In this document: one piece after another, positions 1 to 64,000 of the stretch
Numbering within the stretch: position 1 is the stretch's first letter
Layout: each line of letters starts with the position of its first letter
DNA from: an uncultured delta proteobacterium
Lineage (GTDB): Bacteria; Desulfobacterota; Binatia; UBA9968
Reading direction: 5' to 3'
Length of the DNA: 64,000 nucleotides
Assembly: GCA_963727625.1 (NCBI GenBank)
Contig: CAVSHR010000012.1
Span: 544,001 to 608,000 of the forward strand
Translations under genes and position numbers: made by a program
Notes under the pieces: model-generated
What the model saw: the letters and a program-made list of their open reading frames with translations, nothing else
What the model was told of the DNA's origin: nothing
Database searches by the model: none

Positions 1-330
1 CAAGGTAATGGGCTTTGTCTGGTAGCCGTCGAAGCCCTCGGCGAGCATGGCTTGCCGGTTGTTCGTCATCGCCGATGCGGTAATAGCGACAATCGGGATG
101 CTCTGCGTCTTGGGATCGGACTTGAGCTGCTTCATCGCCGTGATGCCGTCCATACCGGGAAGCTGGATGTCCATGAGGATCAGCGCCGGAGATTGGCTCC
201 GCGCCAACTCAAGCCCGTCCTCCGCAGCTTCGCTCTCGATGGTCTTGTACCCCTTCACCTGCAGCACGTCGCGGCAGAGCTTGCGGTTCTTCTCGTTGTC
301 CTCGATAATCAAAATTAGTTCGTTAGCCAT
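1..330 (-). CDS. Single-domain response regulator (DivK/CheY-like), 3' end beyond window
   Basis: Not in ORF track. Hand translation MANELILIIEDNEKNRKLCRDVLQVKGY...ILMDIQLPGMDG...IVAITASAM...YQTKPI shows the receiver acidic pocket, phospho-Asp, Thr and KP motif. Confidence 0.92.
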   Translation of the reverse strand, partial: MANELILIIEDNEKNRKLCRDVLQVKGYKTIESEAAEDGLELARSQSPALILMDIQLPGMDGITAMKQLKSDPKTQSIPIVAITASAMTNNRQAMLAEGFDGYQTKPITL

Positions 331-347
331 AGGACTTCCGATTTTTC

Positions 348-376
348 CTCTCGCAAAGGCGCTAAGGCGCAAAGTT
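348..376. repeat. Left arm of 29-bp inverted repeat (CGCaAAG family) abutting the GxxExxY stop codon
   Basis: ctctcgcaaaggcgctaaggcgcaaagtt; 26/29 identical to the reverse complement of 764..792. Confidence 0.9.
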
Positions 377-763
377 TTAGGAATCCTCGATTCCGTTCAC
401 CGCGCGGGTTATACCTCGTTTCATCAACGCTTCACCAAAGTTTAGCGGAAATCCCAGCTTGTAACCGGTTAACCGCAGATATGTCAGAAGCTGTTTCTTG
501 TGAGCTTGGCTGACTTGCTCAACAGATTTTAACTCTATGATAACCTTGTCTTCGACAACTAAATCAGCGCGAAACGCCTCTTCGAAAGTCATCTCCTTGT
601 AATGGATCGAAATCGGAACTTGCCGTATCACCGAAAGCCCACGTTGTCCTAATTCGTAGGCCAGAATGACTTCATATACGCTTTCCAGCAACCTCGGCCC
701 AAGCTCCCGATGTACCGCAACAGCCACATCGATAATAATTGTCCCAATTTCATTCTCTGTCAT
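377..763 (-). CDS. GxxExxY family protein (PD-(D/E)XK-like)
   Basis: VHRELGPRLLESVYE, RADLVVEDKVIIELKSVE, QLLTYLRLT, LNFG; the motif Gly is replaced by Arg. Confidence 0.9.
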   Translation of the reverse strand: MTENEIGTIIIDVAVAVHRELGPRLLESVYEVILAYELGQRGLSVIRQVPISIHYKEMTFEEAFRADLVVEDKVIIELKSVEQVSQAHKKQLLTYLRLTGYKLGFPLNFGEALMKRGITRAVNGIEDS

Positions 764-801
764 AACTTGGCGTCTTTGCGCCTTTGCGAGAGAATATTCT
801 T
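764..801. repeat. Right arm of the inverted repeat abutting the GxxExxY start codon
   Basis: aacttggcgtctttgcgcctttgcgagagaatattctt; same length and same agaatattctt tail as 13158..13195. Confidence 0.9.
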
Positions 802-3800
802 ATCCGATCGGCAGAGTGAATGTGAACGTGCTGCCTTTGCCGACTTCGCTTTCCACCCAGATCTTGCCGCCGTGCAGTTCGACGAACCGTTTAGTCAATG
901 CCAAGCCCAGCCCTGTGCCTTCGCGCTTTTGCGCGTAATTCGATCCGACTTGCCGAAATTCTTCGAAGATCGCTTCCTGGTCTTCCTTGGCGATGCCTAT
1001 TCCGGTATCCGTCACCGAAATAATCGCCGCGCTGTCCCCCACTCTCGCCTCGACTTTGACATCTCCTCCCTCCGGCGTGAACTTTACCGCGTTGGTCAAA
1101 AGGTTGACGAGGATTTGTTTGATCTTGCGCTCGTCGCCAGTGAAATCGCCGAGCCGATCGTCGATCACGCGATCGAGTTTGATCCCATGCCGGCTGGCCC
1201 GCTCACGGATGAGCAAGAGCGCGTTCTCGATCGTATCTGGCAGGTGAAACGTCGTGATCTCCAACTCCATCCGCCCCGCTTCGACCTTGGAAAGATCGAG
1301 GATGTCGTTGATAAGCGAGAGCAGATGGCGCCCGGAAGTTAGAATATCGTCGGTGTATTCGGCTTGTTTTTCGTTCAACTCGCCAAAGAGTTTTTCCTGC
1401 AAGACCTCGGAAAAACCGATGATGGCGTTGAGCGGCGTGCGCAGTTCGTGCGACATGTTGGCGAGAAATTCCGACTTGTGCTGGCTGGCGGCTGCGAGTT
1501 GCTTGCCCTTCTCTTCGATCTCGCGGAACAGCCGCGCGTTGTGGATCGCCAAGGCCGACTGCGTCGCGAAGGTTTGCATCAGGTTCACCACCTCTGGATC
1601 GAACTCTCCGACCTGGCGGCGCCACACCGTCAACCCGCCCATAATTTGCTGCTCGCGCAGGATCGGCACCGTCAAAAGCGAGCGGTATCCGAGGCGGTTC
1701 AGCAACGGTCTCAACCTCGAAGTCGAGCGCTCTTGCTGATCAAAAGTATCGGGGATCTGCACCGGCGCGCGAGTGATCGCCGCTTGCCCCGTGGCGCCCT
1801 CGCCGGCCCTTATCCGAGCTGCTCTAAGCGCCTCGACCGCTTCGCTTTCCATATTGTGGCTCGCCCGCAAATTGAACTCTTGCGCCGCTTCATCATATTC
1901 GTAAATAACCCCGCAATCGGTGCCCGACAGTTCGACCGCCCGCGCGACGATGGTTTCCAGCACCGTTTCAAGATCGAGCGTCGAACTCACCGCTTGGCCG
2001 ACCTCGCTCAGCGCTTTCATCTCCTCGACGGATTCGACCAACTCGCGCGTGCGTTCTTGCAATTCCTTGAACAGCCGCACATTTTCGATAGCGATCACAG
2101 CCTGGTCGGCGAAGGTTTTCAGAAGAGCGATCTGTTTTTCGCTGAATGGCTGAACCTCTCGGCGGTAGATCGTGACCGCTCCGATCAGCATGCTCTCTCG
2201 GAGCATGGGCACATGTAGGGTTGTACGCGCACCTCCAAGCTCTACCGCTGCAACCGTGCCGGGTTGACGCTCCTGATACGCTCTCTCGATTGATATGTCA
2301 GGGATATGAATCGGGCTTCGCTGATGTATGAGTTGTCCAAGCCCCGAACTCGGGCCGGGCCTAATTGGACCCTGCCTCAAGAATTCGTTATAGGCCGGAG
2401 TTGCCCCAACAAGGCCCACAGGTTTGAATTCCTCAGCTTCATATAGGAATAGGAGACCCAAATCCGCATTGCACAGCCGTGTGGCATTGATGAGGATCGT
2501 TTGAAAGACCGGCTCAAGGTTGGTGGGTGAACTACTGATCACGCGCAGGATCTCGCTGGTCGCTGTCTGCTGCTCCAGCGCCTCGGTGATTTGGCGATTG
2601 CGTTCTTCTAATTCTTTGAACAGCCGCACGTTTTCGATGGCGATCACGGCCTGTGATGCGAAGGTCTTGAGAAGTGCGATCTGTTTCTCGGTAAACGGCC
2701 GCACCTCCATCCGGCGAGTTCCAATCACGCCGATTGCGACACTCTCGCGGAGCAACGGGGTGGCAAGCAGGGTTCGATAACCCAACCGGGTTCCCCGGCT
2801 TTCCGGATAATCCGCCGCGACCTCTTGGAAGTCGCGAATGTGAATCGTTTCGCAATCGACAATCGCTCGCCCCTGGTGCGAGTTGCGATTGAGCGGCGTC
2901 TCCGTCCCAAGCGGGCTGCTCGGAGCCGATCCATGGTTGGCGACCTTCCGCAGGCGATCGCCTTCAACCCGCATAAAAATCGCCGCATCCGTCGCCTCAC
3001 AAACCCGCGCCGCGTTCTCGGCCACAGTGTCCAACACCGGCTGAATATCAGTCGGCGAGCTGGCAATGACGCCCAAGATTTCACTGGTCGCCGTCTGCTG
3101 CTCAAGCGACTCCTTCAACTCTTGGAACAACCGCACGTTCTCGATGGCGATAACCGCTTGGTCGGCGAAAGTCTTTAGAAGACTGATTTGCTTGTCAGTG
3201 AATGGATTGACCTCCCCGCGGCGGATGTGAATCACCCCGATTGGTACGCCTTCCCGCAGCAGTGGCGTGGCAAGCGCGGTACCCGCCCCAATTAGGCCGC
3301 GGATACTTGGGAATTCAGTCACGGCTGCAGCGACGTCCTGCACATGAACGGTCTGCCGCTCGATCACCGCTCGCCCGGTGATTGAGCCGTGGTCTACCAG
3401 GCGCTCTGAACCAATTGGCCGTGCCGGCAGTGAACCGCAGTTGGCGACAAGCCTGAGAGAGCTTCCGTCTAGACGCCAGACCAGCGCGTCTTCTGCTCCA
3501 CAAACTCGCAGCGCGTTTTTAGCCACAGTGTCGAGCACCGGCTGGATGTTTGTCGGTGAATTGGCAATGACACCCAAGATTTCGCTCATCGCCGTCTGCT
3601 GTTCCAAAGACTCTTTGAGTTCTTGAAACAGCCGCACGTTCTCGATCGCGATCACAGCTTGATCGGCGAAAGTTTCGAGCAGCTTGATTTGCGCCGGGGT
3701 AAACGGGCGCACCTCGGTGCGCCGTGAGATCAGGAGTCCAATTAGGTCCCCATGTAGGCGAAGAGGAACAGCCAAAAACACGCGCTTCGGCCCCGGAACT

Positions 3801-6800
3801 GCCAATGGGATATCGTTTTGCGTGCGAATATCTGGGATATGAAGCGTGCCATGCTCCCGGACCCAGCGAGCCGGTGGTGAATCAATAGTGATCTCGATAC
3901 CGGGTACGGGTACGGAGCCATAATGAGCCCGGGGGACCAAAGCGTCGCCCTCGCGTAACCGCAGCACCGTATCATCGATCCCACACACGCGCGCCGCGCT
4001 CTCGACGATAGCATCAAGCACCGGCTGCACGTCCGTCGGCGAGCGGCTGATGATGCCGAGCACCTCGGATGTCGCCGTCTGGTGCTCCAGCGCTTCCCTA
4101 AGATCTGCGTTACGCTCCTGAATTTCTTTGAACAGCCGGACGTTTTCAATGGCAATTACAGCCTGGGCCGCAAAGGTTTCGAGCAGTTTAATTTGTCGAT
4201 CAGAAAATGGACGAACCTCGGTTCGCCTGATGTTAATCAAGCCTATAGGTGTACCCTCTCTGAGCATCGGCGTGCTTAAGAATGTCCGTGCTCCCGAGGA
4301 CCCTGCCATATCAGGAAATTCACTCTTCACGGCTTCGACGATATCGTTCACTAGGATCGTTTTTCCGGTAAGAATTGCTCGGCCTGCAGGGTGTCCTAAG
4401 GTCGTGCGCACAAACTCGGGCGCTGGTGCAGGTCCGAAGGATGCCACCCGTCGATGGCCGTCTCCCTCGACCAGACGAATCTGCGCGTCCGTTGCCTCAC
4501 AAAGTCGGGCGGCATTCTCTGCGACGACATCCAACACCGGCTGAATATCAGTCGGCGAGCTGGCGATAACGCCTAAAATCTCGCTCGTCGCAGTCTGCTG
4601 CTCCAACGATTCCTTTAGCTCTTGGAACAGCCGCACGTTTTCGATCGCGATGACCGCCTGGTCAGCGAAGGTTTCAAGAAGTTTGATCTGCGCTGGGGTG
4701 AAGGGACGCACCTCAATGCGCCGTGCAACCAGGACTCCAATGAGTTCCCCATGTAGGCGAAGGGGAACGGACAAAAACACGCGTTTCGGCCCCGGAACTA
4801 AAAATGGGATATCGCTTTTCGTGCGAATATCAGGGATGTGAAGCGTGCCATGCTCCCGGACCCATCGGGCCGGTGGGGAATCAATAGTGATCTCGATACC
4901 GGGTACGGGTACGGAACCATAATGGGCCCGGGAGATCAAAGCGTTCCCCTCGCGTAACCGCAGCATCGTATCATCTATCCCACAAACCCGCGCGGCGCTC
5001 TCGACGATGGCGTCGAGCACCGGCTGCACGTCCGTCGGCGAACGGCTGATGATGCCGAGCACTTCAGATGTCGCGGTCTGATGCTCCAGGGCTTCGCGAA
5101 GTTCGGCGTTACGATCCCCAAGCTCACGGAACAAGCGCACGTTCTCGATGGCGATGACCGCTTGATCGGCGAAGGTCTTTAGAAGAGCTATCTGCTTCTC
5201 GGTGAAAGGCCGGACCTCCGTGCGGCGAATACCGATCGCGCCAATCGCCACACCTTCGCGCAGCAGCGGTGTGCCGAGCATGGTGTGAATACCTCGCTGC
5301 TTTGCGCGATCTTGTTCCTCTGGATATTCGCCGGGAAGCGCGACAATGTCGACAACATGAATCGTCTGGCCGTCGGCAACCGCTCGTCCGTTCAACGAGT
5401 CGCGCGAGAGAGGCGTTTCAAATCCAATCGGACTCCCCGGAACCGACCCGTAGGTGGCGACCTTTCGAAGGCGAGAACTGTCCACGATCATGAAGATATT
5501 GGCGTCATTCGCTCCACAAATTTGCGCCGCATTTCTAGCGACGGTGTCCAGGACCGGCTGAATATCCGTCGGCGAACTGGCGATGACGCCTAAAATCTCG
5601 CTCGTCGCTGTCTGCTGCTCCAACGACTCCTTGAGCTCGTTGAACAACCGTACGTTCTCGATGGCGATCACCGCTTGATCAGCGAAGGTTTTGAGGAGAT
5701 CTATCTGTTTCTCGGTGAATGGATTGACCACCGTACGACGCATAAAGATCACACCAATTGCCATCCCTTCGCGCTGCAGCGGCGCGGCAAGCACCGTTCG
5801 AATGCCGCCTCGTTCGGTGCTGGCTTGAGACTCGGGGAACTCGGTTGCGTTCAGAGCCATCAAATCGTCAATGTGAACGACCCGGCGATCAATCACGGCA
5901 CGCCCGACTACTGAACGACGGTCGATTGGCCGGGGTGAAACGTCAGGCTCGAATGGCCCGTAATGCGCACGCATGGCTAAGACGTCGCCTTCAATGAGTC
6001 GAATAACCGCATCATCCGCACCGCATACTCGCGCCGCGCTGGCTGCTACTTCGTCCAAGACCGGCTGAATATCCGTCGGCGAACTGGTGATGACGCGTAG
6101 AATCTCGCCCGTCGCGGTCTGTTGCTCTAAGGCCTCGGTCAAATCGCGGTTGCGTTCCTGCAATTCTTTGAACAGCCGCACGTTCTCGATGGCGATGACA
6201 GCCTGGTCGGCGAAGGTTTTCAGCAAGGCAATCTGCTTGTCGGAAAAGGGGCGGACCTCCAAGCGTCGGATCAAAATCGCGCCGATCGGCGCGCCCTCGC
6301 GCAGCAGCGGCGTCGCCAGGGTCGTGCGGTGACCCGTCTGTTGCTGGTAACCCTTGATTTCCGGATATTCGCCGTCAACTTCCGCGGCCAGATCGTGGAC
6401 GTGAATGGTTTGACGGTCGATCATCGCCCGAGCCGCGGGAGATTGGCGGTTCATAGGTATATGGCCCGCCGGTATTAGCGGTCCGTAGGATGCCGCCCGG
6501 TGCGCGAGATCGTTCTCAAGGCGAAAAATCTGCGCATCGAATGACTCGCACAGCCGCGCCGCGCTTTCCGCAACGGCGTCGAGCACCGGCTGCACATCGG
6601 TGGGTGAGCGGCTGATGATGCCGAGCACCTCGGCCGTCGCTGTCTGATGCTCCAGCGCCTCGCGCAACTCCGCGTTACGGTCACCGAGTTCTTTGAACAA
6701 GCGCACGTTTTCTATGGCGATAACGGCTTGATCGGCGAAGATCTTGACGAGCGCGATTTGCTTCTCCGAAAATGGACGCACTTCCTTGCGTCGGACAATG

Positions 6801-7804
6801 ATCACCCCGATCGGATCGCCTGCGCGCAATAAAGGCACGCCAAGCACACTTCGAATGCCTATGGTCACCGGTCCCAGGGAAAAATCCACTTCGGGCGCTT
6901 GCACGTCAGGAACATGGATAGTCTGGCGGTCGAGCACGACGCGGCCGGAAAGGTTGCGCCGATCCGCGATCGATTCCTCGCCGATACGCGCCGTCGGAAT
7001 CAGACCGGTCGAGGCCGCGCGTCTGATGATATTCCCGGTAACCCGGTGAATAGTCGCTTCGTCGGCATCACACAATCGCCTGGCATTTTCGACGACAGCA
7101 TCCAGCACCGGCTGAATATCCGTCGGCGAACTGGCGATGACGCTTAAAATCTCGCTCGTCGCCGTCTGTTGCTCCAATGATTCCTTCAGCTCGTTGAACA
7201 GCCGCACGTTCTCGATGGCGATGACCGCTTCGTCGGCAAAACTCTCGAGCAGTTTTATTTGTTTGTCTGTGAAAGGGCGGACTTCCGTGCGCCGGATGTT
7301 AATCACACCGAGAGGCACACCGTCGCACATAAGCGGCGTGGCAAGCGCGGTTCTAATGCCGGTAGCATTTTGGACAGTCCGGTATTCTGGAAACTCCGTT
7401 TCAATTTCTTCCGCGATGTCATGTATGTGAACCGTTTCCCGATCGATGACAGCTCGGCCCACCGGAGTCCCGCGAGTAATGCTCCGCATTCCAATGGCTG
7501 TCGTCGGCATTGACCCATATACCGCCATACGTTGCTGAACATCACCCTCAACGCGAAAAATCAGAGCATCGGCAGCATCACACAACCGAGCAGCATTTTC
7601 CGCAATCGTATCCATCACGGACTGAAGGTCGGTTGGCGTGCGTGCGATCACGCGCAGGATCTCACTCATTGCCGCGCGCTGCTCCTCACCGTCGCGAATT
7701 TCTTGCGCTTGCGCGGCGATGGTCTTCTTCAGCTTCGAGATCGAATTCGCCGGGGACGCCGCGCGCGGTTTTGATTTGGTGGTCTTTGAGATCTTCTTAG
7801 CCAT
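800..7804 (-). CDS. Cytoplasmic sensor histidine kinase with 12 tandem GAF domains, HisKA and HATPase
   Basis: 11 [11 protein letters not shown] plus one [13 protein letters not shown] end; H-box [15 protein letters not shown]-box [21 protein letters not shown]; start taken at MAKKISK. Confidence 0.95.
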
Positions 7805-7841
7805 TCGGACACATAAGACTAAACCAGCTATATACAATGTA

Positions 7842-8006
7842 AAAATCCGAAATCCGAATATCGAAATCGGAAATAAAGCAGAGCCAAATAAACCTCAAAT
7901 CCAGAAAATCCAAAACGCTGCCTTCTAACCTTCCCGTTTGGAGCATCGTCGTCGCTTTGTTTTTCATCATTTTGAATTTGTTGCGGATTTCGAGTTTCGG
8001 ATTTGA
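7842..8006. repeat. Inverted pair of CGAAAT(C/T)-heptamer repeat arms around a short spacer
   Basis: aaatccgaaatccgaatatcgaaatcggaaata ... tttgttgcggatttcgagtttcggattt. Confidence 0.75.
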
Positions 8007-8262
8007 CTTCACTCAGGGTTCTAGAAAACCTTCCGGCGGAGCGGAATAAAGGTCGGATGTCACATTGGTCACACCCGGCACACTTTTTACTAGCCTTACG
8101 ACTTTGTCTTCCAAGCCACGATCGACTCTGCCCTTGACGTAAATGTGGCCACCTTCGGCGCGAACTTCGAGTGCCAATCCTCCTACGTTGGGCGCTGCAA
8201 ATAACATGGCATGGACCCGAGACCCAAGCGCGAAGTCATGGAAAGCCTGGTTGGACTCGGGA

Positions 8263-8887
8263 GTGAATAACCACCGCCTTAAAGGCGGTGGCATCGAATA
8301 ACGGACTGAAAGTCCTGGGTTCCGGCTACAAGCCGGCTTAAAGTTCCCGCCCCCAATGGGCGGCTGTAGACGGTCTTAACCGTCTACTTTGAAATCATCG
8401 TCACGATCATGATTCTGATTCGATATATATTCCGCGATCACCTCGTCGGTCACATTCCCGCTACTGCAGCAGAAGTATCCCCGTGCCCACAGATGCCGAC
8501 CCCAAAACTGCTTCTGCAAATGCGGAAATTCTCCCATCAACTTGTACGAACTCTTCCCCTTCAACCATTGGATCAACCGACTGATTGTCACTTGCGGCGG
8601 TATCGACACGAACAGATGCAGATGGTCCTTCGCCACATGTCCCTTCAGGATCGTTACTTCGTGTTGCCCGCAGATCTCACGGATTATGTCTCTTACTCGC
8701 GTCGCCACTTCCCCCGTCAACGCTGCCCGATGGTATTTGGTCGTCCATACCAGATGCAAATGTATCTCGAATACCGTGTGTGCTCCGCGTCGATACTCCT
8801 TCATCCGCACACACTACCACAGTGTCACAAAAACTTGCTAAAGCCGTCGCCTAAAGGCGAGGGCTTCAACCCTCCCAGAGTGGGACA
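8263..8887 (-). mobile_element. IS200/IS605-family element, tnpA only (625 bp), inserted 3' of TCAC
   Basis: Subterminal hairpins at 8841..8866 and 8271..8291; TCAC at both cleavage sites on the minus strand; splits the host ORF cleanly. Confidence 0.9.
8376..8804 (-). CDS. tnpA: IS200/IS605 Y1 (HUH) transposase
   Basis: HLVWTTKY, DHLHLF (HUH), LKGKSS, LWARGYF, YISNQ. Confidence 0.95.
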   Translation of the reverse strand: MKEYRRGAHTVFEIHLHLVWTTKYHRAALTGEVATRVRDIIREICGQHEVTILKGHVAKDHLHLFVSIPPQVTISRLIQWLKGKSSYKLMGEFPHLQKQFWGRHLWARGYFCCSSGNVTDEVIAEYISNQNHDRDDDFKVDG

Positions 8888-9529
8888 GTGAGCTGATACT
8901 CTTCGAGCTTCGCGGCCTCCAGAATCAGATGTTTCGCCCCTTCTCGGCGCATCGTGCTCATATTGAGAATCAGATCATAACGACTAGGATCGCGCCAATC
9001 CGCGCCAAACATCGCCATAAGCCGGCGACTGCGGGCTTTATCGACCTCTTCTATATAGTGGCGCGCCGCGACGTCAGTCAGATTTTGTCGTGACCGGACT
9101 TGTCCAATGCGAAATTCGATTGGCGCAGTTAAAAGTACCTTCAGCACGTGGCCGATACCGGCCAAAAGCTCATGACCCACATGGCCGTGGTAAATCAACT
9201 TTCCGTCATGGGCCAGCTCGCACAGCGCGGCTTGGAGAGCTATCCGGTAGGGCCGCAGATCGAGCAGGAGACGCTCCCACCAGTGCGGGCCTTTTTCGAG
9301 GATCTCGTTGAGTTTTGCTTGGGGAATACCATAGCGACGGCTCGCTTCCACGAGCAACTCGCGCCCAACGCAACGATAACCGAGAGCTTGGGCCACAGTC
9401 CCGGCCAATTCCTGACCTTCGCCGGAAGCACCCTGATAGATTGTGATGATCGGCATGCCAGCTACTCTCCTAACCTCTAAAAGCTACCAACCTCCCCGCG
9501 TGAAAATCTGAAACAAACCCACAGATGCT

Positions 9530-9694
9530 AAATCCGAAATTCGAAGCACGAAATCCGAAACAAACTAAAATCAACTGAATCCTAAATTCAAATATCAAAA
9601 CTCGATCTGGTCGATAACGCTTGGCACATTCTAATTGTTTTGTATTTCATGTTTTGAAATTGTTTCGGATTTCGAAATTCGTGCTTCGAAATTT
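9530..9694. repeat. Second inverted pair of CGAAAT(C/T)-heptamer arms
   Basis: aaatccgaaattcgaagcacgaaatccgaaacaa ... ttgtttcggatttcgaaattcgtgcttcgaaattt. Confidence 0.8.
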
Positions 9695-9719
9695 TCCCGA
9701 GTTGCTTACCTTTCACCCC

Positions 9720-11798
<2,079 letters not shown>

Positions 11799-11986
11799 AG
11801 AAAAAGACCGGGATGAGAAAAAGCCGCGGGCGCACGAAAGCAAGGAAGAGGTGCAATTGTGGCGTTATGAGAGGCGCGCTCGGGGGTTGAGTTTCTTTTA
11901 CGCCAGTCGGTTGCCGGGCGTCAAGGAATGGTTTCGGAGGTTGTGAGGCGTCAAAGGTTAGGGGTTAGGCAAGCCGGAAAACATCA

Positions 11987-12075
11987 CTCGCGCAAAGAGT
12001 GCTAAGGACGTTAAGGAAACACGATTTACAGGTACGGTGGCTGCTCCTTTGCGACCTTCGCCTACTTCGGGCGCG
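11987..12075. repeat. Degenerate empty inverted pair of the CGCaAAG family
   Basis: ctcgcgcaaagagtgctaaggacgttaagg ... cctttgcgaccttcgcctacttcgggcgcg. Confidence 0.6.
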
Positions 12076-12101
12076 GACATTTATATCTGGAGAGGTTGAT
12101 T

Positions 12102-12130
12102 CCCCCGCAAAGGCGCAAAGACGCCAAGTT
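12102..12130. repeat. Left arm of CGCaAAG inverted repeat upstream of the TA module
   Basis: cccccgcaaaggcgcaaagacgccaagtt; 27/29 identical to the reverse complement of 764..792. Confidence 0.88.
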
Positions 12131-12237
12131 AACAAAGCCCACGGAACAAAGAACTTATTTCATTAGACTCGGAGTCGAGTCTGATGAGCTCTGCAGATCG
12201 GCAGTGGCGCTTCCGATAATCATGATAAAAGGAACCG

Positions 12238-12474
12238 ATGGTTCAGCGGTCCCGTTCACTCCCTGCGCGCCCAAAACATTCTTTTTTTCTCTGGGGGCCG
12301 CGGCAAACCAGGAAAACTACTCTGCTCTGGTCGGTTTACCCAAGCGCTCATTGGGTCGATCTGCTCGACACCGATACCCTACTTTGCACCTTGGCGACTT
12401 TGCGGGAGAAAATCCGAATCCTAGAGAAAAAATTCTCGTGCAAAGATGCAGGGTATATGGACCGCGAGGTTTGA
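12238..12474 (+). pseudogene. N-terminal remnant of an AAA+ ATPase (DUF4143-associated type)
   Basis: SFFLWGPRQTRKTTLL is a degenerate Walker A (GPRQTGKTTL), followed by WVDLLD; similarity is then lost. Confidence 0.7.
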
Positions 12475-12508
12475 CTGCTCCGGACAGATGGACTAACCTT
12501 AGTCCACT

Positions 12509-12748
12509 ATGACTAAGGTGAATATCCATCAGGCGAAGACACAATTTTCCCGGCTGGTCGACCTGGCCGCGAGCGGAGAGGAAATTGTTATCGCAAAATC
12601 TGGTAAACCCGTGGCTCGGTTAGTCCCCTACAAGCAGAAAGGCGCAGTGCGCCGGCCGGGAAGCCTGCGCGGCAAGATTCGGATCAAGAGAAATTTCGAC
12701 GAAACACTTCCGAAAGAGCTGTTGGCTTCGTTCGAAGGAAAGTCGTAA
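12509..12748 (+). CDS. Phd/YefM family antitoxin
   Basis: VNIHQAKTQFSRLVDLAASGEEIVIAKSGKPVARLVP. Confidence 0.93.
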   Translation: MTKVNIHQAKTQFSRLVDLAASGEEIVIAKSGKPVARLVPYKQKGAVRRPGSLRGKIRIKRNFDETLPKELLASFEGKS

Positions 12749-12751
12749 GCG

Positions 12752-13147
12752 GTGCGCGTGCTGCTCGACACTCACGTCCTCCTCTGGTGGTTCTCCGACG
12801 ACCGCAAGCTTGCGAAGGACGCGCGGGCTATCATTGCCAATCCCGACAACGACGTGCTCGTGAGCGCGGCGTCGGCTTGGGAAATATCGATCAAAGCGGC
12901 GCTAGGTCGGCTCGAAATTGAATTGGATGACCTGGAAGATGCAATCTTAAAAAACGGTTTTCGGCCGCTACCGATCGGGTTGCGCCATGCCGTAACTGCC
13001 GGTCGTCTGCCCAATATACACCGTGATCCCTTCGATCGGATGCTCGTTGCTCAGGCCAGTATCGAGGAACTGCGAGTGGTTTCTCACGACCGGGTGTTCG
13101 AGCGTTACGGACTCAAGGATGGGGGATTGCCACCGATCATAGTGTGA
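12752..13147 (+). CDS. vapC: VapC/PIN-domain toxin
   Basis: LLDTHVLLW, SAASAWEISIK, HRDPFDRMLVAQA. Confidence 0.93.
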   Translation: MRVLLDTHVLLWWFSDDRKLAKDARAIIANPDNDVLVSAASAWEISIKAALGRLEIELDDLEDAILKNGFRPLPIGLRHAVTAGRLPNIHRDPFDRMLVAQASIEELRVVSHDRVFERYGLKDGGLPPIIV

Positions 13148-13157
13148 ATCGTACCGA

Positions 13158-13241
13158 AACTTTGCGCCTTGGCGTCTTCGCGGCAGAATATTCTTTTCCC
13201 GGATTCAGATGATCTCCCGCCAGGGCGCAAAGACGCCAAGG
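13158..13241. repeat. Right arm closing the TA segment, followed by a further left arm
   Basis: aactttgcgccttggcgtcttcgcggcagaatattctt (13158..13195) then ctcccgccagggcgcaaagacgccaagg (about 13214..13241). Confidence 0.85.
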
Positions 13242-13424
13242 TAGGAATTAACCCAAAACCGACAATAAAAACGGAAGTCCATCATCCTGAATGAATCAAT
13301 GCGTGAGCAGTTCAAAACTTCACTGATTGTGAGCAACTCGATGGACCGGAGAATTGTTAAAATACCAATGGTAAAGTTCCATGCAATTGCCAAATTATTG
13401 TCGGTTTAGGGTTAACGATTTCTT

Positions 13425-14537
13425 TTAGTGATGTGCGGCCTGTTCGTCCAAAGACAGATTGACGTAATGGTGTGACTTCGAGACCGCGCCGATGCCTTTG
13501 ACGATTGTCTGCCAGTGCTCGCCCTCATCCTCGCTGTAAAAAACATCGCCGTCGGTGGTGCCGGCGAAAATCGCATAACCGCCATTCCACACATCCATCG
13601 CCATGCCTTCGATGTTGGCGCGGATGTGTTCCGGTAGTCCCCCGGTCAAAATATCCCAACTCTTGCCGCCGTCGCGGCTGCGCGCGATGCGCGCGTCGGC
13701 GGTGTGGAGCTTTCGCCACGTGCCTGGACCGGTCTTGGCGCCGGCGACGTAAAGCAAATTCGGATCGCCGGGATGAACGAAGAACGGATCGACGTAGCCG
13801 ATACGGAAATCGCGCGGCGTCATGCTCTGCCAAGTTGCGCCGCCGTCGCTGCTGACGCAGAATCCCGCCGGCGTTTCCGGCCCGCAGTTGGTCGTCGGCG
13901 CGGTGCCGTAAAGCTTGCTCGGATCGTTGGTGGGAATTAATACGCGGTGGGCGTCGGGGTTGATGCTATCGATGGTCGTCCAGGATTTGCCGCCGTCGGT
14001 GCTGCGCAAAAAACCGCCGACTTCGACGGCGACGTGAATGATGTTTGGATCTTTCGGATGGAAAGTGATGCTCTTCGCGTGCGCCTGATGCGGCGGGCCG
14101 GGGAAGGTCCATTTTTCCACCCCCGGCACCTGGCGCAACCCCGGCAACTCGGTCCAACTCTTGCCGAGATCGTCGCTGTAAAACAAGTGCGCCGGCTGGG
14201 TGCCGGCGTAGACGCGCGGCTTGCCGTTTACAACTTGAGTGGCCAGCGAATAAATCTCCTTGTCGCCGATGCCGTTATCGCGCCGCTCCCAGGTCTTGCC
14301 GAGATCCGAACTGGCGTAAATCTCACAACTATAGGTTCCGCCGAACAACGTCTTGGTCGTGGGCTCGAAGATAATCGAGCTGAAATGTTTTCCCGGGACC
14401 ATGGTTCCCTGGCCCTCCCAGGAGCCGTTGCGTTTTTGAAATGCGAAGATGCCGCCGACGGTACCGACGAGCAATTTATCTTTTGCAGTCTCGCCCTGAG
14501 TGAGCGACTGCCCTCCGGGGGACAAACATATAAACAT
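13425..14537 (-). CDS. BNR/Asp-box repeat beta-propeller protein
   Basis: Six S-x-D-x-G-x-(T/S/H)-W Asp-boxes. Confidence 0.88.
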   Translation of the reverse strand: MFICLSPGGQSLTQGETAKDKLLVGTVGGIFAFQKRNGSWEGQGTMVPGKHFSSIIFEPTTKTLFGGTYSCEIYASSDLGKTWERRDNGIGDKEIYSLATQVVNGKPRVYAGTQPAHLFYSDDLGKSWTELPGLRQVPGVEKWTFPGPPHQAHAKSITFHPKDPNIIHVAVEVGGFLRSTDGGKSWTTIDSINPDAHRVLIPTNDPSKLYGTAPTTNCGPETPAGFCVSSDGGATWQSMTPRDFRIGYVDPFFVHPGDPNLLYVAGAKTGPGTWRKLHTADARIARSRDGGKSWDILTGGLPEHIRANIEGMAMDVWNGGYAIFAGTTDGDVFYSEDEGEHWQTIVKGIGAVSKSHHYVNLSLDEQAAHH

Positions 14538-14786
14538 GGCCTCGCCTCCTTTCCTGGTTAAAAACGCCCGTGTTTCTTTGATGAAGTCCTTCGATACTGC
14601 GCTGGAGGATTACTCTACTTAACCATTGACTGGCTCGTCAAGATGGTCGCGGGTGACTCTGATTTTGTCGACCCGCCGGCGGTGAGCCTGGGGGGGACGT
14701 TCGTTGTTGCGGGAACCTTTCTCGCCGGGCTCCGTCTAATCCAGCCAAGTGTGCATCATACGCGGTAACGGAGCGTAATCCCGGCG

Positions 14787-15683
14787 ATGTCAAAGCTCGC
14801 TTCACATAGTTTCTTACAGCCTTTTCCCCAAGATCCGCGCTACTACCAGATCGCCGTCCTATCCTCGCTGGTGATCTTCAGCGTCGGCTGGCTCGGCTTC
14901 GACGCGAATGGTTGGCAAATCTTTATTCTGTTGATTTCGGCGCTGCTCGCCCAATTTGCCTGCACCGCGCTGACGGGCGCAAAAAAGTTCGATCCCAAGA
15001 GTCCGCTGATTTCCGGTCTTTCGCTTTGCTTGTTGCTGCGGGCCAACCATCCCTTGCTGCTGATGATAACGGCCATCGTGACCATCGGCAGTAAATTCAT
15101 TTTCCAGTGCAACGGCAAGCATCTTTTCAATCCGACCAATTTCGGCATCGTCGTCATGCTCGCCCTCGGCGCCGACGTTTGGGTTTCTCCGGGGCAATGG
15201 GGCAGTAAATTTTATTTTGCTTTCCTCCTGGCCTGCCTGGGCGGCATGGTGATCCATCGCGCCCTGCGCAGCGACGTGAGCTATGCCTTTCTGTTTTTTT
15301 TCAGCGCGATCTTGTTCGGCAGAGCCTGGTGGCTCGGCGATCCCTGGACGATTCCGCTCAAACAGCTGCAAAGCGGCGCCCTGCTTCTCTTCACGTTTTT
15401 TATGATTTCCGACCCCAAAACCACGCCCGATTCGCGCGCCGGGAGAATTCTGTTCGCCTCGCTCGTCGCCGCCGGCGCCGCCTACGTGCAGTTCGGCCTG
15501 TTCCACACCAACGGCCTGCTCTGGTCGCTGGCGCTTTGTTCGCTGGCAACGCCGCTGCTCGACTTCTTTCTGCCCGGAACAAAATATCGGTGGAGTGTGT
15601 CTGAGCCATCGTTGACGGCAAAAGGAGATGCTCATGAAGAAGATCGTTTTATCGCTCACCCTGCTGTTCGCCCTGTCGGTTAA
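14787..15683 (+). CDS. NqrB/RnfD-family membrane protein
   Basis: GKHLFNPTNFG, FFMISDPKTTP, many hydrophobic segments. Confidence 0.8.
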   Translation: MSKLASHSFLQPFPQDPRYYQIAVLSSLVIFSVGWLGFDANGWQIFILLISALLAQFACTALTGAKKFDPKSPLISGLSLCLLLRANHPLLLMITAIVTIGSKFIFQCNGKHLFNPTNFGIVVMLALGADVWVSPGQWGSKFYFAFLLACLGGMVIHRALRSDVSYAFLFFFSAILFGRAWWLGDPWTIPLKQLQSGALLLFTFFMISDPKTTPDSRAGRILFASLVAAGAAYVQFGLFHTNGLLWSLALCSLATPLLDFFLPGTKYRWSVSEPSLTAKGDAHEEDRFIAHPAVRPVG

Positions 15684-17010
15684 AGCGCAACCGGCGTTTA
15701 GCTTCTGCGGCTTTTACGTCGCCAAGGCCGACACCAAGATTTTTAACAAGGCGTCGCAAGTCGTGCTCGTGCGCCAGGACGACAAAACTGTGATTACGAT
15801 GGTCAACGATTTCAAGGGTGACCCGAAGGAATTCGCCGTCGTCATTCCGGTGCCGACGCTTGTCGAACGAGCGCAGATCCACGTCGGCGAAAAGAAGGTA
15901 ATCGATCATCTCGACGCCTACACCTCGCCGCGTCTAGTGGAGTATTTCGACGGCAGTCCTTGCGAGCTGCGGGTCTTGCGCGAGCAGATGAAGCTGGGCG
16001 CGGCGATGCCGTCGTCCAAAGCGGCGGATCGCGCTCGAGCCGACGCTCTCGGCGTCACCGTTCAAGCGCAATATACCGTCGGCGAATACGACATCGTCAT
16101 TCTCTCCGCCAAACAGGGCCGAGGTCTGGAAACCTGGCTCAAGGAGAACGGTTATCGTCTCCCCAAGGGCGCGTCGGAAGTGCTCGGCAGTTACATCAAA
16201 CAAAAGATGCACTTCTTCATCGCCAAGGTGAATTTGAAAGAACAGTCGCGCCTCGGCTTCCATTCGCTGCGACCCATCCAGGTCGCTTATGAATCGCCCA
16301 AGTTCATGTTGCCGCTGCGCCTGGGCACGCTCAACGCCGACGGCTACCAGGAGCTTTTCATTTATACGCTAACCCGAAGAGGACGCGTCGAGCCGACCAA
16401 CTATCGCGCGATCAAATTGCCGACGGGGATGGGTTTGCCGATCTACATCAAGACGCGCTTCAAAGATTTTTATCGCGACATGTTCGAGCAGCAGGTCGAG
16501 CGCGCCGACATGCGCGCGGTCTTCACCGAATACGCCTGGGACATGAACTGGTGCGATCCCTGCGCGGCCGAACCGCTCTCTCATGAAGAACTTCGCGGCC
16601 TTGGCGTCTTCTGGCTCAACGAAACGCGGCCGGAAGCCGTACCGGGTCGCGGGCGCCGTCCCATCCTGCCTCCGGCGGGCGCTGCCCGCGACGTCTTTGT
16701 CACGCGCCTGCACGTGCGCTACGACGCGCAGCATTTCCCTGAAGATTTGATTCTCCAGGAGACCGCGGATCGAAATAATTTTCAGGCCCGCTACGTCTTG
16801 CGCCATCCGTGGAAAGGCGCGGATTCGGCTTGCCCGGCGACGGAGGAATACCGCCGCCAGGTTTTACGGCGCCAGGAAAACGAAGCGCGCCAGCTCGCCA
16901 ATCTGACCGGCTGGGAAATCGATCAAATCCGCGCCGAGATGAAACTGAGCGGGCGGAACCCGGCCGACCACGGCAAAAGCGCTTGGTGGAAAAAATTATG
17001 GAACCGGTAG
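15628..17010 (+). CDS. DUF2330-like exported protein
   Basis: Signal peptide then FCGFYVAKAD; VGEYDIVILSA, MLPLRL, EYAWDM, CDPC. Confidence 0.8.
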   Translation: MLMKKIVLSLTLLFALSVKAQPAFSFCGFYVAKADTKIFNKASQVVLVRQDDKTVITMVNDFKGDPKEFAVVIPVPTLVERAQIHVGEKKVIDHLDAYTSPRLVEYFDGSPCELRVLREQMKLGAAMPSSKAADRARADALGVTVQAQYTVGEYDIVILSAKQGRGLETWLKENGYRLPKGASEVLGSYIKQKMHFFIAKVNLKEQSRLGFHSLRPIQVAYESPKFMLPLRLGTLNADGYQELFIYTLTRRGRVEPTNYRAIKLPTGMGLPIYIKTRFKDFYRDMFEQQVERADMRAVFTEYAWDMNWCDPCAAEPLSHEELRGLGVFWLNETRPEAVPGRGRRPILPPAGAARDVFVTRLHVRYDAQHFPEDLILQETADRNNFQARYVLRHPWKGADSACPATEEYRRQVLRRQENEARQLANLTGWEIDQIRAEMKLSGRNPADHGKSAWWKKLWNR

Positions 17011-17043
17011 CTTTGGCTTGAAACAAGTGGTGGGAGGAGAAAT

Positions 17044-17081
17044 ACGTCGAGGCCCGGCCTTACTATGCCGAGCCTCGACGT
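17044..17081. terminator. Hairpin between convergent genes
   Basis: acgtcgaggc...gcctcgacgt stem. Confidence 0.55.
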
Positions 17082-17128
17082 CTTGGGTCAACTATTTGCT
17101 TTAATCGCTTCGGGTTATTTTAAAAGTC

Positions 17129-17803
17129 TCAAAGCGGTTCGAGATACAAACCGATGGCACGGATCACAATCTGATCGATGATATTGCCAAAGGTTACTCC
17201 GATATTGAGACGCACAGGCCCGTTGAGCGGATCTACAGCCGTTGCTGCGGGCGTGCTGTCCACACAGACGGCGATTGTGCTCGTCTGATCTGTGGGATCG
17301 GTCAAGACGGGGGTGGCGATCCCTGGAGCCGTCAACTGCGATAGGTTGATGGAGCTAATGAAAGTCCCTATGGCCGACGACTGGTAACAAACATTGACCT
17401 TGGCAATTTTGTAACCGGGGGGCACCTGAAGCCCCATCTCTAAGCCCTTGTCGGCAATGGGTACGAGCGCGGTCGTCTGAATGAGCAAGCCGCTCGCTCC
17501 CGCCAGCGGTGCGGTCGCCTGCGACGCAGTCACTAGATCCGCGGGATCTGCCATCAGTCCAAGATGGTTGATCCATAGAAGGTTAGCCTGCGGCGCGAGC
17601 TGGTCGATTTGCGATTGTAATTCACCGACAGTCGTATTTAATTGGTTAATTTGGCTCTGCAACGATGCCAGCGGATTTCCGGGCCCATCTGGTAAACCGG
17701 ACTTACCCCGTTTCTTGGCCAGCGCGGTGTCGACGCTGGCGCTGGAAAGCAACAGCCCCCCAACCAAGGCCGCTGCATAGAAGCCTCTCAGCACTTTATT
17801 CAT
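17129..17803 (-). CDS. Hypothetical secreted protein with a short coiled coil
   Basis: Signal peptide, GGGGGA-type RBS, Q/L heptads followed by a beta-rich domain. Confidence 0.7.
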   Translation of the reverse strand: MNKVLRGFYAAALVGGLLLSSASVDTALAKKRGKSGLPDGPGNPLASLQSQINQLNTTVGELQSQIDQLAPQANLLWINHLGLMADPADLVTASQATAPLAGASGLLIQTTALVPIADKGLEMGLQVPPGYKIAKVNVCYQSSAIGTFISSINLSQLTAPGIATPVLTDPTDQTSTIAVCVDSTPAATAVDPLNGPVRLNIGVTFGNIIDQIVIRAIGLYLEPL

Positions 17804-17879
17804 TTGTTATCCCCCCTATGTTTTTTATTTTTGTCACCCGACTCGGCGTGATGCCGAACCGACAACATCCACGTCTTTA

Positions 17880-17896
17880 CGCAAAGGATATACCGA
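17880..17896 (-). promoter_or_regulatory. Possible sigma-54 -24/-12 promoter
   Basis: Minus strand tcGGtatatcctttGCg (GG-N10-GC with TTGC), about 75 bp upstream of 17803. Confidence 0.35.
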
Positions 17897-18228
17897 TCGG
17901 CACGAGGTTAACGACCGCTTCAAGTGCCTTAGCACATCACGCTATAGAATGGTCTTAATAAGCAAAGAAACGTAATTTTGGGACTGTGGCTTGATGCGGA
18001 ATGAGCGCTTTACCGGTCTCGGCCTAACCCATGAAACGGCCATGGATGGCCAATGGGATCGACCATCGATACATTTTTGTCCGTTCCGCGGTTGATGAGA
18101 CAATTGGGACCGGCTAATTTTGAACGTCTCATCGGGCCAGCGTCCTCGACAGACGATTGACAATCTTCTTGCGAAAGAAATCGGCAGCCTCGCTCAAGCG
18201 TCTTGAGACAAGCATCACGCGTGAAAGC

Positions 18229-18747
18229 TCACGAGGCCTTCCTCGTGACGTTGGATTGCGGCCCGCGACCGATCAGCATGCCCCTGACAAAAAGCTGCAA
18301 ACGTTCCCGTTCGCTTTCCTGCCACCGAAGAAACTCCACGCCGGCACTGCCGCGGCTCAGGTTGCGCACAACGGCGGCGTCGACAGTCACCGGCGGCAAG
18401 TCAGCCGAGATTTTCAGATCGATCTGTAAAACCGTGCCGAGTCCGAGATCGGCATCGGTTTTGAATCTGCAGCCGCCCATCGAAACGTTGAGCAGCAAGC
18501 CTTCGCCGGCAACATCCTGACCATGGAATGAAACCGGGAATTGCACTTCCATACGGTCATAGTCGCGCCGGTCTTCCTCGACTCTGGTGTAGCGTACGCC
18601 CCATTGAAAATCGCGGAAGCGTTCGCCGCAGAGTTGGCATTTGAAAGGATAAACATAGAACAGACTAAAAAGCATTTCGGGCAAGCCCGCTCTCGGCACG
18701 CGCCGGATGAAATCCCGCACGCAGTTGGGACATTTGATGTCGGCCAT
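18229..18747 (-). CDS. PilZ-domain protein with N-terminal zinc ribbon
   Basis: CPNC...CQLC; RRDYDR and NVSMGG PilZ motifs; start taken at MADIKC. Confidence 0.85.
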   Translation of the reverse strand: MADIKCPNCVRDFIRRVPRAGLPEMLFSLFYVYPFKCQLCGERFRDFQWGVRYTRVEEDRRDYDRMEVQFPVSFHGQDVAGEGLLLNVSMGGCRFKTDADLGLGTVLQIDLKISADLPPVTVDAAVVRNLSRGSAGVEFLRWQESERERLQLFVRGMLIGRGPQSNVTRKAS

Positions 18748-18755
18748 CGAATCTC

Positions 18756-18869
18756 TTACCTCAGTTCGTCTTGCGGCTTGATCCGCGTGCTCATGAACGC
18801 CGCCATTTCCGGCACCGACTCGACGATATGGCCGTCGCAATCGACGACCGAATAATTATCGTACGACAT
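18756..18869 (-). pseudogene. 37-aa N-terminal stub of an amidohydrolase-family protein
   Basis: GGAGGG RBS then MSYDNYSVVDCDGHIVESVPEMAAFM...; compare VIDADTHVDE of 47150..48214. Confidence 0.65.
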
Positions 18870-19120
18870 AATTCCCTCCGTCTTCGCTCTTCACGCATAA
18901 AAGTCCGGCCATCTTAAAACGGACATGGTGCCGGCGGCAAGAGCTGGTCCCATAGTGGGCTGGTTCATTTTCGCTAAACGTTCTCGGTTTGATCAGGATG
19001 ACAAACTGGCAAGCTATCATTTCGAGCTCTTCGGGGACGCTCAGGGTTGACTCCGCGAGGAATCTTTCTTCTTGCGCAAGATCGCCTTGGAACCGAACTG
19101 AACAACTACCGGGTGCGTTG

Positions 19121-19681
19121 CTAGTCTTTGAACCGCTCGACCCATCTGGCGAAAGCGTCGAGGAACCTCTTGACATGCTGGCGGGTGTTTTCGTCGGTCA
19201 ACTTCGCCGACCCATCGAACAGCGGCGCCGCCGAGGGAATCTTGATCTCCGGTTGGGACATCACATAGGTGTCGGTAAAGACAAAGGACTGGCGCAGCGC
19301 GTGTTGCGCGCGAATCGTGCCGCCGAGACCCGGCGAGCAGCCCATCAGCGCCGCCGGCCTGCGGTTGAGCACGCACTTGCCGCTCGGCCGCGATGCCCAG
19401 TCGATGGCGTTTTTCAAAACCCCTGGCACGCCGTAATTATATTCCGGCGTGACGATCAACATGGCGTCAGCGCCGCCGATGAAGGCTTTCATATCCGCCA
19501 CCGGCGTCGGATCGCCTTTCTGAAAAACATCGTCGTTGTACGGCGGGATTTCGCCCAACCGAGTGTAAATCGCAATCTCCATCCCCGCCGGCGCCAGCTC
19601 CACCGCCGCCCGCAACAAGCCCTTGTTGAGCGAACCTTCTCTCAAACTGCCCGCAATCGCCGCAACTCGAATCGCCATCAA
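19121..19681 (-). CDS. NADPH-dependent FMN reductase (ChrR-like)
   Basis: GSLREGSLN, TPEYNYGVPGVLKNAIDWASR. Confidence 0.93.
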   Translation of the reverse strand: MMAIRVAAIAGSLREGSLNKGLLRAAVELAPAGMEIAIYTRLGEIPPYNDDVFQKGDPTPVADMKAFIGGADAMLIVTPEYNYGVPGVLKNAIDWASRPSGKCVLNRRPAALMGCSPGLGGTIRAQHALRQSFVFTDTYVMSQPEIKIPSAAPLFDGSAKLTDENTRQHVKRFLDAFARWVERFKD

Positions 19682-19709
19682 ACCTCCAATAAAAAATGTT
19701 AGTTGAGAT

Positions 19710-19739
19710 TTTATAAGGTGCGGATGGCGGCGACGTCAA
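19710..19739 (-). promoter_or_regulatory. Possible sigma-70 promoter of the FMN reductase gene
   Basis: TTGACG-N18-TATAAA on the minus strand. Confidence 0.4.
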
Positions 19740-19766
19740 GCAGGGTCGAAAATGATTCGTAAGAAA

Positions 19767-20144
19767 GTTCAAGGCTTCAAGGTTCAAGGTCGGATCTTAG
19801 GCCAGTAGACCCGTGGGATGGGTTGAGCGCCCCGGTGCCCATTTTCTCCCATCCACCGTTACAACGATGAGTATCGTCGCAAAGCGCCACCTCCCGTCGT
19901 AGGCGGCGAGCGCACCCTATGACTCATTCCTGAAACGGCAGGCGAATCGGGCAAGATTTCTCGCGGAAGCCACGGCGAGCATCGCAATTAGGCTCACAAT
20001 AATGAAGTATTGCGCCCGTAGCCCGTAACAAAGCGAGGGATCTCGAACGACCCGACGCGCACCACTGGGATTTTTCCGGTTGAACCTTTGAACTCTTGAA
20101 CCTTGAACGAATCAAAGTCTTAGACCAATGGAACGATTTGAACT
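19767..20144. repeat. Inverted GTTCAA(G/A) heptamer arms around a non-coding, hairpin-rich spacer
   Basis: gttcaaggcttcaaggttcaagg ... ttgaacctttgaactcttgaaccttgaac. Confidence 0.7.
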
Positions 20145-20150
20145 TTCTTC

Positions 20151-20639
20151 CTAATTGAGATACCCGCTGCCGCCGCCTTCGGCTTCTGCCAGCGCGAGAT
20201 TGTGCCGCACTGCATCGAGATGCGGATGAATTTCCAGCGCGCGGCGAAAACAGACCGCCGCTTCGCGGGTTTCGTTTAACGTCATATGGCAAAGCCCCTG
20301 GCCCGACGCCGCGCCGAAGTGATTGAGATTGCGCGCCAGCGTTTGCCGGCAGTCGGCGATCGAGCCGCGAAAGTCCCGGCGCAGGTAACGCACGGTCGCG
20401 CGCTTGTTCCAGCCTTCGGCGAACTCCGGTTGCCCCTCGATCACGCGGGTAAAAAACTCTTCCGACTCTTCGAGCCGGCGATTCTGCAGCGCCTCGACCC
20501 CGGCGCGAAACAACCGATCGGTCTCAGGATCCCCCGAACGGTACCAGCCGCTCCAGAGAATCGCCTCCGCCGTCGCGGCAAGCTCGGGATCGTCGCCTTT
20601 CAATGCTTCAAGCGCTTCTTTCTCGTTGGTAGGATACAT
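20151..20639 (-). CDS. Tetratricopeptide repeat protein
   Basis: PEFAEGWNKRATVRY, HFGAASGQGLC, ALEIHP. Confidence 0.85.
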   Translation of the reverse strand: MYPTNEKEALEALKGDDPELAATAEAILWSGWYRSGDPETDRLFRAGVEALQNRRLEESEEFFTRVIEGQPEFAEGWNKRATVRYLRRDFRGSIADCRQTLARNLNHFGAASGQGLCHMTLNETREAAVCFRRALEIHPHLDAVRHNLALAEAEGGGSGYLN

Positions 20640-20654
20640 TTGTTGATGAAACCC

Positions 20655-20797
20655 GTTCCAAGTTCAACGTTTAAAGTTCAAGGTCCGGTCCAAGAAACGC
20701 GCCTGTGAGCTCCCTCGGCTTACCCAACCGTACTCCTTAGTTTCAAAGCTTGGACCCAAACCGTCTGGCTTTAAACGTTGGACCTGGAACCTTGAAC
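20655..20797. repeat. Inverted GTTCAA heptamer arms
   Basis: gttccaagttcaacgtttaaagttcaagg ... tttaaacgttggacctggaaccttgaac. Confidence 0.7.
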
Positions 20798-20800
20798 GAT

Positions 20801-21481
20801 TCATGCATTTTTTCTAATCCACCCTGCCGCCTTTTCGACCAGCGCGTCGAGGGCTTCCTCATCCGAGCGCTTGGCGCTCTTCAACATATGAAACGAATGA
20901 TCGCCGCCTTCGACGACGAATAACTCGGCGCGCTTGCCTACTTTAGCGCACAGCGGCTTGAGCAGTTTGAGCTCCGCGAGCGCGTCGCGCGAGCCTTGCA
21001 GAAAGAGCACGGGAATCTGGACGTCGATTAAATGCTGGCCGCGCTCCGCAGCCGGCCTTCCCGCCGCATGCAAAGGAAACCCGAAGAAAATCAAGCCGCG
21101 CACGCCGTCGAGGGGTTGTTTCGCCGCCGCCAGCGAAGTCATGCGCCCGCCCATCGATTTCCCACCGGCGAACAGCGGCAAATCGCCCGCGACTTTTTTC
21201 GCGGCGGCAACCGCAGCGCGCACGGTGTCGGTAAGCACGGCTTCCGTGTCCGGCCGCTTCGTGCGTTTTTCCATATAGGGAAACTGATAGCGCAGTGTGG
21301 CGACACCGCGCTCCCCAAGTTTCACTGCCGCGTCCTCCATAAATCTGTGGCGCATCCCCGCGCCCGCGCCGTGCGCCAGCAGGAGCATCGCGCGCGCCTC
21401 GACGGGGTTTATCAATAGCCCCGAAACCACACCGGCCTTTTCATTGACCGCGAACTGAACATCCTTGGCGACTTTGCTCAT
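20801..21481 (-). CDS. Alpha/beta hydrolase (KANL3/Tex30-like)
   Basis: LAHGAGAGM, GGKSMGG nucleophile, QGSRD, GGDHSF. Confidence 0.88.
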   Translation of the reverse strand: MSKVAKDVQFAVNEKAGVVSGLLINPVEARAMLLLAHGAGAGMRHRFMEDAAVKLGERGVATLRYQFPYMEKRTKRPDTEAVLTDTVRAAVAAAKKVAGDLPLFAGGKSMGGRMTSLAAAKQPLDGVRGLIFFGFPLHAAGRPAAERGQHLIDVQIPVLFLQGSRDALAELKLLKPLCAKVGKRAELFVVEGGDHSFHMLKSAKRSDEEALDALVEKAAGWIRKNA

Positions 21482-21866
21482 CCTGTAATTTCGTCCAATC
21501 AGTAAATTACGTTGCCGACCGTTCTCTCTGTCCGATAGCAGATTATCGACCTATCCACCACTGCCAAAAGCAGGATTTCCGCGTTGAGCGAAACCGAAAG
21601 AATCGGCCACACTCGCATGAGTGGAAGTTACCTTGATCCTGCTTTACGGTCCTCGCCTCGTCGTCTTACGAACCAGCCGCGCGAAGAATTCAATTTTCAT
21701 CGAAAGTTTTCACAACCGTTGAGAGAACGGATTCCATCGGCACGCCCGACCTTGCGATGGCGAGGCAACGGTAAGTGCGCGCCTTTATTTCTTCACCCTT
21801 GACGCTTCTACGGTAGAAATCCCGATGCGGTGGGGATTCACAAGGGCTTGATTCCGGCGGCCGAGG

Positions 21867-23180
21867 TCATCTCATCAGGCTCGGCAGATACTGCGCGAGC
21901 ATTGGAAACAGCATCAAGAGCGCGAGCAAAGTGGCGTCGCACACCAGAAAAGGAAAGGCCGCCGAGGCGACCTGAAAGAGCGTCGTTCCTTGGGGGGCGA
22001 CGCCCAACATAATGTAGAGCAGTAATCCAAAGGGCGGCGTGGTTTGGCTCATCTCCAGGCACAGGAGCACTAACAGCCCGAACCAGACCGGGTCGATTTT
22101 CATGACTCCGATCAGCGGCATTAAAATCGGCACGGAAATCAGGATCATCGAGACCGGGTCCATGAACATGCCGAGCAGCAGCAGCACCGCGAACATGCAC
22201 AGCAGCATCACCGTGACCGACAAGTCGAAGGACTTCAACCAGTTGAGCAATCCGACGCTGGCGCCCGAATAGGCCACCAGCTGGCTGAACACGCTGGACG
22301 AGATGATGATGAAGAACACCATTCCGGCGACCTTCACCGTAGACTCCAAGGACACCCAGATGGCGTTCCAGGTCAGCAGCCGGAATGCGGCAGCCAAAAT
22401 GAGAACGCCCAGGACGCCGAAGGCGGCCGCCTCCGACGGCGTCGCAATCCCCAGGATGATGAAGCCTACGACCAAGAACACCACGACGCTCATGGGCAGG
22501 ACGTTGACGCAGACGGAATGGAACTTTTCGCGCCGAGTCGCGCGCTTGACCTCGTAACCGGGGGCGCCGCTCGGATCGAGGAACAACTGGAGCGCGATCA
22601 TGCCGCAATAGAGAAACGCCAGCAGGAAGCCAGGAATGACGCCGCTGACGAGCAGCCGCCCAACGTCTATGCTGGCGACACTCGCCAGGAGTACGGCGAG
22701 GTTCGATGGCGGAATGATCATGGCTAGGCCGCCGGTGCCCAGAATCGGGCCGAGCGACATGCGCCAATTGTAACCGCGCCGGCGCATCTCCGGTACCATC
22801 AGCGACCCGAGCATCGCCGTATTCGCCATGCTCGAACCGGTCATCGTCGAGAAGGTGGCGCCGCCCGCGACAGTGAGAAAACAGAGCCGGCCCGGAAGCC
22901 GGCCGAACAGTTTGTCGAGCGCGTCAAAAACGCGGACGGCGAGACCCGAATGGAAGAACAGCGCTCCCATTAGGATAAACAGCGGGATGGGAACCAACTG
23001 AAAAGTGGTGATCAGGGCGGTGGAGTTGTCCACCACCTGGGTCAGCCCGCGCTCGCCGCCGATGAATACCAGCGTCGCAATGATGTTCGTCACCATGAAC
23101 GCGATGGCGACAGGAATGCCCAACACCATTGCGCCGACGATCAGACCGAGAAGTAGCGCTCCGGCAACGTACCATTCCAT
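21867..23180 (-). CDS. dctM: TRAP transporter large permease
   Basis: IPLFILMG, GGLAMIIPPS, TPSEAAA, TPPFGL. Confidence 0.93.
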   Translation of the reverse strand: MEWYVAGALLLGLIVGAMVLGIPVAIAFMVTNIIATLVFIGGERGLTQVVDNSTALITTFQLVPIPLFILMGALFFHSGLAVRVFDALDKLFGRLPGRLCFLTVAGGATFSTMTGSSMANTAMLGSLMVPEMRRRGYNWRMSLGPILGTGGLAMIIPPSNLAVLLASVASIDVGRLLVSGVIPGFLLAFLYCGMIALQLFLDPSGAPGYEVKRATRREKFHSVCVNVLPMSVVVFLVVGFIILGIATPSEAAAFGVLGVLILAAAFRLLTWNAIWVSLESTVKVAGMVFFIIISSSVFSQLVAYSGASVGLLNWLKSFDLSVTVMLLCMFAVLLLLGMFMDPVSMILISVPILMPLIGVMKIDPVWFGLLVLLCLEMSQTTPPFGLLLYIMLGVAPQGTTLFQVASAAFPFLVCDATLLALLMLFPMLAQYLPSLMR

Positions 23181-23183
23181 GGA

Positions 23184-23696
23184 TCACACGCTCTCCTGAA
23201 CCTCAGTGCGGTCGACGTACAGGGTGTCGATGCCCACCAGGTAACGGCCGAACTCGATGGCGACGAGCAGAAAAGCCGGCGCCATCGGCGCATAATTGAT
23301 CCACAAAGGAACGTCGACCGAGCGCTCCTCAAAGCCGCCGGAGCGGATTGCGTCGAGGGTCAGACCTAAACCGATATAGGCGAAAATCAGGCACGTGGCG
23401 ATGCACACGATGTAAACGAATTTCTCGACCAACCAACGAACCCGTCCGCGCAGGTGCGAAATCAGGGCGTCGACGCAGACATGGGCTTTTCTGCGGGTCA
23501 GAAACGGCGCGGCGAAAAGCGTAAAATACAGCAGAATGTATTCGACCACCGCGCTGGTGAACGCCGGCGGCTGCAACCCGACCGCGCGGACGCCGACGTC
23601 GACGACGATGAGAACAAAGGCAAGACCGATCATGGCGCCGGCGACAACCGCCAGCGCCATGACCAGAAAATTGTATGCGGATGCGACGGCCTTCAA
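23184..23696 (-). CDS. dctQ: TRAP transporter small permease
   Basis: Four TM segments, HVCVD, lies between dctP and dctM. Confidence 0.88.
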   Translation of the reverse strand: MKAVASAYNFLVMALAVVAGAMIGLAFVLIVVDVGVRAVGLQPPAFTSAVVEYILLYFTLFAAPFLTRRKAHVCVDALISHLRGRVRWLVEKFVYIVCIATCLIFAYIGLGLTLDAIRSGGFEERSVDVPLWINYAPMAPAFLLVAIEFGRYLVGIDTLYVDRTEVQESV

Positions 23697-23735
23697 TGCG
23701 CGAGGTCCGGTTGGAAGCGAACGATCCCGCGCGAG

Positions 23736-24734
23736 CTATTCCTTGTACATCTTGGCGCGAAGAACCGCGACTTCATCTTTGCTGAGCAGCGAGGCGACGC
23801 GTTTCCACATCGCTTCATAGGCGATATTGAGATACTTCTTCGCTCCCTCCGGCGGCATCTCGAAAATTTGGACGCCCTGTTTCGCGAGCGCGTCGGCGTC
23901 CGCCTTGGCAGCCTTGAGCGTGAAGTCGATGGACTCTTTTTCATATTCCGCGCCCACCTTGAGCAAGATCTCCTGCGCCGGCTTCGGCAGCGCTTTCCAC
24001 CTGTCGAGGTTGATCAGCACCACATTGGCGAGGTGATAGAACGGCGGGTCGACGCGATACTTCACCAATTTGCCGAGACCCTGCGAGGCGAGACCGACGG
24101 TGGGCCAGCCGAATCCCTCGACGACGCCGCGTTCCAGCGCGGTATAAACTTCGGCGGCATTGACGATCTGTACGGGCGTCGCGTGCAGGGCGAGGACGAG
24201 TGGCCGGTACGCTCCCGTGGTGCGGATCTTTTCGCCGGTGAGATCGATCACGCCGTCCTTCAACTTGGGCTTCTTAACCACGTAAAGATGGAACTGTGCC
24301 GAGGTTTCGCCAATGGCGATAATTTTGGCGTTGAGCTTTTTCTCCCAGTTTGGCTCCAGAAGATCGAAGGCCCCGTTGGCGCGATATTCGGCCGGGGTGA
24401 GATTGGTTGCGATTAGCGTCGTGCCCTGGGGAATAATCCCGGCGTGGTAGGCCGTCGGCGTGTGCAGCAAATCGATTGCGCCGCGTTGCACCGCCGGAGC
24501 TGCGCGGTCCGGCGGGTTGACTTCCGGGCCGCCTAAAAAATCGACCCGCACGACTCCTTTGCCCGCGGCATTGAGCTTGGCAACGAAAATCTCTTGAAAA
24601 CTCTTCGCCAAGTCGTGATTTTTCGGCAACGCCGTCTGCGTCTTCAGCACCGCTTCTTCCGCAGACGCGACGGCGCCAAACCCGCACAGAACACCGATGC
24701 TGATTACCAGCTTGAATATTTTTGTGATACGCAT
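23736..24734 (-). CDS. dctP: TRAP substrate-binding protein
   Basis: Signal peptide, DLTGEKIR, EVYTALERGVVEG, WKALP. Confidence 0.9.
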   Translation of the reverse strand: MRITKIFKLVISIGVLCGFGAVASAEEAVLKTQTALPKNHDLAKSFQEIFVAKLNAAGKGVVRVDFLGGPEVNPPDRAAPAVQRGAIDLLHTPTAYHAGIIPQGTTLIATNLTPAEYRANGAFDLLEPNWEKKLNAKIIAIGETSAQFHLYVVKKPKLKDGVIDLTGEKIRTTGAYRPLVLALHATPVQIVNAAEVYTALERGVVEGFGWPTVGLASQGLGKLVKYRVDPPFYHLANVVLINLDRWKALPKPAQEILLKVGAEYEKESIDFTLKAAKADADALAKQGVQIFEMPPEGAKKYLNIAYEAMWKRVASLLSKDEVAVLRAKMYKE

Positions 24735-25685
24735 GAGACCCTCCTGGCAAAAGCGATCACGAAATCGCTTTTCAACCCCGGCTTAAAGAACCCCATCTTA
24801 TCTTCCCGTCTCCCGCTTCCTCCTCTGCTTATCGAATTCGGAATAGCCATCACCGAGCCCATCTTTTCATTCTCGATCACCTACCCCGGACTTGTAGGCA
24901 CGCGGCGGGCTACAGTCAAGCCAAATCCGCGCGCTACCGGGGGCGCTTCGCACCGAGAAATTTCTCAAAAAGGATTCGAACTACGGACGGCGCGGGCAAG
25001 GTACGTAAACCCCGCGATCGATGCGTGGCTCGATGTTTATAATGAGGCCTGACGGCAAGGAGAGGATCGAAGAACCTTCGTGGCAGGGATATAAAGACAA
25101 ACGACAGAAACCCGAGTTTCCGCCGACCTAAGAATCCAATCGAAGAGCAAATTTCACTTGAGTGAAACCACAAAGCCTTTCGCAATTTCGCCGAGCGGAA
25201 ATTTGCGGCGCTGTCTCAGAATGTCGATTAGAGGTGCTGGTTGCCCGGAAACGTCACACAACTGCCGTGTCGATTGGCTCATCGAAGTTAACAGCGGAAA
25301 GCCCTAACATTTCTCCGGACTCTCTTGGTCTTCGCCATGAAGCGAAAAACTGCAAGGCCCGCCAGCGGTGCGACAACTAAAAGCAACAATGGAATGGTGA
25401 CGGTTTCCAGCATGATGATCATGTCTAAATGCAACATCGGTACCAACCAAAAATCTATGCAATTCAGCTAGTTATAACAATCACCGCCGCGCCGGGCATG
25501 GCAAGATATGCGAACTCTGACGGATTTGACAATATTTCCGCGGCCGAAATATTCCTTCAAATGAAGCCGCTACGTATCACAAGAGACGCGAGCCAACATA
25601 CTCTCAAAGGAAATTGGAAACCGAAATCTTTCCAATTCGCGGTGCGACATTGTCGTCGCTGTTTTTGCCCGATCCGCGGCTGGCT

Positions 25686-26621
25686 TTAAGTAATTACATA
25701 GCGACGGGAACCCCAATCCAACCACTTTCGGCTCCTCGGGCCAAAAAGAAGAGCCCCCGACATCCCCACTAGATCAATCAGTCTGAGCGCAGGAAATATC
25801 GGCAGCGCCAGTAACATCTGCCAGCGGAAAAGGCCATACTCCTTATATCCTGCACGAAGGCGCTTCCAATCCAGGTTGATTGCGTCTGCGTATAATCGCG
25901 GCGCCGCAAAAATACCCATCGTTAGCTTCCTCGTTTCCTTTAGACCGGCATCCACCCAGCAGACAGCAACGGCGTCGTAGCCCCGTCGCAATCGTTCGCG
26001 CAACGTGGGCGGTAAACCATGAATCACGACGGCCTCTGGCGCCATTATGACGGGCGTCCGAGTCCGGCAGAGCTTTTGAGCATGCAGGTAACACGCGCAA
26101 CGCAGCGGACCTTCAGGCACCGGAAGCCGAATCAACAATTCGCGAAGAAAGGCTGCGTTGTTAAACGCGTAGCAACCAAGGGAACGCACCGATCGAGGCA
26201 AAAGAAAGCCAAAATCCATAATCGAAAGAATCGAAGAAAAAAAGCCCCGCGGATATCTGGAAAAACCGCCGCTCGCTTCTGCACATCCCTTTCGTATCGG
26301 CTCGGTTAGTTTTTCAAGCCAACCCGCGAGCGGAATACAGTCACCATCCAGATAGGCGACAATCTGCCCCCGTGCTTCCCTAGCGGCAAGCATCTTTGCT
26401 TGATCGTAACCCAAGCCATGGGCGTCAAGGCAACGTACAAAGGGAAAATCCGTGTCTATCATTTGTCCTATTTTGGGGTCTCCGCTGGCCTCAACCAAGA
26501 GTATTTCGATCTCTCGCTCGGGACGGCAATATGCGGCAGCCGCAAGGATCGCCGTTCTTAATTCTTGCAGACTCGATCCTTCGAGGTAGTTGAAGGTTTC
26601 GATAACGATGGTGATATTCAT
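25686..26621 (-). CDS. Glycosyltransferase family 2
   Basis: ARGQIVAYLDGDC (DxD motif). Confidence 0.8.
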   Translation of the reverse strand: MNITIVIETFNYLEGSSLQELRTAILAAAAYCRPEREIEILLVEASGDPKIGQMIDTDFPFVRCLDAHGLGYDQAKMLAAREARGQIVAYLDGDCIPLAGWLEKLTEPIRKGCAEASGGFSRYPRGFFSSILSIMDFGFLLPRSVRSLGCYAFNNAAFLRELLIRLPVPEGPLRCACYLHAQKLCRTRTPVIMAPEAVVIHGLPPTLRERLRRGYDAVAVCWVDAGLKETRKLTMGIFAAPRLYADAINLDWKRLRAGYKEYGLFRWQMLLALPIFPALRLIDLVGMSGALLFGPRSRKWLDWGSRRYVIT

Positions 26622-27586
26622 GTCGAAGCCCCGTCAGATTGAGCGACCCGAGCGAATTTTCTTCTCTTCCAAAAACGATAAAACTTTCGAACCAGCGGAA
26701 GATAAGAGAGCGCCCAACGCGACAAATTTTTCCAACCCCAGGGACAATAACCAAACCCAATGCGAAAATATCTTCGCGCTTCTTGGTATTTTCCCAAACG
26801 CAGCAGGACTTTTCCTTGATCCGAATAATACTTGTTATAGTGAGGGAGGAGGCTCGCTTGTTTCTCCGGGCAACCGGCCCACAGCTGCCACAAGTGCCCC
26901 AGCAGCACCAACCAGTTTCTGTTCTTGAATTCGTCTTTAGCCTGGGATGGCAAGATCCGATATTGAACGAGGCTTTGCGACATGAAATGAAATTTATACT
27001 CTTGGGCAAGGCGTCCGAACAACTCGAAATCTTCGTGATAGTGGCCTTTAAATGATGGACTGAATCCGCCCGCGCTCAAGAAAATATCCCGTTTCAGCAA
27101 CACGGTTGACGGATAGGGAAAAGGCAACTTGTTGAAGACCAGGGTGTTGATCGATGATTTGTTCTTACTTGTGCGTCGCTCGATCTGCGTTTTTAGAATT
27201 TGCTTTGCAATCACGTTTCCATTTGCGTCGATGGCGTCCATGTCCGAGTAAACAAACGGGCACGCGCGATACCCGCCCGCCTCGCGCAATTGGAGAGCCA
27301 GTTTATCCGGATGCCAAACATCATCTGAATCCAAAAAAGCGATCCACTCCCCGCTTGCGTGGTTCACCCCTGTGGTTCTGGCCATTCCGGCGCCATGATT
27401 TTTTTGGCGATGGTAGGTGATCGGACCGCAAAAACCCCGTACGATTTTTTCCGTACCGTCTGTGGAACCATCGTCGACGACGATGATTTCGATATCACGA
27501 TAGGATTGGTCTAGTGCGCTCTGGATCGCCTGGCAAATAAAATTTTCACTGTTGTAAGCTGGAATAATGACGCTGACGGTGGGCAT
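26618..27586 (-). CDS. Glycosyltransferase family 2
   Basis: VSVIIPAYN, VVDDGSTD, AFLDSDD, HEDFE. Confidence 0.93.
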   Translation of the reverse strand: MPTVSVIIPAYNSENFICQAIQSALDQSYRDIEIIVVDDGSTDGTEKIVRGFCGPITYHRQKNHGAGMARTTGVNHASGEWIAFLDSDDVWHPDKLALQLREAGGYRACPFVYSDMDAIDANGNVIAKQILKTQIERRTSKNKSSINTLVFNKLPFPYPSTVLLKRDIFLSAGGFSPSFKGHYHEDFELFGRLAQEYKFHFMSQSLVQYRILPSQAKDEFKNRNWLVLLGHLWQLWAGCPEKQASLLPHYNKYYSDQGKVLLRLGKYQEARRYFRIGFGYCPWGWKNLSRWALSYLPLVRKFYRFWKRRKFARVAQSDGAST

Positions 27587-27743
27587 GCTTTACATCTCGT
27601 GCCTAAGCTATTTGTCCGGCTTCTACCATCAAGTACATCGAAAAACGTGCTTACCCAACCCTCCTTGAAAGCGCCGCGAACATGCGCGCTGGAGGCGAAA
27701 CGTTGGGCTCGCGGCGTAACATTTAGACTCCCGTACTCGGGTC

Positions 27744-28580
27744 TTATATCGGTTGCCGGCGGATGAAATCGTTGACGGTGTCGATGAACCGCATGGTTTC
27801 CGGCTTGTCGGACGACGGGACCATACGGTGTTCGGCCAAATCATCGAACGTGTGGACCTCGATCTCACCGCCGCGTTTGCGGTAGGACGCGATGAAACGT
27901 TCCTGCATTTCCAGCGGATGGTTTTGGTCGTTCGCCTTCAACAACATGAGAAGCGGTGATAGCTCGACCGACTCACCCTTGTCGAGGATGGTCTGCGGGC
28001 TGCCCTCGGCCATGGCCGCTTCCGTGCCCCAGTAATCGTTATGGGCCTTGATATGCTCCTGGTTGTTGATCTCTTGCGCGTAGCGGAAGCGATAGAGCGG
28101 ACAGATCACCGGCCAGCCGGCGATCACGTATGCCAAACTGGCATTGATCTTCGGATGGCTGGGCAGCGGCAACGCGGCATAAGCCGCGTGGCGCGGGCGA
28201 AGCGCGCTCAGCACGACTTGGTGGCCACCGCTGGAGTTGCCGAAGGCTCCCACATGGGTTGTGCCGTTCACCTCGCCGGCATGAGCTTTGAGCCAGCGGG
28301 TCGCGAGATTCACGTCGCAGATCGAAGCCGGATAACCCACTTCCGGCGGCTGGCGAAATTCCACCGCGGCAACTAAAATGCCCCGGGCGGCCAATTCCCG
28401 ATCGATGCCGGCGTTATTCAACCGGTCGCCGTTATGCCACGCGCCGCCATGCACGTCGATGATGCTCGGGAACGGTCCGGTGCCTTTGGGCTGGTAAATT
28501 CTAAGCAGCCACGGCTTGCCGTTGATGCTCTGATATTCGATGTCCCGTTCCTCGACTTCGTATCTAGGTTTATTTTCCAT
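27744..28580 (-). CDS. Alpha/beta hydrolase (HSL/esterase-like)
   Basis: HGGAW oxyanion motif, GNSSGG. Confidence 0.88.
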   Translation of the reverse strand: MENKPRYEVEERDIEYQSINGKPWLLRIYQPKGTGPFPSIIDVHGGAWHNGDRLNNAGIDRELAARGILVAAVEFRQPPEVGYPASICDVNLATRWLKAHAGEVNGTTHVGAFGNSSGGHQVVLSALRPRHAAYAALPLPSHPKINASLAYVIAGWPVICPLYRFRYAQEINNQEHIKAHNDYWGTEAAMAEGSPQTILDKGESVELSPLLMLLKANDQNHPLEMQERFIASYRKRGGEIEVHTFDDLAEHRMVPSSDKPETMRFIDTVNDFIRRQPI

Positions 28581-28742
28581 GGCGGCAATCTACCGCCGCA
28601 ACAGGACGCTATGCAAGTCCGTCCCCCACTGCTGAGGAACACTCCTGTCGGAGTAGTCGATCCACGATCCAAAAAACAACGTTGAATTGAGTCCTGGCAT
28701 GCAATAGTTTCGAGCCATCCGGACTACAGGAGGGCACAGGTT

Positions 28743-29732
28743 ATGGAACCGCGAGGAATCGTTTTCACGCCCCAACGCGAGCAGGCGGTCAAGCAGCATC
28801 CTTTCACCGATAAAAAGCGCGCCGCCGAGACCAAGGCCAAGCGCCATCCTCAGACCCGCCGCTTTATGTTCATGCGCGCCGATCATAGCGAACGGGATTT
28901 ACACGACGGTCCGGTGAACCCCGAGCGCATGGACACTGAGAACTGGGAGGGTGCCACCCATTATATTAAGCAAACCGCGCTGCAGATGGGAGCCGACCTC
29001 GTTGGCGTTGCGCCCGTGGATCAATTTGATTTTGTCCGCGGCAGTCAACCTCCGGCCGGCCATACGCGCGCCGTCGCCTTCGCGATCCACATGGACTTCA
29101 ATGAGATGAAGCGGCTCGGGCCGCTGGCGCAGATGGAGGTTCATCGAGTCTATTATCAGTTGTCGGACGTCTCGGTCCGGCTGGCGCAATTCATCCGCTC
29201 CTTCGGCTATCACGCCGTGGGTTATTCCAACGAGGAAACCGCGCTGTTTATTCCACTGGCGTGGAAGGCGGGACTGGGCGAACTCGGCCGCCACGGTTCG
29301 CTGATCACCAAGAAATACGGCCCGAGCGTTCGGCTCGGCGTGGTGACGACCGAGATGCCGCTGATCGCGGAAAGCGCTCCGGCCAACTACGGCTTTGACG
29401 ATCTGTGCCTGCGCTGCAACGCCTGCACGAATTTCTGCCCCGGCGACGCCATCGTGCCACGCAAGCAAGAGGTTTTCGGCACGGTTCGCTGGCACGTCGA
29501 TACGCCGGCGTGCCGGCCCTTCTTCGAAGATTACGAGGGCTGCAAGGTTTGTCTCACCGTCTGCCCCGTCAATGCCCAGACGGAATCCGGCCCGCTTTAC
29601 AAACCATTGATGAAAGGCCTCATGCGCCGTAAGACCAGTGTTAGGGAATTGATCGATGAGTGGCGCGCCGAGGGCGTTAAGGAAGCAGAGGCATTCGGCG
29701 AAGGCTGGCGACAGGACAACGACGGCGACTAA
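28743..29732 (+). CDS. Reductive dehalogenase/QueG-superfamily 2x[4Fe-4S] protein
   Basis: GADLVGVA, AGLGELGRHGSLITKKYGPSVRL, CxxCxxCxxxCP and Cx9CxxCxxxCP. Confidence 0.82.
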   Translation: MEPRGIVFTPQREQAVKQHPFTDKKRAAETKAKRHPQTRRFMFMRADHSERDLHDGPVNPERMDTENWEGATHYIKQTALQMGADLVGVAPVDQFDFVRGSQPPAGHTRAVAFAIHMDFNEMKRLGPLAQMEVHRVYYQLSDVSVRLAQFIRSFGYHAVGYSNEETALFIPLAWKAGLGELGRHGSLITKKYGPSVRLGVVTTEMPLIAESAPANYGFDDLCLRCNACTNFCPGDAIVPRKQEVFGTVRWHVDTPACRPFFEDYEGCKVCLTVCPVNAQTESGPLYKPLMKGLMRRKTSVRELIDEWRAEGVKEAEAFGEGWRQDNDGD

Positions 29733-29778
29733 AAAACCCTCTAGCGCGACCGGAAGACGATGGGGTTGATCCGTTCAA

Positions 29779-30747
29779 ATGAATTTTGCAATTCTTCGCC
29801 GGCCCCGAACTCAAGCCCTTCTCGACGGCACCGTAAAGCCGGCCGGGCTCTCCGCCCGATGGCTGGCCGTGTCCGACCCGCTGGGCTGGGCGCTGCCGCC
29901 GCACGAGAAACACCGGGATCTCGCCTCGGGCGAGTTGGACGGCGGCGAGATGAGCATCTCATCGTTTGTCCAGGCGAAATCTCGAGGCGCGCCGCTGGTG
30001 GCGTTGCCGATCTTTTTGAAACGCGGCCTGGTGCAGCGGAGTCTTGCTTGTCCCGTAGGCTCCCCGCTGACTTCCCCCGATCAACTGGTTGGCAAAAGAG
30101 TGGGATTGGTGAGTTACACTTCCAGCATGGCAGTATGGATGCGCGGGATTTTAAGCGACGGCTATGGATTCGATTGCTCGAGCGTCCAGTGGTTTACCGT
30201 CAGCGGCTCGTCCGATGCTGCCCAGTCTCTGAATATCCCGGATGAATTTTCGGAGGAAGGGATACAGGCCTGGGAGGAATTGGACGGTTATCCTCACGCA
30301 CTGGACCGCCGGGAGACCTTCCTCCTCTCGCTGCTGAACCAAGGGGCGCTGGACGCTGTCGTTTCTTTCCAGGCCAGGATCGACTGCGAGCGGATGAGGC
30401 CGCTGTTGCATGAGGACAGCCTGTGGTCCCATCCGCTAAATTCACAAATTTACCCGATCAATCACCTCTTCGTGGTCAAAACAGACGTCGTCCACAAGTC
30501 CCCGGCCATCACTGCGTCATTGTTGTCCACCTTTAGGGAAGCGCGCGGATTGTGGAAGAATTATCAGTCGCTGGGCGAGCGGCAGGGATTCGAGAGAGAA
30601 ACGGCGAAGTTGGGTTATGATCCCTTCGCGTATCGTTTGGGCGAAGTGGAGAAGACAACCTTGGAAACGTTCGTCGGTTATCTGGAGAGAGAGAAATTGA
30701 TTTCCCGCAAGCCCGGATTAAACGAACTTTTTTACGACGGGTTTTGA
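29779..30747 (+). CDS. 4,5-dihydroxyphthalate decarboxylase-like / PBP2-fold protein
   Basis: TQALLDGTV, EMSISSF, ALPIF, VWMRGIL, IYPINHLFVV. Confidence 0.75.
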   Translation: MNFAILRRPRTQALLDGTVKPAGLSARWLAVSDPLGWALPPHEKHRDLASGELDGGEMSISSFVQAKSRGAPLVALPIFLKRGLVQRSLACPVGSPLTSPDQLVGKRVGLVSYTSSMAVWMRGILSDGYGFDCSSVQWFTVSGSSDAAQSLNIPDEFSEEGIQAWEELDGYPHALDRRETFLLSLLNQGALDAVVSFQARIDCERMRPLLHEDSLWSHPLNSQIYPINHLFVVKTDVVHKSPAITASLLSTFREARGLWKNYQSLGERQGFERETAKLGYDPFAYRLGEVEKTTLETFVGYLEREKLISRKPGLNELFYDGF

Positions 30748-31089
30748 TGTGAGTTGTCATATCGCGGCCTTAGCCAGGTGGCAGCAGGCGTAAGGCAACG
30801 CCGGGCTTTAGACGTTTTTTCCATACGAATCTAAGTTCAGGATTAATATGCGTGTTATGCCGGAGGACGGAAGCCCCGAATCGGGAAAGTCTTTGCCTCT
30901 GGCCACCGCCTGCCAAAGCGTGACCCCAATCCTCCGACCCTGGTGAAGCCCAAGACAATTCACAATTGAGTTTTCCAAACGTCCAACGAAATGGCGCTTG
31001 ATGCCGCATAGAGGCGTTGAGAACGAATGCCCGCGGTGCCTCGCCGAATCCAAGGATACGGCTAATTACTGGGCCTAGGACGAAAAGTC

Positions 31090-31878
31090 ATGATTGGAAA
31101 ATCCACTATGCGGACGCGGCTTTGCCCAAACTGTGCCAACAGTGTCCAAGAAGAGGCCGCAAATTGTCCTTATTGCAAGGCCGACCTCTCATCGGGGCCT
31201 GCTCCTCAGTGGCTAAACCGTGACGAACTATCGTCGGAACCCCGACCAGGCTCGAATCATGATAAGAGATCCTCTATCCCTTCAAAGTTTATCTGGCCGG
31301 CCGCCATGGTTATTGTGGCTTTGACCGCCTTTTTTGCCGGCGGATACATGCAACGCGGCGAGCTATCGCTCGCAACCCAGAAGCACTTAAAAGAGATTCA
31401 AGCCAAAGATCAGATGATTCAAAGCCAGGAAGCCCAGCTTGCCCAGACCAAGCAACAATTGAACGAGAGATCCACCCAGCTCGCAGAAATGAAGACTAAA
31501 TTTGAGGAAGGCCGGAAAGAACTTGCGGCGGCACAACAGCGGTTAAGCGCCGCCACCCGCAAAGTCAATCGTCTGCCTTCGACCCGCTCCGTAGCGGTCG
31601 CCAGATCCGCATCACGGGCGCCCTACGCGAACGCCTCTTACTCTGCGCCGGCCACGGCAAGACGCTCAGCCAACCCGGGAGTCTACGAGACGACTCAAAC
31701 GACGTCGGTCTATGAAGGTCCGTCATCGTCTTCGCGCGTCATCACGCAAATCGGCAGAGGAACCAGGATCAACGTCGTAAGTTCCGCCGGCGCTTGGCTG
31801 GAAGTGCGGTCGAAGCACGGCAACCCTCCGGGATACGTGCCGTCCGGCGATGCGCGGCAGATCCGCCAAGTAAACTGA
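31090..31878 (+). CDS. Zinc-ribbon, TM, coiled-coil and SH3 domain protein
   Basis: CPNC/CPYC, one TM segment, heptads, C-terminal VYEGPS...WLEV...GYV. Confidence 0.78.
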   Translation: MIGKSTMRTRLCPNCANSVQEEAANCPYCKADLSSGPAPQWLNRDELSSEPRPGSNHDKRSSIPSKFIWPAAMVIVALTAFFAGGYMQRGELSLATQKHLKEIQAKDQMIQSQEAQLAQTKQQLNERSTQLAEMKTKFEEGRKELAAAQQRLSAATRKVNRLPSTRSVAVARSASRAPYANASYSAPATARRSANPGVYETTQTTSVYEGPSSSSRVITQIGRGTRINVVSSAGAWLEVRSKHGNPPGYVPSGDARQIRQVN

Positions 31879-32299
31879 AAAACCCCGCCACCGACTGCAA
31901 TTCAATCCTGCTGTTGATCATCGGCAAGTCCGCCGAAACTCGGAATTCACGCGACCATTAATTGGCGCCCACGAGGTTCCACTTTCGGAAATCTTGAATC
32001 CCGGATGTTTTCGGACATCATTACTGCACCCGCCTTGCTTTTACGGAAAGCACAATCGAGTGAACGAGGCATCATGACAAAGATCGTAATCATTTTTTGT
32101 CAGACCCCGTATACAGCATGCGGAAGCGAGCGCATTTCCCGGCATTTAAGCAGCCCCCACGTTTGGGTCCTGACGCGCAACTGTTCCGGCAATTTTTTGA
32201 GTCGAACGATTGCTAGACTTTTTAATTGCGCTAGGCCCGGACGGCGAGATCACCGTCCGGCCGAATCGCAAAAAACACGGTCAGGTATCGATGGTCCTC

Positions 32300-32410
32300 G
32301 GTTGATCATCATTGCGCGGTTCCTGGCTTGAGGACATGATTATCCTTTTTGATTTTTCCATGCCTGAAGTCGGTGACCGTTCCGGCAAAAAATCGAGATA
32401 TAGATTCTGC
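32300..32410. repeat. Intergenic element, copy 1 (copy 2 at about 38882..38990)
   Basis: Shared ggttgatcatca, acatgatt, tttttccatgcctga and ggtgac-gttccg blocks in the same order. Confidence 0.7.
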
Positions 32411-32896
32411 TGAAAAGTCTTTTTCCAAAAATCAGAAAAAAAGATTTCGCACACAGATGCCGTATAACGAACCATCGGAGCTTAGTGAATCATTTTTGAC
32501 GTCCCAAATTTTCCGAGAAAGGGGGTTTTTCAGCAAAATCAATCAGAGTCCCCAGCTTTTCCCCAATCGGCAAATATTCCGATCAAACTGAACCGAGACT
32601 GCGTCAATGATTTCTCTGCCCTTTACCTTGACTTTAACTTTACCGCTTTGATATGCGTGTGATTAGAACAACAAATTGTTCCTTTCACTGCTGCACCTAA
32701 AGGGCTGTTGCTTTCCCCCGTCGCCCGACGCACATGAACTTGTTTGCGAGTAACGCCCTTGCCCAACAGGAGGCGTGCTTGTTTCTTTCGCATACAACGT
32801 TCGGATTCATTTTACGTCTTACATCAATCTTTCTTGGAGTTGAGTTTTTGTCGGCGGTTTTGGGTTGATCCTAATTTCTTACCAAGGAGGTGCTGA

Positions 32897-33442
32897 ATGG
32901 TTACAGAGCCGGAACGAAAAAATATCCATCTTTTTACGCTAGGATTGGTGATTGCGCTCATCGGTCTAAATATGGGACTTCTTTCTTCCCTTCCACGAGC
33001 CGCGGCCCAAGACCGGAAGGAAAAGCAACAACCAAAAATCGACGTTTTCAAAATTCTGATCGTCAATGAAAATGCTACGAAAGATGGGCTCGAAAAGGCG
33101 TACACGTTTGCCGGGGTCGTTGTCGATCGCGCCCGCACGGTTAAGCGTAATCAGACGGATGCGGAGGTCAAGGTCACAACTCGGATACCGCAGGGGAAAA
33201 ATCCCGGCCAGCCTTTCGATGTTATATTTCTCCTCCGCCCGAGTTATCTGGAATCCAGCGAGATACTTACTTTCACCTCCTCGTCGGTTGAATCGTGTCG
33301 AGGCTTCCTCAAGACTTTTTTAACGAAAACGCTTTCTCCCAAACGAATTGCCATGGCTTACAAGGGAGCTAAGCTCAAACCTGCCGAATACTTAACGCAA
33401 GATCTAGACGGCAATGGCTGGTTAGCTCCCTGTGCCGGTTAG
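32897..33442 (+). CDS. Hypothetical exported protein upstream of the tct operon
   Basis: AAGGAGG RBS, N-terminal hydrophobic segment. Confidence 0.7.
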   Translation: MVTEPERKNIHLFTLGLVIALIGLNMGLLSSLPRAAAQDRKEKQQPKIDVFKILIVNENATKDGLEKAYTFAGVVVDRARTVKRNQTDAEVKVTTRIPQGKNPGQPFDVIFLLRPSYLESSEILTFTSSSVESCRGFLKTFLTKTLSPKRIAMAYKGAKLKPAEYLTQDLDGNGWLAPCAG

Positions 33443-33486
33443 ACGCAAAAACCGATCAACGTTCATTCCAGAATGGAGGAATTCAA

Positions 33487-34548
33487 ATGTCACGAGAACT
33501 ATCAAGACGGAGATTCTTGAAGCAGGCCGGCACAGCCGCGTTGGCGGTTACCGTTTGTGAACCCTTCATGGGGAAGGCGTTCGCCGCCAAGGGATGTTAT
33601 CCGAGCGGAACCAACGTTCGATGGATTGTCCCCTTCTCACCCGGAGGAGGATACAATGTCTACTCGCGGATGCTCGAGCCATTTTTAGAAGACGAAATCG
33701 GCGCCGAATTCGTCGTCGAAAATATTTCCGGTGCAGGAGGGGGCATCGGCAGCACGCAGATTTTCCAGGCAAAGCCCAACGGTCGCACGGTCGGCATTCT
33801 TAATGCGGGCGGAATCGTCATGGCGGGAATCTCCGGAGAATTGAATTTCACCATCGACCAGTACACGATTTTTGGGCGCATCGTAGACACCCGGCAAGTG
33901 ATCTGCGTCGGGAAACCCACTTATGAAAAGGGTCTTCGAACCATCAAGGATGCGATCAAAACAAAACAGCCACTCCTCTGGGGAGCCACGGGCCCGAGCA
34001 GCAACGGATTTTTTGGCGCCGCTGTCTTAGGCCATATTCTGGGCATCAACCGGAAATTTGTTTCCGGTTACCCCGGGAGCACCGAGGTGACCCTCGCCGC
34101 CACCAAAGGAGAAATAGACCTTATCGAGTTTACATTCTCGTCCATTCAATCGGCAGTGGAGGCCGGCGATGTTATTGTCCTGGCGGTCGTAGGCCAAAAA
34201 GTTCCCGATCATCGGATCTTCAAGGAGAAGAAGATTCCTACAGTCATGGAAGTCGCCAAAATGGTTGGAGCCGACCCCGAGGATGCGTTAGGAGCGGCAG
34301 AGGTCACGGCCGCAGGAAGGGTCATCGCCGGGCCGCCAAACATCCCCTCAAGGATCGCCGACTGCTTTGCCAAAGGCGCCTACCGGGCGATGACTCACCC
34401 CGGTTTCAAGGCGATCGCGAAAGGGGCACGGCGCCCAATCGATCCGATCGGCGCCGACGAGGCTCGAAAGGCCATGCAAAGAGCCGCGAAGGCCGCGCGA
34501 AAGTACAAGGGTATATGGGAACAAGCGGTCAAGGAGCTTGGCACGTAA
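33487..34548 (+). CDS. tctC: Tripartite tricarboxylate transporter binding protein with Tat signal
   Basis: SRRRFLK; VPFSPGGGYNVYSR, VENISGAGG, GYPGS. Confidence 0.88.
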   Translation: MSRELSRRRFLKQAGTAALAVTVCEPFMGKAFAAKGCYPSGTNVRWIVPFSPGGGYNVYSRMLEPFLEDEIGAEFVVENISGAGGGIGSTQIFQAKPNGRTVGILNAGGIVMAGISGELNFTIDQYTIFGRIVDTRQVICVGKPTYEKGLRTIKDAIKTKQPLLWGATGPSSNGFFGAAVLGHILGINRKFVSGYPGSTEVTLAATKGEIDLIEFTFSSIQSAVEAGDVIVLAVVGQKVPDHRIFKEKKIPTVMEVAKMVGADPEDALGAAEVTAAGRVIAGPPNIPSRIADCFAKGAYRAMTHPGFKAIAKGARRPIDPIGADEARKAMQRAAKAARKYKGIWEQAVKELGT

Positions 34549-34653
34549 CCAGGTGGCGGCTCACTCAGCATCACAGACCATTCCGTCACAGAGATTCGCT
34601 GCGTATTCCGACTGCCGAATCCCCGAGAGCAGCGCGGCACGGAAAGGAAAGCC

Positions 34654-36204
34654 TTGTTTGACGCATTCTTAACAAGCTCGAGCATCCTCTTTTTAGGGTA
34701 TTCAACCCTCGGCTTTCTGACGCTGCCGAATTTTCTCATTCCGCTTCTTGGCACCCTCATTGGAATGTTTTTCGGCATCCTTCCCGGTGTCAGCGGGATC
34801 ACGGCAATGGCTCTGCTCATCCCATTTACGTTTTCCTGGGATCTGATTCCAACGATCTTGCTCTTCGGCTCCATCTATGGAGGCGGAACCTATTGCGGCT
34901 CAATCACAGCGATCCTGGTAAACATTCCCGGAACTGCACCGAATGCCGCGACTTGCCTTGACGGCTATCCCATGGCTCGTAAAGGTCAAGCCAAGACGGC
35001 CCTCGGGGCTTCAGCTTCGGCTTCCGCAGTCGGGGCTGCCTTCGGGGTATTCGTCTTAATCGCCATGCTACCGGTCATGCGGGCGACCGTCCTGGCGTTC
35101 GGGCCGGCCGAGTTTTTTATGCTTGCCATCTTGGGTCTCGCGGTCATTGCCGTCGTTTCGGAAGGGAACATGATCAAGGGTCTGGCGGCAGGTGGCATTG
35201 GTCTACTCCTGGCATTTGCCGGACGCGACCCTGTCACCGGAACACTGCGATTTACTTTTGGTTCACTCTACCTGCATGACGGGATACGCTTGATTCCGCT
35301 GTTTCTCGGTATCTTTGCCGTCACTGAAATGATCAGTTTAGCCGCGAGCAGTCGCAAAACCATTTCCGGGATGGAGCGAGTTGAACAGCTCACCGGAAAC
35401 CTCTGGGAAGGAGTTTTCTCAATCTTTCATCACTTCGGCCTCTTTATTCGCAGCTCCATTATAGGAACTATTATCGGAATGATCCCGGGCATTGGAGGGA
35501 CCGTCGCTAGTTTTGTTGCCTACGGCCACGCGGTCCAAAGCGCGAAAGACTCCGGACAATTCGGCAAGGGAGACATTAGAGGCGTCATTGCCCCTGAAGC
35601 CTGCAATGACGCGAAAGACGGAGGCTCCTTAGTGCCGGTTTTAGCTTTTGGTATTCCCGGAAGCGAGGGGGCCGCTTTGGTCCTGGTTGCGCTGATTCTC
35701 CACGGGCTGATTCCCGGCCAGGAACTGATGACCAAGAATCTCCATCTCGCCTTTCTCTTGATCTGGGGGCTTTTTCTCTCGAACCAGCTCACCTCGATTC
35801 TCGGCGTGATGATGATTAATCAAGTGGTCCGGGCCACGATCATCCGGACGCAGCTCTTGGTGCCTTTTATCTTTGTATTGGCCGTGATTGGCGCTTATGC
35901 CGAACGCAAGGCGATCGGTGACGTATTGCTCACTTTCATCTTCGGCGTAGTCGGATATCTGATGAAGAAATACGAATATCCACGAGTCTCTTTGGTCATC
36001 GCCCTTATTCTTGGAGAACTCTTTGAGGTCAACTTCCGCCAAGCCATGAGGCTCCATGAATTCGGCCGGCTGGATTTCTTCGACCGGCCAATCTTTCTTG
36101 GATTGGTTGCGTTTACTATACTAAGCTTGCTTTATCCCGTTTATCGAGCATGGCGGCGCAAAGGCAGAACAGATGTCCGCCCCCACCTTGCCGGTAAAAC
36201 TTAG
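34654..36204 (+). CDS. tctA: Tripartite tricarboxylate transporter permease
   Basis: GILPGV, ILVNIPGT, DGYPMA, APEACND, FGIPG. Confidence 0.93.
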   Translation: MFDAFLTSSSILFLGYSTLGFLTLPNFLIPLLGTLIGMFFGILPGVSGITAMALLIPFTFSWDLIPTILLFGSIYGGGTYCGSITAILVNIPGTAPNAATCLDGYPMARKGQAKTALGASASASAVGAAFGVFVLIAMLPVMRATVLAFGPAEFFMLAILGLAVIAVVSEGNMIKGLAAGGIGLLLAFAGRDPVTGTLRFTFGSLYLHDGIRLIPLFLGIFAVTEMISLAASSRKTISGMERVEQLTGNLWEGVFSIFHHFGLFIRSSIIGTIIGMIPGIGGTVASFVAYGHAVQSAKDSGQFGKGDIRGVIAPEACNDAKDGGSLVPVLAFGIPGSEGAALVLVALILHGLIPGQELMTKNLHLAFLLIWGLFLSNQLTSILGVMMINQVVRATIIRTQLLVPFIFVLAVIGAYAERKAIGDVLLTFIFGVVGYLMKKYEYPRVSLVIALILGELFEVNFRQAMRLHEFGRLDFFDRPIFLGLVAFTILSLLYPVYRAWRRKGRTDVRPHLAGKT

Positions 36205-36736
36205 CGTCGCGGGTTCGAGGTCAGTGTTGTTTCAGATTACAGGCCGAACATTATTTACCTTTGCCGCGCTTCTATTTGTCGCGCTCGTGTTATGGCTTTC
36301 AGCAAGTTACCCGCCACGGGCACGGCAAGTGCCTGAAGTCGTGGGCTGGTTTTCGCTGATTTGTCTCATCATCCAGCTCGTCCTGGACAGCTCACCTCAG
36401 CTGGCGGCACGACGGGATCGCTTGCGATCAAACCAATTCTTTTCTATCGACGAACAAGTCCGCGAGGCGCGTTCCACCGGCGAGGCAGAAAGCCGCTTGG
36501 AAGTTATCGCCTTTTTTTGGCTCGCGTTCCTCCTTGTCGGTCTAGTGCTGCTGGGCTTTCTGGTGTTCATTCCCATCTACATTCTTTGCTATCTGCGTTA
36601 TCAGGCTGAGCAGACATGGTTCAAATCAGCCCTTTGCGCGGGAGCAACTTGGTTGTTCGTGGACCTTCTCTTCGTTCGCTTGTTTGAAATTCGCCTATAC
36701 GGCGGCATCATCCTTGAGAGATTTTTTGATCTATAA
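36173..36736 (+). CDS. tctB: TctB-family small membrane subunit
   Basis: About four TM segments, follows tctA. Confidence 0.75.
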   Translation: MSAPTLPVKLSVAGSRSVLFQITGRTLFTFAALLFVALVLWLSASYPPRARQVPEVVGWFSLICLIIQLVLDSSPQLAARRDRLRSNQFFSIDEQVREARSTGEAESRLEVIAFFWLAFLLVGLVLLGFLVFIPIYILCYLRYQAEQTWFKSALCAGATWLFVDLLFVRLFEIRLYGGIILERFFDL

Positions 36737-36970
36737 GCGGCTCCTTCTCGGATCGTCCAACGAACCCAACCTTTGAATATCCCCGATGAATTCTCGGAGG
36801 AAAGAATCCAGGCCTGGGAGGAATTGGACGGCTATCCACACGCCTTGGACCATCGGGAGGCTTTCCTCTTGTCGCAATTGAGTCAAGGGGCGCTGGATGG
36901 GGCCGTTTCTTTCCAGGCCAGCATCGATTTCGAGCGGACAAGGGCGCTGTTGCATGAGGACAGCTTGTGA
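36736..36970 (+). pseudogene. Internal fragment of a paralog of 29779..30747
   Basis: NIPDEFSEERIQAWEELDGYPHALD...LLHEDSL matches about 30202..30425 with many synonymous changes. Confidence 0.85.
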
Positions 36971-37103
36971 TCACAACCGCGGGTTGATGCGATTGTTAGA
37001 CCAGATCCCGCAACCGCTGATAGTTCCTCAATGTTGCGGCGCAAGACCCCGATTCTTTCTTTCGCGCCAATCCCTGCGCGCCGGACAGAACTTCGGAACA
37101 TAT

Positions 37104-38480
37104 TTAATCAACGGTGGAGCCGCGCCCTCCCGGTATCAGCGAGAACACCAGGAGGTTGGCGAATACACCGATGACCAGCCCGGCGATGTGTCCCGGTTGG
37201 CCCAGCATATTATCCCATATCAGCGCGGCGCAGATGCCGGCCAAGCCACCGGCGACGAACCCGGAAACTCCCTTGCGGTAGCCGTAGATCGCCGCGATCA
37301 ACGGCACCAGGACCACCGGCGCCCAATAGGTGTAGGCGTAGATGAGGATGTCGAGGATGCTCTCGATCGCCAGGGCGAAGATGATCGAAAGAACCCCGAC
37401 CGTGAAGGTGACGGCTTTGGCTAGCAGCAGCGAGCGCCGCGCGGCGAGGGGCTCGGAACTCAACGGCTGAACTACATCGTTGATGAACGCGATCGACGCC
37501 GAGTTGAGAAAGGAATCCGCCGACGACATGACGATCGATATGACCGCGGCGATGACCAGACCCTTGAGCACCGGGGGCATAACCGTAACAACGACCTGCG
37601 CCATCGCGAGGTTGGGGTTTTGGGTCGGATCCATGGCGAGCGCCACCAGCCCGATCAGACCGGTAACGGCGAAAAACGGGATGGAAAACAGCCCGGAATA
37701 GAACGTGCCGCGCGCCGCCTCATTCGCGGACTTGCCAATACACAGCCGCTGAACATAGGGCGGCACCAGGGTTTCACCGAACATGAACACCAGGAAGAGC
37801 GCGAGCATTTCGATCCAGGTAAAGTTCCCGCTCGGAACCGTTAATCGGTCGGGCGGCACTGCGGCAATCAACGCATCGAGGCCGCCCACGTAGCTCACGC
37901 CGAAAATTAGGACGAGCGGCATCCCGATGGCCAGGATCGCGAATTGAAACAGGTCGGTGACCACCACCGCCCGCATGCCACCGAACGTCGTGTAGAGTAT
38001 GACGATGCCGCAGCCGAGCCCGATGCCCCAAATCCTATCCATTCCATAGAAGACGTTGAATACGATCCCCATGGCTCCGACTTGGGCGCCGACGATGCCT
38101 GCGCAAAGGAACAGCGCGCACAAGCCGGTGATCACGCGCCCGACCTTGCCGTAGGCGGTCGCCATGACGTCGCCGACCGATATGGCGCTGGGGAAATGGA
38201 CGAATTTCGGCGCAATGTAGCGCGCCACTAGAAGCTCTTTCAGGCTGAAGCCCCACAGGCCGATGATGTTGACGATGCCGAAGCGAAAGACCTTCTCGGC
38301 GTTGCCGGTGGAAAAGCCGCCGCCGATGAAGGATGCCGATAAGGTCGCGAATATGACCCACGCGCCGTAGGACCGTCCGACGACCGCGTATTCTTCAAGA
38401 TTTTCCGGCCCTCGCCCTCCCCAGAGGCCAATCAAAAGTATAAACCCCAGGTAAACGGCAACGATGATTGTATCGATCAT
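37104..38480 (-). CDS. Sodium:solute symporter family protein
   Basis: YTTFGGMRAVVVTDLFQ, YVQR, MSSADSFLN. Confidence 0.93.
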   Translation of the reverse strand: MIDTIIVAVYLGFILLIGLWGGRGPENLEEYAVVGRSYGAWVIFATLSASFIGGGFSTGNAEKVFRFGIVNIIGLWGFSLKELLVARYIAPKFVHFPSAISVGDVMATAYGKVGRVITGLCALFLCAGIVGAQVGAMGIVFNVFYGMDRIWGIGLGCGIVILYTTFGGMRAVVVTDLFQFAILAIGMPLVLIFGVSYVGGLDALIAAVPPDRLTVPSGNFTWIEMLALFLVFMFGETLVPPYVQRLCIGKSANEAARGTFYSGLFSIPFFAVTGLIGLVALAMDPTQNPNLAMAQVVVTVMPPVLKGLVIAAVISIVMSSADSFLNSASIAFINDVVQPLSSEPLAARRSLLLAKAVTFTVGVLSIIFALAIESILDILIYAYTYWAPVVLVPLIAAIYGYRKGVSGFVAGGLAGICAALIWDNMLGQPGHIAGLVIGVFANLLVFSLIPGGRGSTVD

Positions 38481-38881
38481 GGGCTGCTATCCCCCCGTAC
38501 ATTCCGCGCCTGCTCACCAGCTAAACTGCGAACAAGCGGTTAACTTGACGCGAAGCAACGCCACCATTTGGCGGAGTAAATGCCATGGCGGTTTCGCTCT
38601 CCAAACGACCAGGGTAGAGAGTGATAGAATTGACGGTTATAAATTTGTCCGCAGTATACGGGCCTGGCACTTTGTGAACAAGGGAGTTTTTTCATAGATA
38701 GCGGCAAAATCGTGATCGTGAAACCTGCGCGTAAGCGTGGAGGGAGATTGTGGGAGGAAAACCACCGTGATCGTCCTCGTGCTCGCTGTCACGTTGGACT
38801 CCGGGATACGCGCGAGCTGGTTTGTCGTGTCGCGTGTTGAATTGCTACATTCTCGATCACAAGCCTGGTCTCAATCTTCTT

Positions 38882-38990
38882 GGTTGATCATCAATGCGGT
38901 TCCCGCCCGAAAACATGATTTTCGTTTTTGTTTTTTCCATGCCTGAGGCTGGTGACTGTTCCGACAGAAAGTCGGGATGTAAAAGTCAGA
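38882..38990. repeat. Intergenic element, copy 2
   Basis: Colinear similarity to 32300..32410. Confidence 0.7.
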
Positions 38991-39083
38991 CCCCCCGAGA
39001 TCCCAGATTGGTACAGACGCAGGACCGGACCACGTCATTAGCAAAGATTCGACAGATTGCTTCGGGAATCGCTATCGCAGCAA

Positions 39084-39317
39084 TCACTTCCGTTCAAGGA
39101 CGTGAATATAGAGATCGGTCGTGCCTTCTTTTTCCGTGCGCTGCTCTTTGAGGATGGCGGTTTTGCTGCTCTGCGCCCAACCTTTGAAGTCCGGCATCGA
39201 GCCAGGGTCGGTCGAAATCACCTCCAGCAGTTCGCCGGGCTGCATCAGGTCGACTTCTTTTTTGGCTTTTACAATCGGGATGGGGCATTTGGCGCCCCGG
39301 ACGTCCAGCTTTTTCAT
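39084..39317 (-). CDS. tusA: TusA/SirA sulfurtransferase, duplicate copy
   Basis: LDVRGAKCPIP, TDPGS; 72/77 aa identical to 41514..41747; no SD upstream. Confidence 0.8.
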   Translation of the reverse strand: MKKLDVRGAKCPIPIVKAKKEVDLMQPGELLEVISTDPGSMPDFKGWAQSSKTAILKEQRTEKEGTTDLYIHVLERK

Positions 39318-39487
39318 GAGCAAGAAAAGGGAGAGCAAGAAAAGGGGATAAGTCCAATTTCGAGCGCCCGGTTCAGACATACGTAACTAGACAAGCCTAA
39401 TTTTAAAACCATGAAGGACTTCGGGAATGCATTACGCTAAGAGTCGATCTTTGTTACACCTCGCTCCTTCAGCGCGCCAAGCTTGCT

Positions 39488-40477
39488 TCACCGCCCTTCG
39501 TAAACCTTGGAGATGAAACCCTCGCTTTCCAGCTCGGAGACAAGACTTCGGTCAATGAAATCTTCAATCTTTAAGTGACCGGCCTGGGGCACGGTTGCCG
39601 AGAGCCGCTTAAGGGCGACACCCAAGACTTTTGGATTTGGCGAGGGAATTGTTTCGTGGACTGATTTGTAAACCTCGAAGGTCTTGTCGAGGATTGATCG
39701 ATCACTGGTTTTGAGAAATTTTCGCATCACTTTAATAGTGAATTCCTTATCGGTCTTTGCCGTTTTGATGCCTTCGATCCAGCCCCGAAGAAATCTCTTA
39801 ACGATGTCTCTCTTAGCGGAAAGAAACGGTCGACTGACAACGATAGTGCTTCCGGGATACCGAATCGGCAGCTGGCTGAGATCGATCACCTTGTGAAAGC
39901 CGAGCTTTTCGGCTTCAAAAGCAGTGTCGCCTGCCACGATCGCACCATCGACGGCGCCGACCTTAAGAGCGCCGAGCCGCTGCGGCAATCCGCCGGTTTG
40001 AATAACCGCAACGTCGCGATCAGGTACGAGATTGTAGTACCGCAATGCTTCGCGCAATACCAAATCCGAGAGCGAACCATAACGGTCGCTGCCGATCTTT
40101 TTTCCTTTCAGATCCTCGGGCTTTTTTATTGAACCACGAGTCATGACGACGTGCAGCAATCGATTCGATGTCACGCCGACCGTAACCAGCTCTGCGCCGC
40201 GAGCCCACGCAGCTAGTGCCGGAGCCGAGCTCATGTTGGCGACGTCGACCTGCCCTGACAAAATCGCCGGGATAATTACGGAGCCCGCCGAAATATAAAT
40301 CAGTTGTACGTCCAGTCCATATTTCTTGAAAAAGCCGGCCTGATCGGCGATCCAGAGTGGCGCATAGGTAGGTGACAACGCAGCGAACGGAACTCTGAGG
40401 CTCTGCGCAGAGCCGGGGACTGCACTGTAAAAGAAACAAATAAAGACTAATACCGTTTTGAGTTTCGACCTAAACAT
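39488..40477 (-). CDS. ABC substrate-binding protein (NMT1/SsuA-like)
   Basis: Signal peptide, GFFKKYGLDV, DLKGKKIG, KRFLRG. Confidence 0.88.
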   Translation of the reverse strand: MFRSKLKTVLVFICFFYSAVPGSAQSLRVPFAALSPTYAPLWIADQAGFFKKYGLDVQLIYISAGSVIIPAILSGQVDVANMSSAPALAAWARGAELVTVGVTSNRLLHVVMTRGSIKKPEDLKGKKIGSDRYGSLSDLVLREALRYYNLVPDRDVAVIQTGGLPQRLGALKVGAVDGAIVAGDTAFEAEKLGFHKVIDLSQLPIRYPGSTIVVSRPFLSAKRDIVKRFLRGWIEGIKTAKTDKEFTIKVMRKFLKTSDRSILDKTFEVYKSVHETIPSPNPKVLGVALKRLSATVPQAGHLKIEDFIDRSLVSELESEGFISKVYEGR

Positions 40478-40492
40478 TCTCGGGTCCTTTGT

Positions 40493-41116
40493 TCAGCTGC
40501 CCGACGCCCGTTGCAACGCGATATCTTCCGAAACCAGCCGGAGATCTTCGGAGCGGGACACCGTCACATTGAAATTATACGCGTTGGAGCGGAACTGATG
40601 CAGGGCAAATGGTTGGGACTGCGGGTGAACGCCGTGGATGCAATCTTCCGGCACGATGCTGTAGTAATTTCTGATGTGAAACCCGATCACCGCATGATAG
40701 ACACAGTTGCTCGAACCTATACCGGTAACGATGATCTTATCTCGACAAGGGCGAAGATCCAGCCTTTGCAAAGTCGCCTCCATCGACGTCTTGTAAAAGC
40801 AATCGTGCGAGGATTTCTGAACAATGTTCTCCCCTGGCACCGGCTTTAGCTCCTCGACGAAATCAGCGCCCGGACTGCCAAGCAACAAGCCAAAAGGCCG
40901 CCCAAAGACGCTAAACTCAGGATGGTCCTTGGTACGGACGGATTGCACGTGAATGATCTTTCCGTTGATCTCCCGAAAGCGATCGAGCAGGCGACGGATA
41001 TTGGTAATTACGGGCTTGACGCCGGGGCCATGCCGTTCGCACCCTTCCACCTGCATGTCAATAATGATCAAGCCCGTCGACTCGGGATGCAAGTTGATCT
41101 TGGTTCCGTTTTCCAT
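40493..41116 (-). CDS. Isochorismatase/cysteine hydrolase family protein
   Basis: LIIIDMQ, QKSSHDCF, VTGIGSSNCV (D-K-C triad); start taken at MENGTK with RBS. Confidence 0.85.
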   Translation of the reverse strand: MENGTKINLHPESTGLIIIDMQVEGCERHGPGVKPVITNIRRLLDRFREINGKIIHVQSVRTKDHPEFSVFGRPFGLLLGSPGADFVEELKPVPGENIVQKSSHDCFYKTSMEATLQRLDLRPCRDKIIVTGIGSSNCVYHAVIGFHIRNYYSIVPEDCIHGVHPQSQPFALHQFRSNAYNFNVTVSRSEDLRLVSEDIALQRASGS

Positions 41117-41513
41117 TTGCCAATCCTTTCTTACATCGGTTGTCGGCGAGTATTTCACAGGGCGTTTTACCTTGTCAAAGCATCGGGGTGCCACCCGGTT
41201 TTGGTATGACCCTTCCATAGGCGGGCGAGCCGGGCCGCTTTGATATTCTCCTATTCTTGCGTATAACGGCTTGAACAGTGAACACTCTCCGGCTTCTGAC
41301 ATGTTTGAATCACACAACCTAATTGTTCGCCGGATTTGTTGGGCGAAATCGCTGCTGAAGATTTTTACGCATGCGGGACACCAATAGGGTCGCGTCATTA
41401 CTTTTGCTGTTTTACCGTGACAGGTTCGCGATGACGCCGGACACCACCCATCGCTATTAACAAAAGTTCCGCAGAGTGTCTCGCGTGATTCTATCGCAGC
41501 GATTTCCCGTGGT

Positions 41514-41747
41514 TCACTTGCGTTCGAGAACGTGAATATAGAGATCCGCGGCGCCTTCTTTTTCTGTGCGCTGCTCTTTGAGGATGGCGGTCTTGCTGGT
41601 CTGGGCCCAACCTTTGAAATCCGGCATGGAACCTGGATCGGTGGAGGTTACTTCGAGGAGTTCGCCGGGCTGCATTTGGTCGACTTCCTTTTTCGCCTTC
41701 ACGATCGGGATGGGGCACTTCGCGCCTCTGACGTCCAGTTTTTTCAT
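41514..41747 (-). CDS. tusA: TusA/SirA sulfurtransferase
   Basis: CPxP motif, AGGAGG RBS, last gene of the sulfur operon. Confidence 0.92.
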   Translation of the reverse strand: MKKLDVRGAKCPIPIVKAKKEVDQMQPGELLEVTSTDPGSMPDFKGWAQTSKTAILKEQRTEKEGAADLYIHVLERK

Positions 41748-41761
41748 ATGATGTTTACCTC

Positions 41762-42919
41762 CTAAGCTTCTGCGTAGCCCGCACTGGCGGCGCATTGGTT
41801 CTTGCCCAACTCCCACTCGACCGCGCGCTCGGGTTCAGTATTGCTCTTGCCCAGATTCACGTCGATGATCTCGGCATATTCCGGCGGCGGCGTGCGGACC
41901 GCCTGTTTCATCGCTTCGGTGAACGCCGCGGGGTCCGAGACTTTGAGCTCGGGCAAATTGCGGCGCAGGTCGCCGAGGGTCGCCGACACGACGCCATCGG
42001 AACCGATCTCGGAGATATCGGTATAGTGGGCCGGCAGGACGGTGGTCGATTCGTCGAGCCGGGCGATGCGCTCGTTCAATGTTCGGAAGAGTTCGCGCGA
42101 CCATTCGACCACGTGTCCACCCAGGTCCGGCCGTCCGACGGATTTTTTGAAGAGCGTATCGCCGCTCAACAGGTAACGATCGGCAACGAGGTAACACACC
42201 GAGCCGGGCGTATGGCCAGGCGATGCGAGTATGCGAATCGAAGTTTTGCCAAACCGAATTTTGTCACCGTCTTTCAGAGAACTGGTTTTTTGCATGAGAT
42301 CGAAGCCGGCGCCGGCGCTGACAAAATAGTCCGCGCCCAGCTTGGCGGCAAGTGCTGGTCCGCCGCTGATGTGGTCGGCATGAACATGGGTGTCGAGCAC
42401 GTGGGCGAGCCGTGCACCCGACCGAGCGAGAAACGACTCGTAGGCTTCCGCGGCGCGCGATGGATCGACGACGACCGCTTCGCCGCCCGAGACGATGGCG
42501 TAGGACAGGCAGCCTTTGCCGCGCCGATTGAACTGCCAGATCGCGAAAGCTTCCTGCTCCGATTGCCGCACCGGCACTTTGACCGGTGCGAGATATTCCC
42601 CGTAAGCGATCATGCCGCCGACCAGATTGCGCGTCGGCACGCCCGCGCCGCGCAGGATCTCCGCGACCATTTCGGACGAGCCGCCTTTGGCACAGACGGC
42701 GATGACCTCGCCCTGATGCTGCGGCAGGCGCGCCAGCGCAGACTGTTCGTCTTCAATGAAGTCGAAGTAGGGAATGTGCGCGACTTCGAAATGACGCCGT
42801 CCCTCGATTTTCCAGCTCTCGTACTCGTCGTCGTTCCTGACGTCGAGCACCATCAGCGGCTCGCCGGCGTCCACTTTCGCCAGCAGCTCGCCTACTTCGA
42901 CCTCGTGCTCCGTTGCCAT
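41762..42919 (-). CDS. Rhodanese + MBL-fold protein (YrkH/persulfide dioxygenase-like)
   Basis: LDVR, VCAKGGSS, THVHADHISG, PGHTPGS, SGDTLF, LPAH. Confidence 0.9.
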   Translation of the reverse strand: MATEHEVEVGELLAKVDAGEPLMVLDVRNDDEYESWKIEGRRHFEVAHIPYFDFIEDEQSALARLPQHQGEVIAVCAKGGSSEMVAEILRGAGVPTRNLVGGMIAYGEYLAPVKVPVRQSEQEAFAIWQFNRRGKGCLSYAIVSGGEAVVVDPSRAAEAYESFLARSGARLAHVLDTHVHADHISGGPALAAKLGADYFVSAGAGFDLMQKTSSLKDGDKIRFGKTSIRILASPGHTPGSVCYLVADRYLLSGDTLFKKSVGRPDLGGHVVEWSRELFRTLNERIARLDESTTVLPAHYTDISEIGSDGVVSATLGDLRRNLPELKVSDPAAFTEAMKQAVRTPPPEYAEIIDVNLGKSNTEPERAVEWELGKNQCAASAGYAEA

Positions 42920-42929
42920 ATCGCGATCT

Positions 42930-43535
42930 TTAGATGAAAAGCGTGACCTTCGACCGGCAGGCGTCGGCCATGTAGGTGGCGACGCCGCCGTACTCCAGAT
43001 TGTCGGCGAGTTCTTCTTTGGAAACGCCCATGGCGTCCATGGACATGGTGCAGGCGATGATCTTGACGCCGAGATCCTTGGCGATCTCCATCAGCTCTTC
43101 CAGGCTGGCGATGCCTTTCTCCTTCATCATCGCGCGCAGCATCTTGGCGCCGATGCCGAAGAAATTCATCCGCGACACGCCCAGCGCCTGCGACCCCGCC
43201 GGCGTCATCATTGCGAACATCCTTTCTTTGAGCGTGCGTGTTCCCGGCGCCGCGGCTCCCGCTTTCTTGAGCGCGCAAAGTCCCCAGAAGGTGAAAAACA
43301 TCGAGGTCTCCAGGCCGGCCGCGGCGGCGCCGGTCGCAATCACGAAGGAGGCCAAGACTTTGTCCAGGTCGCTGCTGAACACGACGATGGTGGCGCGATC
43401 TTCCGGCATGCGGACCTTGAGTTCCTCGACCTCTTTTTCCAATTGCGCGATTCGCACCGCCAGCCCGTTTTTGTCTTCGCTGCTCGCAACGGAGCCATTT
43501 TCATCGAGAGTATTCGCTTTCAAAGCAACGTCCAT
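42930..43535 (-). CDS. DsrE/DsrF/DrsH-like (DsrE2/YrkE) protein
   Basis: FFTFWGL, IIACTMSMDAMG, GGVATY. Confidence 0.9.
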   Translation of the reverse strand: MDVALKANTLDENGSVASSEDKNGLAVRIAQLEKEVEELKVRMPEDRATIVVFSSDLDKVLASFVIATGAAAAGLETSMFFTFWGLCALKKAGAAAPGTRTLKERMFAMMTPAGSQALGVSRMNFFGIGAKMLRAMMKEKGIASLEELMEIAKDLGVKIIACTMSMDAMGVSKEELADNLEYGGVATYMADACRSKVTLFI

Positions 43536-43825
43536 CTTCTTTAAACCTCCTGACTTATCGTCTTATGCGAGCCGGTCGCCGGCACCTTTTCAATGCACTT
43601 GGCGCTCGTCTCATTTCTACCTTTTCTGCCTTAGAACCGCGCTCGACCGATGGAGCACCTCGCATCAGGAGAAGCAGCCACGGTCATATTTACTTACGTT
43701 TGGATTTATTCTACTCACCTCGATTGCACCTGCAATAGCCCATCGGGGCCGGTCGCGGCAGCGACTTTCCGCTTCTTTAACCCTGCCCTATGGCTAGGAC
43801 ATCGTTGGTTTTACGTTTTCGCATT

Positions 43826-43858
43826 TTAACCTTGAACTTTGAACATGGAACATTGAAA
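43826..43858. repeat. Single TTGAAC heptamer arm
   Basis: ttaaccttgaactttgaacatggaacattgaaa. Confidence 0.65.
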
Positions 43859-44006
43859 TTTCACCTCCTTGATCGCAAACGCTCGCGAATTTTGTCGCCC
43901 GGACGCGCTTAAGGAATTAATGGAACAGGTTGACCGTATCTGCACCCTTATATAAAGGTGTTGTCGTGACCTTGGCCCGCAAGCAACCGTATTGAGGAGG
44001 TATACC

Positions 44007-45032
44007 ATGCGGAAATTATTACCGATTGGTTTTTATTCATTAGTTTCTGTCCTGGCTGGGCTGATGATATGCGCACTACCTGCGGCAAGCATGGCGCAAA
44101 CCGCGGTCTCTCTGGGAACGTCCAGTGTTGGCGCGCGCTTTCACATTTTAGCTGTGGGCATGGGGGACGTGGTCAGCCGTCATTCCAAGCTCAACGTCAC
44201 CGTCGAGCCGATCGGCGGCAGCGACGCTAATATCCGCGCGTTGAAGGCGAAGCGAATCGACTTTGCGCTGACGAACTCGCTCGCCGCCACCCACGGTTTT
44301 CGCGGCATCGGCTCGTTTAAAAAGGAAGGGAAAGCCCCGGTCCGATTGATCCTCCAAGGCGGGCTTGCCGCCCGAGCTCTGGTGGCGAGAGCGGACCGCG
44401 GCATCAATACGCCCGCCGATCTCAAGGGCAAGAAGGTTCAAGGACGGCGCCGCGCGCTCGCCGATTTGGAAGTGGTGCTCAAACAGCTATTGAAAGTTTA
44501 TGGCGTACCCGAAAGCTCGGTCACCATCTACGCTCATTCGGACACCAATGAGCAGGTCGAGACCCTGAGACTCGGCACGGCTGACGCCGCGATGATGCCC
44601 TTCGGCAGCCCGAAGACTTCATCGCCGCCGATACGCCGCTTAGCCGAGACCGTGCCGCTGGTCGTCGTCGACTTCGGCCGCGACAAGATTCCAGCGATCC
44701 TGGAAAATCCCGACCTCGCGGGTTACGCGGCCGCCACCATTCACAAAGGCGCGATCAAGGGCTTGGACAAAGACGTCACCTCGCTCGCACTCGGCGAATA
44801 TCTAGTGGGCAGGGCGGATCTCTCCGACGAGGTCGTCTATCAGTTCACGAAAACTTTCTTCACCAACGTGAAGGACTTTCACGCGGTGCATGCCTCGGCC
44901 AAGGAATACGACCTGGAGGGGAGTTTAGACGCTCCGAAAATTCCTTTTCATCCCGGCGCGATTCGCTATTACAAAGAGACCGGGCGTTGGAACGACGCGA
45001 TGGCAAAGCTCCAGGCCAAGCTTATGAAGTAA
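44007..45032 (+). CDS. TAXI-family TRAP solute receptor
   Basis: GAGGAGG RBS, signal peptide, GGSDANI, DLKGKKV, IPFHPGAIRYYKE. Confidence 0.92.
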   Translation: MRKLLPIGFYSLVSVLAGLMICALPAASMAQTAVSLGTSSVGARFHILAVGMGDVVSRHSKLNVTVEPIGGSDANIRALKAKRIDFALTNSLAATHGFRGIGSFKKEGKAPVRLILQGGLAARALVARADRGINTPADLKGKKVQGRRRALADLEVVLKQLLKVYGVPESSVTIYAHSDTNEQVETLRLGTADAAMMPFGSPKTSSPPIRRLAETVPLVVVDFGRDKIPAILENPDLAGYAAATIHKGAIKGLDKDVTSLALGEYLVGRADLSDEVVYQFTKTFFTNVKDFHAVHASAKEYDLEGSLDAPKIPFHPGAIRYYKETGRWNDAMAKLQAKLMK

Positions 45033-45054
45033 GCCGGCCCCCAGCATATTCTCG

Positions 45055-46974
45055 ATGACCGCCACGCGTACAGAGGCGATCTACGCCAGGGTGGTGGAGG
45101 TGTTGGCCTTCGTAGCCGCTCTCTACCACCTGGTTATCGTCAGTCGTATTCCTACCTATTTCGGTTTTTTCTTTCCCAGCGCGCGCCACCGAGCTGTCAG
45201 CCTGCTCTTCGCGCTGGTGATCGTTTATCTCAGCTATTCGGTTCGCGGCGAGCGCAAGCGCGGGATCTCCTGGTTCGATGCGCTGATGCTGGTCTTGGGA
45301 GTTGCCGGACTCGGTTTCGTGATCGTCTTCTATGAACGGGCGAGCGACTACGAGGCCTACGGCTTTCTCGATACGATCGGCATCGCACTGGCGTTCGGAC
45401 TGGCCATCTCGGTTTTGGAAGCGCTGCGGCGGCTCACCGGCTGGATCTTACCTTCGCTGATCGTCCTCTTCCTGGCGGCGGCGCGCTTCCAGAATGTTCT
45501 GCCGGGTTTGCTGTTCGGCAAAGGCTATTCCTGGGACCGGCTCGGCTATGCCATCTATGTTCCAGGGGAAGGCGTCTTCGGCGTGCCCCTCGGGGTGGCA
45601 TCGACCATCGTCATCGTCTTTCTCATCTTCGCGGCGTTTTTGCAGACCGCCGGGGTCGGCGAGTGGTTCAGCCGCCTTGCGCTCTCGCTCGCCGGTTGGA
45701 CGAGGGGTGGACCGGCAAAGACCGCGGTTTTGGCATCGGCGTTTTTCGGTACGATCTCCGGTTCTCCGTCGGCCAACGCGGCGACCACCGGCGCGTTTAC
45801 CATCCCTCTGATGAAGCGGACCGGCTACAGCCCGGCGTTTGCCGGCGCGGTCGAGGCAGCCGCTTCGGTCGGCGGTCAGATTCTACCGCCGGTCATGGGC
45901 GCCATCGCCTTTGTCATGGCAGACTTCTTGGGGGTGCCGTACGTCGAGGTCGCCAAGGCCGCGCTTCTGCCCGCAGTGCTCTATTTCATGATTGTGTTTA
46001 TGGGGGTGCACTTTGAGGCGGTGAAAAGAAATCTGCGCCCCCTGCCGCGCGCGGAATTGCCGTCGTTGTCTAAGACTCTAAAGGACGGCTGGTATTTCCT
46101 ATTGCCGATTGGAGTATTGATTTACCTGATGCTGGTCAAGCAATTCGACCCGGATATGGCCGGTATCTTCAGCTTGCCGGTGCTGGTCGCGGTGAGCTTT
46201 TTCTCCCGCGACAAAGAACGGCGGCTCTACCCGCGCGCGATCTATCGCGCCCTGGTGGATGCGGTGAATACCTGGCTGTTATTGGCAATCCTCACCGGAG
46301 CGGTCGGCATGCTGGTTGCCGCCCTGGGGCTGAGTGGATTGGGCGTCAAGTTTTCGCGCTTTCTCGTCGATCTGAGTGGCGGCAATCTGCTTGCCGCTCT
46401 GGCCCTGGTTGGAATCAGCAGCTTGATCCTGGGCATGAGCATGGACTCCTTGCCCGCTTACATTACCGTGGCGACTCTTTCCGCTCCCGCTTTGATTCTC
46501 ATGGGCGTGCCCGACATGGCGGCGCATCTGTTCGTCGTCTACTGGGGGCTTGCCTCGCACCTCACGCCGCCGGTTTGCATTACGGTCTACGTCACCTGCA
46601 GCATCAGCGGCGCCGGCATTTGGGAGACCGGCCGCGACGCGGTGCGGCTGGCCATCGGTAAATATCTGTTGCCATTTTCTTTCGCGCTCAATCCGGCGCT
46701 GTTGCTGCGCGGTCCCGTGGATGCGATCGTCATGGGTGTCACCTCGGCCTTCGCCGGCGCGGTATGTGTCTCCGCGGGAACGATCGGTTACGGACTTCGC
46801 GATCTAGGATGGCTCGAGCGCGCGCTCTTGATCGTAGGAGGGACGCTGCTGATTCTGCCGGGCTGGCGCACCCTGATTGTCGGCACCCTCCTCGTCGGCG
46901 TCTCACTTGTGTTGCAGTTACCTTATTTTCATTGGCGAGCGTCGACGCAAAAAACCGCACCTCCGGTGGATTAA
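45055..46974 (+). CDS. TRAP fused 4TM/12TM permease
   Basis: GGPAK, SGSPSAN, GGQILPPVMGA, LTPPV. Confidence 0.93.
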   Translation: MTATRTEAIYARVVEVLAFVAALYHLVIVSRIPTYFGFFFPSARHRAVSLLFALVIVYLSYSVRGERKRGISWFDALMLVLGVAGLGFVIVFYERASDYEAYGFLDTIGIALAFGLAISVLEALRRLTGWILPSLIVLFLAAARFQNVLPGLLFGKGYSWDRLGYAIYVPGEGVFGVPLGVASTIVIVFLIFAAFLQTAGVGEWFSRLALSLAGWTRGGPAKTAVLASAFFGTISGSPSANAATTGAFTIPLMKRTGYSPAFAGAVEAAASVGGQILPPVMGAIAFVMADFLGVPYVEVAKAALLPAVLYFMIVFMGVHFEAVKRNLRPLPRAELPSLSKTLKDGWYFLLPIGVLIYLMLVKQFDPDMAGIFSLPVLVAVSFFSRDKERRLYPRAIYRALVDAVNTWLLLAILTGAVGMLVAALGLSGLGVKFSRFLVDLSGGNLLAALALVGISSLILGMSMDSLPAYITVATLSAPALILMGVPDMAAHLFVVYWGLASHLTPPVCITVYVTCSISGAGIWETGRDAVRLAIGKYLLPFSFALNPALLLRGPVDAIVMGVTSAFAGAVCVSAGTIGYGLRDLGWLERALLIVGGTLLILPGWRTLIVGTLLVGVSLVLQLPYFHWRASTQKTAPPVD

Positions 46975-46990
46975 ACTTTAGATCCCAGAA

Positions 46991-47144
46991 CGTTCAAACC
47001 GTGCAACCGCTTCGCTCCGTTCAAGTCGTTCAAAACGTTCGACGGACATGTTCGGGCTGTGTGAAAGCGTCCCTATTGGCTGACATAGTGCATAGCCCGC
47101 CGCCGTTCGATTCAGCGTTGAACTTTGAACCTGGAACCTTGAAC
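46991..47144. repeat. Inverted GTTCAA arms between convergent genes
   Basis: cgttcaaaccg...cgttcaagtcgttcaaaacg ... cgttgaactttgaacctggaaccttgaac. Confidence 0.7.
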
Positions 47145-47149
47145 AACTC

Positions 47150-48214
47150 TTAAAGTCCGTAGAACGCCTGGGAGTTGGTCTCCAGAATTTTCTTGCCTTG
47201 GGCGCTGGTGATCCTGCCCTCGTCGACCCAGCTCCGCACCTCGTCGATCCCACTCAGGTTGGCGGAGATGTCGGTGTGGCTGTAGTCGGTGCCGATCATC
47301 AAGCTGTCTTCGGTGCCGAACTGCAGCAGGGAATCAACGTCGTCGATCGGGTCGATGGTGATGAACATCCGGTTGGCGCGGAAAATTTCCGGCTCCAGCT
47401 CGAACAGCCGCGGTAATCGAGTCTGCTGGCCGCGCAGCGACTGGCGTTTCACCGCGCCCAACTGCGAGATGGCGTAGGGAATCCACGAGGCCCCGGACTC
47501 GATGAGTCCGAAGCGAAGCTTCGGGAACTTCTTTGGAACTCCGGAGCTCACCAGCGCGGTGAACGAGTACATGATCGGAAAGCCCCGGTCCCATTCGTGG
47601 GCGGGCAGCGGGTGTCCGGTGTGAATACACAGAGGAATGTCGAGCGCGGCGGCCTCCTCATAGACCGGAAAGAAGTGTGGATCAGTGACTTTCCGGTCGA
47701 GATCGAAACCGCGCTTGTAGATGCCGCAGGCGCCGTGCTCCTTCGCCCAGCGCAGCTCCTCGACCGCTTTCTCGGGCTGGAGCAGCGGCAGCACCGCGGC
47801 CCAACGCAAGCGCCCGTCGGTGTTCGCGCATTTCTCGGCCATCCAGCGATTGTAGGTCGTGGTCAGCGCCCATTCGGCTTCCCCGTTGCCGGTGTTGTAG
47901 CGGATAAAGAAGGTCGGGAAGATGACTTGTATGTCGACGCCCATCTTGTCCATGTGCGCGAGGCGGCCCGGCACGTCTTGAAGCTCGCGAAACACCCGGG
48001 GAGGATGGTTGACTTCGTCACGGATGGCACGGTTCTGCAGCCTGCCCTCCACCACCCAACAGCGGCTGTTCGTCGGGTTATAGCCCGCGCGTTTGGCCTC
48101 CTCGGCAGGCATCGAAATGGTCACGGGAATATACTTCGCGTACGGCGTGCCCTCCAACTTTTTCCAGGTCTCTTCGCATTCGTCGACGTGAGTATCGGCA
48201 TCGATCACGGGCAT
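47150..48214 (-). CDS. Amidohydrolase-2 family protein
   Basis: IDADTH, LCIHTG, IESGASW, GTDYSH. Confidence 0.9.
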   Translation of the reverse strand: MPVIDADTHVDECEETWKKLEGTPYAKYIPVTISMPAEEAKRAGYNPTNSRCWVVEGRLQNRAIRDEVNHPPRVFRELQDVPGRLAHMDKMGVDIQVIFPTFFIRYNTGNGEAEWALTTTYNRWMAEKCANTDGRLRWAAVLPLLQPEKAVEELRWAKEHGACGIYKRGFDLDRKVTDPHFFPVYEEAAALDIPLCIHTGHPLPAHEWDRGFPIMYSFTALVSSGVPKKFPKLRFGLIESGASWIPYAISQLGAVKRQSLRGQQTRLPRLFELEPEIFRANRMFITIDPIDDVDSLLQFGTEDSLMIGTDYSHTDISANLSGIDEVRSWVDEGRITSAQGKKILETNSQAFYGL

Positions 48215-48443
48215 GGGATGATCTCCTCTTCCGCTGACTTAAATAGAAATTACTCCTCTCAACAAGCGACCTACCTATAATTGTTAGGCTTCAATATAAT
48301 TCCCTCGTTCGGATTTTTAAACACCCCTGAGTCTGGAGTCACCTGTCGCATTGCTTGATCGCCCGCGGCCTTTAGGGATAAGAAGGTTGTGAGACAGGCA
48401 ATCGCAACGATGACTTCCAGAAGGTAACTGAGCCGATTAACCC

Positions 48444-49166
48444 ATGAATACGACGACCGATGAAATCCGGGTCATGACCTCGGGCGCTTTTACCGCGGCC
48501 TATCTTGAGCTCATTCCCCGGCTCGAACTCCTTACCAAGAAAAAACTCGTGACCGCCGCCACGTCCATCGGAACGGGGGAGAACTCCATCCCGAACCGGC
48601 TTCGACGCGGTGAAGCCGTCGACGTTGTCATTGTCGCGGACGCCGTGCTTGTCGGATTAATCAAGGACGGGCTGATCATGGCCGAAAGCCATACCCCCGT
48701 CGCACGCTCTGCCATCGGTATGGCGGTACGGGCAGGAGCCCCTAAGCCCGACATCGGCTCGGTCGACGCGCTGACGCGCGCGCTTCTGCAGGCAAAGTCC
48801 ATCGCGTACTCCGCCAGTGTGAGCGGCGACTACCTCTCCACCGAGCTGCTTCAGCGCTTGGGTATAGCCGACCAGGTGCTAAGCAAATGCCGGCGCATCG
48901 AAGGGGGTGAGAGAGTCGGCGCCGTGGTCGCGCGGGGAGAAGCGGAAATCGGATTTCAGCAGCTAAGCGAGCTGCTTCCCGTCCCCGGCATAGATCATGT
49001 CACACCGCTGCCGCCGGAAGTGCAGAAGGTGTCTATATTCTCGGCTGGAGTCGCAGTGAGTACGAGAGATTCGGACGCCGCTCACGCGATTCTTGGCTTC
49101 CTATCGTCGCCCGAGGCGGCGGACGCCATCACGAAGAGCGGCTTGGAGCCCATCGGAAATCGCTGA
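48444..49166 (+). CDS. ModA-like substrate-binding domain protein (no clear signal peptide)
   Basis: SGAFTAAY, AVRAGAPKPDI, VARGEAEIGFQQLSEL, LPPEVQ. Confidence 0.85.
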   Translation: MNTTTDEIRVMTSGAFTAAYLELIPRLELLTKKKLVTAATSIGTGENSIPNRLRRGEAVDVVIVADAVLVGLIKDGLIMAESHTPVARSAIGMAVRAGAPKPDIGSVDALTRALLQAKSIAYSASVSGDYLSTELLQRLGIADQVLSKCRRIEGGERVGAVVARGEAEIGFQQLSELLPVPGIDHVTPLPPEVQKVSIFSAGVAVSTRDSDAAHAILGFLSSPEAADAITKSGLEPIGNR

Positions 49167-49604
49167 AGCCGGAGACTGATGGGACGTTATCAGGCGCTGG
49201 ATTTCTCGAGCGGGATGATCAGACCTGAGATTAAGTTTCTTTGTTCGACTCGACCCACCTGCGAGCGTAGAATCTGGTTGGTCTATGCCAAAAACTTGCG
49301 GATAATTCGCCGCGGCAAACATCACCTTGAGCGTAACCCTTTCCCCGATTGACTTAGTTTGGAATCATCTATTTCTTCACCGCATTTCTCCCGCACGACC
49401 ACGCCACTGATCGTCACTGGAAAAAATTGACTTTTACCCGTGATCGTGGTGTGCGAGACACAACTCACCGGTAATTTGATTGAGAGCCGCGTAGCAGCGG
49501 GGCCGAGTCTGGGTTTCTAAACAAGTTTATCATGACCTCCAGGCATGGCCCGCCGCGGTGATTCCCGCATGACTCGCTTATAAGAATTCCTCGGCTCAAT
49601 TCGC

Positions 49605-49649
49605 TTCCCGGTGAGATTACCTGCATTGGCAAGCCTGGCTCACCGGGAA
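49605..49649 (-). terminator. Hairpin immediately downstream of the HtrA gene
   Basis: ttcccggtgag...ctcaccgggaa 11-bp stem. Confidence 0.4.
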
Positions 49650-49656
49650 TTAATTT

Positions 49657-51162
49657 TTACTTCGTCTGCAAAACCACAAAGAGACTGCCGCCTTTGCGCT
49701 TGATCAGGAGTAGAACCCTGTCCTTGTTCTTCGCCTTAGCCAACGCATCGGACAACTCATGGGCGTTGGTCACCGGTTGACGGTCCGCTTCGGCAATCAA
49801 GTCCCCGGCCTGGAGTCCGGCCATGGCTGCCAAACTGCCTCCCTGCACCCCGGTAATCAGCACGCCTGTTTCATTTTCAACTCCATACTGCCGGGCGAGT
49901 TGGGGCGTTAGCGTTTCAACTCGCAATCCGAGCTCAGCCAATTGGTCCCCGCCTTCGGCTGGCCCTGTGCCGGCTTGGACCGTTTCCTCGGTAAGGGTTC
50001 CGATGGTCGCGCTTAGAGCATCCTGCTTGCCATCGCGAACGACATCGATGTTAACGCCGGTGCCGGGCTTGGTCCCGGCCACGAGATTGCGTAGTTGACG
50101 CGTGTCTTCTATTTTCTTTCCATCGTAACCGACGATGACGTCGCCCACTTTAAAGCCCGCTTTCGCTGCCGGCGAATTCGGTTGGACTTGAGAAACTAGC
50201 GCTCCCTTGGCTTCGGACAAGTGGAACTGTTTGGCCAAATCTTCGTTGACCTCTTGGATCACTACCCCGAGCAAGCCGCGGGTAATCTTCCCGCCCTTAA
50301 TCAGCGTCGGCAGCATGGTCTTGATCATGTTAACCGGGATGGCAAAACCGACGCCGGCAAACTGCCCGATACTGGTGGCGATGGCGGTGTTCATGCCGAT
50401 CACCTGACCGCGCATGTTGACCAGCGGGCCGCCGGAATTGCCGGGATTGATCGCCGCGTCGGTTTGCAAGAAATCCTCGTAGTCCGAGATGCCCACGTCT
50501 TGGCGGCCGGTGGCGCTGATGATCCCCTGGGTTACGGTTTGGATAAGGCCAAACGGCGCTCCGACGGCCATCACGAGATCGCCGACTTGCAACGCGTCCG
50601 AGTCGCCCAGATCCACCGCGGGCAGATCGTCGGGCACTTCGCCTTTGATCTTGATGATCGCCACATCGCTTCTCGGATCGGTGCCGACGACCTCGGCCTC
50701 GAACCGCCGCTGATCGGCGAGGCGAACGTTGAGCTTATCGACGTCCTTCACGACGTGATAGTTCGTAAGAATATGACCCTGATTGTCGATGATCATTCCC
50801 GATCCCATGCCGCGCTGAGGGACTTTATGTTCCCTCGGCTGTGAGTGCGGGTTTGAAAAGTGTTGACCGAAGAATTGGCGGAAAAAATCATCGCCGAACG
50901 GAAAGGGAAAGTCCGGCGTGTCAAATTTAACTGTCTTTTCCGAGTACACACTGACAACCGAGGGCTTCACATGGGCCGCCACCGCGGCAAAGGCTTTTTC
51001 CAATTGTAAGGCCGGGGCGACCGCAGACTCTGAGATCGCGGCCGCTTTCAAATCGGCTTGTGGCGATCTGTTTGCCCCAACAGCCCACACCCAGCCGATG
51101 CCAACGACCAAAGCCACGCCGGCACCGGTACTTACGATTTTGATTTTTGCTTTATTTGTCAT
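49657..51162 (-). CDS. HtrA/DegQ serine endoprotease with two PDZ domains
   Basis: LTNYHVV, SDVA, QTDAAINPGNSGGPL; start taken at MTNKAK. Confidence 0.95.
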   Translation of the reverse strand: MTNKAKIKIVSTGAGVALVVGIGWVWAVGANRSPQADLKAAAISESAVAPALQLEKAFAAVAAHVKPSVVSVYSEKTVKFDTPDFPFPFGDDFFRQFFGQHFSNPHSQPREHKVPQRGMGSGMIIDNQGHILTNYHVVKDVDKLNVRLADQRRFEAEVVGTDPRSDVAIIKIKGEVPDDLPAVDLGDSDALQVGDLVMAVGAPFGLIQTVTQGIISATGRQDVGISDYEDFLQTDAAINPGNSGGPLVNMRGQVIGMNTAIATSIGQFAGVGFAIPVNMIKTMLPTLIKGGKITRGLLGVVIQEVNEDLAKQFHLSEAKGALVSQVQPNSPAAKAGFKVGDVIVGYDGKKIEDTRQLRNLVAGTKPGTGVNIDVVRDGKQDALSATIGTLTEETVQAGTGPAEGGDQLAELGLRVETLTPQLARQYGVENETGVLITGVQGGSLAAMAGLQAGDLIAEADRQPVTNAHELSDALAKAKNKDRVLLLIKRKGGSLFVVLQTK

Positions 51163-52058
51163 ACTTCTTCTCCCCTTCGGTATTTCGCCGGTCCCGGAGC
51201 CGCGATAATAATTGCTGCCCTGCTGCAGCCGTAAATAAACCTCGGCTTCGACTTGGCGCCGGCGGTAAGCCGCGTCCATCATTCGACACCGGGCTCTGGA
51301 ATAGGCTTGGCGCAAGTTTCACGCCAGAGAAAAAACTTCGCGTTGCAGTGGATCCATCGCCTTAATCCTCAGCAACTTCAGACCACCCATACGATCGTTT
51401 GATAGCAAACAGAAAAAGACTGAGGCAAAACTGCGCGACGGGTGTGTCATTACGTCTCACCGATTAAAGCGCTGGAGTTTACTATTTTGCCGGTCGGCTC
51501 GAAGGGACTGGTAATAGTTCGCGATGTTAAGAAAAAAAACGAGGATCGGGCGCAACGGCAGACCCTAATATCCAAACAACGATTATCATGACAGCGCAGC
51601 CTGCCGCCGATTCAAGCTTTTAAGACACTGGCATTAACGAGCTCAAGTGTCATTGGAGTCCTGCAGTGACCGGTTTTTTTGCAGCCGCTGATTTTTCCAT
51701 ATCGTCAAGCGCCTGCTGATTCCCTCTGATCGTTTCCTGGCGGGCGTCGACGTTTGGCTTAAGCCTATGCATGGCTTGGCGAAGACTGCTTCCGTTCATC
51801 ATCGACCGAAATCAGCGACATCATCACGCCGTCATGGGGCCGAAGCGATGCCCAAAGTAAACCGCTAGCGGGCAATCAAATCGTGGGAGATCATCTTTTC
51901 TTCGGCCCATCGTGATCATGTTGACAAGACATGTTCGTCCAAATGTAAACTCGCTTCCACCGTGGCTTCGTGTTAGGTTGAGGCCGCTTTGCCGTCCTCG
52001 TCTCGTCTAGAATTCGACAGGCCCGCGCGAAGAAATCCATATTGTGTTTAAAAATTAG

Positions 52059-53255
52059 ATGGCCAGGGACAAACCAGAATCCATCTGGACGAGGACATTT
52101 TTGCTTCTGTGCGCGGCGCAATTCTTGGGCTACGCGCAGCACTCCATGCTCGCGCCGGTCTTGCCGCTTTACGTCATCCGGTTGGGCGGCTCGCCGTTCA
52201 TTGTCGGCATGGTACTCGCCTGCTTCGCCGCCAGCAGCGTGATCGTTCGCCCGCTGGTCGGCCACTGGGCCGACCGCTGGAGCGAAGCCAAGGTGATGAT
52301 CTCCGGCCTGGTTTTTCAGGGCGCGAGCATTTTTCTTTGCTTCCCTCCCTTCGTCGGCACAACCATGCTCGCCAACGGCCTGCGCGGTATCGGTTGGGGC
52401 GGGCTGAACACCGGCGGCTACTCGCTCTTGGCGCATATCGCGCCGCAATCGCGGCGCGGCGAAGCATCCGGGCTGTACAGCGGCGTGCAAAGCGCCTCGT
52501 CGATTCTTTTCCCCGCCTTCGCGCTTTGGCTGCTGCAAGCTTCCTTCGGCGGCTTCGGCGCGGTGTTCTTGGCGACAGCGCTGTTCTCGTGGACCGGCGC
52601 GGCGCTCGGCGCGGTGATGGCGCGCGACGTTCTCCGCGCCGAGCGGCCGATCGCCCCGGCGGAACTTTCGCCGCGCTGGTGGCGTGAGATTTTTCACTTC
52701 ATCGAGCATGACATCTTGCTGCCGTCGCTCATGCTGCTCTGGCTCAATATCTCTCTGCCATCGATCACCAATTTCAGCGTGCTGTACGCGCGCGAGCTGG
52801 GCATCGGAGATTTCGGCGCCTTTTTTATCGTCGTCGGCATGACCAGCTTCGTCGGACGGCCGATGCTCGGCCGGCTCTCGGACAAAATCGGCCGCGATCG
52901 CTCGGTGGCGGCCGGGTTCGGCCTGCAGCTGGCGGGCTTGTTGTTGATGACGACCGTAACAAGCCTCATCGGCATGATTATCTGCGGCACGCTCTACATG
53001 CTCGGCAACGCCATCGCCAGCTCCACCACCCTGGCGCTCGCCGTGGAGCGCGCCAATCCGCAGCGGCGCGGCAAGCAGATGGCGACTTTCTCGATCGCCT
53101 ACCCGCTCAGTTACGGTGTCGGTTCGTTGCTCACCGGCAGCGCCATCCAGATCGCCGGTTATAACGGTATGTTTTTTATTTTGGCCGGTCTGCAAGCGGT
53201 CGGCTTGATCTTCGCGCTGATCAAGGCGCCGCAATTGCGCTCGCACACGGCCTAA
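52059..53255 (+). CDS. MFS transporter
   Basis: About 12 TM segments, GHWADRW and GRLSDKIGR motif A. Confidence 0.92.
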   Translation: MARDKPESIWTRTFLLLCAAQFLGYAQHSMLAPVLPLYVIRLGGSPFIVGMVLACFAASSVIVRPLVGHWADRWSEAKVMISGLVFQGASIFLCFPPFVGTTMLANGLRGIGWGGLNTGGYSLLAHIAPQSRRGEASGLYSGVQSASSILFPAFALWLLQASFGGFGAVFLATALFSWTGAALGAVMARDVLRAERPIAPAELSPRWWREIFHFIEHDILLPSLMLLWLNISLPSITNFSVLYARELGIGDFGAFFIVVGMTSFVGRPMLGRLSDKIGRDRSVAAGFGLQLAGLLLMTTVTSLIGMIICGTLYMLGNAIASSTTLALAVERANPQRRGKQMATFSIAYPLSYGVGSLLTGSAIQIAGYNGMFFILAGLQAVGLIFALIKAPQLRSHTA

Positions 53256-53267
53256 CCCCGCTCATCG

Positions 53268-54449
53268 ATGACCGAGAATAAACCGCCATCGCTTTGGACT
53301 CGCGCCTTCGCGCTGCTCTGTTTCGCCGAGTTCCTCGGCTACGCGCAGCATTTCGTGCTCCAGCCGACGTTTCCGCTTTACATCACTCATCTCGGCGGTT
53401 CGCCGTTTATCGTCGGATTGGTGATCGCCTCGTTCGGCGTGATGAGCGTTGTCTCGCGGCCGATCATCGGTTATTGGGCCGACCGGTGGAGCGTCACCGG
53501 CGTGATGATCTTGGGCTTGATCACGCAAACCTTGAGCAATCTGCTCTGTTTCATTCCTCATGCCGGCGCAACCATGATTGCCAACGGTTTCAGAGGCGTC
53601 GGCTGGTCCGGCATGAACACCGGCGGTTACACCCTGCTCGCCACCGCGGCGCCGGCGGATCGGCGCGGCGAGGCCTCCGGCTATTACGGCGGCGTTCAAT
53701 CCACCGCGACGATCCTGTTCCCGGCCATCGCGCTGTGGATTATCGACGCGCCTTTCGGCGGCTTCAACGCGGTTTTTTTCGTCGCCATGAGCCTGGTGTT
53801 TCTCGGCGCGATCGCGGCTTACATCCTGTCTCGGGAAACTCCGCCGCGGCCACGCCCAATCGAAGTCGAGTCCAACCAATCCTGGTGGCGCGAAATCATC
53901 AGCATTTTTGACCGCCACATTCTGTTGGCGGCGACGCTGCTCTTTACCTTGCACCTTTCGCTGCCCTGTATTTCAAGTTTTGTCGTGCTTTACTCCCGCC
54001 AACTCGGCGTCAGCCATTTCGGCTGGTACTACGTCTCGATTGGCCTGACCAGCACCGTAGCGCGGCCGATCCTCGGCCGGCTCTCGGACAAAATCGGCTG
54101 CGGCCGGTCGCTCATCGCTGCGTTCGGCTTGGAAACCGTCGCCTTGCTCGTCATGCCGCTGGTCACGACTCTTCCCGGAATAATCATCGCAGGGTCGCTT
54201 TGGTATATCGGCTCGGCCATCGGCGGCGCGCGTATTCTCGCTCTGGCGATGGAACAAGCTCGCGCCGAACGGCGCGGCCGCGCCATGGCGAGTTTTTCCG
54301 TAGCCTTCCCGTTGAGCAATGGCGCCGGCGCTTTGTTGAGCGGCTTGGTCGTCGACCTCGCTGGCTACCGCTGGATGTACATCATCGCGGCCATTCCATG
54401 CTCCTTCGGTCTTGCGCTGACCTGGAAACAATGGTCGAAGCTTAAATAA
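53268..54449 (+). CDS. MFS transporter (tandem paralog)
   Basis: Colinear with 52059..53255 (FLGYAQH, GGSPFIVG, NTGGY, WWREI). Confidence 0.92.
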   Translation: MTENKPPSLWTRAFALLCFAEFLGYAQHFVLQPTFPLYITHLGGSPFIVGLVIASFGVMSVVSRPIIGYWADRWSVTGVMILGLITQTLSNLLCFIPHAGATMIANGFRGVGWSGMNTGGYTLLATAAPADRRGEASGYYGGVQSTATILFPAIALWIIDAPFGGFNAVFFVAMSLVFLGAIAAYILSRETPPRPRPIEVESNQSWWREIISIFDRHILLAATLLFTLHLSLPCISSFVVLYSRQLGVSHFGWYYVSIGLTSTVARPILGRLSDKIGCGRSLIAAFGLETVALLVMPLVTTLPGIIIAGSLWYIGSAIGGARILALAMEQARAERRGRAMASFSVAFPLSNGAGALLSGLVVDLAGYRWMYIIAAIPCSFGLALTWKQWSKLK

Positions 54450-54456
54450 TCGCCCC

Positions 54457-54485
54457 TTGACGCGCCTGCGGTTACCCCTTATTGT
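54457..54485 (+). promoter_or_regulatory. Sigma-70-like promoter
   Basis: TTGACG-N17-TATTGT; AAGGAGG RBS and ATG (54547) downstream. Confidence 0.55.
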
Positions 54486-54546
54486 CCCCGCGAGATGATT
54501 TGAGACCAACTTAGACCGTTGGATCGGTAACCAAGGAGGCTATCGA

Positions 54547-54866
54547 ATGAGGTGCGCCGGGTGGTTTTGTCGATGGCGGAGTCGATTCACTACTTCAAGA
54601 CCCATAAGGACGTTTCGATCAAAGTCATGCAAAAATATACCCGCGGTCTGCCGCGCGATATCCTCGAAGGCGCCTACGCGGCGAATTCCGAGCTGCTAGT
54701 TGAAAACACCTATCCGACGCTTGAAGGCTTGAAGACGACCCTCGACGTTCAGGCGTTGACCGATCCGCGCGCGAAGAAGCTCAAGCCCGAAGATTTTGTC
54801 GAGTTGCGATTCGTCGACGAGATGAGAAAGTCGGGTTTTGTCGACAAACTTTACGGCCGTAAGTAA
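54547..54866 (+). pseudogene. Internally deleted NMT1-like ABC binding protein (C-terminal third only)
   Basis: C-terminus parallels 39488..40477 (IKVMQKY, EDFVELRFVDE, SGFVDKLYG); the RBS-linked ATG is out of frame with it. Confidence 0.75.
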
Positions 54867-54939
54867 TATTACCCAATCCTTCTCACCCGTCACGCACCGG
54901 ATCAGGGGTGAGTCGTAAGGAGTTCGTGGATTTTCGCCG

Positions 54940-55785
54940 ATGATCACGCCACGCGCAGAAGTCGCCGACGTTGCCGCCGTCGCGGCGCATTACGATGATC
55001 TCGATGAGCTCTACCGCAGCCTCTGGGGAACCAGTCTGCATCACGGCTACTGGATCACCGGAAAGGAATCCCCGGGCGAGGCAGTCAGCAACCTGACTCG
55101 GCTGGTCGCGGAGCGAGCTGCGATTCGTCCGGGCGACCGGATCTGCGACCTCGGCTGCGGCTACGGCGCGGTAGCGCTCGCCTTAAAGCGGGATTTCGGC
55201 GCGGATGTCACCGGTCTCACGGTTTCGGCAAAACAATTCGCGTGCGCACAAGCGCTGGCGGCAGGCAGCGAGCGGATTGAATTTTTCCTGCGCGACGCGC
55301 TCAATAACGGCTTATCCGGCGGCACCTACGACGCCGTCACCGCCATCGAGAGCTCGGAGCATGTCGGAGACAAACCCAAGTTTTTCGCCGAAGCCGCGCG
55401 GCTCCTGCGGCCGGGAGGGCGCTGCGTCGTGGCCGCTTGGCTCTCCCGCGAGCAACCGGGTGCTTGGGAGAAAAAATATCTGCTTGAGCCGATTTGCGTC
55501 GAAGGCCGGCTGGCGAGCATGGCATCGGCGGCGGAATGCCGCAGCATGCTCGCCAACGCCGGTTTCCACGAGATAAATTATTTGGATTTGACGCGCCAGG
55601 TGAGAAAAACCTGGACCGTCTGCGCCCAGCGCGTCGCCGGCCAGTTTATGACCGATGCGACATTCCGCCGTCAACTGGCCAATCGACAATTCTCCAACCG
55701 CGTCTTCGCCAAAACCGTGTTCCGCATCTGGCTCGCCTATCAGACCGGCAGCATGCGTTACGGTCTTTTCTCGGCCGCAAAATAG
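54940..55785 (+). CDS. SAM-dependent methyltransferase (tocopherol/sterol MT-like)
   Basis: HYD, LHHGYW, DLGCGYG, IESSEH. Confidence 0.9.
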   Translation: MITPRAEVADVAAVAAHYDDLDELYRSLWGTSLHHGYWITGKESPGEAVSNLTRLVAERAAIRPGDRICDLGCGYGAVALALKRDFGADVTGLTVSAKQFACAQALAAGSERIEFFLRDALNNGLSGGTYDAVTAIESSEHVGDKPKFFAEAARLLRPGGRCVVAAWLSREQPGAWEKKYLLEPICVEGRLASMASAAECRSMLANAGFHEINYLDLTRQVRKTWTVCAQRVAGQFMTDATFRRQLANRQFSNRVFAKTVFRIWLAYQTGSMRYGLFSAAK

Positions 55786-55943
55786 CCGGCGACGAGCTCG
55801 GCCCCGATTATTCAATGAAAGAATTGCCGACACGCTGGCAAACCCGCTCGGGTTAACGAACTGAAGTCTCAAATGTTGCGATATTGTTTCTCCTGAAGTA
55901 GTTATGCAGATCAAATAGACAACTTCGTAGCTATGGTTGACCT

Positions 55944-56945
55944 ATGAAATTCGGCATTTTCATCTTTGGCGACAATCATCCCGAGCTCGGCCGGTCCAAT
56001 CAAACATTTTTTGAGGAAATCTTGACTCTCGGCGAGTGGGCCGAAGAGCTGGGCTTCGACTCCTTCTGGCTCGGCGAGCACCATCTCTACTGGTACGGCA
56101 CCTGCGTCTCGCCGCCGATGATCATCGCGGCCTTGGGCCAGCGCACAAAAAGAATCCGCTTGGGGCCGGCGGTCGCCGTGCCATCCTTTCATAATCCGCT
56201 GATTGTCGCCGAAGAATACGCCTTGGCCGACAATCTCTGTAACGGCAGGTTGGAATTCGCCCTCGGCAGCGGCTTCTCGCCGGTGGAGTTCCAGCAATTC
56301 GGCATGACCATGGAAGAAGCCAGGGAACGTTTCTGGGAAGGCACCGACGTCATCATTAAGGCGTGGACTCAAGAAGAGTTCTCGCACCGGGGCAAATACT
56401 ACGACTTCAAAAATATTTCGCTGTATGTCAAGCCGCTGCAAAAACCATTGCCTCCGACTTGGCTTGCCGCGTCAAGCGATGAAACCCTCGTCAAGGCCGG
56501 TGAGCTCGGCTGGCCAATGATGGGCATACCCTTTGCGCGCTCGAGTGATCTCGCCGACGTCAAGGCAAAAAATGATCTTTATCTAAACTCGTACCGCAGG
56601 GCTGGTCACAAGGCGCCGCCGGAGATCATGGTCGCCCTGCATATATTTCTCGATGAAAATGAACAAGCCGCCGTGAACCGCGCCCGTCCTTACTTTGAGC
56701 GCGCCATCGCCTTCCATAAGACGCACCGCCGTCCCGGCTCCAAAATTCCCCAGTTGGACAACCTCAAGGCGGAGCGCCTCGGGCTCTTCACCGATCCCGA
56801 AACTGCCGTTGCAATTTTGCGCGAGTACGAAAGGATCGGCGTCACCCACGTTATCGGCCTGGTCAATTTCGGCGGGGTGCCGATGCCGGAGACACGACGC
56901 ACCTTGGAGCGGATGTCGAAAGAAGTGATGCCGAAATTTCGCTAA
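55944..56945 (+). CDS. LLM-class flavin-dependent oxidoreductase
   Basis: MKFGIF, AEELGFDSFWLGEHH, GRLEFALGSG. Confidence 0.92.
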   Translation: MKFGIFIFGDNHPELGRSNQTFFEEILTLGEWAEELGFDSFWLGEHHLYWYGTCVSPPMIIAALGQRTKRIRLGPAVAVPSFHNPLIVAEEYALADNLCNGRLEFALGSGFSPVEFQQFGMTMEEARERFWEGTDVIIKAWTQEEFSHRGKYYDFKNISLYVKPLQKPLPPTWLAASSDETLVKAGELGWPMMGIPFARSSDLADVKAKNDLYLNSYRRAGHKAPPEIMVALHIFLDENEQAAVNRARPYFERAIAFHKTHRRPGSKIPQLDNLKAERLGLFTDPETAVAILREYERIGVTHVIGLVNFGGVPMPETRRTLERMSKEVMPKFR

Positions 56946-57011
56946 GTTCGACGGTCTCACCATTCCGCTCAACCTTTCATTCGCAATCATCTTTGGGTTA
57001 TAAGAAAACTT

Positions 57012-58475
57012 ATGACCGAAGTTCGTTTTGTCGACACCACACTGCGCGACGGCCAACAGAGTCTCTGGGCTTACAACATGAGAACCGGCATGATGCTCCC
57101 CGTCGCCGAACTGATGGACCAGGCCGGCTTTGAAGCGATCGAGCTCGGCGGCCCGGTGGAGCTCCCGAAGTGCATCAAAGAGCTGCGTGAAGATCCCTGG
57201 GAGCGCTACCGGCTGGTCATTCCTAAATTCAAAAAGACCCCGCTACGGCTCATTCACGGCACGCGCAGCGGCTTTGCGATTTTTCCCGACGCCCTGCATC
57301 AGCTCTACGACACCTGCATGGCGAACGCCGGGGTGACGGAGGTGCGGATTTCGGACTCGTGGAATGATCCTAGCGATTGGGCGTGGCGCGTCCAACAAGC
57401 GAAAAACGCCGGCCTGAAACCGATTATCAATCTGATCTACACCGTCTCGCCGCGTCATACCGATTCATATTTTGCGCAAAAGATTCGCGACGCGAACGCC
57501 CTCGATGTCTACCGCATCATTCTTAAAGACCCCGGCGGCATCTTGACGCCCGAACGAACGAAGACGCTTGCGCCGGCAGTTCTCAAAGCCGCGGGCAACA
57601 CCACCGTCGAGTTGCATACCCACTGCACGACCGGACTCGGGACGCTCTGCTGCCTGGAGGCGATCAAGGCTGGAATAACGAATATCAACACCGCAATTCC
57701 GCCGTTGGCCGACGGCTCATCGAATCCGTCGCTATTCAACGTCGCCATGAACGCGCGCGCGCTGGGCTTCAAGACATTGATCGACGAAGCGCCGCTGCGC
57801 CGGGTCGCGAGTCATTTTACCGACTGCGCCAAGCAGGACGGTTTGCCGATCGGCAGAACTCCGGAGTACGACTACGCCCAATATGTGCATCAAATTCCCG
57901 GCGGCATGATTTCGAATCTGCGCTATCAACTGCGCCGCGTCGGCATGGAACACAAGATGGATCAGACTCTCGAAGAAGCCGCGCAAGTGAGGGCGGACTT
58001 CGGCTACCCGATTATGGTGACGCCACTGTCCCAGTTCGTCGGCAGCCAGGCGGCGATCAACGTAATCGTCGGCGAGCGCTATAAGCAAGTCACCGATCAG
58101 ACCATTGAATACGCCATGGGTATCTGGGGCAAGGAAGGCGCCGTGCTCATGGACCCCAAAGTAAAAGAAAAGATTCTCAACCGCCGGCGCGCCAAGGAAA
58201 TCGCCGAGCGGCCCCATCCGACCGATTCGCTGCAAGAGCTGCGCCGCAAATACGGCGGCGCTGGAGTTAGCGACGAAGACGTGTTGCTGCGCTTTTTTTC
58301 CAGCAAGGAAGACGTCGAACGCATGCGCGCGGCCGGCCCGCCGCGCGCTTACACGACCAACGGCAATCCGCTGCTCAATCTGGTCGAGGAGCTCAGCAAA
58401 CAAAATGAACGCAGCAGCGTATATATTCGGCGGCCGAATTTCTCTCTGCGATTGGAAAGACGCCGCACCGTTTGA
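57012..58475 (+). CDS. Pyruvate carboxylase B / oxaloacetate decarboxylase alpha-like carboxyltransferase without a biotinyl domain
   Basis: DTTLRDGQQSL, EDPWER, LKDPGG, LHTHCTTG, HQIPGGMISN, GYPIMVTPLSQ; no AMKM. Confidence 0.88.
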   Translation: MTEVRFVDTTLRDGQQSLWAYNMRTGMMLPVAELMDQAGFEAIELGGPVELPKCIKELREDPWERYRLVIPKFKKTPLRLIHGTRSGFAIFPDALHQLYDTCMANAGVTEVRISDSWNDPSDWAWRVQQAKNAGLKPIINLIYTVSPRHTDSYFAQKIRDANALDVYRIILKDPGGILTPERTKTLAPAVLKAAGNTTVELHTHCTTGLGTLCCLEAIKAGITNINTAIPPLADGSSNPSLFNVAMNARALGFKTLIDEAPLRRVASHFTDCAKQDGLPIGRTPEYDYAQYVHQIPGGMISNLRYQLRRVGMEHKMDQTLEEAAQVRADFGYPIMVTPLSQFVGSQAAINVIVGERYKQVTDQTIEYAMGIWGKEGAVLMDPKVKEKILNRRRAKEIAERPHPTDSLQELRRKYGGAGVSDEDVLLRFFSSKEDVERMRAAGPPRAYTTNGNPLLNLVEELSKQNERSSVYIRRPNFSLRLERRRTV

Positions 58476-58504
58476 ATGATCGCGGCGTTTTTTGGGAGGA
58501 CATC

Positions 58505-59032
58505 ATGGCACGCGTGCCCTTGATCGAAGAAGCCGACCACCCGGAGCTTGCCGATTCTATCGCCAAAATTAAGGGCGCACGCGGCGGCCGGCTCATCAAT
58601 ATCTATCGTTTGATGCTGCACAGCCCGGCCCTGGCCAACGCCTGGTTCGATTTGAACCAGGCTGTGCGCTACGGCACCGAGATCGACGGCCAGAGCCGCG
58701 AGCTGGCGGTGATCCGCGTGGCGATCTTAAACAACGTCGAATATGTCCAGCGCGCCCACGGCCCCGCCTACGCGCTCAAAGAAGGCTTGACGCCCGAGCA
58801 AGTGACGGCGCTGGCAAACTGGCGCGACTCGAAGCTTTTCAGCGACCAGCAGCGCGCCCTGCTCGCTTACACCGACGCGATGACTCGGACCATCGAAGTG
58901 TCCGGTGACGTTTTCGACGAACTGCGCAAGCATTTCAGCGAACGCCAAACCGTCGAGCTCACCATGCTCATCGGTGCCTACAACATGCTGACCAGATTTT
59001 TGCAGGCCCTCGAGGTCGATCCGGAACCCTAG
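58505..59032 (+). CDS. Carboxymuconolactone decarboxylase/AhpD-like protein
   Basis: HSPALA, RELAVIRVA, EY..RAH, VELTMLIGAYN; GGAGG RBS. Confidence 0.88.
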   Translation: MARVPLIEEADHPELADSIAKIKGARGGRLINIYRLMLHSPALANAWFDLNQAVRYGTEIDGQSRELAVIRVAILNNVEYVQRAHGPAYALKEGLTPEQVTALANWRDSKLFSDQQRALLAYTDAMTRTIEVSGDVFDELRKHFSERQTVELTMLIGAYNMLTRFLQALEVDPEP

Positions 59033-59039
59033 CGGATTA

Positions 59040-59105
59040 GTTTAAAGTTCAAAGGTTCAAGAATTCAATTCCGACCTTGAACGTTTGAACGCTTGAACCT
59101 TGAAC
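59040..59105. repeat. Compact inverted GTTCAA palindrome inside the operon
   Basis: gtttaaagttcaaaggttcaagaattcaa ... ttgaacgtttgaacgcttgaaccttgaac. Confidence 0.75.
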
Positions 59106-59116
59106 GAAAGCTTTCT

Positions 59117-60208
59117 ATGACACCAACGCCCAGGATCAAATTCGTCGTCGAAAACGACAGTTTTCTCCGGCTGATCCAAGTCGTCCTCGATCCGGCTGCG
59201 CCGAAAGAACGCATCGACGCTTTCGCTCATTTCTGCAAGCACGACACGCCGGATTTTGTCGGCTGGTGCGATAAAATCCGCGCCCGAGCGCGGAATATCT
59301 ATCCGACCAACGTATGTCTTGTCGATAGCCAAAGCGAGCTTAAGGCAAACCTTTCGGGGGCAACCGTCGCAGTGGTCGAGGAACTGCAGATCGGCAATGA
59401 AGAATTCGTCGCGGCCGGAACCCAGCTTAAGTTCGTGCAAAAATACGGTTTCACCACGCGTAACATCGACGCCGACGCCTGCGCGAACGCCCGCGTAAAA
59501 GTGCTGACGATCCGCCGCCGCGCCAACATCTCCACGGCGGAGCAGGCTTTAATGCTTATGCTCGCGCTGGCGCGCCAGGTGGCGCGCAACGCCAACCTGA
59601 TCAGCGTCAAACAGTTAAAAGATGCCGGCTACGAACCGACGACTTACGACCGTTCACATACGCCCAACGGCAACTGGGCGCGCATTCCGGGGATGATTAC
59701 GCTGTATCAAAGGCAACTCGGTGTTATCGGTTTAGGTGAGATCGGCCGGGAACTGGCGCTCCGCGCTCTTGCGCTCGGCATGCGCATCGCTTACACCCAA
59801 CGCACGCGCTTGCCGGTTGAGGTCGAACGACAATATCGTGCGAACTATTGTTCGCTGGAAGAGCTGCTCGCCGGTTCGGATGTCGTGAGCGTCCATCTGC
59901 CGCGCAGTCCCGCAACCGCGGGCTTCATCGGCCGCCAGGAATTGTCGGTCATCAAGCCTGGAGCCTTTTTGATCAACGTCTCCCAACCCAATCAGGTCGA
60001 GCGCGATGCCTTGCGGCACGCGCTCGCGTCAGGCCGGCTGGGCGGATTTGGGCTCGACACCTTCTATGATGAACCGGGCGATGCCAACGACCCGTTGATC
60101 AAGTTTCCCAACGTGATCGTCACACCCCATCTCGGCGGTTCGCCGCGCTGGAACTCCCTCGACGACATCGAAGAAGTTATCGTCAATCTTTCGCGCCATC
60201 TCGCTTGA
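59117..60208 (+). CDS. D-isomer-specific 2-hydroxyacid dehydrogenase-like protein
   Basis: GVIGLGEIG, SDVVSVHLP, LINVS, DTFYDEP, TPHLGG. Confidence 0.88.
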   Translation: MTPTPRIKFVVENDSFLRLIQVVLDPAAPKERIDAFAHFCKHDTPDFVGWCDKIRARARNIYPTNVCLVDSQSELKANLSGATVAVVEELQIGNEEFVAAGTQLKFVQKYGFTTRNIDADACANARVKVLTIRRRANISTAEQALMLMLALARQVARNANLISVKQLKDAGYEPTTYDRSHTPNGNWARIPGMITLYQRQLGVIGLGEIGRELALRALALGMRIAYTQRTRLPVEVERQYRANYCSLEELLAGSDVVSVHLPRSPATAGFIGRQELSVIKPGAFLINVSQPNQVERDALRHALASGRLGGFGLDTFYDEPGDANDPLIKFPNVIVTPHLGGSPRWNSLDDIEEVIVNLSRHLA

Positions 60209-60246
60209 TCATTTCCTTCGACTACAAAATACGATTGACAGTCTAA

Positions 60247-60669
60247 TTGCGCCGGCGCTCTAGTCCGCGCGTTCCAGACGCCATCTGGCTTGGCGCCGTT
60301 GTCTCTGTCCGCAAACAGGATCGCTACGTGGCGAAGCGGGTCACTTGGGAGATGCCCACTGGAGGGGTTCATTCCGGGGAAAGCGTCGAGGATGCCGCGC
60401 AGCGAGAATTAGGAGAAGAGGTTGGTTACCAAGCAGGTCGCCTCAAATGGGTCTCAACCTATCACGCCAGCAAAAGCGTTATGGATGAAACCGCGCACCT
60501 CTTTTGGAGAAGACCTGGCGGAGCTTAGGCTCGATTCTGACGAACCCGAGTTCATCGAGGCGCAACCAGTTCCTTCAAAAAAGTTGTTCAAATGGTTCTT
60601 GCGAGCGAGATTCTGGACAGCATGACAGTTATAGCCATTCCTCATGCTGCCCGCATGAAAGGAATTTAG
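60247..60669 (+). pseudogene. NUDIX hydrolase, frameshifted and 5'-truncated
   Basis: Nudix box GGVHSGESVEDAAQRELGEEVG; continuation spread over three frames. Confidence 0.75.
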
Positions 60670-60678
60670 CGCCGTAAC

Positions 60679-61209
60679 TCAATGACGGTCGAATGGAGCC
60701 TGCGGCTCGTAGTCGTAGCGCACCAGCCACCAGTGTCCGCTGCGGCGCGCGAACATCCAGAAGTCGCGGTAGTAATGGTCGCCTCCCCACCCATGAAACT
60801 TCTGATTGATCTCCACGACCGCCGAATTATTGACAATGTAGATCCGATGGATCCGATCCTCAAAACGGATCTGTCCAATTTTACGATCGCGAAAGGCACC
60901 AAGGGCCTCGGCGCGGATGCCGGCATAATCGATCATGACTTTCGGCTTGTCCCAAGCCCGCTGTAGCGCGTCGGCAGCATAGGCCGACATGACCACGTTG
61001 ATATCCCTCCGTTCCCAGCCCTGCCCAACAGTCATGATCAGGCGCACGATTTCTGCTTCGTCTTGGTTGCGCGAGCTGTATTGGGCGATCGGCACTCCGG
61101 CCCCATGATCAGCCCAGCTCGTTTTTGCAGCAAAGACCAGAATGAAAAACAATAAGTTGGTGGCCACCACCATTTTAAACATCTCAAACGCGAAGAGTTT
61201 CTTCATCAT
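60679..61209 (-). CDS. Secreted NTF2/SnoaL-like protein
   Basis: Signal peptide; WERRDINVVMSAYAADA, GHWWLV. Confidence 0.7.
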   Translation of the reverse strand: MMKKLFAFEMFKMVVATNLLFFILVFAAKTSWADHGAGVPIAQYSSRNQDEAEIVRLIMTVGQGWERRDINVVMSAYAADALQRAWDKPKVMIDYAGIRAEALGAFRDRKIGQIRFEDRIHRIYIVNNSAVVEINQKFHGWGGDHYYRDFWMFARRSGHWWLVRYDYEPQAPFDRH

Positions 61210-61943
61210 TTGTCCCTTTCTCTTATATCTTCTATCCCTTTGGTGCTGCAGGGCTGGATCGATGAAACCGGCGGCAACTCATGAGGTGGCAAGAAGATCG
61301 CGAGGTAACTTTCGGCTGGATCAAGCGGCATGAATTCGATCTGCCGGTAACCCACGGCCTCGAGCTCACAACGCAAAAGGGCGGGCGGGGTTCCATGATG
61401 CTGGGTCGGCCGATCGACGTCGACGATGGCAACCCGCCCAGCGGTCACAAGGGCGGGTTTCAGCCGGTAGAAGAATTCATAAGGATTTTCGATCTCGTGG
61501 TAGACGTGCGATAGGAGGGCGACATCAACGGAACCGGGCATCAACTTGGGATCATTGGGCTGTCCGAGCACCAATTTGACGCCAACCATCTCTTCCTGCT
61601 CAAGCCGCGCGGCGAGCCGTTTGAGGTAATCCGGTCTGACATCCTGCGCATATATAGTGGCTGAAGGACCCAGACGCCGCGCGAGCCGAACCGTATAATA
61701 ACCTGCGCCCGCACCGATGTCGGCGATCCTTGGGCCCGGTGCGAGGCCGAGATGGTCCATGACCCGCTCGGCCTCTCCGGTTTTGTCTCGTGTCTTCTCA
61801 TCCGAATATGCCGGCGCAACAATCGCCGCCACCGGCCGATCGGGTCTCGGAAAGACCAGCCGAACCTGCAGCAGCGCATCGCCGGCCCATAACAGACCGA
61901 TAGCCCCCAACGTCGGGATGAGATAGCGATGGACGCACAGCAT
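61206..61943 (-). CDS. Class I SAM-dependent methyltransferase
   Basis: IADIGAGAGYY, YAQDV, HVYHE. Confidence 0.88.
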   Translation of the reverse strand: MLCVHRYLIPTLGAIGLLWAGDALLQVRLVFPRPDRPVAAIVAPAYSDEKTRDKTGEAERVMDHLGLAPGPRIADIGAGAGYYTVRLARRLGPSATIYAQDVRPDYLKRLAARLEQEEMVGVKLVLGQPNDPKLMPGSVDVALLSHVYHEIENPYEFFYRLKPALVTAGRVAIVDVDRPTQHHGTPPALLRCELEAVGYRQIEFMPLDPAESYLAIFLPPHELPPVSSIQPCSTKGIEDIRERDK

Positions 61944-62314
61944 GCTCGCTGGAAATCCTCTCTCCTAAAAAGTTCAGGTGATCCAAGTAAACTCTAAATC
62001 ACCTTTGATCTGTGCAATAGGCAAACGAAAACATCGCGCACCTACCCGACGTCGCTGTCTTCGAAAATCTATTACAAGCACCCGCGGATCAATAGCGCCT
62101 GGCTTGTGACGCGCGACTTGCTGCCTAATTCGTTTCCGGCCCATCAATCCTCCCTGCTCTAACGTCAATTAGATTCGACCTTGATCATAACTATCAATTA
62201 ACTGTTTTGGAGAGCAAAAAGTTTCCGAAATGGGCGCGGGGTCAGCATTTGTTGAAACTTTTGCATGGATAGGGTGTTTTCTATTTACGGTATCTCGGAA
62301 AGGGTCGAATCTTT

Positions 62315-63037
62315 ATGAAAGGCGCCCACCACTTATCAGAATCTCTCCTTCCCGACGCTCCAGTGCTACCTCGTTTTTTGTGTCCTAGTTCCATGGCCCA
62401 AACTGATCGGCGCATTTCTGGATTTTTTTGTGACCTTGCTTTATAGCGCCATCAATAGCGAATTGGGAAGACCGCCCACCCTAGGGGAGAGCCCTTTGAA
62501 TGTCTCCGGTCTCCATGCAGGCATCTTTCTAGTATCGCTGATTTTTGTGATTGACTGGGAGCTTGAGCGGTTCAATCTCAAAGGCGCCGGAGCGCCGTTA
62601 TTTATTCTACTCACAGGCAGCCTAGGCGCTCTGAGCGCGATGTCATACAGAAGGATTGCGTATCTCTGGCGAGTGCCCGAAGGAAACATGATCGGAATGC
62701 AGTGCCTGGCCATGGCTGCTGTCTTGATTTTTCCGATGCTATGGCTGCCCCGACGCTTAATTGGCGACCGCCGCAGCGGCTGGCTCTGGATCATCGGTCT
62801 TTCCTTCTCAGCCACGGCGATGTTTGCCTACACCATCATCCATGGAAATTGATCTATTCCGCCGATTTCGATCTGATCCAGCTCTACAATATCGTGGAAG
62901 ATCCCCAGGAGAGAAGAAATCTTTGGCAAGAAAATCGCCAACTTGCGGCTGAGATGGAAAGAGAGCTGATGGGCTATCTAAAAAAAGCGGCGGGAAAATC
63001 CTACCGGCCACTGCTTTCGGACGCTCCTGCCCGATAG
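62315..63037 (+). pseudogene. Remnant of a membrane-anchored sulfatase-like gene
   Basis: TM-rich segment joined out of frame to WKLIY...QLYNIVEDPQERRNL (sulfatase-type C-terminus); ATG at 62315 is one base out of frame. Confidence 0.55.
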
Positions 63038-63239
63038 CACGACCGGTCTTCGCATCGCTTTCAGGCCTTTTGCGGGGGGTCGAAGGCATTATGTTCCGGA
63101 TGTTCCGGATAGATCAAAGTAGAGACGAAAGCGCTTGAGCAAGGAACTTTAGCGGGGGGTGGAACGTTATTAGAAAAAATCGGTATCGAGAGAACGGCTA
63201 ACCTCTTACGGATAAGCCGTAATCGCAGAAAAGTATCAG

Positions 63240-64000
63240 ATGCAAGCGACTGCTAAAGCGATCGGCGACCATTCTGCAGCAGAAATCAGGCAATTGGTTC
63301 GCGACAAGTATTCTGAAGTCGCGCTCAAGCCGGGCTCAAAATACAAGTTCAGGGTCGGTCGCGAGTATGCGATCGAGCTCGGCTATCCCCCTCAAAAGGT
63401 TCAAGCGCTTCCGGAGAAATTGGCTGAGGCCTTTACCGGCGTCTCTTCGTTCATGGCCCGTTTCGAGGATTTCGCTCCAGGAGATGTCGTCCTCGAGCTT
63501 GGATCCGGTGGAGGATTCGACAGCGCATTACTCGCCAAACGATTCGGCGCTGCGACAAAGGTCATTGGAGTCGATTTTTCTCTCGACATGATTCAAAGGG
63601 CAGCGCGATCTCTCGGCGCGCTGGAGCTTTGCCAGGTTAATTATACCCAGGCTGTGGCGGAGGAGCTTCCCGTCCGTGATAATTCAGTGGACTGGGTTGT
63701 CAGCAACGGGATCTTCAATCTCTCCCCGGAGAAGGAGAGAATCCTGTCCGAGATTCATCGGGTCCTAAAACCCAAGGGTCACGTGCTCTGTTCCGAGATC
63801 GTTCTCTATCAGGAGCCCACTCCGGAGGAGCGTCTCAATGAAGACGACTGGTTCAAGTGAATTGCCGGCGCAATGTCGGAAAAGTCTTTTCTGACCAAAT
63901 TCATCGAGGCTGGGTTCACCCGCATAGAGATCCTGGAGAATTCCGAGAATAAACGAACGCCAAACCGCAACGCCTACGTGGTTACTCTAGCCGCGCAGAA
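63240..64000 (+). CDS. ArsM-like SAM methyltransferase, probable selenoprotein (TGA 63858..63860 = Sec); runs off the window
   Basis: VLELGSGGGFD, SNGIFNLSPEK, RVLKPKG; frame stays open after TGA: DWFK-U-IAGA...AGFTRIEI; SECIS-like hairpin follows. Confidence 0.85.
63858..63895 (+). promoter_or_regulatory. Putative bacterial SECIS element
   Basis: gtcggaaaa-gtc-ttttctgac stem (one G-U pair), apical G 24 nt after UGA. Confidence 0.7.

What the first reader, a model, noticed from the sequence alone, without database searches (positions are those of the whole stretch)
348..801. GxxExxY gene held exactly, start codon to stop codon, inside a 29-bp inverted repeat: candidate IR-bounded cassette
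Seen: arms 348..376 and 764..792 are reverse complements (26/29) built from a 9-nt period (cgc(a/c/t)aag(g/a)). They end with no spacer at the TAA (377) and ATG (763), and the gene has no SD. The unit lies between a histidine kinase and a co-oriented response regulator. Known: GxxExxY proteins are PD-(D/E)XK-like proteins of unknown function. Inference: the unit is a mobile or excisable cassette, or the mRNA loops it out as a long stem, analogous to ORF-bearing 23S rRNA intervening sequences. No recombinase for it is visible here. The motif Gly is Arg in this copy, so it may be decaying.
Basis: partly seen in the sequence, partly recalled or inferred. Interest (0 to 1): 0.8.

Follow-up and report, generated by a model that had tools for sequence, protein, structure and literature searches.

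The report
Nuclease gene clasped by octamer-repeat arms
A small nuclease gene sits exactly between two inverted arms, each built of three 8-base repeats, and the same gene-plus-arms unit occurs inside ordinary operons of bacteria from many phyla, which marks it as a tiny, barely described mobile cassette resembling the gene-bearing inserts of ribosomal RNA.

Summary
Arms 348-376 and 764-792 are 26/29 complementary and abut the TAA and ATG of an intact GxxExxY (PD-(D/E)XK) ORF. The repeat period is 8 nt, not 9.

The arm is not local. CTC plus three tandem octamers (C-R-C-N-R-A-G-R) flanks GxxExxY genes in 80 loci from at least 24 phyla. I found 307 arms in 1.14 Mb against 6-8 in shuffles, and 301 have exactly three octamers. 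Arms are about 30-fold denser next to GxxExxY ORFs and mostly sit 0-3 nt from the ATG or 0-6 nt after the stop.

- Arm type follows the protein tree, not the host phylum.
- Homology between copies starts at the arm's outer end.
- Two filled/empty allele pairs (Sphingomonas fabD-fabG, Bacteroidales radA junction) show arms and ORF present or absent together.
- The window's copy is old and fixed. Three orthologous kinase-GxxExxY-regulator loci have saturated synonymous sites but near-invariant arms.
- 23S-IVS-family (four-helix-bundle) genes in the same loci carry tandem-heptamer arms, so the IVS analogy is apt.

Best reading: a compact selfish cassette whose arms are sequence-specific sites, probably for its own nuclease. 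RNA-level stem function is the main rival. The mechanism is inferred, not shown.

The parts
764..792 (-). Upstream arm in gene orientation: CTCT plus three octamers (CGCAAAGG CGCAAAGA CGCCAAGT), ending 1 nt before the ATG. It starts 7 nt after the kinase stop codon (800-802).
377..763 (-). GxxExxY / PDDEXK_3 ORF, 128 aa, intact. Catalytic E27, D67, E77 and K79 are present; the motif Gly24 is Arg.
348..376 (-). Downstream arm, the reverse complement of the upstream arm (26/29). It starts directly after the TAA. A 17-nt spacer follows before the response-regulator ATG (330-328).
12106..12129 (+). Same-family three-octamer arm. It pairs with 12381-12404 around a 251-nt stretch that holds an ORF fragment (12238..12474) unmatched in Pfam and PADLOC, which I read by eye as the start of an AAA-ATPase-like gene.
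12381..12404 (-). Same-family arm (18/21 motif positions), partner of 12106-12129.
13159..13182 (-). Same-family arm, 11 nt after the stop of the PIN gene (12752..13147). A degenerate plus-orientation arm, seen by eye only, lies near 12427-12450 before the Phd/YefM gene.
13218..13241 (+). Same-family arm, 35 nt after 13159-13182 and forming a tight hairpin with it. No partner was detected downstream.

Best explanation
The feature is one copy of a compact, horizontally spread selfish cassette of about 445 bp. It consists of a 128-aa PD-(D/E)XK nuclease gene (GxxExxY family) clasped by two inverted arms. Each arm is CTC plus three tandem octamers, C-R-C-N-R-A-G-R.

Shown:
- Arms and ORF form one unit of inheritance and of presence/absence.
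- The unit lodges in short spacers between co-oriented genes of ordinary operons, apparently without a promoter of its own.
- It has crossed phylum boundaries many times.
- It leaves 'empty' arm-loop-arm hairpins and tandem arrays next to itself.
- In this window the copy is old, fixed between a histidine kinase and its response regulator, and still under purifying selection in both protein and arms.

Inferred:
- The arms are sequence-specific recognition sites rather than merely a stem.
- The protein that reads them is the cassette's own nuclease.
- The nuclease acts on DNA (duplex, hairpin or cruciform) to copy or keep the unit, in the manner of a homing endonuclease or of a RAYT with its REPs.
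- The 28-bp stem formed in the read-through transcript is then a secondary, IVS-like property.
For: Arm family:
- 307 arms in 1,138,432 nt (80 loci plus the window) against 6-8 in block shuffles. At the stricter threshold, 293 against 0-1.
- 301 of 307 arms have exactly three octamers.
- A CTC just outside the scanned motif is conserved at 74/90/94% although the scan did not ask for it.

Position:
- 30 of 43 nearest upstream plus-arms end -1 to 3 nt from the ATG.
- 28 of 39 downstream minus-arms start -1 to 6 nt after the stop.
- 22 of 111 adjacent +/- arm pairs are 387-399 nt apart, which is the length of the ORF.
- 256 of 307 arms lie within 700 nt of a GxxExxY ORF or fragment, which is 12.9% of the DNA. 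The density ratio is 34.
- An arm lies within 30 nt of the stop for 34 of 79 GxxExxY ORFs against 48 of 1139 other ORFs.

Unit of inheritance:
- The CGC/CAC arm type changes once on the protein tree (68 typed rows) against a mean of 14.6 and a minimum of 11 in 500 label shuffles.
- Host phylum changes 43 times against a shuffled mean of 52.8.
- Homology between two copies in one MAG (L033/L034), and among L027/L066/L079/L059 from different phyla, begins at the arm's outer end.
- Filled and empty alleles differ by arms plus ORF together, and the empty sites have no arms.

Selection:
- In the orthologues W/L003/L004, pS is 0.64-0.85 and pN 0.10-0.15.
- The downstream arm core is 24/24 identical in all three. 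The upstream core is 22/24.
- In L001 the ORF is broken and its own arms are decayed, while a neighbouring empty hairpin is intact.

Sequence rather than pairing:
- Partner arms match no better than non-adjacent arms of the same locus: 8.2-8.9 against 8.5 of 12 variable positions. Between loci the figure is 5.8.
- Mismatches show no G.U excess on the sense strand: 41 against 48, and 14 against 14.

Nuclease: E27, D67, E77 and K79 are conserved. It is the only ORF in the unit.
Against: - No activity of any GxxExxY protein is known to me, and none was found in the searches.
- No target-site duplication. Direct identity outside the arms is 3.03 of 8 against 2.64 for shuffled partners, with a maximum of 3.26 in 1000 shuffles.
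- This locus has been static since before W, L003 and L004 diverged.
- Four-helix-bundle cassettes have the same architecture without a nuclease fold, so propagation need not be cargo-encoded.
- In one clade (Acidobacteriota L005/L009/L014/L019/L024, plus L016) the arms face the other way. A minus-arm lies 14-32 nt before the ATG and a plus-arm 8-48 nt after the matched coding stretch, 0-27 nt after the stop. A simple terminal-inverted-repeat transposon does not predict this.
- Arms also occur without a GxxExxY gene (window 12.1-13.2 kb). 51 of 307 arms are more than 700 nt from one.
- The arm/protein link rests on essentially one CGC-to-CAC change. That shows co-inheritance, not repeated co-evolution.
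- The 80 loci are the best of at least 549 hits to one subfamily (63-78% identity). More distant members were checked in only 4 plasmid records.
Confidence: 0.45

Rival explanations
1. RNA-level device, IVS-like. In the read-through operon transcript the two arms form a stem of about 28 bp that brackets the ORF. The stem would be cut by RNase III, as in ORF-bearing 23S rRNA intervening sequences. Alternatively it would gate translation: the purine-rich upstream arm acts as tandem Shine-Dalgarno-like sites, masked by the downstream arm and opened by ribosomes that finish the upstream gene or the ORF itself. The arms would then be expression signals carried along with the gene.
For: - The closing stem is present in both the MFE and the centroid fold of 320-830 (z = -1.94, 3 of 100 shuffles fold as well).
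- Arms abut the start and stop codons.
- The upstream neighbour is co-oriented in 63 of 73 loci. Both neighbours are co-oriented in 43 of 62.
- No promoter-like or terminator-like site lies between kinase, ORF and regulator on the coding strand.
- The arm flanks are T-rich on the 5' side and A-rich on the 3' side, so the hairpins extend the stem and are not intrinsic terminators.
- In Coxiella the IVS stem with tandem heptamers before the S23p ATG is cut by RNase III at the first repeat (PMC4990558, passages).
Against: - No excess of G.U over A.C mismatches on the sense strand: 41 against 48, 14 against 14. In empty hairpins the counts are 89 against 119 and 51 against 92.
- Partner arms are no more complementary than non-partners.
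- The arm sequence itself, including the outer CTC, is conserved across phyla and at saturated synonymous divergence. A pure stem does not need that.
- In the reversed-arm clade the purine-rich arm lies after the gene.
Confidence: 0.3
2. Host repeat elements unrelated to the gene. The arms would be binding sites of a host global regulator or nucleoid protein (IHF/HU), or REP/BIME-like extragenic repeats. They would happen to lie around small accessory genes because both collect in intergenic DNA.
For: - The Geobacter metallireducens genome paper lists 21 paired sites on opposite strands, each of three tandem repeats TCTCCGTS[Y], at variable distance. That repeat is the reverse complement of the CACGGAGA arm variant. 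The authors propose IHF/HU-type regulators (PMC2700814, passages and supplement legends).
- Arms occur without GxxExxY in the window at 12.1-13.2 kb.
- Empty hairpins form BIME-like arrays of alternating orientation.
Against: - 25- to 34-fold enrichment next to GxxExxY ORFs within the same loci.
- Abutment to the ORF ends.
- Arm type follows the protein clade and not the host phylum.
- Empty alleles lack arms altogether.
- Some empty units keep the first 8 codons of the gene, so they are deletion derivatives (L014).
Confidence: 0.08
3. Integron-type gene cassette. The arm pairs between genes would be attC-like recombination sites used by an unlinked integrase.
For: - Compact, promoterless, co-oriented ORFs.
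- A toxin-antitoxin pair among the flanked genes in the window.
- Imperfect inverted repeats between units.
Against: - No integrase or other recombinase in 64 kb.
- No Rfam family matches in 1-14000 at E <= 1.
- Arms flank the ORF on both sides and carry no GTTRRRY/RYYYAAC cores. That motif is recalled from memory and was checked by eye only.
- Cassettes sit singly inside housekeeping operons such as fabD-fabG, not in arrays beside an attI.
Confidence: 0.02

Closest known systems
ORF-bearing intervening sequences of 23S rRNA (Leptospira, Coxiella; ORF = S23p / four-helix-bundle protein, PF05635)
   Same: - A small ORF in sense orientation inside a host transcript, with no promoter of its own.
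- The ORF is held between terminal inverted repeats that are themselves short tandem repeats running up to the ATG. In Coxiella these are three heptamers, GACAGAT.
- Sporadic distribution attributed to horizontal transfer.
- PF05635 genes outside rRNA in L074, L017 and L019 show tandem-heptamer arms.
   Different: - The cargo is a PD-(D/E)XK nuclease, not a four-helix bundle.
- The period is 8 nt (9 in Bacteroides and Gemmatirosa), not 7.
- The host site is an mRNA intergenic spacer, not an rRNA helix tip.
- RNase III excision has been shown only for the rRNA elements.
REP / BIME elements with their RAYT (REP-associated tyrosine transposase)
   Same: - Extragenic inverted repeats.
- Arrays of alternating orientation with regular spacers (L012, L014, L044, L060).
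- The associated enzyme gene is itself flanked by two inverted copies.
   Different: - The enzyme is PD-(D/E)XK, not an HUH/Y1 transposase. A true IS200-like Y1 gene with its own hairpin turned up in L009 as a contrast.
- The arm is three tandem octamers rather than one palindrome.
- The gene is multi-copy and horizontally spread rather than a single vertically kept copy. The RAYT properties are recalled from memory.
'Class 2 paired sites' of Geobacter metallireducens (Aklujkar et al. 2009, PMC2700814)
   Same: - Apparently the same arm: three tandem repeats TCTCCGTS[Y] on opposite strands at variable distance, 21 pairs in one genome.
- Sister classes have four octamers or five heptamers.
   Different: - They are described as putative IHF/HU regulator sites in a single genome.
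- The passages I read make no link to the ORFs between the sites.
- The PDF supplements (Table S4, Figure S4) could not be read. They may list the adjacent genes.
Free-standing homing endonuclease genes and small insertion sequences
   Same: - A very small nuclease ORF inserted between conserved genes and present or absent between relatives.
- Terminal inverted repeats, as in insertion sequences.
   Different: - No target-site duplication.
- No DDE or HUH transposase.
- Homing endonucleases do not carry conserved inverted arms.
- At about 445 bp the unit is smaller than known autonomous insertion sequences. That size comparison is recalled from memory.
Integron gene cassettes (attC)
   Same: Compact promoterless ORF plus an imperfect inverted-repeat site.
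   Different: - No integrase nearby.
- Arms lie on both sides of the ORF.
- Single insertions inside housekeeping operons rather than arrays.

Membership tests
GxxExxY protein (TIGR04256) / PDDEXK_3 (PF13366) | Profile match above the curated cut-off | tested here: met
   TIGR04256 at 134.1 bits against a cut-off of 35. PF13366 at 134.5 bits against 22.
GxxExxY protein (TIGR04256) / PDDEXK_3 (PF13366) | The G-x-x-E-x-x-Y motif itself | tested here: not met
   The window has R-L-L-E-S-V-Y. Gly24 is at least 90% conserved in 42 sequences; E27 is invariant and Y30 at least 90% conserved, and the window has both. This is a single substitution in an otherwise full-length member, so I keep it in the family.
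PD-(D/E)XK nuclease superfamily | Catalytic E ... D ... (D/E)xK residues | tested here: met
   E27, D67 and K79 are invariant and E77 is at least 90% conserved. All are present in the window protein.
PD-(D/E)XK nuclease superfamily | The alpha-beta-beta-beta-alpha-beta core fold | not testable with these tools
The Atlas has no model. No PDB relative by sequence.
23S rRNA intervening sequence (IVS) element | Located in a helix of the 23S rRNA gene | tested here: not met
   It lies between two protein genes. No rRNA or other Rfam family matches in 1-14000.
23S rRNA intervening sequence (IVS) element | Terminal inverted repeats that enclose the ORF and can form a stem | tested here: met
23S rRNA intervening sequence (IVS) element | ORF of the S23p / four-helix-bundle family (PF05635) | tested here: not met
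   The ORF is PF13366. PF05635 ORFs with tandem-heptamer arms do occur in L074 and L017.
23S rRNA intervening sequence (IVS) element | Excision of the stem by RNase III | not testable with these tools
   This needs RNA end mapping.
Integron gene cassette | attC site with R''/R' cores and an IntI integrase or attC array nearby | tested here: not met
   No integrase in 65 window ORFs scanned. No core motifs seen by eye.
REP-RAYT system | Flanked gene encodes an IS200/IS605-type Y1 (HUH) transposase | tested here: not met
   The ORF is PD-(D/E)XK.
Insertion sequence / MITE | Terminal inverted repeats with a target-site duplication | tested here: inconclusive
   Inverted ends are present. Direct identity outside the arms is 3.03 of 8 against 2.64 for shuffled partners, with a maximum of 3.26 in 1000 shuffles, in 31 pairs.

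The most novel reading that the evidence does not exclude
GxxExxY-plus-arms would be an autonomous mobile element of only about 445 bp. A 128-aa PD-(D/E)XK nuclease recognises its own triple-octamer termini and copies the unit into operon spacers. Together with the four-helix-bundle/heptamer cassettes it would form a pan-bacterial superfamily of 'tandem-repeat-armed hairpin cassettes'. The ORF-bearing intervening sequences of 23S rRNA would be the special case that landed in rRNA helices. That would explain where IVSs come from and give the GxxExxY and S23p families a function.
Probability: 0.3. Interest if true: 0.9.

Novelty: new variant of a known kind. Interest (0 to 1): 0.8.

Why it matters
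- GxxExxY is a very large family, with 16,812 clusters at 50% identity at E <= 1e-3. I found no paper assigning a function to GxxExxY. The Coxiella paper says S23p proteins have no known function (passages).
- The origin of ORF-bearing rRNA intervening sequences has been open since the early 1990s.
- A shared, sharply defined architecture gives both families a testable role. That architecture is a small ORF clasped by inverted arms made of three or more tandem 7-9-nt repeats. It is inherited as a unit, crosses phyla and sits inside core operons such as fabD-fabG.
- It also defines cis sites to use in binding, cleavage and mobility assays.
- It matters for annotation. The arms read open in several frames and produce spurious or extended ORFs. 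The Sphingomonas GxxExxY CDS runs through its downstream arm. Low-complexity ORFs overlapping the arm arrays appear (e.g. L060, L043), which I read as spurious.
- Operon models should expect these inserts.

Tried and rejected
- **Chance inverted repeat.** Rejected by shuffles.
- **Genome-specific repeat.** Rejected. The same arm occurs in loci from 24 named phyla.
- **Known RNA family.** None in 1-14000 at E <= 1.
- **Integron cassette.** No integrase in the window.
- **Anti-phage defence label.** PADLOC gives only weak Cas4-like matches (E 0.0015). PHROGs gives one weak match.
- **Solved structure.** None by sequence.
- **Homodimer prediction.** Tool unavailable.
- **ESM Atlas.** Lacks the window sequence and has no model of the homologue P0022.
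- **Pair-specific covariation of partner arms.** Not found.
- **Sense-strand G.U bias.** Not found.
- **Target-site duplication.** Not found.
- **Low-threshold arm scan of the window (15/21).** At noise level, 139 against 102-124 in shuffles. The degenerate arms near 11990-12070 and 12427-12450 therefore rest on reading by eye. The 18/21 hit at 910-933 inside the kinase gene, which lacks CTC, is taken as chance.
- **Literature.** No paper links these arms to GxxExxY.
  - The library omits most subscription journals.
  - The PDF supplements of PMC2700814 and PMC2996986 could not be read.
- **Not checked.**
  - The single genome-contig scan went to the GxxExxY protein, so the kinase-regulator junction could not be searched for an empty allele.
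Full report
**1. The observation**

- The region reads as the first stage described it.
  - The repeat finder gives arms 348-376 and 764-792, 29 nt, 26/29 complementary, 387 nt apart.
  - Those 387 nt are exactly the minus-strand ORF 377..763 (128 aa), from ATG (763-761) to TAA (379-377).
- The ORF is a full-length GxxExxY protein: TIGR04256 at 134 bits against a cut-off of 35, and PF13366 PDDEXK_3.
- Downstream on the same strand lies a receiver-domain gene (ATG at 330-328). Upstream lies a 2345-aa multi-GAF histidine kinase whose stop is at 800-802.
- One correction: the arm period is 8 nt, not 9. Each arm is three tandem octamers, CGCNAAGR, preceded by CTCT.
- Chance is excluded.
  - A three-octamer scan gives 8 hits in the window against 0-1 in 20 shuffles.
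  - The 11-mer with at most 1 mismatch gives 16 hits against a mean of 4.3.
- The same arm occurs four more times in the window at 12.1-13.2 kb. There it brackets a short ORF fragment unmatched in Pfam (AAA-ATPase-like by eye) and a Phd/YefM-PIN pair.
- No recombinase is found among 65 window ORFs.
- No Rfam family matches in 1-14000.
- No promoter-like or terminator-like site separates kinase, ORF and regulator on the coding strand.

**2. The arm is not local: it goes with GxxExxY genes across bacteria**

- The protein has thousands of relatives. The nearest, at 78-91% identity, are labelled Candidatus Binatia or Deltaproteobacteria.
- The family spans 16,812 clusters at 50% identity at E <= 1e-3.
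It returned the best 80 loci, at 63-78% identity, with up to 10 kb of flank. The organisms carry 24 different phylum names among 66 labelled rows.
- Reading the 70 nt on each side of the ORF showed the same kind of arm in most loci, with variants CGCARAGR, CACARAGR and CACGGAGR.
- A motif scan (three octamers C-R-C-N-R-A-G-R, at least 18 of 21 positions) gave these counts:
  - 307 arms in 1,138,432 nt against 6-8 in composition-preserving block shuffles. At 19 or more positions, 293 against 0-1.
  - 301 of 307 arms have exactly three octamers.
  - The three bases just outside the first octamer, which the scan did not ask for, are C/T/C in 74/90/94% of arms. The outer flank is T-rich and the inner flank A-rich.
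- Position relative to the ORF:
  - 30 of 43 nearest upstream plus-arms end -1 to 3 nt from the ATG.
  - 28 of 39 downstream minus-arms start -1 to 6 nt after the stop.
  - 23 of 80 loci pass on both sides by the strict motif. 10 of 80 have no arm on either side.
  - Of 111 adjacent +/- arm pairs, 22 are 387-399 nt apart (the ORF) and 70 are 3-92 nt apart (empty hairpins).
- Within the same loci, 256 of 307 arms lie within 700 nt of a GxxExxY ORF or fragment. That zone is 12.9% of the DNA, a 34-fold density excess.
- An arm lies within 30 nt of the stop for 34 of 79 GxxExxY ORFs against 48 of 1139 other ORFs. The gene sets there are greedy longest-ORF calls and so approximate.
- More distant members (34-53% identity) from cultured bacteria show the same design.
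  - Sphingomonas parapaucimobilis, Bernardetia and Bacteroides finegoldii have arms on both sides.
  - Gemmatirosa, whose ORF matches in two frames, has only a tight hairpin downstream.
  - In Bacteroides and Gemmatirosa the period is 9 nt.

**3. Arms and ORF are one unit**

(a) Co-inheritance.
- The tree has 76 rows: 75 loci plus the window. L001, L015, L028, L037 and L078 were dropped for broken ORFs.
- It is a quick IQ-TREE on 128 columns, so resolution is limited.
- The 16 loci with CAC-type arms form one clade with SH-aLRT support of 91.
- Among the 68 rows with a typed arm, the CGC/CAC label changes once. In 500 label shuffles the mean is 14.6 and the minimum 11.
- The eight-state arm subtype changes 14 times against a shuffled mean of 32.4.
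- Host phylum changes 43 times against 52.8.
- The CAC clade spans at least 9 named phyla. Planctomycetota and Thermodesulfobacteriota each carry both arm types.
- This shows that gene and arms travel together across hosts. Because it rests on few changes, it does not by itself prove repeated co-evolution.

(b) Boundaries.
- Two copies in one MAG (L033, L034) are alike from the arm's outer CTCTCGC inward and unrelated outside it.
- The same holds for L027, L066, L079 and L059, which come from different phyla.

(c) Filled and empty alleles.
- S. parapaucimobilis has fabD-TAA-tc-[arm][ORF][arm]-SD-fabG. S. paeninsulae has a 30-nt fabD-fabG spacer with no arm.
- B. finegoldii has radA-[arm]-ORF-[arm]-FAD-protein gene. 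Parabacteroides distasonis has a 14-nt spacer with no arm. Phocaeicola massiliensis holds an unrelated 225-aa ORF without arms.
- These pairs are only about 72% identical, so exact junctions cannot be read.

(d) Derivatives.
- Next to many genes lie tandem arrays of empty arm-loop-arm units (L012, L014, L044, L060).
- In L014 the empty units still carry the first eight codons of the gene (MTENEIGT), so they are deletion derivatives.
- The orthologues L004 and L001 differ from the window by one extra empty unit each.

**4. The window's copy is old and maintained**

- L001, L003 and L004 have the same kinase-GxxExxY-regulator order, so the insertion predates their divergence.
- Synonymous sites are saturated, with pS 0.64-0.85, while pN is 0.10-0.15. 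For L003 against L004, dN/dS is 0.07.
- The downstream arm core is identical (24/24) in W, L003 and L004. The upstream core is 22/24. The spacers around them have diverged.
- In L001 the ORF is interrupted and its two arms are decayed, whereas the neighbouring empty hairpin is intact.
- The Gly-to-Arg change in the motif is real and unusual. The catalytic E27, D67, E77 and K79 are kept and the ORF is full-length, so I see no sign of decay.

**5. How it most likely works**

*Shown*
- It is a discrete gene-plus-arms unit of about 445 bp.
- It sits in short spacers of ordinary operons. Its neighbours include fabD/fabG, radA, NifU, an aminotransferase, glycosyltransferases, flagellin, pilins, cas1 and response regulators.
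- It is usually co-oriented with its neighbours. The upstream gene is on the same strand in 63 of 73 loci, and both neighbours in 43 of 62.
- It is spread horizontally and kept by selection.

*Inferred*
- The arms are read by sequence rather than by pairing.
  - The conserved positions (C.C, AG, outer CTC) are the same from phylum to phylum.
  - Partner arms are no better matched than non-adjacent arms of the same locus: 8.2-8.9 against 8.5 of 12 variable positions, and 5.8 between loci.
  - Mismatches show no excess of G.U over A.C on the sense strand: 41 against 48 and 14 against 14. For empty hairpins the counts are 89 against 119 and 51 against 92.
- The only product of the unit is a nuclease with an intact active site. 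The most economical reading is that it recognises its own arms as DNA and uses them to copy or retain the unit, like a homing endonuclease or a RAYT with its REPs.
- Against this reading:
  - I found no target-site duplication.
  - One clade, the Acidobacteriota loci and L016, has the arms facing the other way around the gene.
  - Arms also occur without the gene.
- The main rival is an RNA device.
  - The stem is predicted in both the MFE and the centroid fold.
  - The purine-rich upstream arm could serve as Shine-Dalgarno-like sites.
  - The abutment to the start and stop codons is what a ribosome-opened or RNase III-cut stem would want.
  - The T-rich 5' and A-rich 3' flanks make the hairpins non-terminators.
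- Both readings may be true at once. I put the DNA-site reading at 0.45 and the RNA reading at 0.30.

**6. Comparison with what is known**

*ORF-bearing 23S rRNA intervening sequences.* This is the nearest known thing.
- In the passages I read of the Coxiella paper (PMC4990558), the IVS has a stem cut by RNase III. Three tandem heptamers (GACAGAT) plus a degenerate fourth lie directly before the ATG of the S23p ORF. The authors cite the old idea that the IVS is a mobile element.
- In my loci, three genes or fragments of that protein family lie outside rRNA and are preceded by four tandem heptamers. These are PF05635/TIGR02436 ORFs in L074 and L017, and a fragment in L019. In L074 and L017 the ORF is followed by the complementary heptamers.
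- The window also has an empty tandem-heptamer hairpin at 9530-9693.
- The design 'small ORF clasped by inverted arms made of tandem 7-9-nt repeats' therefore has at least two cargo families, each with its own arm type.

*Geobacter metallireducens paired sites.*
- The arms themselves were noticed once before.
- The G. metallireducens genome paper (PMC2700814, passages and supplement legends) lists 21 'class 2' paired sites. Each is three tandem TCTCCGTS[Y] repeats on opposite strands at variable distance.
- It also lists classes with four octamers or five heptamers.
- The authors interpreted them as IHF/HU-type regulator sites.
- Its PDF supplements, which may name the genes in between, could not be read.

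*REP/BIME-RAYT systems, integron cassettes, insertion sequences and free-standing homing endonuclease genes.* Each shares some features and fails on others (see the membership table).

*Literature.* Searches for GxxExxY, PDDEXK_3, the family accessions, arm strings and IVS-protein terms found no paper that links these arms to GxxExxY genes. The library lacks most subscription journals.

**7. Verdict**

This is an IR-bounded cassette and a relative in design of ORF-bearing IVSs.
- This copy is ancient and fixed rather than decaying or recently mobile.
- The generalisation appears to be new in print:
  - a pan-phylum unit of gene plus arms;
  - arm type inherited with the protein;
  - a parallel heptamer-armed class for the IVS protein family.
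- I rate it a new variant of a known kind, with interest 0.8.

*Limits*
- The 80 loci sample one subfamily and were chosen by the gene.
- The mechanism is inferred.

Noticed in passing
window 11985-13241: An array of the same octamer arms lies between the second histidine kinase (9720..11843) and a BNR-repeat gene. It contains a near-empty pair (about 11990-12070, by eye), a pair around a short ORF fragment unmatched in Pfam and AAA-ATPase-like by eye (12238..12474), and a pair around a Phd/YefM antitoxin (12509..12748) with a PIN toxin (12752..13147). It ends with an unpartnered arm at 13218-13241. PIN genes also lie next to arms in L042 and L077.
   Followed up: partly
window 9530-9573 and 9650-9693: An inverted repeat (44 nt at 73%, core 24 nt at 88%) whose arms are about four tandem heptamers (CGAARNN). 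The loop of 76-109 nt holds no ORF. It lies just downstream of the stop of kinase 9720..11843. It looks like an empty hairpin of the heptamer-armed class.
   Followed up: partly
L074:3890-4285, L017:3420-3779, L019:2494-2739 (minus strand): Four-helix-bundle / 23S rRNA IVS protein genes (PF05635, TIGR02436) lie outside rRNA and are preceded by four tandem heptamers (GGTTYCT, ATCAGTA, CTGTCRG). In L074 and L017 the complementary heptamers follow the stop codon.
   Followed up: partly
window 13248-13268 and 13395-13415: A 21-nt inverted repeat, 95% complementary, 126 nt apart, directly after the last octamer arm. It does not have the tandem-repeat design. Nature unknown.
   Followed up: no
window 20655-20676 and 20769-20790: A 22-nt inverted repeat, 91% complementary, 92 nt apart, in the spacer between two minus-strand genes (TPR protein and alpha/beta hydrolase).
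   Followed up: no
window 800-7837 (minus strand): A 2345-aa histidine kinase. By eye its translation looks like a long run of near-identical repeated modules, each ending in a conserved ...[15 protein letters not shown]... linker; Pfam scan of its C-terminal 600 aa finds GAF, HisKA and HATPase_c domains. A 707-aa paralogue with the same C-terminal half lies at 9720..11843.
   Followed up: no
L009:11426-11935: An IS200-like Y1 transposase ORF clasped by a 34-nt hairpin-type inverted repeat. This is a true REP/RAYT- or IS200-like unit picked up by the same IR-clasp screen, and it served as an internal contrast.
   Followed up: partly
L025:7817-8848 and 9132-9503: A GxxExxY gene with CAC-type arms sits just downstream of cas1. 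The protein has weak Cas4-like profile matches. One paper notes a GxxExxY gene next to a CRISPR-associated reverse transcriptase, where another tool calls it cas4 (PMC8934634, passage).
   Followed up: no
proteins P0121, P0128, P0132, P0136 and others: Proteins of about 250-295 aa match the query in two stretches, i.e. tandem-fused double GxxExxY domains.
   Followed up: no
L081:1471-1899: The annotated Sphingomonas GxxExxY CDS (142 aa) runs through its downstream arm to a stop inside the fabG Shine-Dalgarno region. In many loci the arms are open in several frames and yield ORFs that read as low-complexity peptides (e.g. L060, L043); I take these to be spurious.
   Followed up: partly

Follow-up and report, generated by a model that had tools for sequence, protein, structure and literature searches.

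The window, by which we mean the whole 64-kb stretch of DNA that was analysed, contains a small gene on the minus strand (377-763) for a PD-(D/E)XK nuclease of the GxxExxY family (PF13366, TIGR04256). Its product scores 134 bits with the Pfam model (cut-off 22, E = 3e-39) and 134 bits with TIGR04256 of NCBIfam (cut-off 35, E = 2.7e-39), and it keeps the E...D...ExK residues of the family. E27, D67, E77, K79 and Q91 are invariant across 15 aligned sequences. The AF2 model has a pLDDT of 93; in fold it comes closest to Hjc resolvase, Cas4 and lambda exonuclease, though each match is weak (E about 2e-3, TM 0.4-0.55). Judged from the invariant catalytic residues, the confident model and these weak fold neighbours, the nuclease looks active. 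A homodimer prediction scored 0.00, which counts neither for nor against. A sequence search of solved structures with the protein returned no relative, and tblastn against a phage collection returned no match. The family is very large: 7,996 of 8,000 scored candidates were relatives at E ≤ 1e-10, and over 100 of the protein's relatives are 78-91% identical to it. Excerpts from a PD-(D/E)XK survey of 2012 (PMC3424549) give the GxxExxY function as unknown and report many horizontal transfers.

The nuclease gene is enclosed by two short inverted repeats, here called arms. The arm at 348-376 (plus strand; CGCAAAGG CGCTAAGG CGCAAAG; HMM E = 4e-8) abuts the stop codon, and its 29 nt are 90% complementary to 764-792. 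The other arm, with its AGAATATTCTT tail (764-801, minus strand; E = 2.1e-8), lies 2 nt upstream of the start codon. An arm is about 28 nt long and consists of a TYTCA-like foot of about 5 conserved bases followed by three or more tandem octamers CGCNAAGN, three in the arms of the window. An arm HMM built from other genomes found six significant arms in the window (E = 2e-8 to 8e-5; next best match, E = 0.19), at 348-376, 12101-12130 and 13213-13242 on the plus strand and at 764-794, 12380-12409 and 13158-13187 on the minus strand. They are confined to two clusters, two around the GxxExxY gene (348-801) and four at 12101-13242, which bears out the earlier note in its view of one repeat family with copies in series. 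The pattern CGCNAAGNCGCNAAG with at most 1 mismatch has 14 matches in the window against 1.06 expected (largest shuffle, 4), and CRCNRAGN x3 with at most 2 mismatches has 7 matches against 0 in every one of 20 shuffles. Rfam gave no match at E ≤ 1 in window positions 1-15000 and only sub-threshold matches to miRNA hairpin models in 11 arm loci.

The second cluster forms an array at 11987-13242. Its first solid arm (12101-12130, plus strand; E = 1.7e-7) is a near-exact inverted copy of 763-795 (33 nt at 94%). The earlier note had compared 12102-12130 with the nuclease arm and counted 27/29, which fits our 31 of 33 positions complementary to 763-795 if the comparison was with the reverse complement of 764-792. 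Behind this arm lies the remnant of an AAA_14+DUF4143 ATPase gene, of which the first 48 codons are left (12238-12381, plus strand). Pfam gave nothing useful on the stump by itself, and the AAA-ATPase call of the earlier note was upheld through full-length relatives: a search gave 194 matches at E ≤ 1e-3, and of 8 scanned, 6 had AAA_14 and 2 of those also DUF4143. The Walker A of the remnant reads GPRQTRKTT, compared with GPRQTGKT/S in the relatives. No further pieces of the gene were found in the window. We rejected the idea of a repeated element that includes the stump, since the stump's short relatives have no arm-like continuation.

The ATPase gene is truncated exactly at a second arm with its tail (12380-12421, minus strand; 74% to 764-805), whose core at 12380-12409 (E = 7.9e-5) pairs with 12101-12130 in the minimum-energy RNA fold and separates the ATPase remnant from a Phd/VapC pair. 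This arm had been overlooked when the array was described as left-right-left, cargo, right-left. Because it splits the cargo, the layout does not have a single cargo compartment; it runs from a doubtful left-right pair to a left arm, the ATPase remnant and a right arm, then to Phd-VapC and a right arm, and ends with a left arm. The two closing arms were recognised correctly in the earlier note. The right one (13158-13199, minus strand; E = 1.7e-7), noted before as 13158-13195, begins 10 nt past the vapC stop codon, carries the same AGAATATTCTT tail as 764-801 and is 81% identical over 42 nt to that arm region. The left one (13213-13242, plus strand; E = 1.1e-5) is now without a convergent partner. 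The degenerate empty pair proposed at 11987-12075 did not hold up as such. Its halves, at 11987-12016 (plus strand; CGCAAAGA-G-TGCTAAGG-A-CGTTAAGG; E = 9.2 for 11987-11997) and 12046-12075 (minus strand, convergent with the former; E = 13 for 12046-12055), are not significant alone, and 44 HMM matches in the 64 kb are as weak; the pair is a plausible relic by its position and convergent orientation only. The segment 12430-12460 (plus strand) is uncertain and may be a relic arm, or else just the toxin-antitoxin promoter region: only its tail and first unit are arm-like (about 21 of 36 positions, counted by eye), and it has no arm HMM match. An HMM search of six-frame translations found no GxxExxY remnant at E ≤ 1 in 11900-13420.

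The genes between the arms at 12380-12409 and 13158-13187 are a Phd/YefM-family antitoxin gene (12509-12748, plus strand; Pfam E = 1.3e-11, 44.5 bits with a cut-off of 29.8; TIGR01552 E = 7.3e-9) and a PIN-domain, VapC-type toxin gene (12752-13147, plus strand; Pfam E = 1e-20, 74.9 bits with a cut-off of 23.6), as called in the earlier note. They are 3 nt apart, and as adjacent small antitoxin and PIN toxin genes they are predicted to form a type II Phd/VapC module. A perfect 7+7 palindrome read by eye just upstream of phd (GGACTAA-CC-TTAGTCC, 12481-12496) is likely the operator of the operon. VapC is 79-90% identical to 119 other relatives among the matches listed, with sources named Terriglobales, Deltaproteobacteria, Binatia and Bathyarchaeia, and such identity across these sources suggests that some vehicle moves it frequently. 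No Phd or VapC relative occurs in any of the 127 arm-bearing loci among the matches listed, and the one plasmid relative of Phd/VapC that was checked has no arms. In the 77 loci with scanned ORFs, three toxin-antitoxin modules or pairs resembling such modules (L028, L030, L075) are close to arms, for which no enrichment is claimed; the modules in L030 and L075 are each bordered by a single arm. The toxin-antitoxin pair of the window was probably trapped rather than carried, as a bystander.

The repeats around this pair are genuine and part of a hairpin-forming repeat family. A genome scan with the pattern CGCNAAGNCGCNAAGNCGCNAAG gave at least 127 matching stretches; with 5 overlapping loci removed, at least 122 non-overlapping loci remained, which among the matches listed represent at least 15 named phyla. 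Neighbouring arms in the loci listed are convergent in 68 cases, divergent in 18 and on the same strand in 17. The copies in these loci are mostly empty hairpins between ordinary genes: 61 of the 68 convergent pairs have loops of 9-147 nt. The arms pair in minimum-energy folds, and of 305 comparisons at the free N positions the two arms of a pair match in 191, as against a fraction of 0.40 ± 0.027 for shuffled partners. The complementarity is nevertheless imperfect (37% of N positions differ), and the two arms within a hairpin of L028 are of different types; therefore a pure hairpin model is too simple. Arms are nested in L003 and L038, and L026 contains five copies of a palindromic unit of about 165 nt with 79% mean column identity. 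Gene-less hairpins often lie within operons, such as an ABC operon (L026), arg (L053), nuo (L024) and hemF/hemB (L034), in Acidobacteriota, Bacteroidota, Cyanobacteriota, Planctomycetota, Pseudomonadota and others. No target-site duplication was found in 70 arm pairs, where the lengths of direct repeats match the shuffled control. Pfam searches of 7 + 58 window ORFs revealed no integrase, transposase, RAYT or RT, and there is no Y1 (IS200/IS605-type HUH) transposase among 265 ORFs near arms.

Among these 265 ORFs, no family other than PF13366 was found within convergent pairs in the loci listed. Seven convergent pairs have loops longer than 200 nt: in 4 the loop contains a GxxExxY gene, in 2 nothing but nested arms, and the seventh spans argB. 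Thus the proposal that unrelated selfish cargo sits in the same ends is not supported as a general property. As for the earlier note's own refuting condition, that enclosed genes be a random sample of the genome, the genes within arm pairs are non-random because they are GxxExxY; the genes between successive hairpins look like ordinary housekeeping genes. GxxExxY genes lie inside an arm pair in L049, L072, L106 (frameshifted) and L107, and between or beside hairpins in L019, L023 and L028. The geometry thus varies, some of the genes being enclosed by a pair and others lying between complete hairpins. One GxxExxY gene (L072:5330-5719) has, by eye, two-unit arm relics only. The arm-first counts are biased because the loci were chosen for having arms. 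In a small protein-first sample of 8 plasmid GxxExxY records, arms lie within 130 nt of the gene in 4 (L128, L129, L130, L131), and the strict arm pattern found 6 arms in 26.7 kb of plasmid sequence, all adjoining the GxxExxY gene, compared with 0.0 in shuffles. The other 4 plasmid genes are without these arms: L132 and L133 show direct repeats with a different sequence, L135 a 12-nt inverted repeat of another kind, and L134 neither. GxxExxY is the one regular passenger of the arm family and may be the mover of the arms. We found no published account of this link in the open-access literature: the passages retrieved for the names GxxExxY, PF13366, PDDEXK_3 and TIGR04256 contain nothing on it, arm 15-mers are absent from open-access text, arm 12- to 16-mers lead by title and abstract to unrelated eukaryotic topics only, and IVS-protein names lead to nothing relevant.

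Small GxxExxY genes are wedged between conserved genes at fabD/fabG, at radA and between HK and RR genes. In Sphingomonas parapaucimobilis, arms and a GxxExxY gene lie between fabD and fabG, whereas the same site in S. paeninsulae has a short spacer (about 33 nt by our own count) and no arms. This arm-less empty state suggests that the arms arrived together with the gene. In L067, the orthologous spacer between HK and RR likewise carries the arm of 764-801, with a 41-nt loop in place of the window's GxxExxY gene. The resemblance of this loop to the 5' end of the GxxExxY ORF is too weak to claim. These two comparisons, both of presence and absence at orthologous sites as used for homing endonucleases, point to mobility.

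Among known systems the arm family is most readily set beside REPIN/RAYT. In both, short palindromic repeats are scattered over intergenic spacers, usually as hairpin-forming inverted doublets, with no target duplication, with non-coding copies far outnumbering the gene, and with one associated gene flanked by repeats in inverted orientation. The REPIN half of the earlier comparison with integron- or REPIN-like arrays therefore stands, given the short empty hairpins and the units of L026. REPs are described as species-specific, whereas the arm motif is identical across at least 15 phyla; the family is built of tandem octamers, its gene is multi-copy, and a PF13366 PD-(D/E)XK nuclease replaces the IS200/IS605-type HUH tyrosine transposase of RAYT. 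Free-standing homing endonuclease genes are likewise small nuclease genes between conserved genes, present or absent at orthologous sites, and PD-(D/E)XK homing enzymes exist (I-Ssp6803I). Unlike them, GxxExxY genes come with long inverted repeats of their own, and hairpins without the gene multiply. DDE-derived MITEs share terminal inverted repeats, gene-less copies that look like internal deletions, nesting and many copies, but the arm family has neither the target-site duplication (70 pairs) nor the transposase. In 23S rRNA intervening sequences a long stem encloses a small selfish ORF in a transcribed region, and by analogy the parallel may possibly extend to RNase III-type processing; the arm elements, however, lie outside rRNA, and no S23p family occurs among the 265 ORFs. 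S23p is the intervening-sequence ORF family named in an excerpt of a Coxiella paper.

The integron half of that comparison is not supported. Integron cassettes and attC sites are also imperfect palindromes in series beside toxin-antitoxin and other small genes, and an integron, or an attC cluster without integrase (CALIN), would share this general look of short imperfect palindromes among small selfish genes. We consider this reading very improbable and largely refuted, as there is no integrase, there are no core sites and the ends are paired and inverted. Pfam found neither IntI nor any other tyrosine recombinase in the 64 kb. The arms are CGCNAAGN x3 with inner ends ...AAGTTATG and ...AAGTTAAC, which by eye lack the GTTRRRY and RYYYAAC cores of attC. 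They occur in both orientations and as inverted pairs around a gene, not as one site per cassette, and the gene orientations are mixed. Alphaproteobacteria such as Sphingomonas, which are among the arm loci, are reported to lack integrons.

The reading we favour, with about even confidence, is that of a REPIN-like palindromic family tied to GxxExxY, the array being a pile-up of its ends and the toxin-antitoxin pair a trapped bystander. Two facing arms would form a long stem, and the element's own gene, if any, would be the GxxExxY nuclease of about 125 residues lying exactly between them. Gene-less copies would persist as empty hairpins in intergenic spacers, standing to this gene as REPINs do to the RAYT gene. 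The nuclease may recognise the octamer arms, whether duplex, hairpin or cruciform, and its break would allow copying of the unit to new sites or to empty hairpins, with no target duplication left behind; arms may also recombine with one another. The earlier note had postulated a mobiliser acting in trans without naming it; a candidate is this nuclease, encoded in the window within the same ends. The region 11987-13242 would be an accretion zone of ends in one 1.6-kb spacer, with four solid arms and at most three relics. One insertion or recombination event would have cut the AAA_14 ATPase gene at codon 48, and Phd/VapC, itself a very mobile module, would have come to lie between arms by landing or being trapped there, rather than as cargo of a kind that the system carries regularly.

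The hairpins could instead be REP-like elements of the host, serving as transcript stabilisers, processing sites or translation regulators, with GxxExxY as a free-standing homing endonuclease that merely targets them without mobilising the arms, and the array as a host hairpin cluster. The many empty hairpins between ordinary genes, often in operons, agree with this, as do the hairpin without gene at the HK-RR site of L067 and, by our own reading, the arm purine runs (AAGG, GAGG), which resemble ribosome-binding sites and abut start codons. The fabD-fabG empty state is entirely arm-free, however, the nesting of arms and the near-identical units present in several copies suggest proliferation, and no Rfam family matches. 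One exact motif across at least 15 phyla is also hard to explain by base pairing alone, because paired stems can drift. We regard this possibility as rather unlikely. True cassettes, the strong form of the earlier note's reading, in which any DNA between two arms, such as the ATPase gene or Phd/VapC, is mobilised in trans to give a cassette array, seem to us unlikely. The arms on each side of Phd/VapC and the ATPase remnant within a convergent pair whose arms pair in the fold are what cassettes would predict, and the frequent movement of VapC among distant named sources agrees with them. One arm series in L028 contains both a GxxExxY gene and a small gene with weak likeness to MqsA (E = 3.5e-5, below the Pfam cut-off), which fits accretion and would fit cargo capture too. 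Yet what is left of the ATPase gene is no cassette, only a stump of 48 codons cut off by an arm, and the arms beside Phd/VapC are direct (both on the minus strand), the convergent partner being only a doubtful relic. The lack of Phd/VapC relatives in the 127 loci and the single arms beside the modules of L030 and L075 also weigh against cassettes, and in the loci listed GxxExxY alone recurs inside convergent pairs. It is similarly doubtful that a cross-phylum, nuclease-driven mobile system of a new type is at work in which the enzyme reads CGCNAAG arrays and moves in trans whatever lies between arms; the cargo would range from empty hairpins and the element's own gene to occasional others such as Phd/VapC. 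If true, such a system would parallel RAYT/REPIN with a PD-(D/E)XK enzyme and would capture cassettes as well.

For genome annotation, the arms flag places at which small selfish genes accumulate and other genes are cut, the ATPase gene of the window being an example. A fixed DNA partner, an octamer-repeat inverted repeat of the same form in at least 15 phyla, would give the GxxExxY family a testable function, and the link would also explain a class of intergenic hairpins within operons. If the nuclease mobilises the hairpins, this would be a second, independent origin of the REPIN/RAYT lifestyle with a different enzyme, and a possible source of a sequence- or structure-specific nuclease.

The repeat unit, here called the arm, is about 28 nt long and consists of three tandem octamers CGCNAAGN, preceded by a short, pyrimidine-rich foot with the consensus TYTCA. 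An arm HMM trained on 195 arms from other genomes was run over the 64-kb window and returned six copies with E values of 2e-8 to 8e-5, the following match having an E value of 0.19. A simple arm pattern agrees with the HMM (14 matches observed vs. 1.06 expected), and a second pattern matched seven window sites but nothing in 20 shuffles; the seventh site, with two mismatches, falls within a kinase gene. Arms 348-376 (+) and 764-794 (-) bracket the gene of the small PD-(D/E)XK nuclease GxxExxY (377-763, minus strand), at most 2 nt from its start and stop codons. The remaining four, 12101-12130 (+), 12380-12409 (-), 13158-13187 (-) and 13213-13242 (+), share one 1.6-kb spacer, bounded by a GAF histidine kinase gene (9720-11843) on one side and a BNR-repeat gene (13425-14537) on the other.

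An earlier note had read this spacer as a cassette-like array with a toxin-antitoxin module as cargo. The left arm, the right arm with the AGAATATTCTT tail and the final left arm that it described are all present in the sequence. Pfam confirmed the Phd and PIN/VapC genes, and the proposed AAA-ATPase remnant is real: 12238-12381 codes for the N-terminal 48 residues of an AAA_14+DUF4143 ATPase whose Walker A motif carries a G-to-R change. No further pieces of the truncated gene were found in the window. The layout was incomplete, however, in that arm 12380-12409 had been overlooked; it starts exactly at the break of the ATPase reading frame and stands between the remnant and the toxin-antitoxin pair, which is flanked by two arms of the same orientation. 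The degenerate empty pair proposed at 11987-12075 scored only E 9 and E 13, as did 44 other places in the window, and is a plausible relic solely by location and orientation. The segment 12430-12460 may be a further relic arm or, equally, the promoter region of the toxin-antitoxin operon, and the perfect palindrome at 12481-12496 looks like a putative operator of that operon. The stretch 11987-13242 may represent a pile-up of palindromic-element ends; the ATPase gene in it is severed at an arm.

The window contains other repeats. Immediately after the last arm lies a separate 168-nt MITE-like element (13248-13415) with 21-nt terminal inverted repeats (20/21 complementary) and a DNA fold z-score of -4.5; an arm-like stretch at 32835-32869 is related to it. 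Another palindromic spacer element at 9530-9693, with 44-nt arms that are 73% complementary and 76 nt apart, is composed of GAAAT(T/C)CGAA-like units. The 2345-residue ORF at 800-7837 (-), a putative giant multi-GAF sensor kinase, contains more than 10 repeats of about 500 nt (families D1-D9), which reach into the neighbouring 707-residue GAF/HisKA/HATPase kinase at 9720-11843 (-). Three direct-repeat pairs of 83-85% identity lie among transporter genes: D13 (30221-30436 and 36765-36980), D20 (32334-32402 and 38913-38981) and D11 (39084-39317 and 41514-41747).

Scanning a genome collection with CGCNAAGNCGCNAAGNCGCNAAG gave at least 127 stretches, where by our own arithmetic about 17 chance matches were expected across the whole collection. 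After removal of five loci overlapping others, at least 122 remained, spanning at least 15 named phyla; the largest groups among the matches listed were Pseudomonadota (29), Acidobacteriota (27), Bacteroidota (14), Chloroflexota (11) and Planctomycetota (9). Neighbouring arms with at most three mismatches were convergent in 68 cases, divergent in 18 and on the same strand in 17 among the matches listed, and 61 of these 68 convergent pairs enclose loops of 9-147 nt. Paired arms match at 191 of 305 free N positions vs. 40% with shuffled partners, and have about five bases in common outside the octamers and nothing within them. This agreement, and sharing confined to the outside, indicate that arm pairs are related, imperfect inverted repeats. 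One hairpin of locus L028 even combines arms of different octamer types, and what persists throughout is the CGC..AG frame. Octamers reading CGCAGAG or CACAGAG and periods of 9-10 nt are also found. Arms are nested within arms in L003 and L038, whose clusters (2900-3625 and 4020-4480, respectively) contain octamer types CACAGAG, CGCAGAG, CGCAAAG and CGCGAAG and no ORF matching any family. On a Pyrinomonadales contig, five copies of a palindromic unit of about 165 nt (79% mean column identity) occupy spacers of an ABC-transporter operon. No Rfam family matched the arms, and no target-site duplication was found in 70 arm pairs.

A Pfam run on 265 ORFs no more than 1 kb from an arm yielded largely ordinary genes (those for haem, arginine, NADH dehydrogenase, bacteriochlorophyll, transporters and kinases), and PF13366, the GxxExxY family, was the sole family tied to arms among the matches listed. 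Seven convergent pairs among these matches have loops over 200 nt: a GxxExxY gene is enclosed in L049, L072, L107 and L106 (frameshifted in the last), nested arms alone in L003 and L038, and argB is spanned in L053 by arms in two different spacers. GxxExxY genes also lie between or beside complete hairpins in L019, L023 and L028. The L023 series (699-3853; hairpin, gene, hairpin), in an alphaproteobacterial MAG, directly follows a phage terminase large-subunit gene; a phage collection gave no protein match to GxxExxY. A further GxxExxY gene, L072:5330-5719, has relic arms of two units only. At L072 2599-2997 the upstream arm forms an in-frame 5' part of the GxxExxY reading frame (MDRKDAETQR...), so that translation may include the arm in some copies.

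Because these loci had been chosen for carrying arms, the test was repeated from the protein side. A tblastn search of 72,556 plasmid records with the window GxxExxY protein found 8 records, the whole protein-first sample. Octamer arms lie within 130 nt of the gene in four: in Sphingomonas parapaucimobilis, where it sits between fabD and fabG; in Bernardetia; in Gemmatirosa, where complete hairpins stand to either side of it; and in Bacteroides finegoldii, where it follows radA. The other four have no octamer arms: direct repeats of another kind occur in two and a different short inverted repeat in one, and the last has nothing of the sort. In L132 (Fusobacteria plasmid) and L133 (Prevotella nigrescens replicon) the genes lie between direct repeats of about 50 nt, of unrelated sequence. 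A strict arm pattern found six arms in 26.7 kb of plasmid loci, every one beside a GxxExxY gene, and none in shuffles.

The window protein has 128 residues (PF13366, 3e-39; TIGR04256, 2.7e-39). Its predicted structure is confident (pLDDT 93) and shows a minimal PD-(D/E)XK core, with E27, D67, E77 and K79 invariant across 15 sequences. Its closest matches among solved folds, an archaeal Holliday-junction resolvase (Hjc), Cas4 and lambda exonuclease, are all weak (E about 2e-3, TM 0.43-0.55) and thus give no specific functional assignment. A sequence search of solved structures found no relative. A 2012 survey gives the function of this family as unknown and records many transfers between divisions (PMC3424549).

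The arms do not support an integron-like array, since the window ORFs scanned include no integrase, attC cores are absent, and the ends come in inverted pairs. Nor does anything show that Phd/VapC travels with them as cargo: no relatives occur in the 127 arm loci among the matches listed, and no arms lie near the one plasmid relative inspected. VapC (12752-13147) belongs to an unusually widely shared toxin-antitoxin module, with relatives at 79-90% identity from Terriglobales, Deltaproteobacteria, Candidatus Binatia and Candidatus Bathyarchaeia sources. The toxin-antitoxin modules that lie close to arms in L030 and L075 are accompanied by a single arm each. L028 presents a picture similar to that of the window, one arm series there containing both a GxxExxY gene and a small gene with weak likeness to MqsA; this fits accretion, yet cargo carriage stays a possible reading.

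The observations are most simply explained by a REPIN-like palindromic element with the GxxExxY nuclease as its partner gene. The identity of the octamers across phyla with little else in common calls for a conserved factor to read them, and this nuclease is the sole conserved protein physically tied to them; it would cut or move the arms. A serious alternative holds that the hairpins belong to the host and that the nuclease gene only homes into them. Two site comparisons and the number of close protein relatives are signs of mobility. L067, part of a MAG with the label Deltaproteobacteria, contains an orthologue of the window kinase/response-regulator junction (about 80% identity) with the arm letter-for-letter as in the window and a 41-nt loop in place of the GxxExxY gene. 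The fabD-fabG spacer is short (about 33 nt by our count) and armless in S. paeninsulae and holds arm, gene and arm in S. parapaucimobilis, which shows that the gene can come with its arms. More than 100 distinct proteins, some of them named Candidatus Binatia, are related to the window protein at 78-91% identity, which fits a GxxExxY family now multiplying in the window's own lineage.

Follow-up and report, generated by a model that had tools for sequence, protein, structure and literature searches.

Organization of the locus

The window analyzed here, namely the whole 64-kb stretch of DNA, ends inside a gene whose first part appears in the sequence and the ORF list as an open reading frame of 206 amino acids (63240..63860) terminated by TGA at 63858-63860. 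The preliminary description had proposed that a selenoprotein is hidden at this site, with the frame closed by the TGA and then open to the window end. The sequence confirms this reading of the frame: when the TGA is decoded through, no further stop is found up to 63998, the final whole codon, and the product reads ...DDWFK-U-IAGAMSEKSFLTKFIEAGFTRIEIL... The open run of 46 codons downstream of the TGA is not rare alone. The features of the locus are as follows:

61206..61943, minus strand: small class I methyltransferase, a conserved neighbor of the fusion gene (tblastn)
63240..63857, plus strand: ArsM-like class I SAM methyltransferase domain, codons 1-206 (ORF, Pfam, NCBIfam, and alignment to solved ArsM)
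63858..63860, plus strand: in-frame UGA, almost certainly selenocysteine (Sec) 207, in the motif U-I-A-G of the UxxG type (alignment with CmArsM Cys224, conservation)
63861..64000, plus strand: codons 208-253, completing the methyltransferase fold and leading into a linker toward a radical SAM domain (open frame, ArsM homology, database protein P0146)
63875..63895, plus strand: SECIS-like hairpin in the coding sequence (folding, pairing across 12 distinct sequences)

The ORF start at 63240 agrees with the N-termini of homologues. The encoded domain contains a LELGSGGG SAM motif, and the window ORF matches Pfam Methyltransf_31 (1.4e-23) as well as Methyltransf_25/11. A scan for promoters and terminators between 62800 and 64000 yielded nothing over shuffle expectation on the plus strand. 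Very probably, positions 63240..64000 are the 5' part of one gene encoding a methyltransferase-radical SAM fusion protein of ~550 residues with two selenocysteines, of which the window covers 46%, corresponding to the N-terminal 253 residues.

UGA-207 and the ArsM-like domain

The stop codon flagged in the preliminary description is almost certainly read as selenocysteine. Alignment to solved ArsM structures places it, as had been claimed, at a conserved ArsM cysteine, opposite Cys224 of CmArsM and the cysteine of the CLAGA motif of CrArsM, and ArsM homology runs across the TGA up to residue 235. All 12 related genomic loci, which derive from independent assemblies and show 53-84% identity, carry TGA in the same column, so that the codon is not peculiar to this assembly and the close homologues have neither Cys nor Trp in its place. 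Cysteine stands opposite the UGA in CrArsM, CmArsM, L013 (Desulfovibrio; ...VGCVGGA), and P0271 (DWFRCIGGA), which gives the pairing of TGA with Cys proposed earlier as a check, and none of the homologues seen has Trp or Gly there. Database proteins reflect the same position: among the matches listed, 118 of 120 relatives end one residue before it, and 21 of 21 aligned relatives are cut exactly there. The W-x-x-C-I-(A/S)-G-A consensus given earlier for arsenite methyltransferases fits this subfamily (DWFK-U-IAGA; DWFR-C-IGGA in P0271), whereas ArsM proper has YGE-C-LGGA.

The cysteines of the GCG and SNCV motifs are, as noted earlier, missing. Counting on the alignment, V68 of the FTGVSS segment lies opposite CmArsM Cys72, and G157 of the SNGIF segment lies opposite Cys174; an equivalent of Cys44 is also missing, with no N-terminal Cys or CC in the window protein. 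Only the position of Cys224 is therefore retained of the four ArsM cysteine positions, and it is retained as Sec. Passages of PMC6138428 state that As(III) methylation needs all four CmArsM cysteines (Cys44, Cys72, Cys174, and Cys224). Since the three other cysteines are gone, we infer from the sequence that the fusion protein is probably not a canonical arsenite methyltransferase. NCBIfam ArsM-type models give 169-190 bits on the window fragment, all under their cut-offs; with NF008823 (cut-off 263 bits), the window fragment scores 169.1 bits, and two full-length relatives score 151.2 and 171 bits.

It could be argued that the gene encodes a plain arsenite methyltransferase acting in detoxification, with Sec substituted for one Cys as in the Sec-ArsM tabulated in reviews. 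The best NCBIfam matches are indeed ArsM-type models, the best fold match of a predicted structure is CmArsM with As(III) bound, and UxxG is the motif tabulated for Sec-ArsM. We regard this explanation as improbable, given the loss of three of the four cysteines required according to the passages cited above, the NF008823 scores (169 and 151 bits vs 263), the fused radical SAM domain, and an operon that resembles a biosynthetic rather than an ars operon.

The radical SAM domain and the second UGA

The fusion is seen most directly in relatives, since all 10 loci that reach the gene end encode 543-552 amino acids with both Methyltransf_31 and Radical_SAM. The window's own gene is represented beyond the window end by P0146, a 337-aa entry assigned to the window: its first 42 residues are identical to those that 63873..63998 encodes, it carries a radical SAM domain, and it ends ...CLKGST. 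The radical SAM Pfam model PF04055 matches a full-length relative (1.7e-23), and the cluster motif CxxxCxxC (CNLACTHC) is present in P0146 and the 10 complete loci. After this motif, the C-terminal (C) domain contains four invariant cysteines, arranged as C-x13-C and then CxxC. Both halves of the gene are under strong purifying selection.

At the sequence level, the SPASM model PF13186 did not match the last 84 residues of the C domain at E <= 0.1, hhalign aligned the C domain with the neighboring radical SAM/SPASM protein over the core only (163 columns), and the GX4C stretch of anSME was below significance in the comparison. AlphaFold2 (AF2) models and structure searches were made on the L001 relative, 84% identical to the window protein. 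The full-length model (pLDDT 82, pTM 0.52, the latter leaving the inter-domain arrangement uncertain) had CmArsM with As(III) bound as its best PDB match in Foldseek (6cx6_B, 5.6e-14). The C-domain model (pTM 0.84) best matched BlsE, SkfB (TMq 0.71), anSME, SuiB, and MoaA, all of the twitch/SPASM type, with alignments spanning the entire domain (TMq 0.61-0.71). We also considered whether the C domain is ArsS and rejected this assignment, as the ArsS model TIGR04167 was absent from the best 25 of 54 families for the C domain and scored far below its cut-off on the related P0241 (51.4 bits vs 300).

In the relatives, the protein ends C-x2-C-L-K-G-S-T-Sec-Ala-stop, the putative second Sec lying five residues past CxxC and one residue before the stop. 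The sequence TGA-GCN-TAR closes the gene in 10/10 loci; the Ala codon varies synonymously only (GCT, GCG, GCA, and GCC), with TAG (six loci) or TAA (four), never TGA, as the true stop. Among the matches listed, all 120 relatives of the C domain end ...VC(L/R/K)(K/R)G(S/A/N/G)(T/S/A). The SPASM motif is CX2CX5C, and the spacing alone raises the idea that Sec might stand in place of the third SPASM cysteine. Separately, the Sec-tailed radical SAM module also occurs joined to a TusA-like carrier domain.

A GC-rich hairpin follows in the 3' UTR of all 10 loci, 17-20 nt from the second UGA. Its loop begins with G in 10/10 and no U-run comes afterwards; five core pairs form in every locus, four of which change on both sides between clades. 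This pair count used a loop-centered register made by hand and is hence fitted to the structure, as MAFFT alignments placed the L010-12 clade out of structural register. In the 46-nt fold, four of the ten hairpins are no better than shuffles (z +0.20 to -0.86).

These folding scores are compatible with another reading, in which the first UGA alone encodes Sec, the second TGA is a real stop, the protein ends ...CLKGST, and the hairpin stabilizes the mRNA or regulates the next gene. A hairpin between operon genes could have such roles, and passages of PMC13188914 place bacterial SECIS elements normally in the coding sequence. This reading is quite improbable, as it leaves unexplained a single extra codon that is Ala in every locus and is followed by TAA or TAG, as well as a hairpin that keeps its distance, its G-first loop, and, via compensatory changes, its pairing. 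In addition, the curated UXX-star and UXPK-star families have Sec at most four residues from the C-terminus. With a few residues left between its Sec and the stop, UXPK-star must have its SECIS 3' of the stop, as we propose for the second UGA.

The hairpin downstream of UGA-207 and the continuity of the gene

The coding-region hairpin extends from G63875 to C63895. The 9-bp stem proposed earlier is confirmed, one of its pairs being G.U; of the loop read as AAGUCU, only GUC (63884-86) is unpaired, and the remaining letters form the closing A-U pairs. The stem begins 15 nt past UGA-207, and 23 nt separate the UGA from the loop. The free energy is -7.3 kcal/mol for the bare 21 nt, compared with -8.0 kcal/mol in most relatives, and -11.7 kcal/mol for the 46-nt fold. 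According to passages of PMC13188914, the bSECIS model requires a loop of 3-9 nt with G in its first two positions, a stem of 4-16 bp, a UGA-to-loop distance of 16-37 nt, and MFE <= -7.5 kcal/mol. The earlier designation as SECIS-like stands with regard to the loop (3 nt), the stem (9 bp), the first-position G, and the 23-nt spacing, whereas the energy is borderline (-7.3 for the bare hairpin against -7.5 kcal/mol).

Alone, the hairpin is only modestly unusual: 8/200 shuffles of 46 nt were as good (z = -1.89), and over 71 nt z was -0.98. Rfam gave no match at the gathering score in the whole 64-kb window, and relaxed scans of window positions 63780..64000 and of L001 3560..4760 returned only chance-level snoRNA/aspS matches, with neither hairpin matched. 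The comparison across species is more informative. The hairpin is present in 13/13 sequences (the window and the 12 loci), and in 12 distinct sequences the stem is paired in 108/108 cells, compared with 32-57% in slid controls. One compensatory change (A-U to G-C) was found, every synonymous change preserves pairing, and third-position entropy is 0.29 bit in stem codons vs 1.07 bit elsewhere. It is this cross-species comparison, namely homology across the TGA, conservation of the TGA together with the hairpin, and suppressed synonymous variation in the stem, that raises the case above chance. The conservation of TGA and hairpin in all 12 related loci, with the UGA opposite an ArsM cysteine, supports the earlier proposal of a hidden selenoprotein.

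The same data bear on whether two genes are present, a 206-aa methyltransferase ending at an ordinary TGA stop and a radical SAM protein (~337 aa) translated independently. Gene callers and NCBI MAG records split the gene in this way, as 'methyltransferase domain-containing protein' and 'radical SAM protein', a division that affects at least several hundred database clusters of the fusion gene. Translation of the second product could begin at position 63873, where an in-frame ATG is found, and TGA is the commonest ordinary stop in the window (15 of 35 family-supported ORFs). Such an arrangement is nevertheless very unlikely, as the fold would break exactly at the catalytic Cys position and lose conserved ArsM-homologous sequence, and the 12 nt from the TGA to the ATG encode a conserved IAGA in frame in 13/13 sequences. 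Furthermore, 9/13 sequences have a Leu codon (CTG or TTG) instead of ATG at the putative start, and the structure-preserving hairpin with its frozen wobble positions lies 3' of the TGA. Nudix and sulfatase genes near the fusion gene in the window are decayed. An assembly error, a pseudogene, as this nearby decay might suggest, or genome-wide decoding of TGA as Trp or Gly has a negligible likelihood, given the TGA in 12 independent assemblies, the strong purifying selection on both halves, the 15/35 family-supported ORFs stopping at TGA where their families end, and the absence of Trp and Gly from the column in the homologues seen.

Genomic neighborhood and search for selenocysteine machinery

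In relatives, the fusion gene shares its operon with genes for another radical SAM/SPASM protein, a member of TIGR04282, a small methyltransferase, and a Nudix hydrolase. The radical SAM/SPASM gene lies 3' of the fusion gene in 9/10 loci. TIGR04282 ('arsenosugar biosynthesis glycosyltransferase') scored 176-185 bits (cut-off 134) on both proteins scanned against NCBIfam, and Pfam DUF2064 was found in 5 loci. The window gene at 61206..61943 on the minus strand shares 65% identity (tblastn) with L006:2243-2962, and small methyltransferases homologous to it adjoin the fusion gene in L002, L003, L005, L006, and L007. This conserved operon suggests a role of the fusion gene in organo-arsenic or organo-selenium chemistry.

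The 55 ORFs of the 64-kb window include no selA, selB, or selD, and no tRNA-Sec was found in the window (0 tRNAs; 0 Rfam gathering-score matches). A script listed 80 TGA read-through candidates in the window, from which eight overlapping real genes were chosen and scanned with Pfam; in none of them does a domain span a TGA, and no further selenoprotein gene emerged in the window.

Proposed mechanism and significance

The data strongly support recoding of UGA-207 as Sec, aided by the coding-region hairpin starting 15 nt 3' of it, after which translation completes the methyltransferase fold and goes on to a radical SAM domain of twitch/SPASM type. Judging from the relatives, the second UGA would be served by the GC-rich 3' UTR hairpin, and UAA or UAG would be the true stop. 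Sec207 probably takes the position of ArsM Cys224, the one cysteine that keeps hold of the metalloid until the catalytic cycle is complete, and the flexible C-terminal Sec tail might act as a second chalcogen ligand or redox partner, moving a bound species of As, Se, or a similar metalloid or chalcogen between the radical SAM site and the site of SN2 methyl transfer. By analogy with organoarsenical biosynthesis, one polypeptide may do the job of separate ArsM and ArsS, or ArsM and ArsL.

We advance, tentatively and as a rather doubtful extension, the hypothesis that these proteins form a Sec-obligate, uncurated family in which two selenols hold the metalloid or chalcogen, one in the ArsM-like methyl-transfer site and the other on the tail beside the auxiliary Fe-S cluster of the twitch radical SAM domain. 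Such enzymes would combine polar and radical SAM-dependent formation of carbon-element bonds, and the fusion of the Sec-tailed module to a TusA-like carrier would point to a deliverable chalcogen or metalloid as the substrate. If this is true, Binatia-like bacteria of soil and groundwater would have a new pathway of organo-arsenic or organo-selenium chemistry. An ArsM-type site with a single selenol, combined with a radical SAM domain and a TIGR04282 operon, is a candidate for new C-As or C-Se bond formation in poorly known phyla. The fusion family would represent a fourth C-terminal partner of the ArsM-like Sec domain and a natural example of a bacterial SECIS acting from the 3' UTR, on a UGA that a single codon separates from the true stop. 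Several hundred or more split database clusters would be corrected by a model of the fused protein with both Sec residues.

Comparison with known systems

Curated families of ArsM-like proteins with Sec already exist, three of them fusions; the radical SAM fusion reaches no NCBIfam cut-off. The earlier statement that Sec-containing relatives have been reported is accurate, as ArsM-like Sec proteins with UxxG appear in NCBIfam and in reviews. Passages of a 2026 review do not mention the radical SAM fusion, 'methyltransferase' and 'radical SAM' have 0 occurrences in one BSepDB supplement file, and the deep-Sep paper has 0 occurrences of methyltransferase/radical SAM terms. Our literature search found nothing joining Binatia with selenocysteine, or selenocysteine with arsenosugar and radical SAM, and, as far as the two protein searches reached, no Cys-for-Sec form of the fusion turned up in 5.8 billion clustered proteins or in 1.84 billion representative ones.

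The three curated fusion families, NF041537 (ArsM/AhpD), NF041536 (ArsM/DUF2284), and NF047649 (methyltransferase/UXPK-star), are credited to Haft & Tolstoy 2025 in passages of the review PMC13188914. They share with the fusion described here an N-terminal ArsM-like UxxG Sec domain and a second Sec in the C-terminal module. They differ in the nature of this module, which is AhpD, DUF2284, or a short UXPK tail, respectively, and in our fusion a twitch-type radical SAM domain of ~300 aa ending U-A-stop. Full-length relatives score 155-203 bits with these models, in the N-terminal domain only, against cut-offs of 510 (NF041537), 575 (NF041536), and 460 (NF047649). The Sec arsenite methyltransferase (NF008823, UxxG, WP_011987699.1), tabulated in the reviews PMC13188914 and PMC9312934, also has Sec at the Cys224 equivalent, in an identical motif. 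In contrast to it, the window protein is without the other three ArsM cysteines, has a radical SAM domain fused to it, and scores under the cut-off.

The same pairing of domains is found in reverse-order radical SAM/SPASM-ArsM fusions, which are Cys forms (P0266, 718 aa; P0273 and P0290, with an MbdU-like tail) sharing 33-35% (P0266 and P0290) and 36% (P0273) identity with the query. Besides having the opposite domain order, P0266 carries the ArsM cysteine motifs and, unlike the window fusion, passes NF008823 (273 vs 263 bits), while P0273 (210 bits) and P0290 (226 bits) are both below 263. With SkfB (6efn), BlsE (7vob), anSME (4k36), and MoaA, the C domain has in common the fold, CxxxCxxC, and a C-terminal C-x13-(Gx4)C ... 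CxxC pattern; unlike them, it lacks a SPASM Pfam match and has Sec five residues after CxxC, with the stop one residue on.

Passages of bioRxiv 10.1101/2024.02.01.577332 describe how ArsM acts together with ArsS and ArsL, both radical SAM enzymes. In these systems (ArsM+ArsS for arsenosugars, ArsM+ArsL for arsinothricin), one arsenic atom is the target of both the methyltransferase and its radical SAM partner. The protein described here resembles them in combining an ArsM-type domain with a CxxxCxxC radical SAM domain and in the TIGR04282 gene of its operon, but its two domains are fused, and its radical SAM domain is of the twitch/SPASM type rather than ArsS.

Reading frame and similarity to ArsM

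The methyltransferase part of the fusion gene is interrupted by a TGA that is followed by a potential hairpin:

63240..63860, + strand: ORF closed by TGA (63858-60)
63875..63895, + strand: predicted hairpin of 9 bp (G63875-C63895) with loop GUC and one G.U pair, beginning 15 nt past the UGA

As the preliminary description had observed, no stop follows TGA 63858 up to the window end, and the read-through frame, open to the last whole codon, encodes 253 residues (...NEDDWFK-U-IAGAMSEKSFLTKFIEAGFTRIEILENSENKRTPNRNAYVVTLAAQ). TGA is otherwise a normal stop codon in the window, closing 15 of the 35 family-matched ORFs (TAA 13, TAG 7). No Sec machinery was found within the 64-kb window.

Compared with PDB entries, the read-through protein aligned to arsenite methyltransferases of algae over a region beginning at residue 51-57 and ending at residue 231-235, the TGA facing the Cys of their GE-C-LAGA or GE-C-LGGA motif. 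Counted along the alignment with CmArsM, an ArsM of solved structure, U207 corresponds to Cys224, G157 to Cys174, and V68 to Cys72, while the N-terminal Cys region is missing; both the UGA at a conserved ArsM Cys and the absence of the GCG and SNCV cysteines had thus been recognized correctly. According to the excerpted text of PMC6138428, As(III) methylation requires all four ArsM cysteines, the metalloid site is made up of Cys174 and Cys224, and DMAs(III) is held last by Cys224; given this role of Cys224, the single kept position would be the final metalloid ligand, present as Sec. Three of the four required cysteines are gone, and therefore the fusion protein cannot be a canonical ArsM, an assignment also rejected by the NCBIfam model NF008823 (169 bits vs a cut-off of 263), in agreement with the cysteine loss. 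Any enzymatic function is proposed on the basis of the domains present, the lost cysteines, and the operon.

Conservation of the first UGA

Among 5.8 billion protein clusters searched, 420 matched; 118 of the 120 listed (51-100% identity) stop at DWF(K/T/R) or DDRFK, one residue short of the TGA position, and all 21 aligned database relatives end at that position. Scanning GTDB with one genome per species yielded 17 loci, 12 of them close (53-84% identity; Binatia, Acidiferrales, Tectomicrobia, and 'Deltaproteobacteria' MAGs). In the comparison of Cys and TGA among homologs that had been proposed, all 12 close loci carry TGA at the same column with an open frame beyond, and L013 from Desulfovibrio (33%) carries Cys; for L014-L017 the alignment is limited to residues 58-180. 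A TGA unique to this assembly, which would have spoken against a selenoprotein, is ruled out by the same 12 loci. The initial finding is real, and its interpretation as a selenoprotein is supported.

Hairpin in the coding region

Taken alone, the hairpin is only mildly unusual (46 nt, z = -1.89, 8/200 shuffles equally good; 71 nt, z = -0.98). The 9-bp SECIS-like stem noted at the outset is nevertheless kept in 13/13 sequences, with 108/108 cells paired over 12 distinct rows vs 32-57% in slid controls. Three stem pairs vary on one side, via G.U, and one changes on both sides, in L006, where AAG to AGG (Lys to Arg) accompanies synonymous UCU to UCC; because this is the only double change, matched by 35/500 shuffles, covariation is weak. 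The four stem codons with an invariant residue (Ser, Glu, Phe, Leu) have an entropy of 0.29 bit at the third position, against 1.07 bit for 37 other nearby codons of invariant residues; among these 37, 35 are spelled with more than one codon. Synonymous stem changes are limited to UCA/UCG and GAA/GAG, with pairing kept. The bSECIS model in a figure legend of PMC13188914 specifies a loop of 3-9 nt, a stem of 4-16 bp, MFE <= -7.5 kcal/mol, G within the first two loop positions, and a UGA-to-loop distance of 16-37 nt. The window hairpin has a 3-nt loop, a 9-bp stem, G first (G-U), and a spacing of 23 nt; its energy is -7.3 kcal/mol for the bare 21 nt and -11.7 kcal/mol in the 46-nt fold, most relatives giving -8.0 kcal/mol. 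Judged by its conservation, the first hairpin behaves like a SECIS.

Full-length gene and a putative second selenocysteine

In the 10 loci reaching the gene end (in L007 and L008 the contig stops earlier), the frame continues for ~340 more codons, to 543-552 residues. Pfam assigned Methyltransf_31 and Radical_SAM (residues 292-433) to the L001 protein, the CxxxCxxC motif being CNLACTHC. The database protein P0146 (337 residues), flagged as the window's own, begins with 42 residues identical to the translation of 63873..63998, holds the radical SAM domain, and ends in ...ACQVCLKGST. The window's own gene is thus predicted to continue into the radical SAM domain like its relatives and to be about twice the length visible in the window.

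The tail reads ...C-x2-C-L-K-G-(S/A)-(T/A)-TGA-GCN-TA(A/G) in 10/10 complete loci, with all four Ala codons (GCT 2, GCG 5, GCA 2, GCC 1) and either TAG (6) or TAA (4) as the true stop; the C-domain relatives listed end at the same place (120/120). We propose a second Sec at the penultimate position of the fusion protein; in the window's gene, the UGA for it is predicted from the relatives and P0146. Among curated families, 'UXX-star' and 'UXPK-star' (NCBIfam; excerpt of PMC13188914) already provide examples of Sec a few residues before the stop. The 3' UTR contains a GC-rich hairpin with a UGA-to-loop distance of 17-20 nt, a loop starting with G in 10/10, and no U-run after it in the 10 loci. 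Its five core pairs, counted in a loop-centred register picked by the analyst, are paired in 10/10. In four of these pairs both bases differ between clade L001-L009 and clade L010-L012, a difference that represents a single split in evolution rather than repeated events. Folded one sequence at a time, the hairpin regions gave z-scores between +0.20 and -3.47.

Predicted structures

Both structure models were built for the relative in L001, which shares 84% identity with the window fragment. In the full-length model (92-row alignment, pLDDT 82.3, pTM 0.52), each domain appears confidently predicted but their mutual placement does not, and the last six residues have pLDDT <50; the top PDB match is CmArsM (6cx6). 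The C-domain model (pLDDT 82.2, pTM 0.84) best matches BlsE, SkfB, anSME, SuiB, MoaA, and EpeE, all twitch/SPASM-type enzymes (SkfB: TMq 0.71, rmsd 3.6 over 288 columns). Four invariant C-terminal Cys, arranged as C-x13-C with G-x4-C and then CxxC, could together coordinate an auxiliary cluster of the twitch type; the proposed Sec lies five residues further on. The SPASM motif is CX2CX5C, and the Sec spacing after CxxC may, in an unconfirmed reading, correspond to its third Cys. The SPASM Pfam model did not match the last 84 residues, hhalign against the neighboring SPASM protein aligned the core alone, and the alignment of the anSME GX4C piece was not significant.

Genomic context

The following genes accompany the fusion gene:

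3' of the fusion gene: radical SAM/SPASM gene, ~345 aa (9/10 loci)
After the radical SAM/SPASM gene: DUF2064 gene (five loci)
Upstream: small methyltransferase (5 loci and the window)
Upstream: Nudix hydrolase (L006, L010, L012)
60247..60690, + strand: Nudix (NudE-like) gene of the window, probably a pseudogene
62343..63031, + strand: sulfatase remnant, directly upstream of the selenoprotein gene

The radical SAM/SPASM neighbor is closest in NCBIfam to 'tungsten cofactor oxidoreductase radical SAM maturase' and 'putative metalloenzyme maturase' (117-130 bits vs cut-offs of 380-400), and both DUF2064 proteins scanned passed TIGR04282, 'arsenosugar biosynthesis glycosyltransferase' (176 and 185 bits vs 134). 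The window's Nudix gene (60301..60666 homologous to residues 66-188 of the L006 protein) is considered a probable pseudogene because an in-frame TAA/TAG, at codon 94, and a TGA, four codons beyond it, break up the reading frame. The sulfatase is represented by three tblastn pieces, corresponding to residues 13-61, 260-375, and 825-887 of an intact 888-aa sulfatase at the same place in L001, and by Pfam only by a weak SGSH_C tail; it is a decayed remnant that has lost large internal parts.

Elsewhere in the window, an AhpD/CMD-family ORF (58472..59032, +) weakly matches a 'YciW-related (seleno)protein' (64 bits, cut-off 310) and also TIGR01926, appears complete, and has no in-frame TGA flagged. 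At 41514..42919 (-), a TusA/YedF-like small protein adjoins a rhodanese and MBL-fold (persulfide dioxygenase-like) gene, a pair suggestive of sulfur or selenium trafficking 20 kb from the fusion gene. There are also a very large sensor histidine kinase (800..7837, -, 2345 aa), a second kinase (9720..11843, 707 aa), and a reductive-dehalogenase/QueG-like iron-sulfur protein (28743..29732, +; TIGR02486 105 bits, under the cut-off of 160), 60 nt upstream of which lies an in-frame TGA spanned by no Pfam domain.

Relatives and comparison with known selenoproteins

A fused Cys form was not found: with scoring limited to the 8,000 candidates sharing most words with the full-length query, 0/86 hits (302-963 aa) cover >62% of it, and phmmer, run in full against 1.84 billion representatives, recovered the family as split halves only (lengths 333, 364, and 208 aa; identities 58%, 55%, and 54%, respectively). 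The N-domain subfamily has a stand-alone member with Cys, P0271, which is 309 aa long and matches the query in a single stretch at 39% identity; its motif is DWFR-C-IGGA, and it likewise lacks the other ArsM cysteines. In P0264 (608 aa), which the query matches in two stretches, an N-terminal extra region weakly matching the MduS model is followed by an ArsM domain of the Cys type and then by another ArsM-like domain that breaks off at ...DAWAT, the spot of the Sec codon in the fusion gene, possibly another unrecognized Sec read-through.

The query also matches many long proteins (700-1070 aa) over two separate stretches, of which the ArsM-type one lies at about residues 480-760. P0268 and P0281 are tandem ArsM proteins, and the three proteins scanned with NCBIfam (P0266, P0273, P0290) are reverse-order radical SAM/SPASM-ArsM fusions, two with a C-terminal region like 'metal-binding double selenoprotein MbdU'; P0266 has Cys, and its ArsM domain passes NF008823 (273 bits). 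In P0241 (ending in ...GST), P0244, and P0245 (364-367 aa), an N-terminal TusA-like sulfur-carrier domain (PF01206) replaces the methyltransferase before the same radical SAM module, which hints at a substrate brought to this module by a Cys or Sec carrier.

The two full-length relatives scanned with NCBIfam (release 20) stayed below the cut-off of every model. In the excerpt of the 2026 review PMC13188914, one entry is an arsenite methyltransferase containing Sec (NF008823, UxxG), which agrees with the preliminary remark that Sec-containing relatives had been reported; further entries are three ArsM-type fusion families (AhpD, DUF2284, UXPK-star), the radical SAM selenoproteins TIGR04167 and TrsS, and MduS. 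None of the three 'radical SAM' mentions in this review concerns a methyltransferase fusion; the primary fusion-family literature may mention the present architecture. The kind of selenoprotein described here is already known, and its two-Sec ArsM-like/radical SAM architecture looks uncurated.
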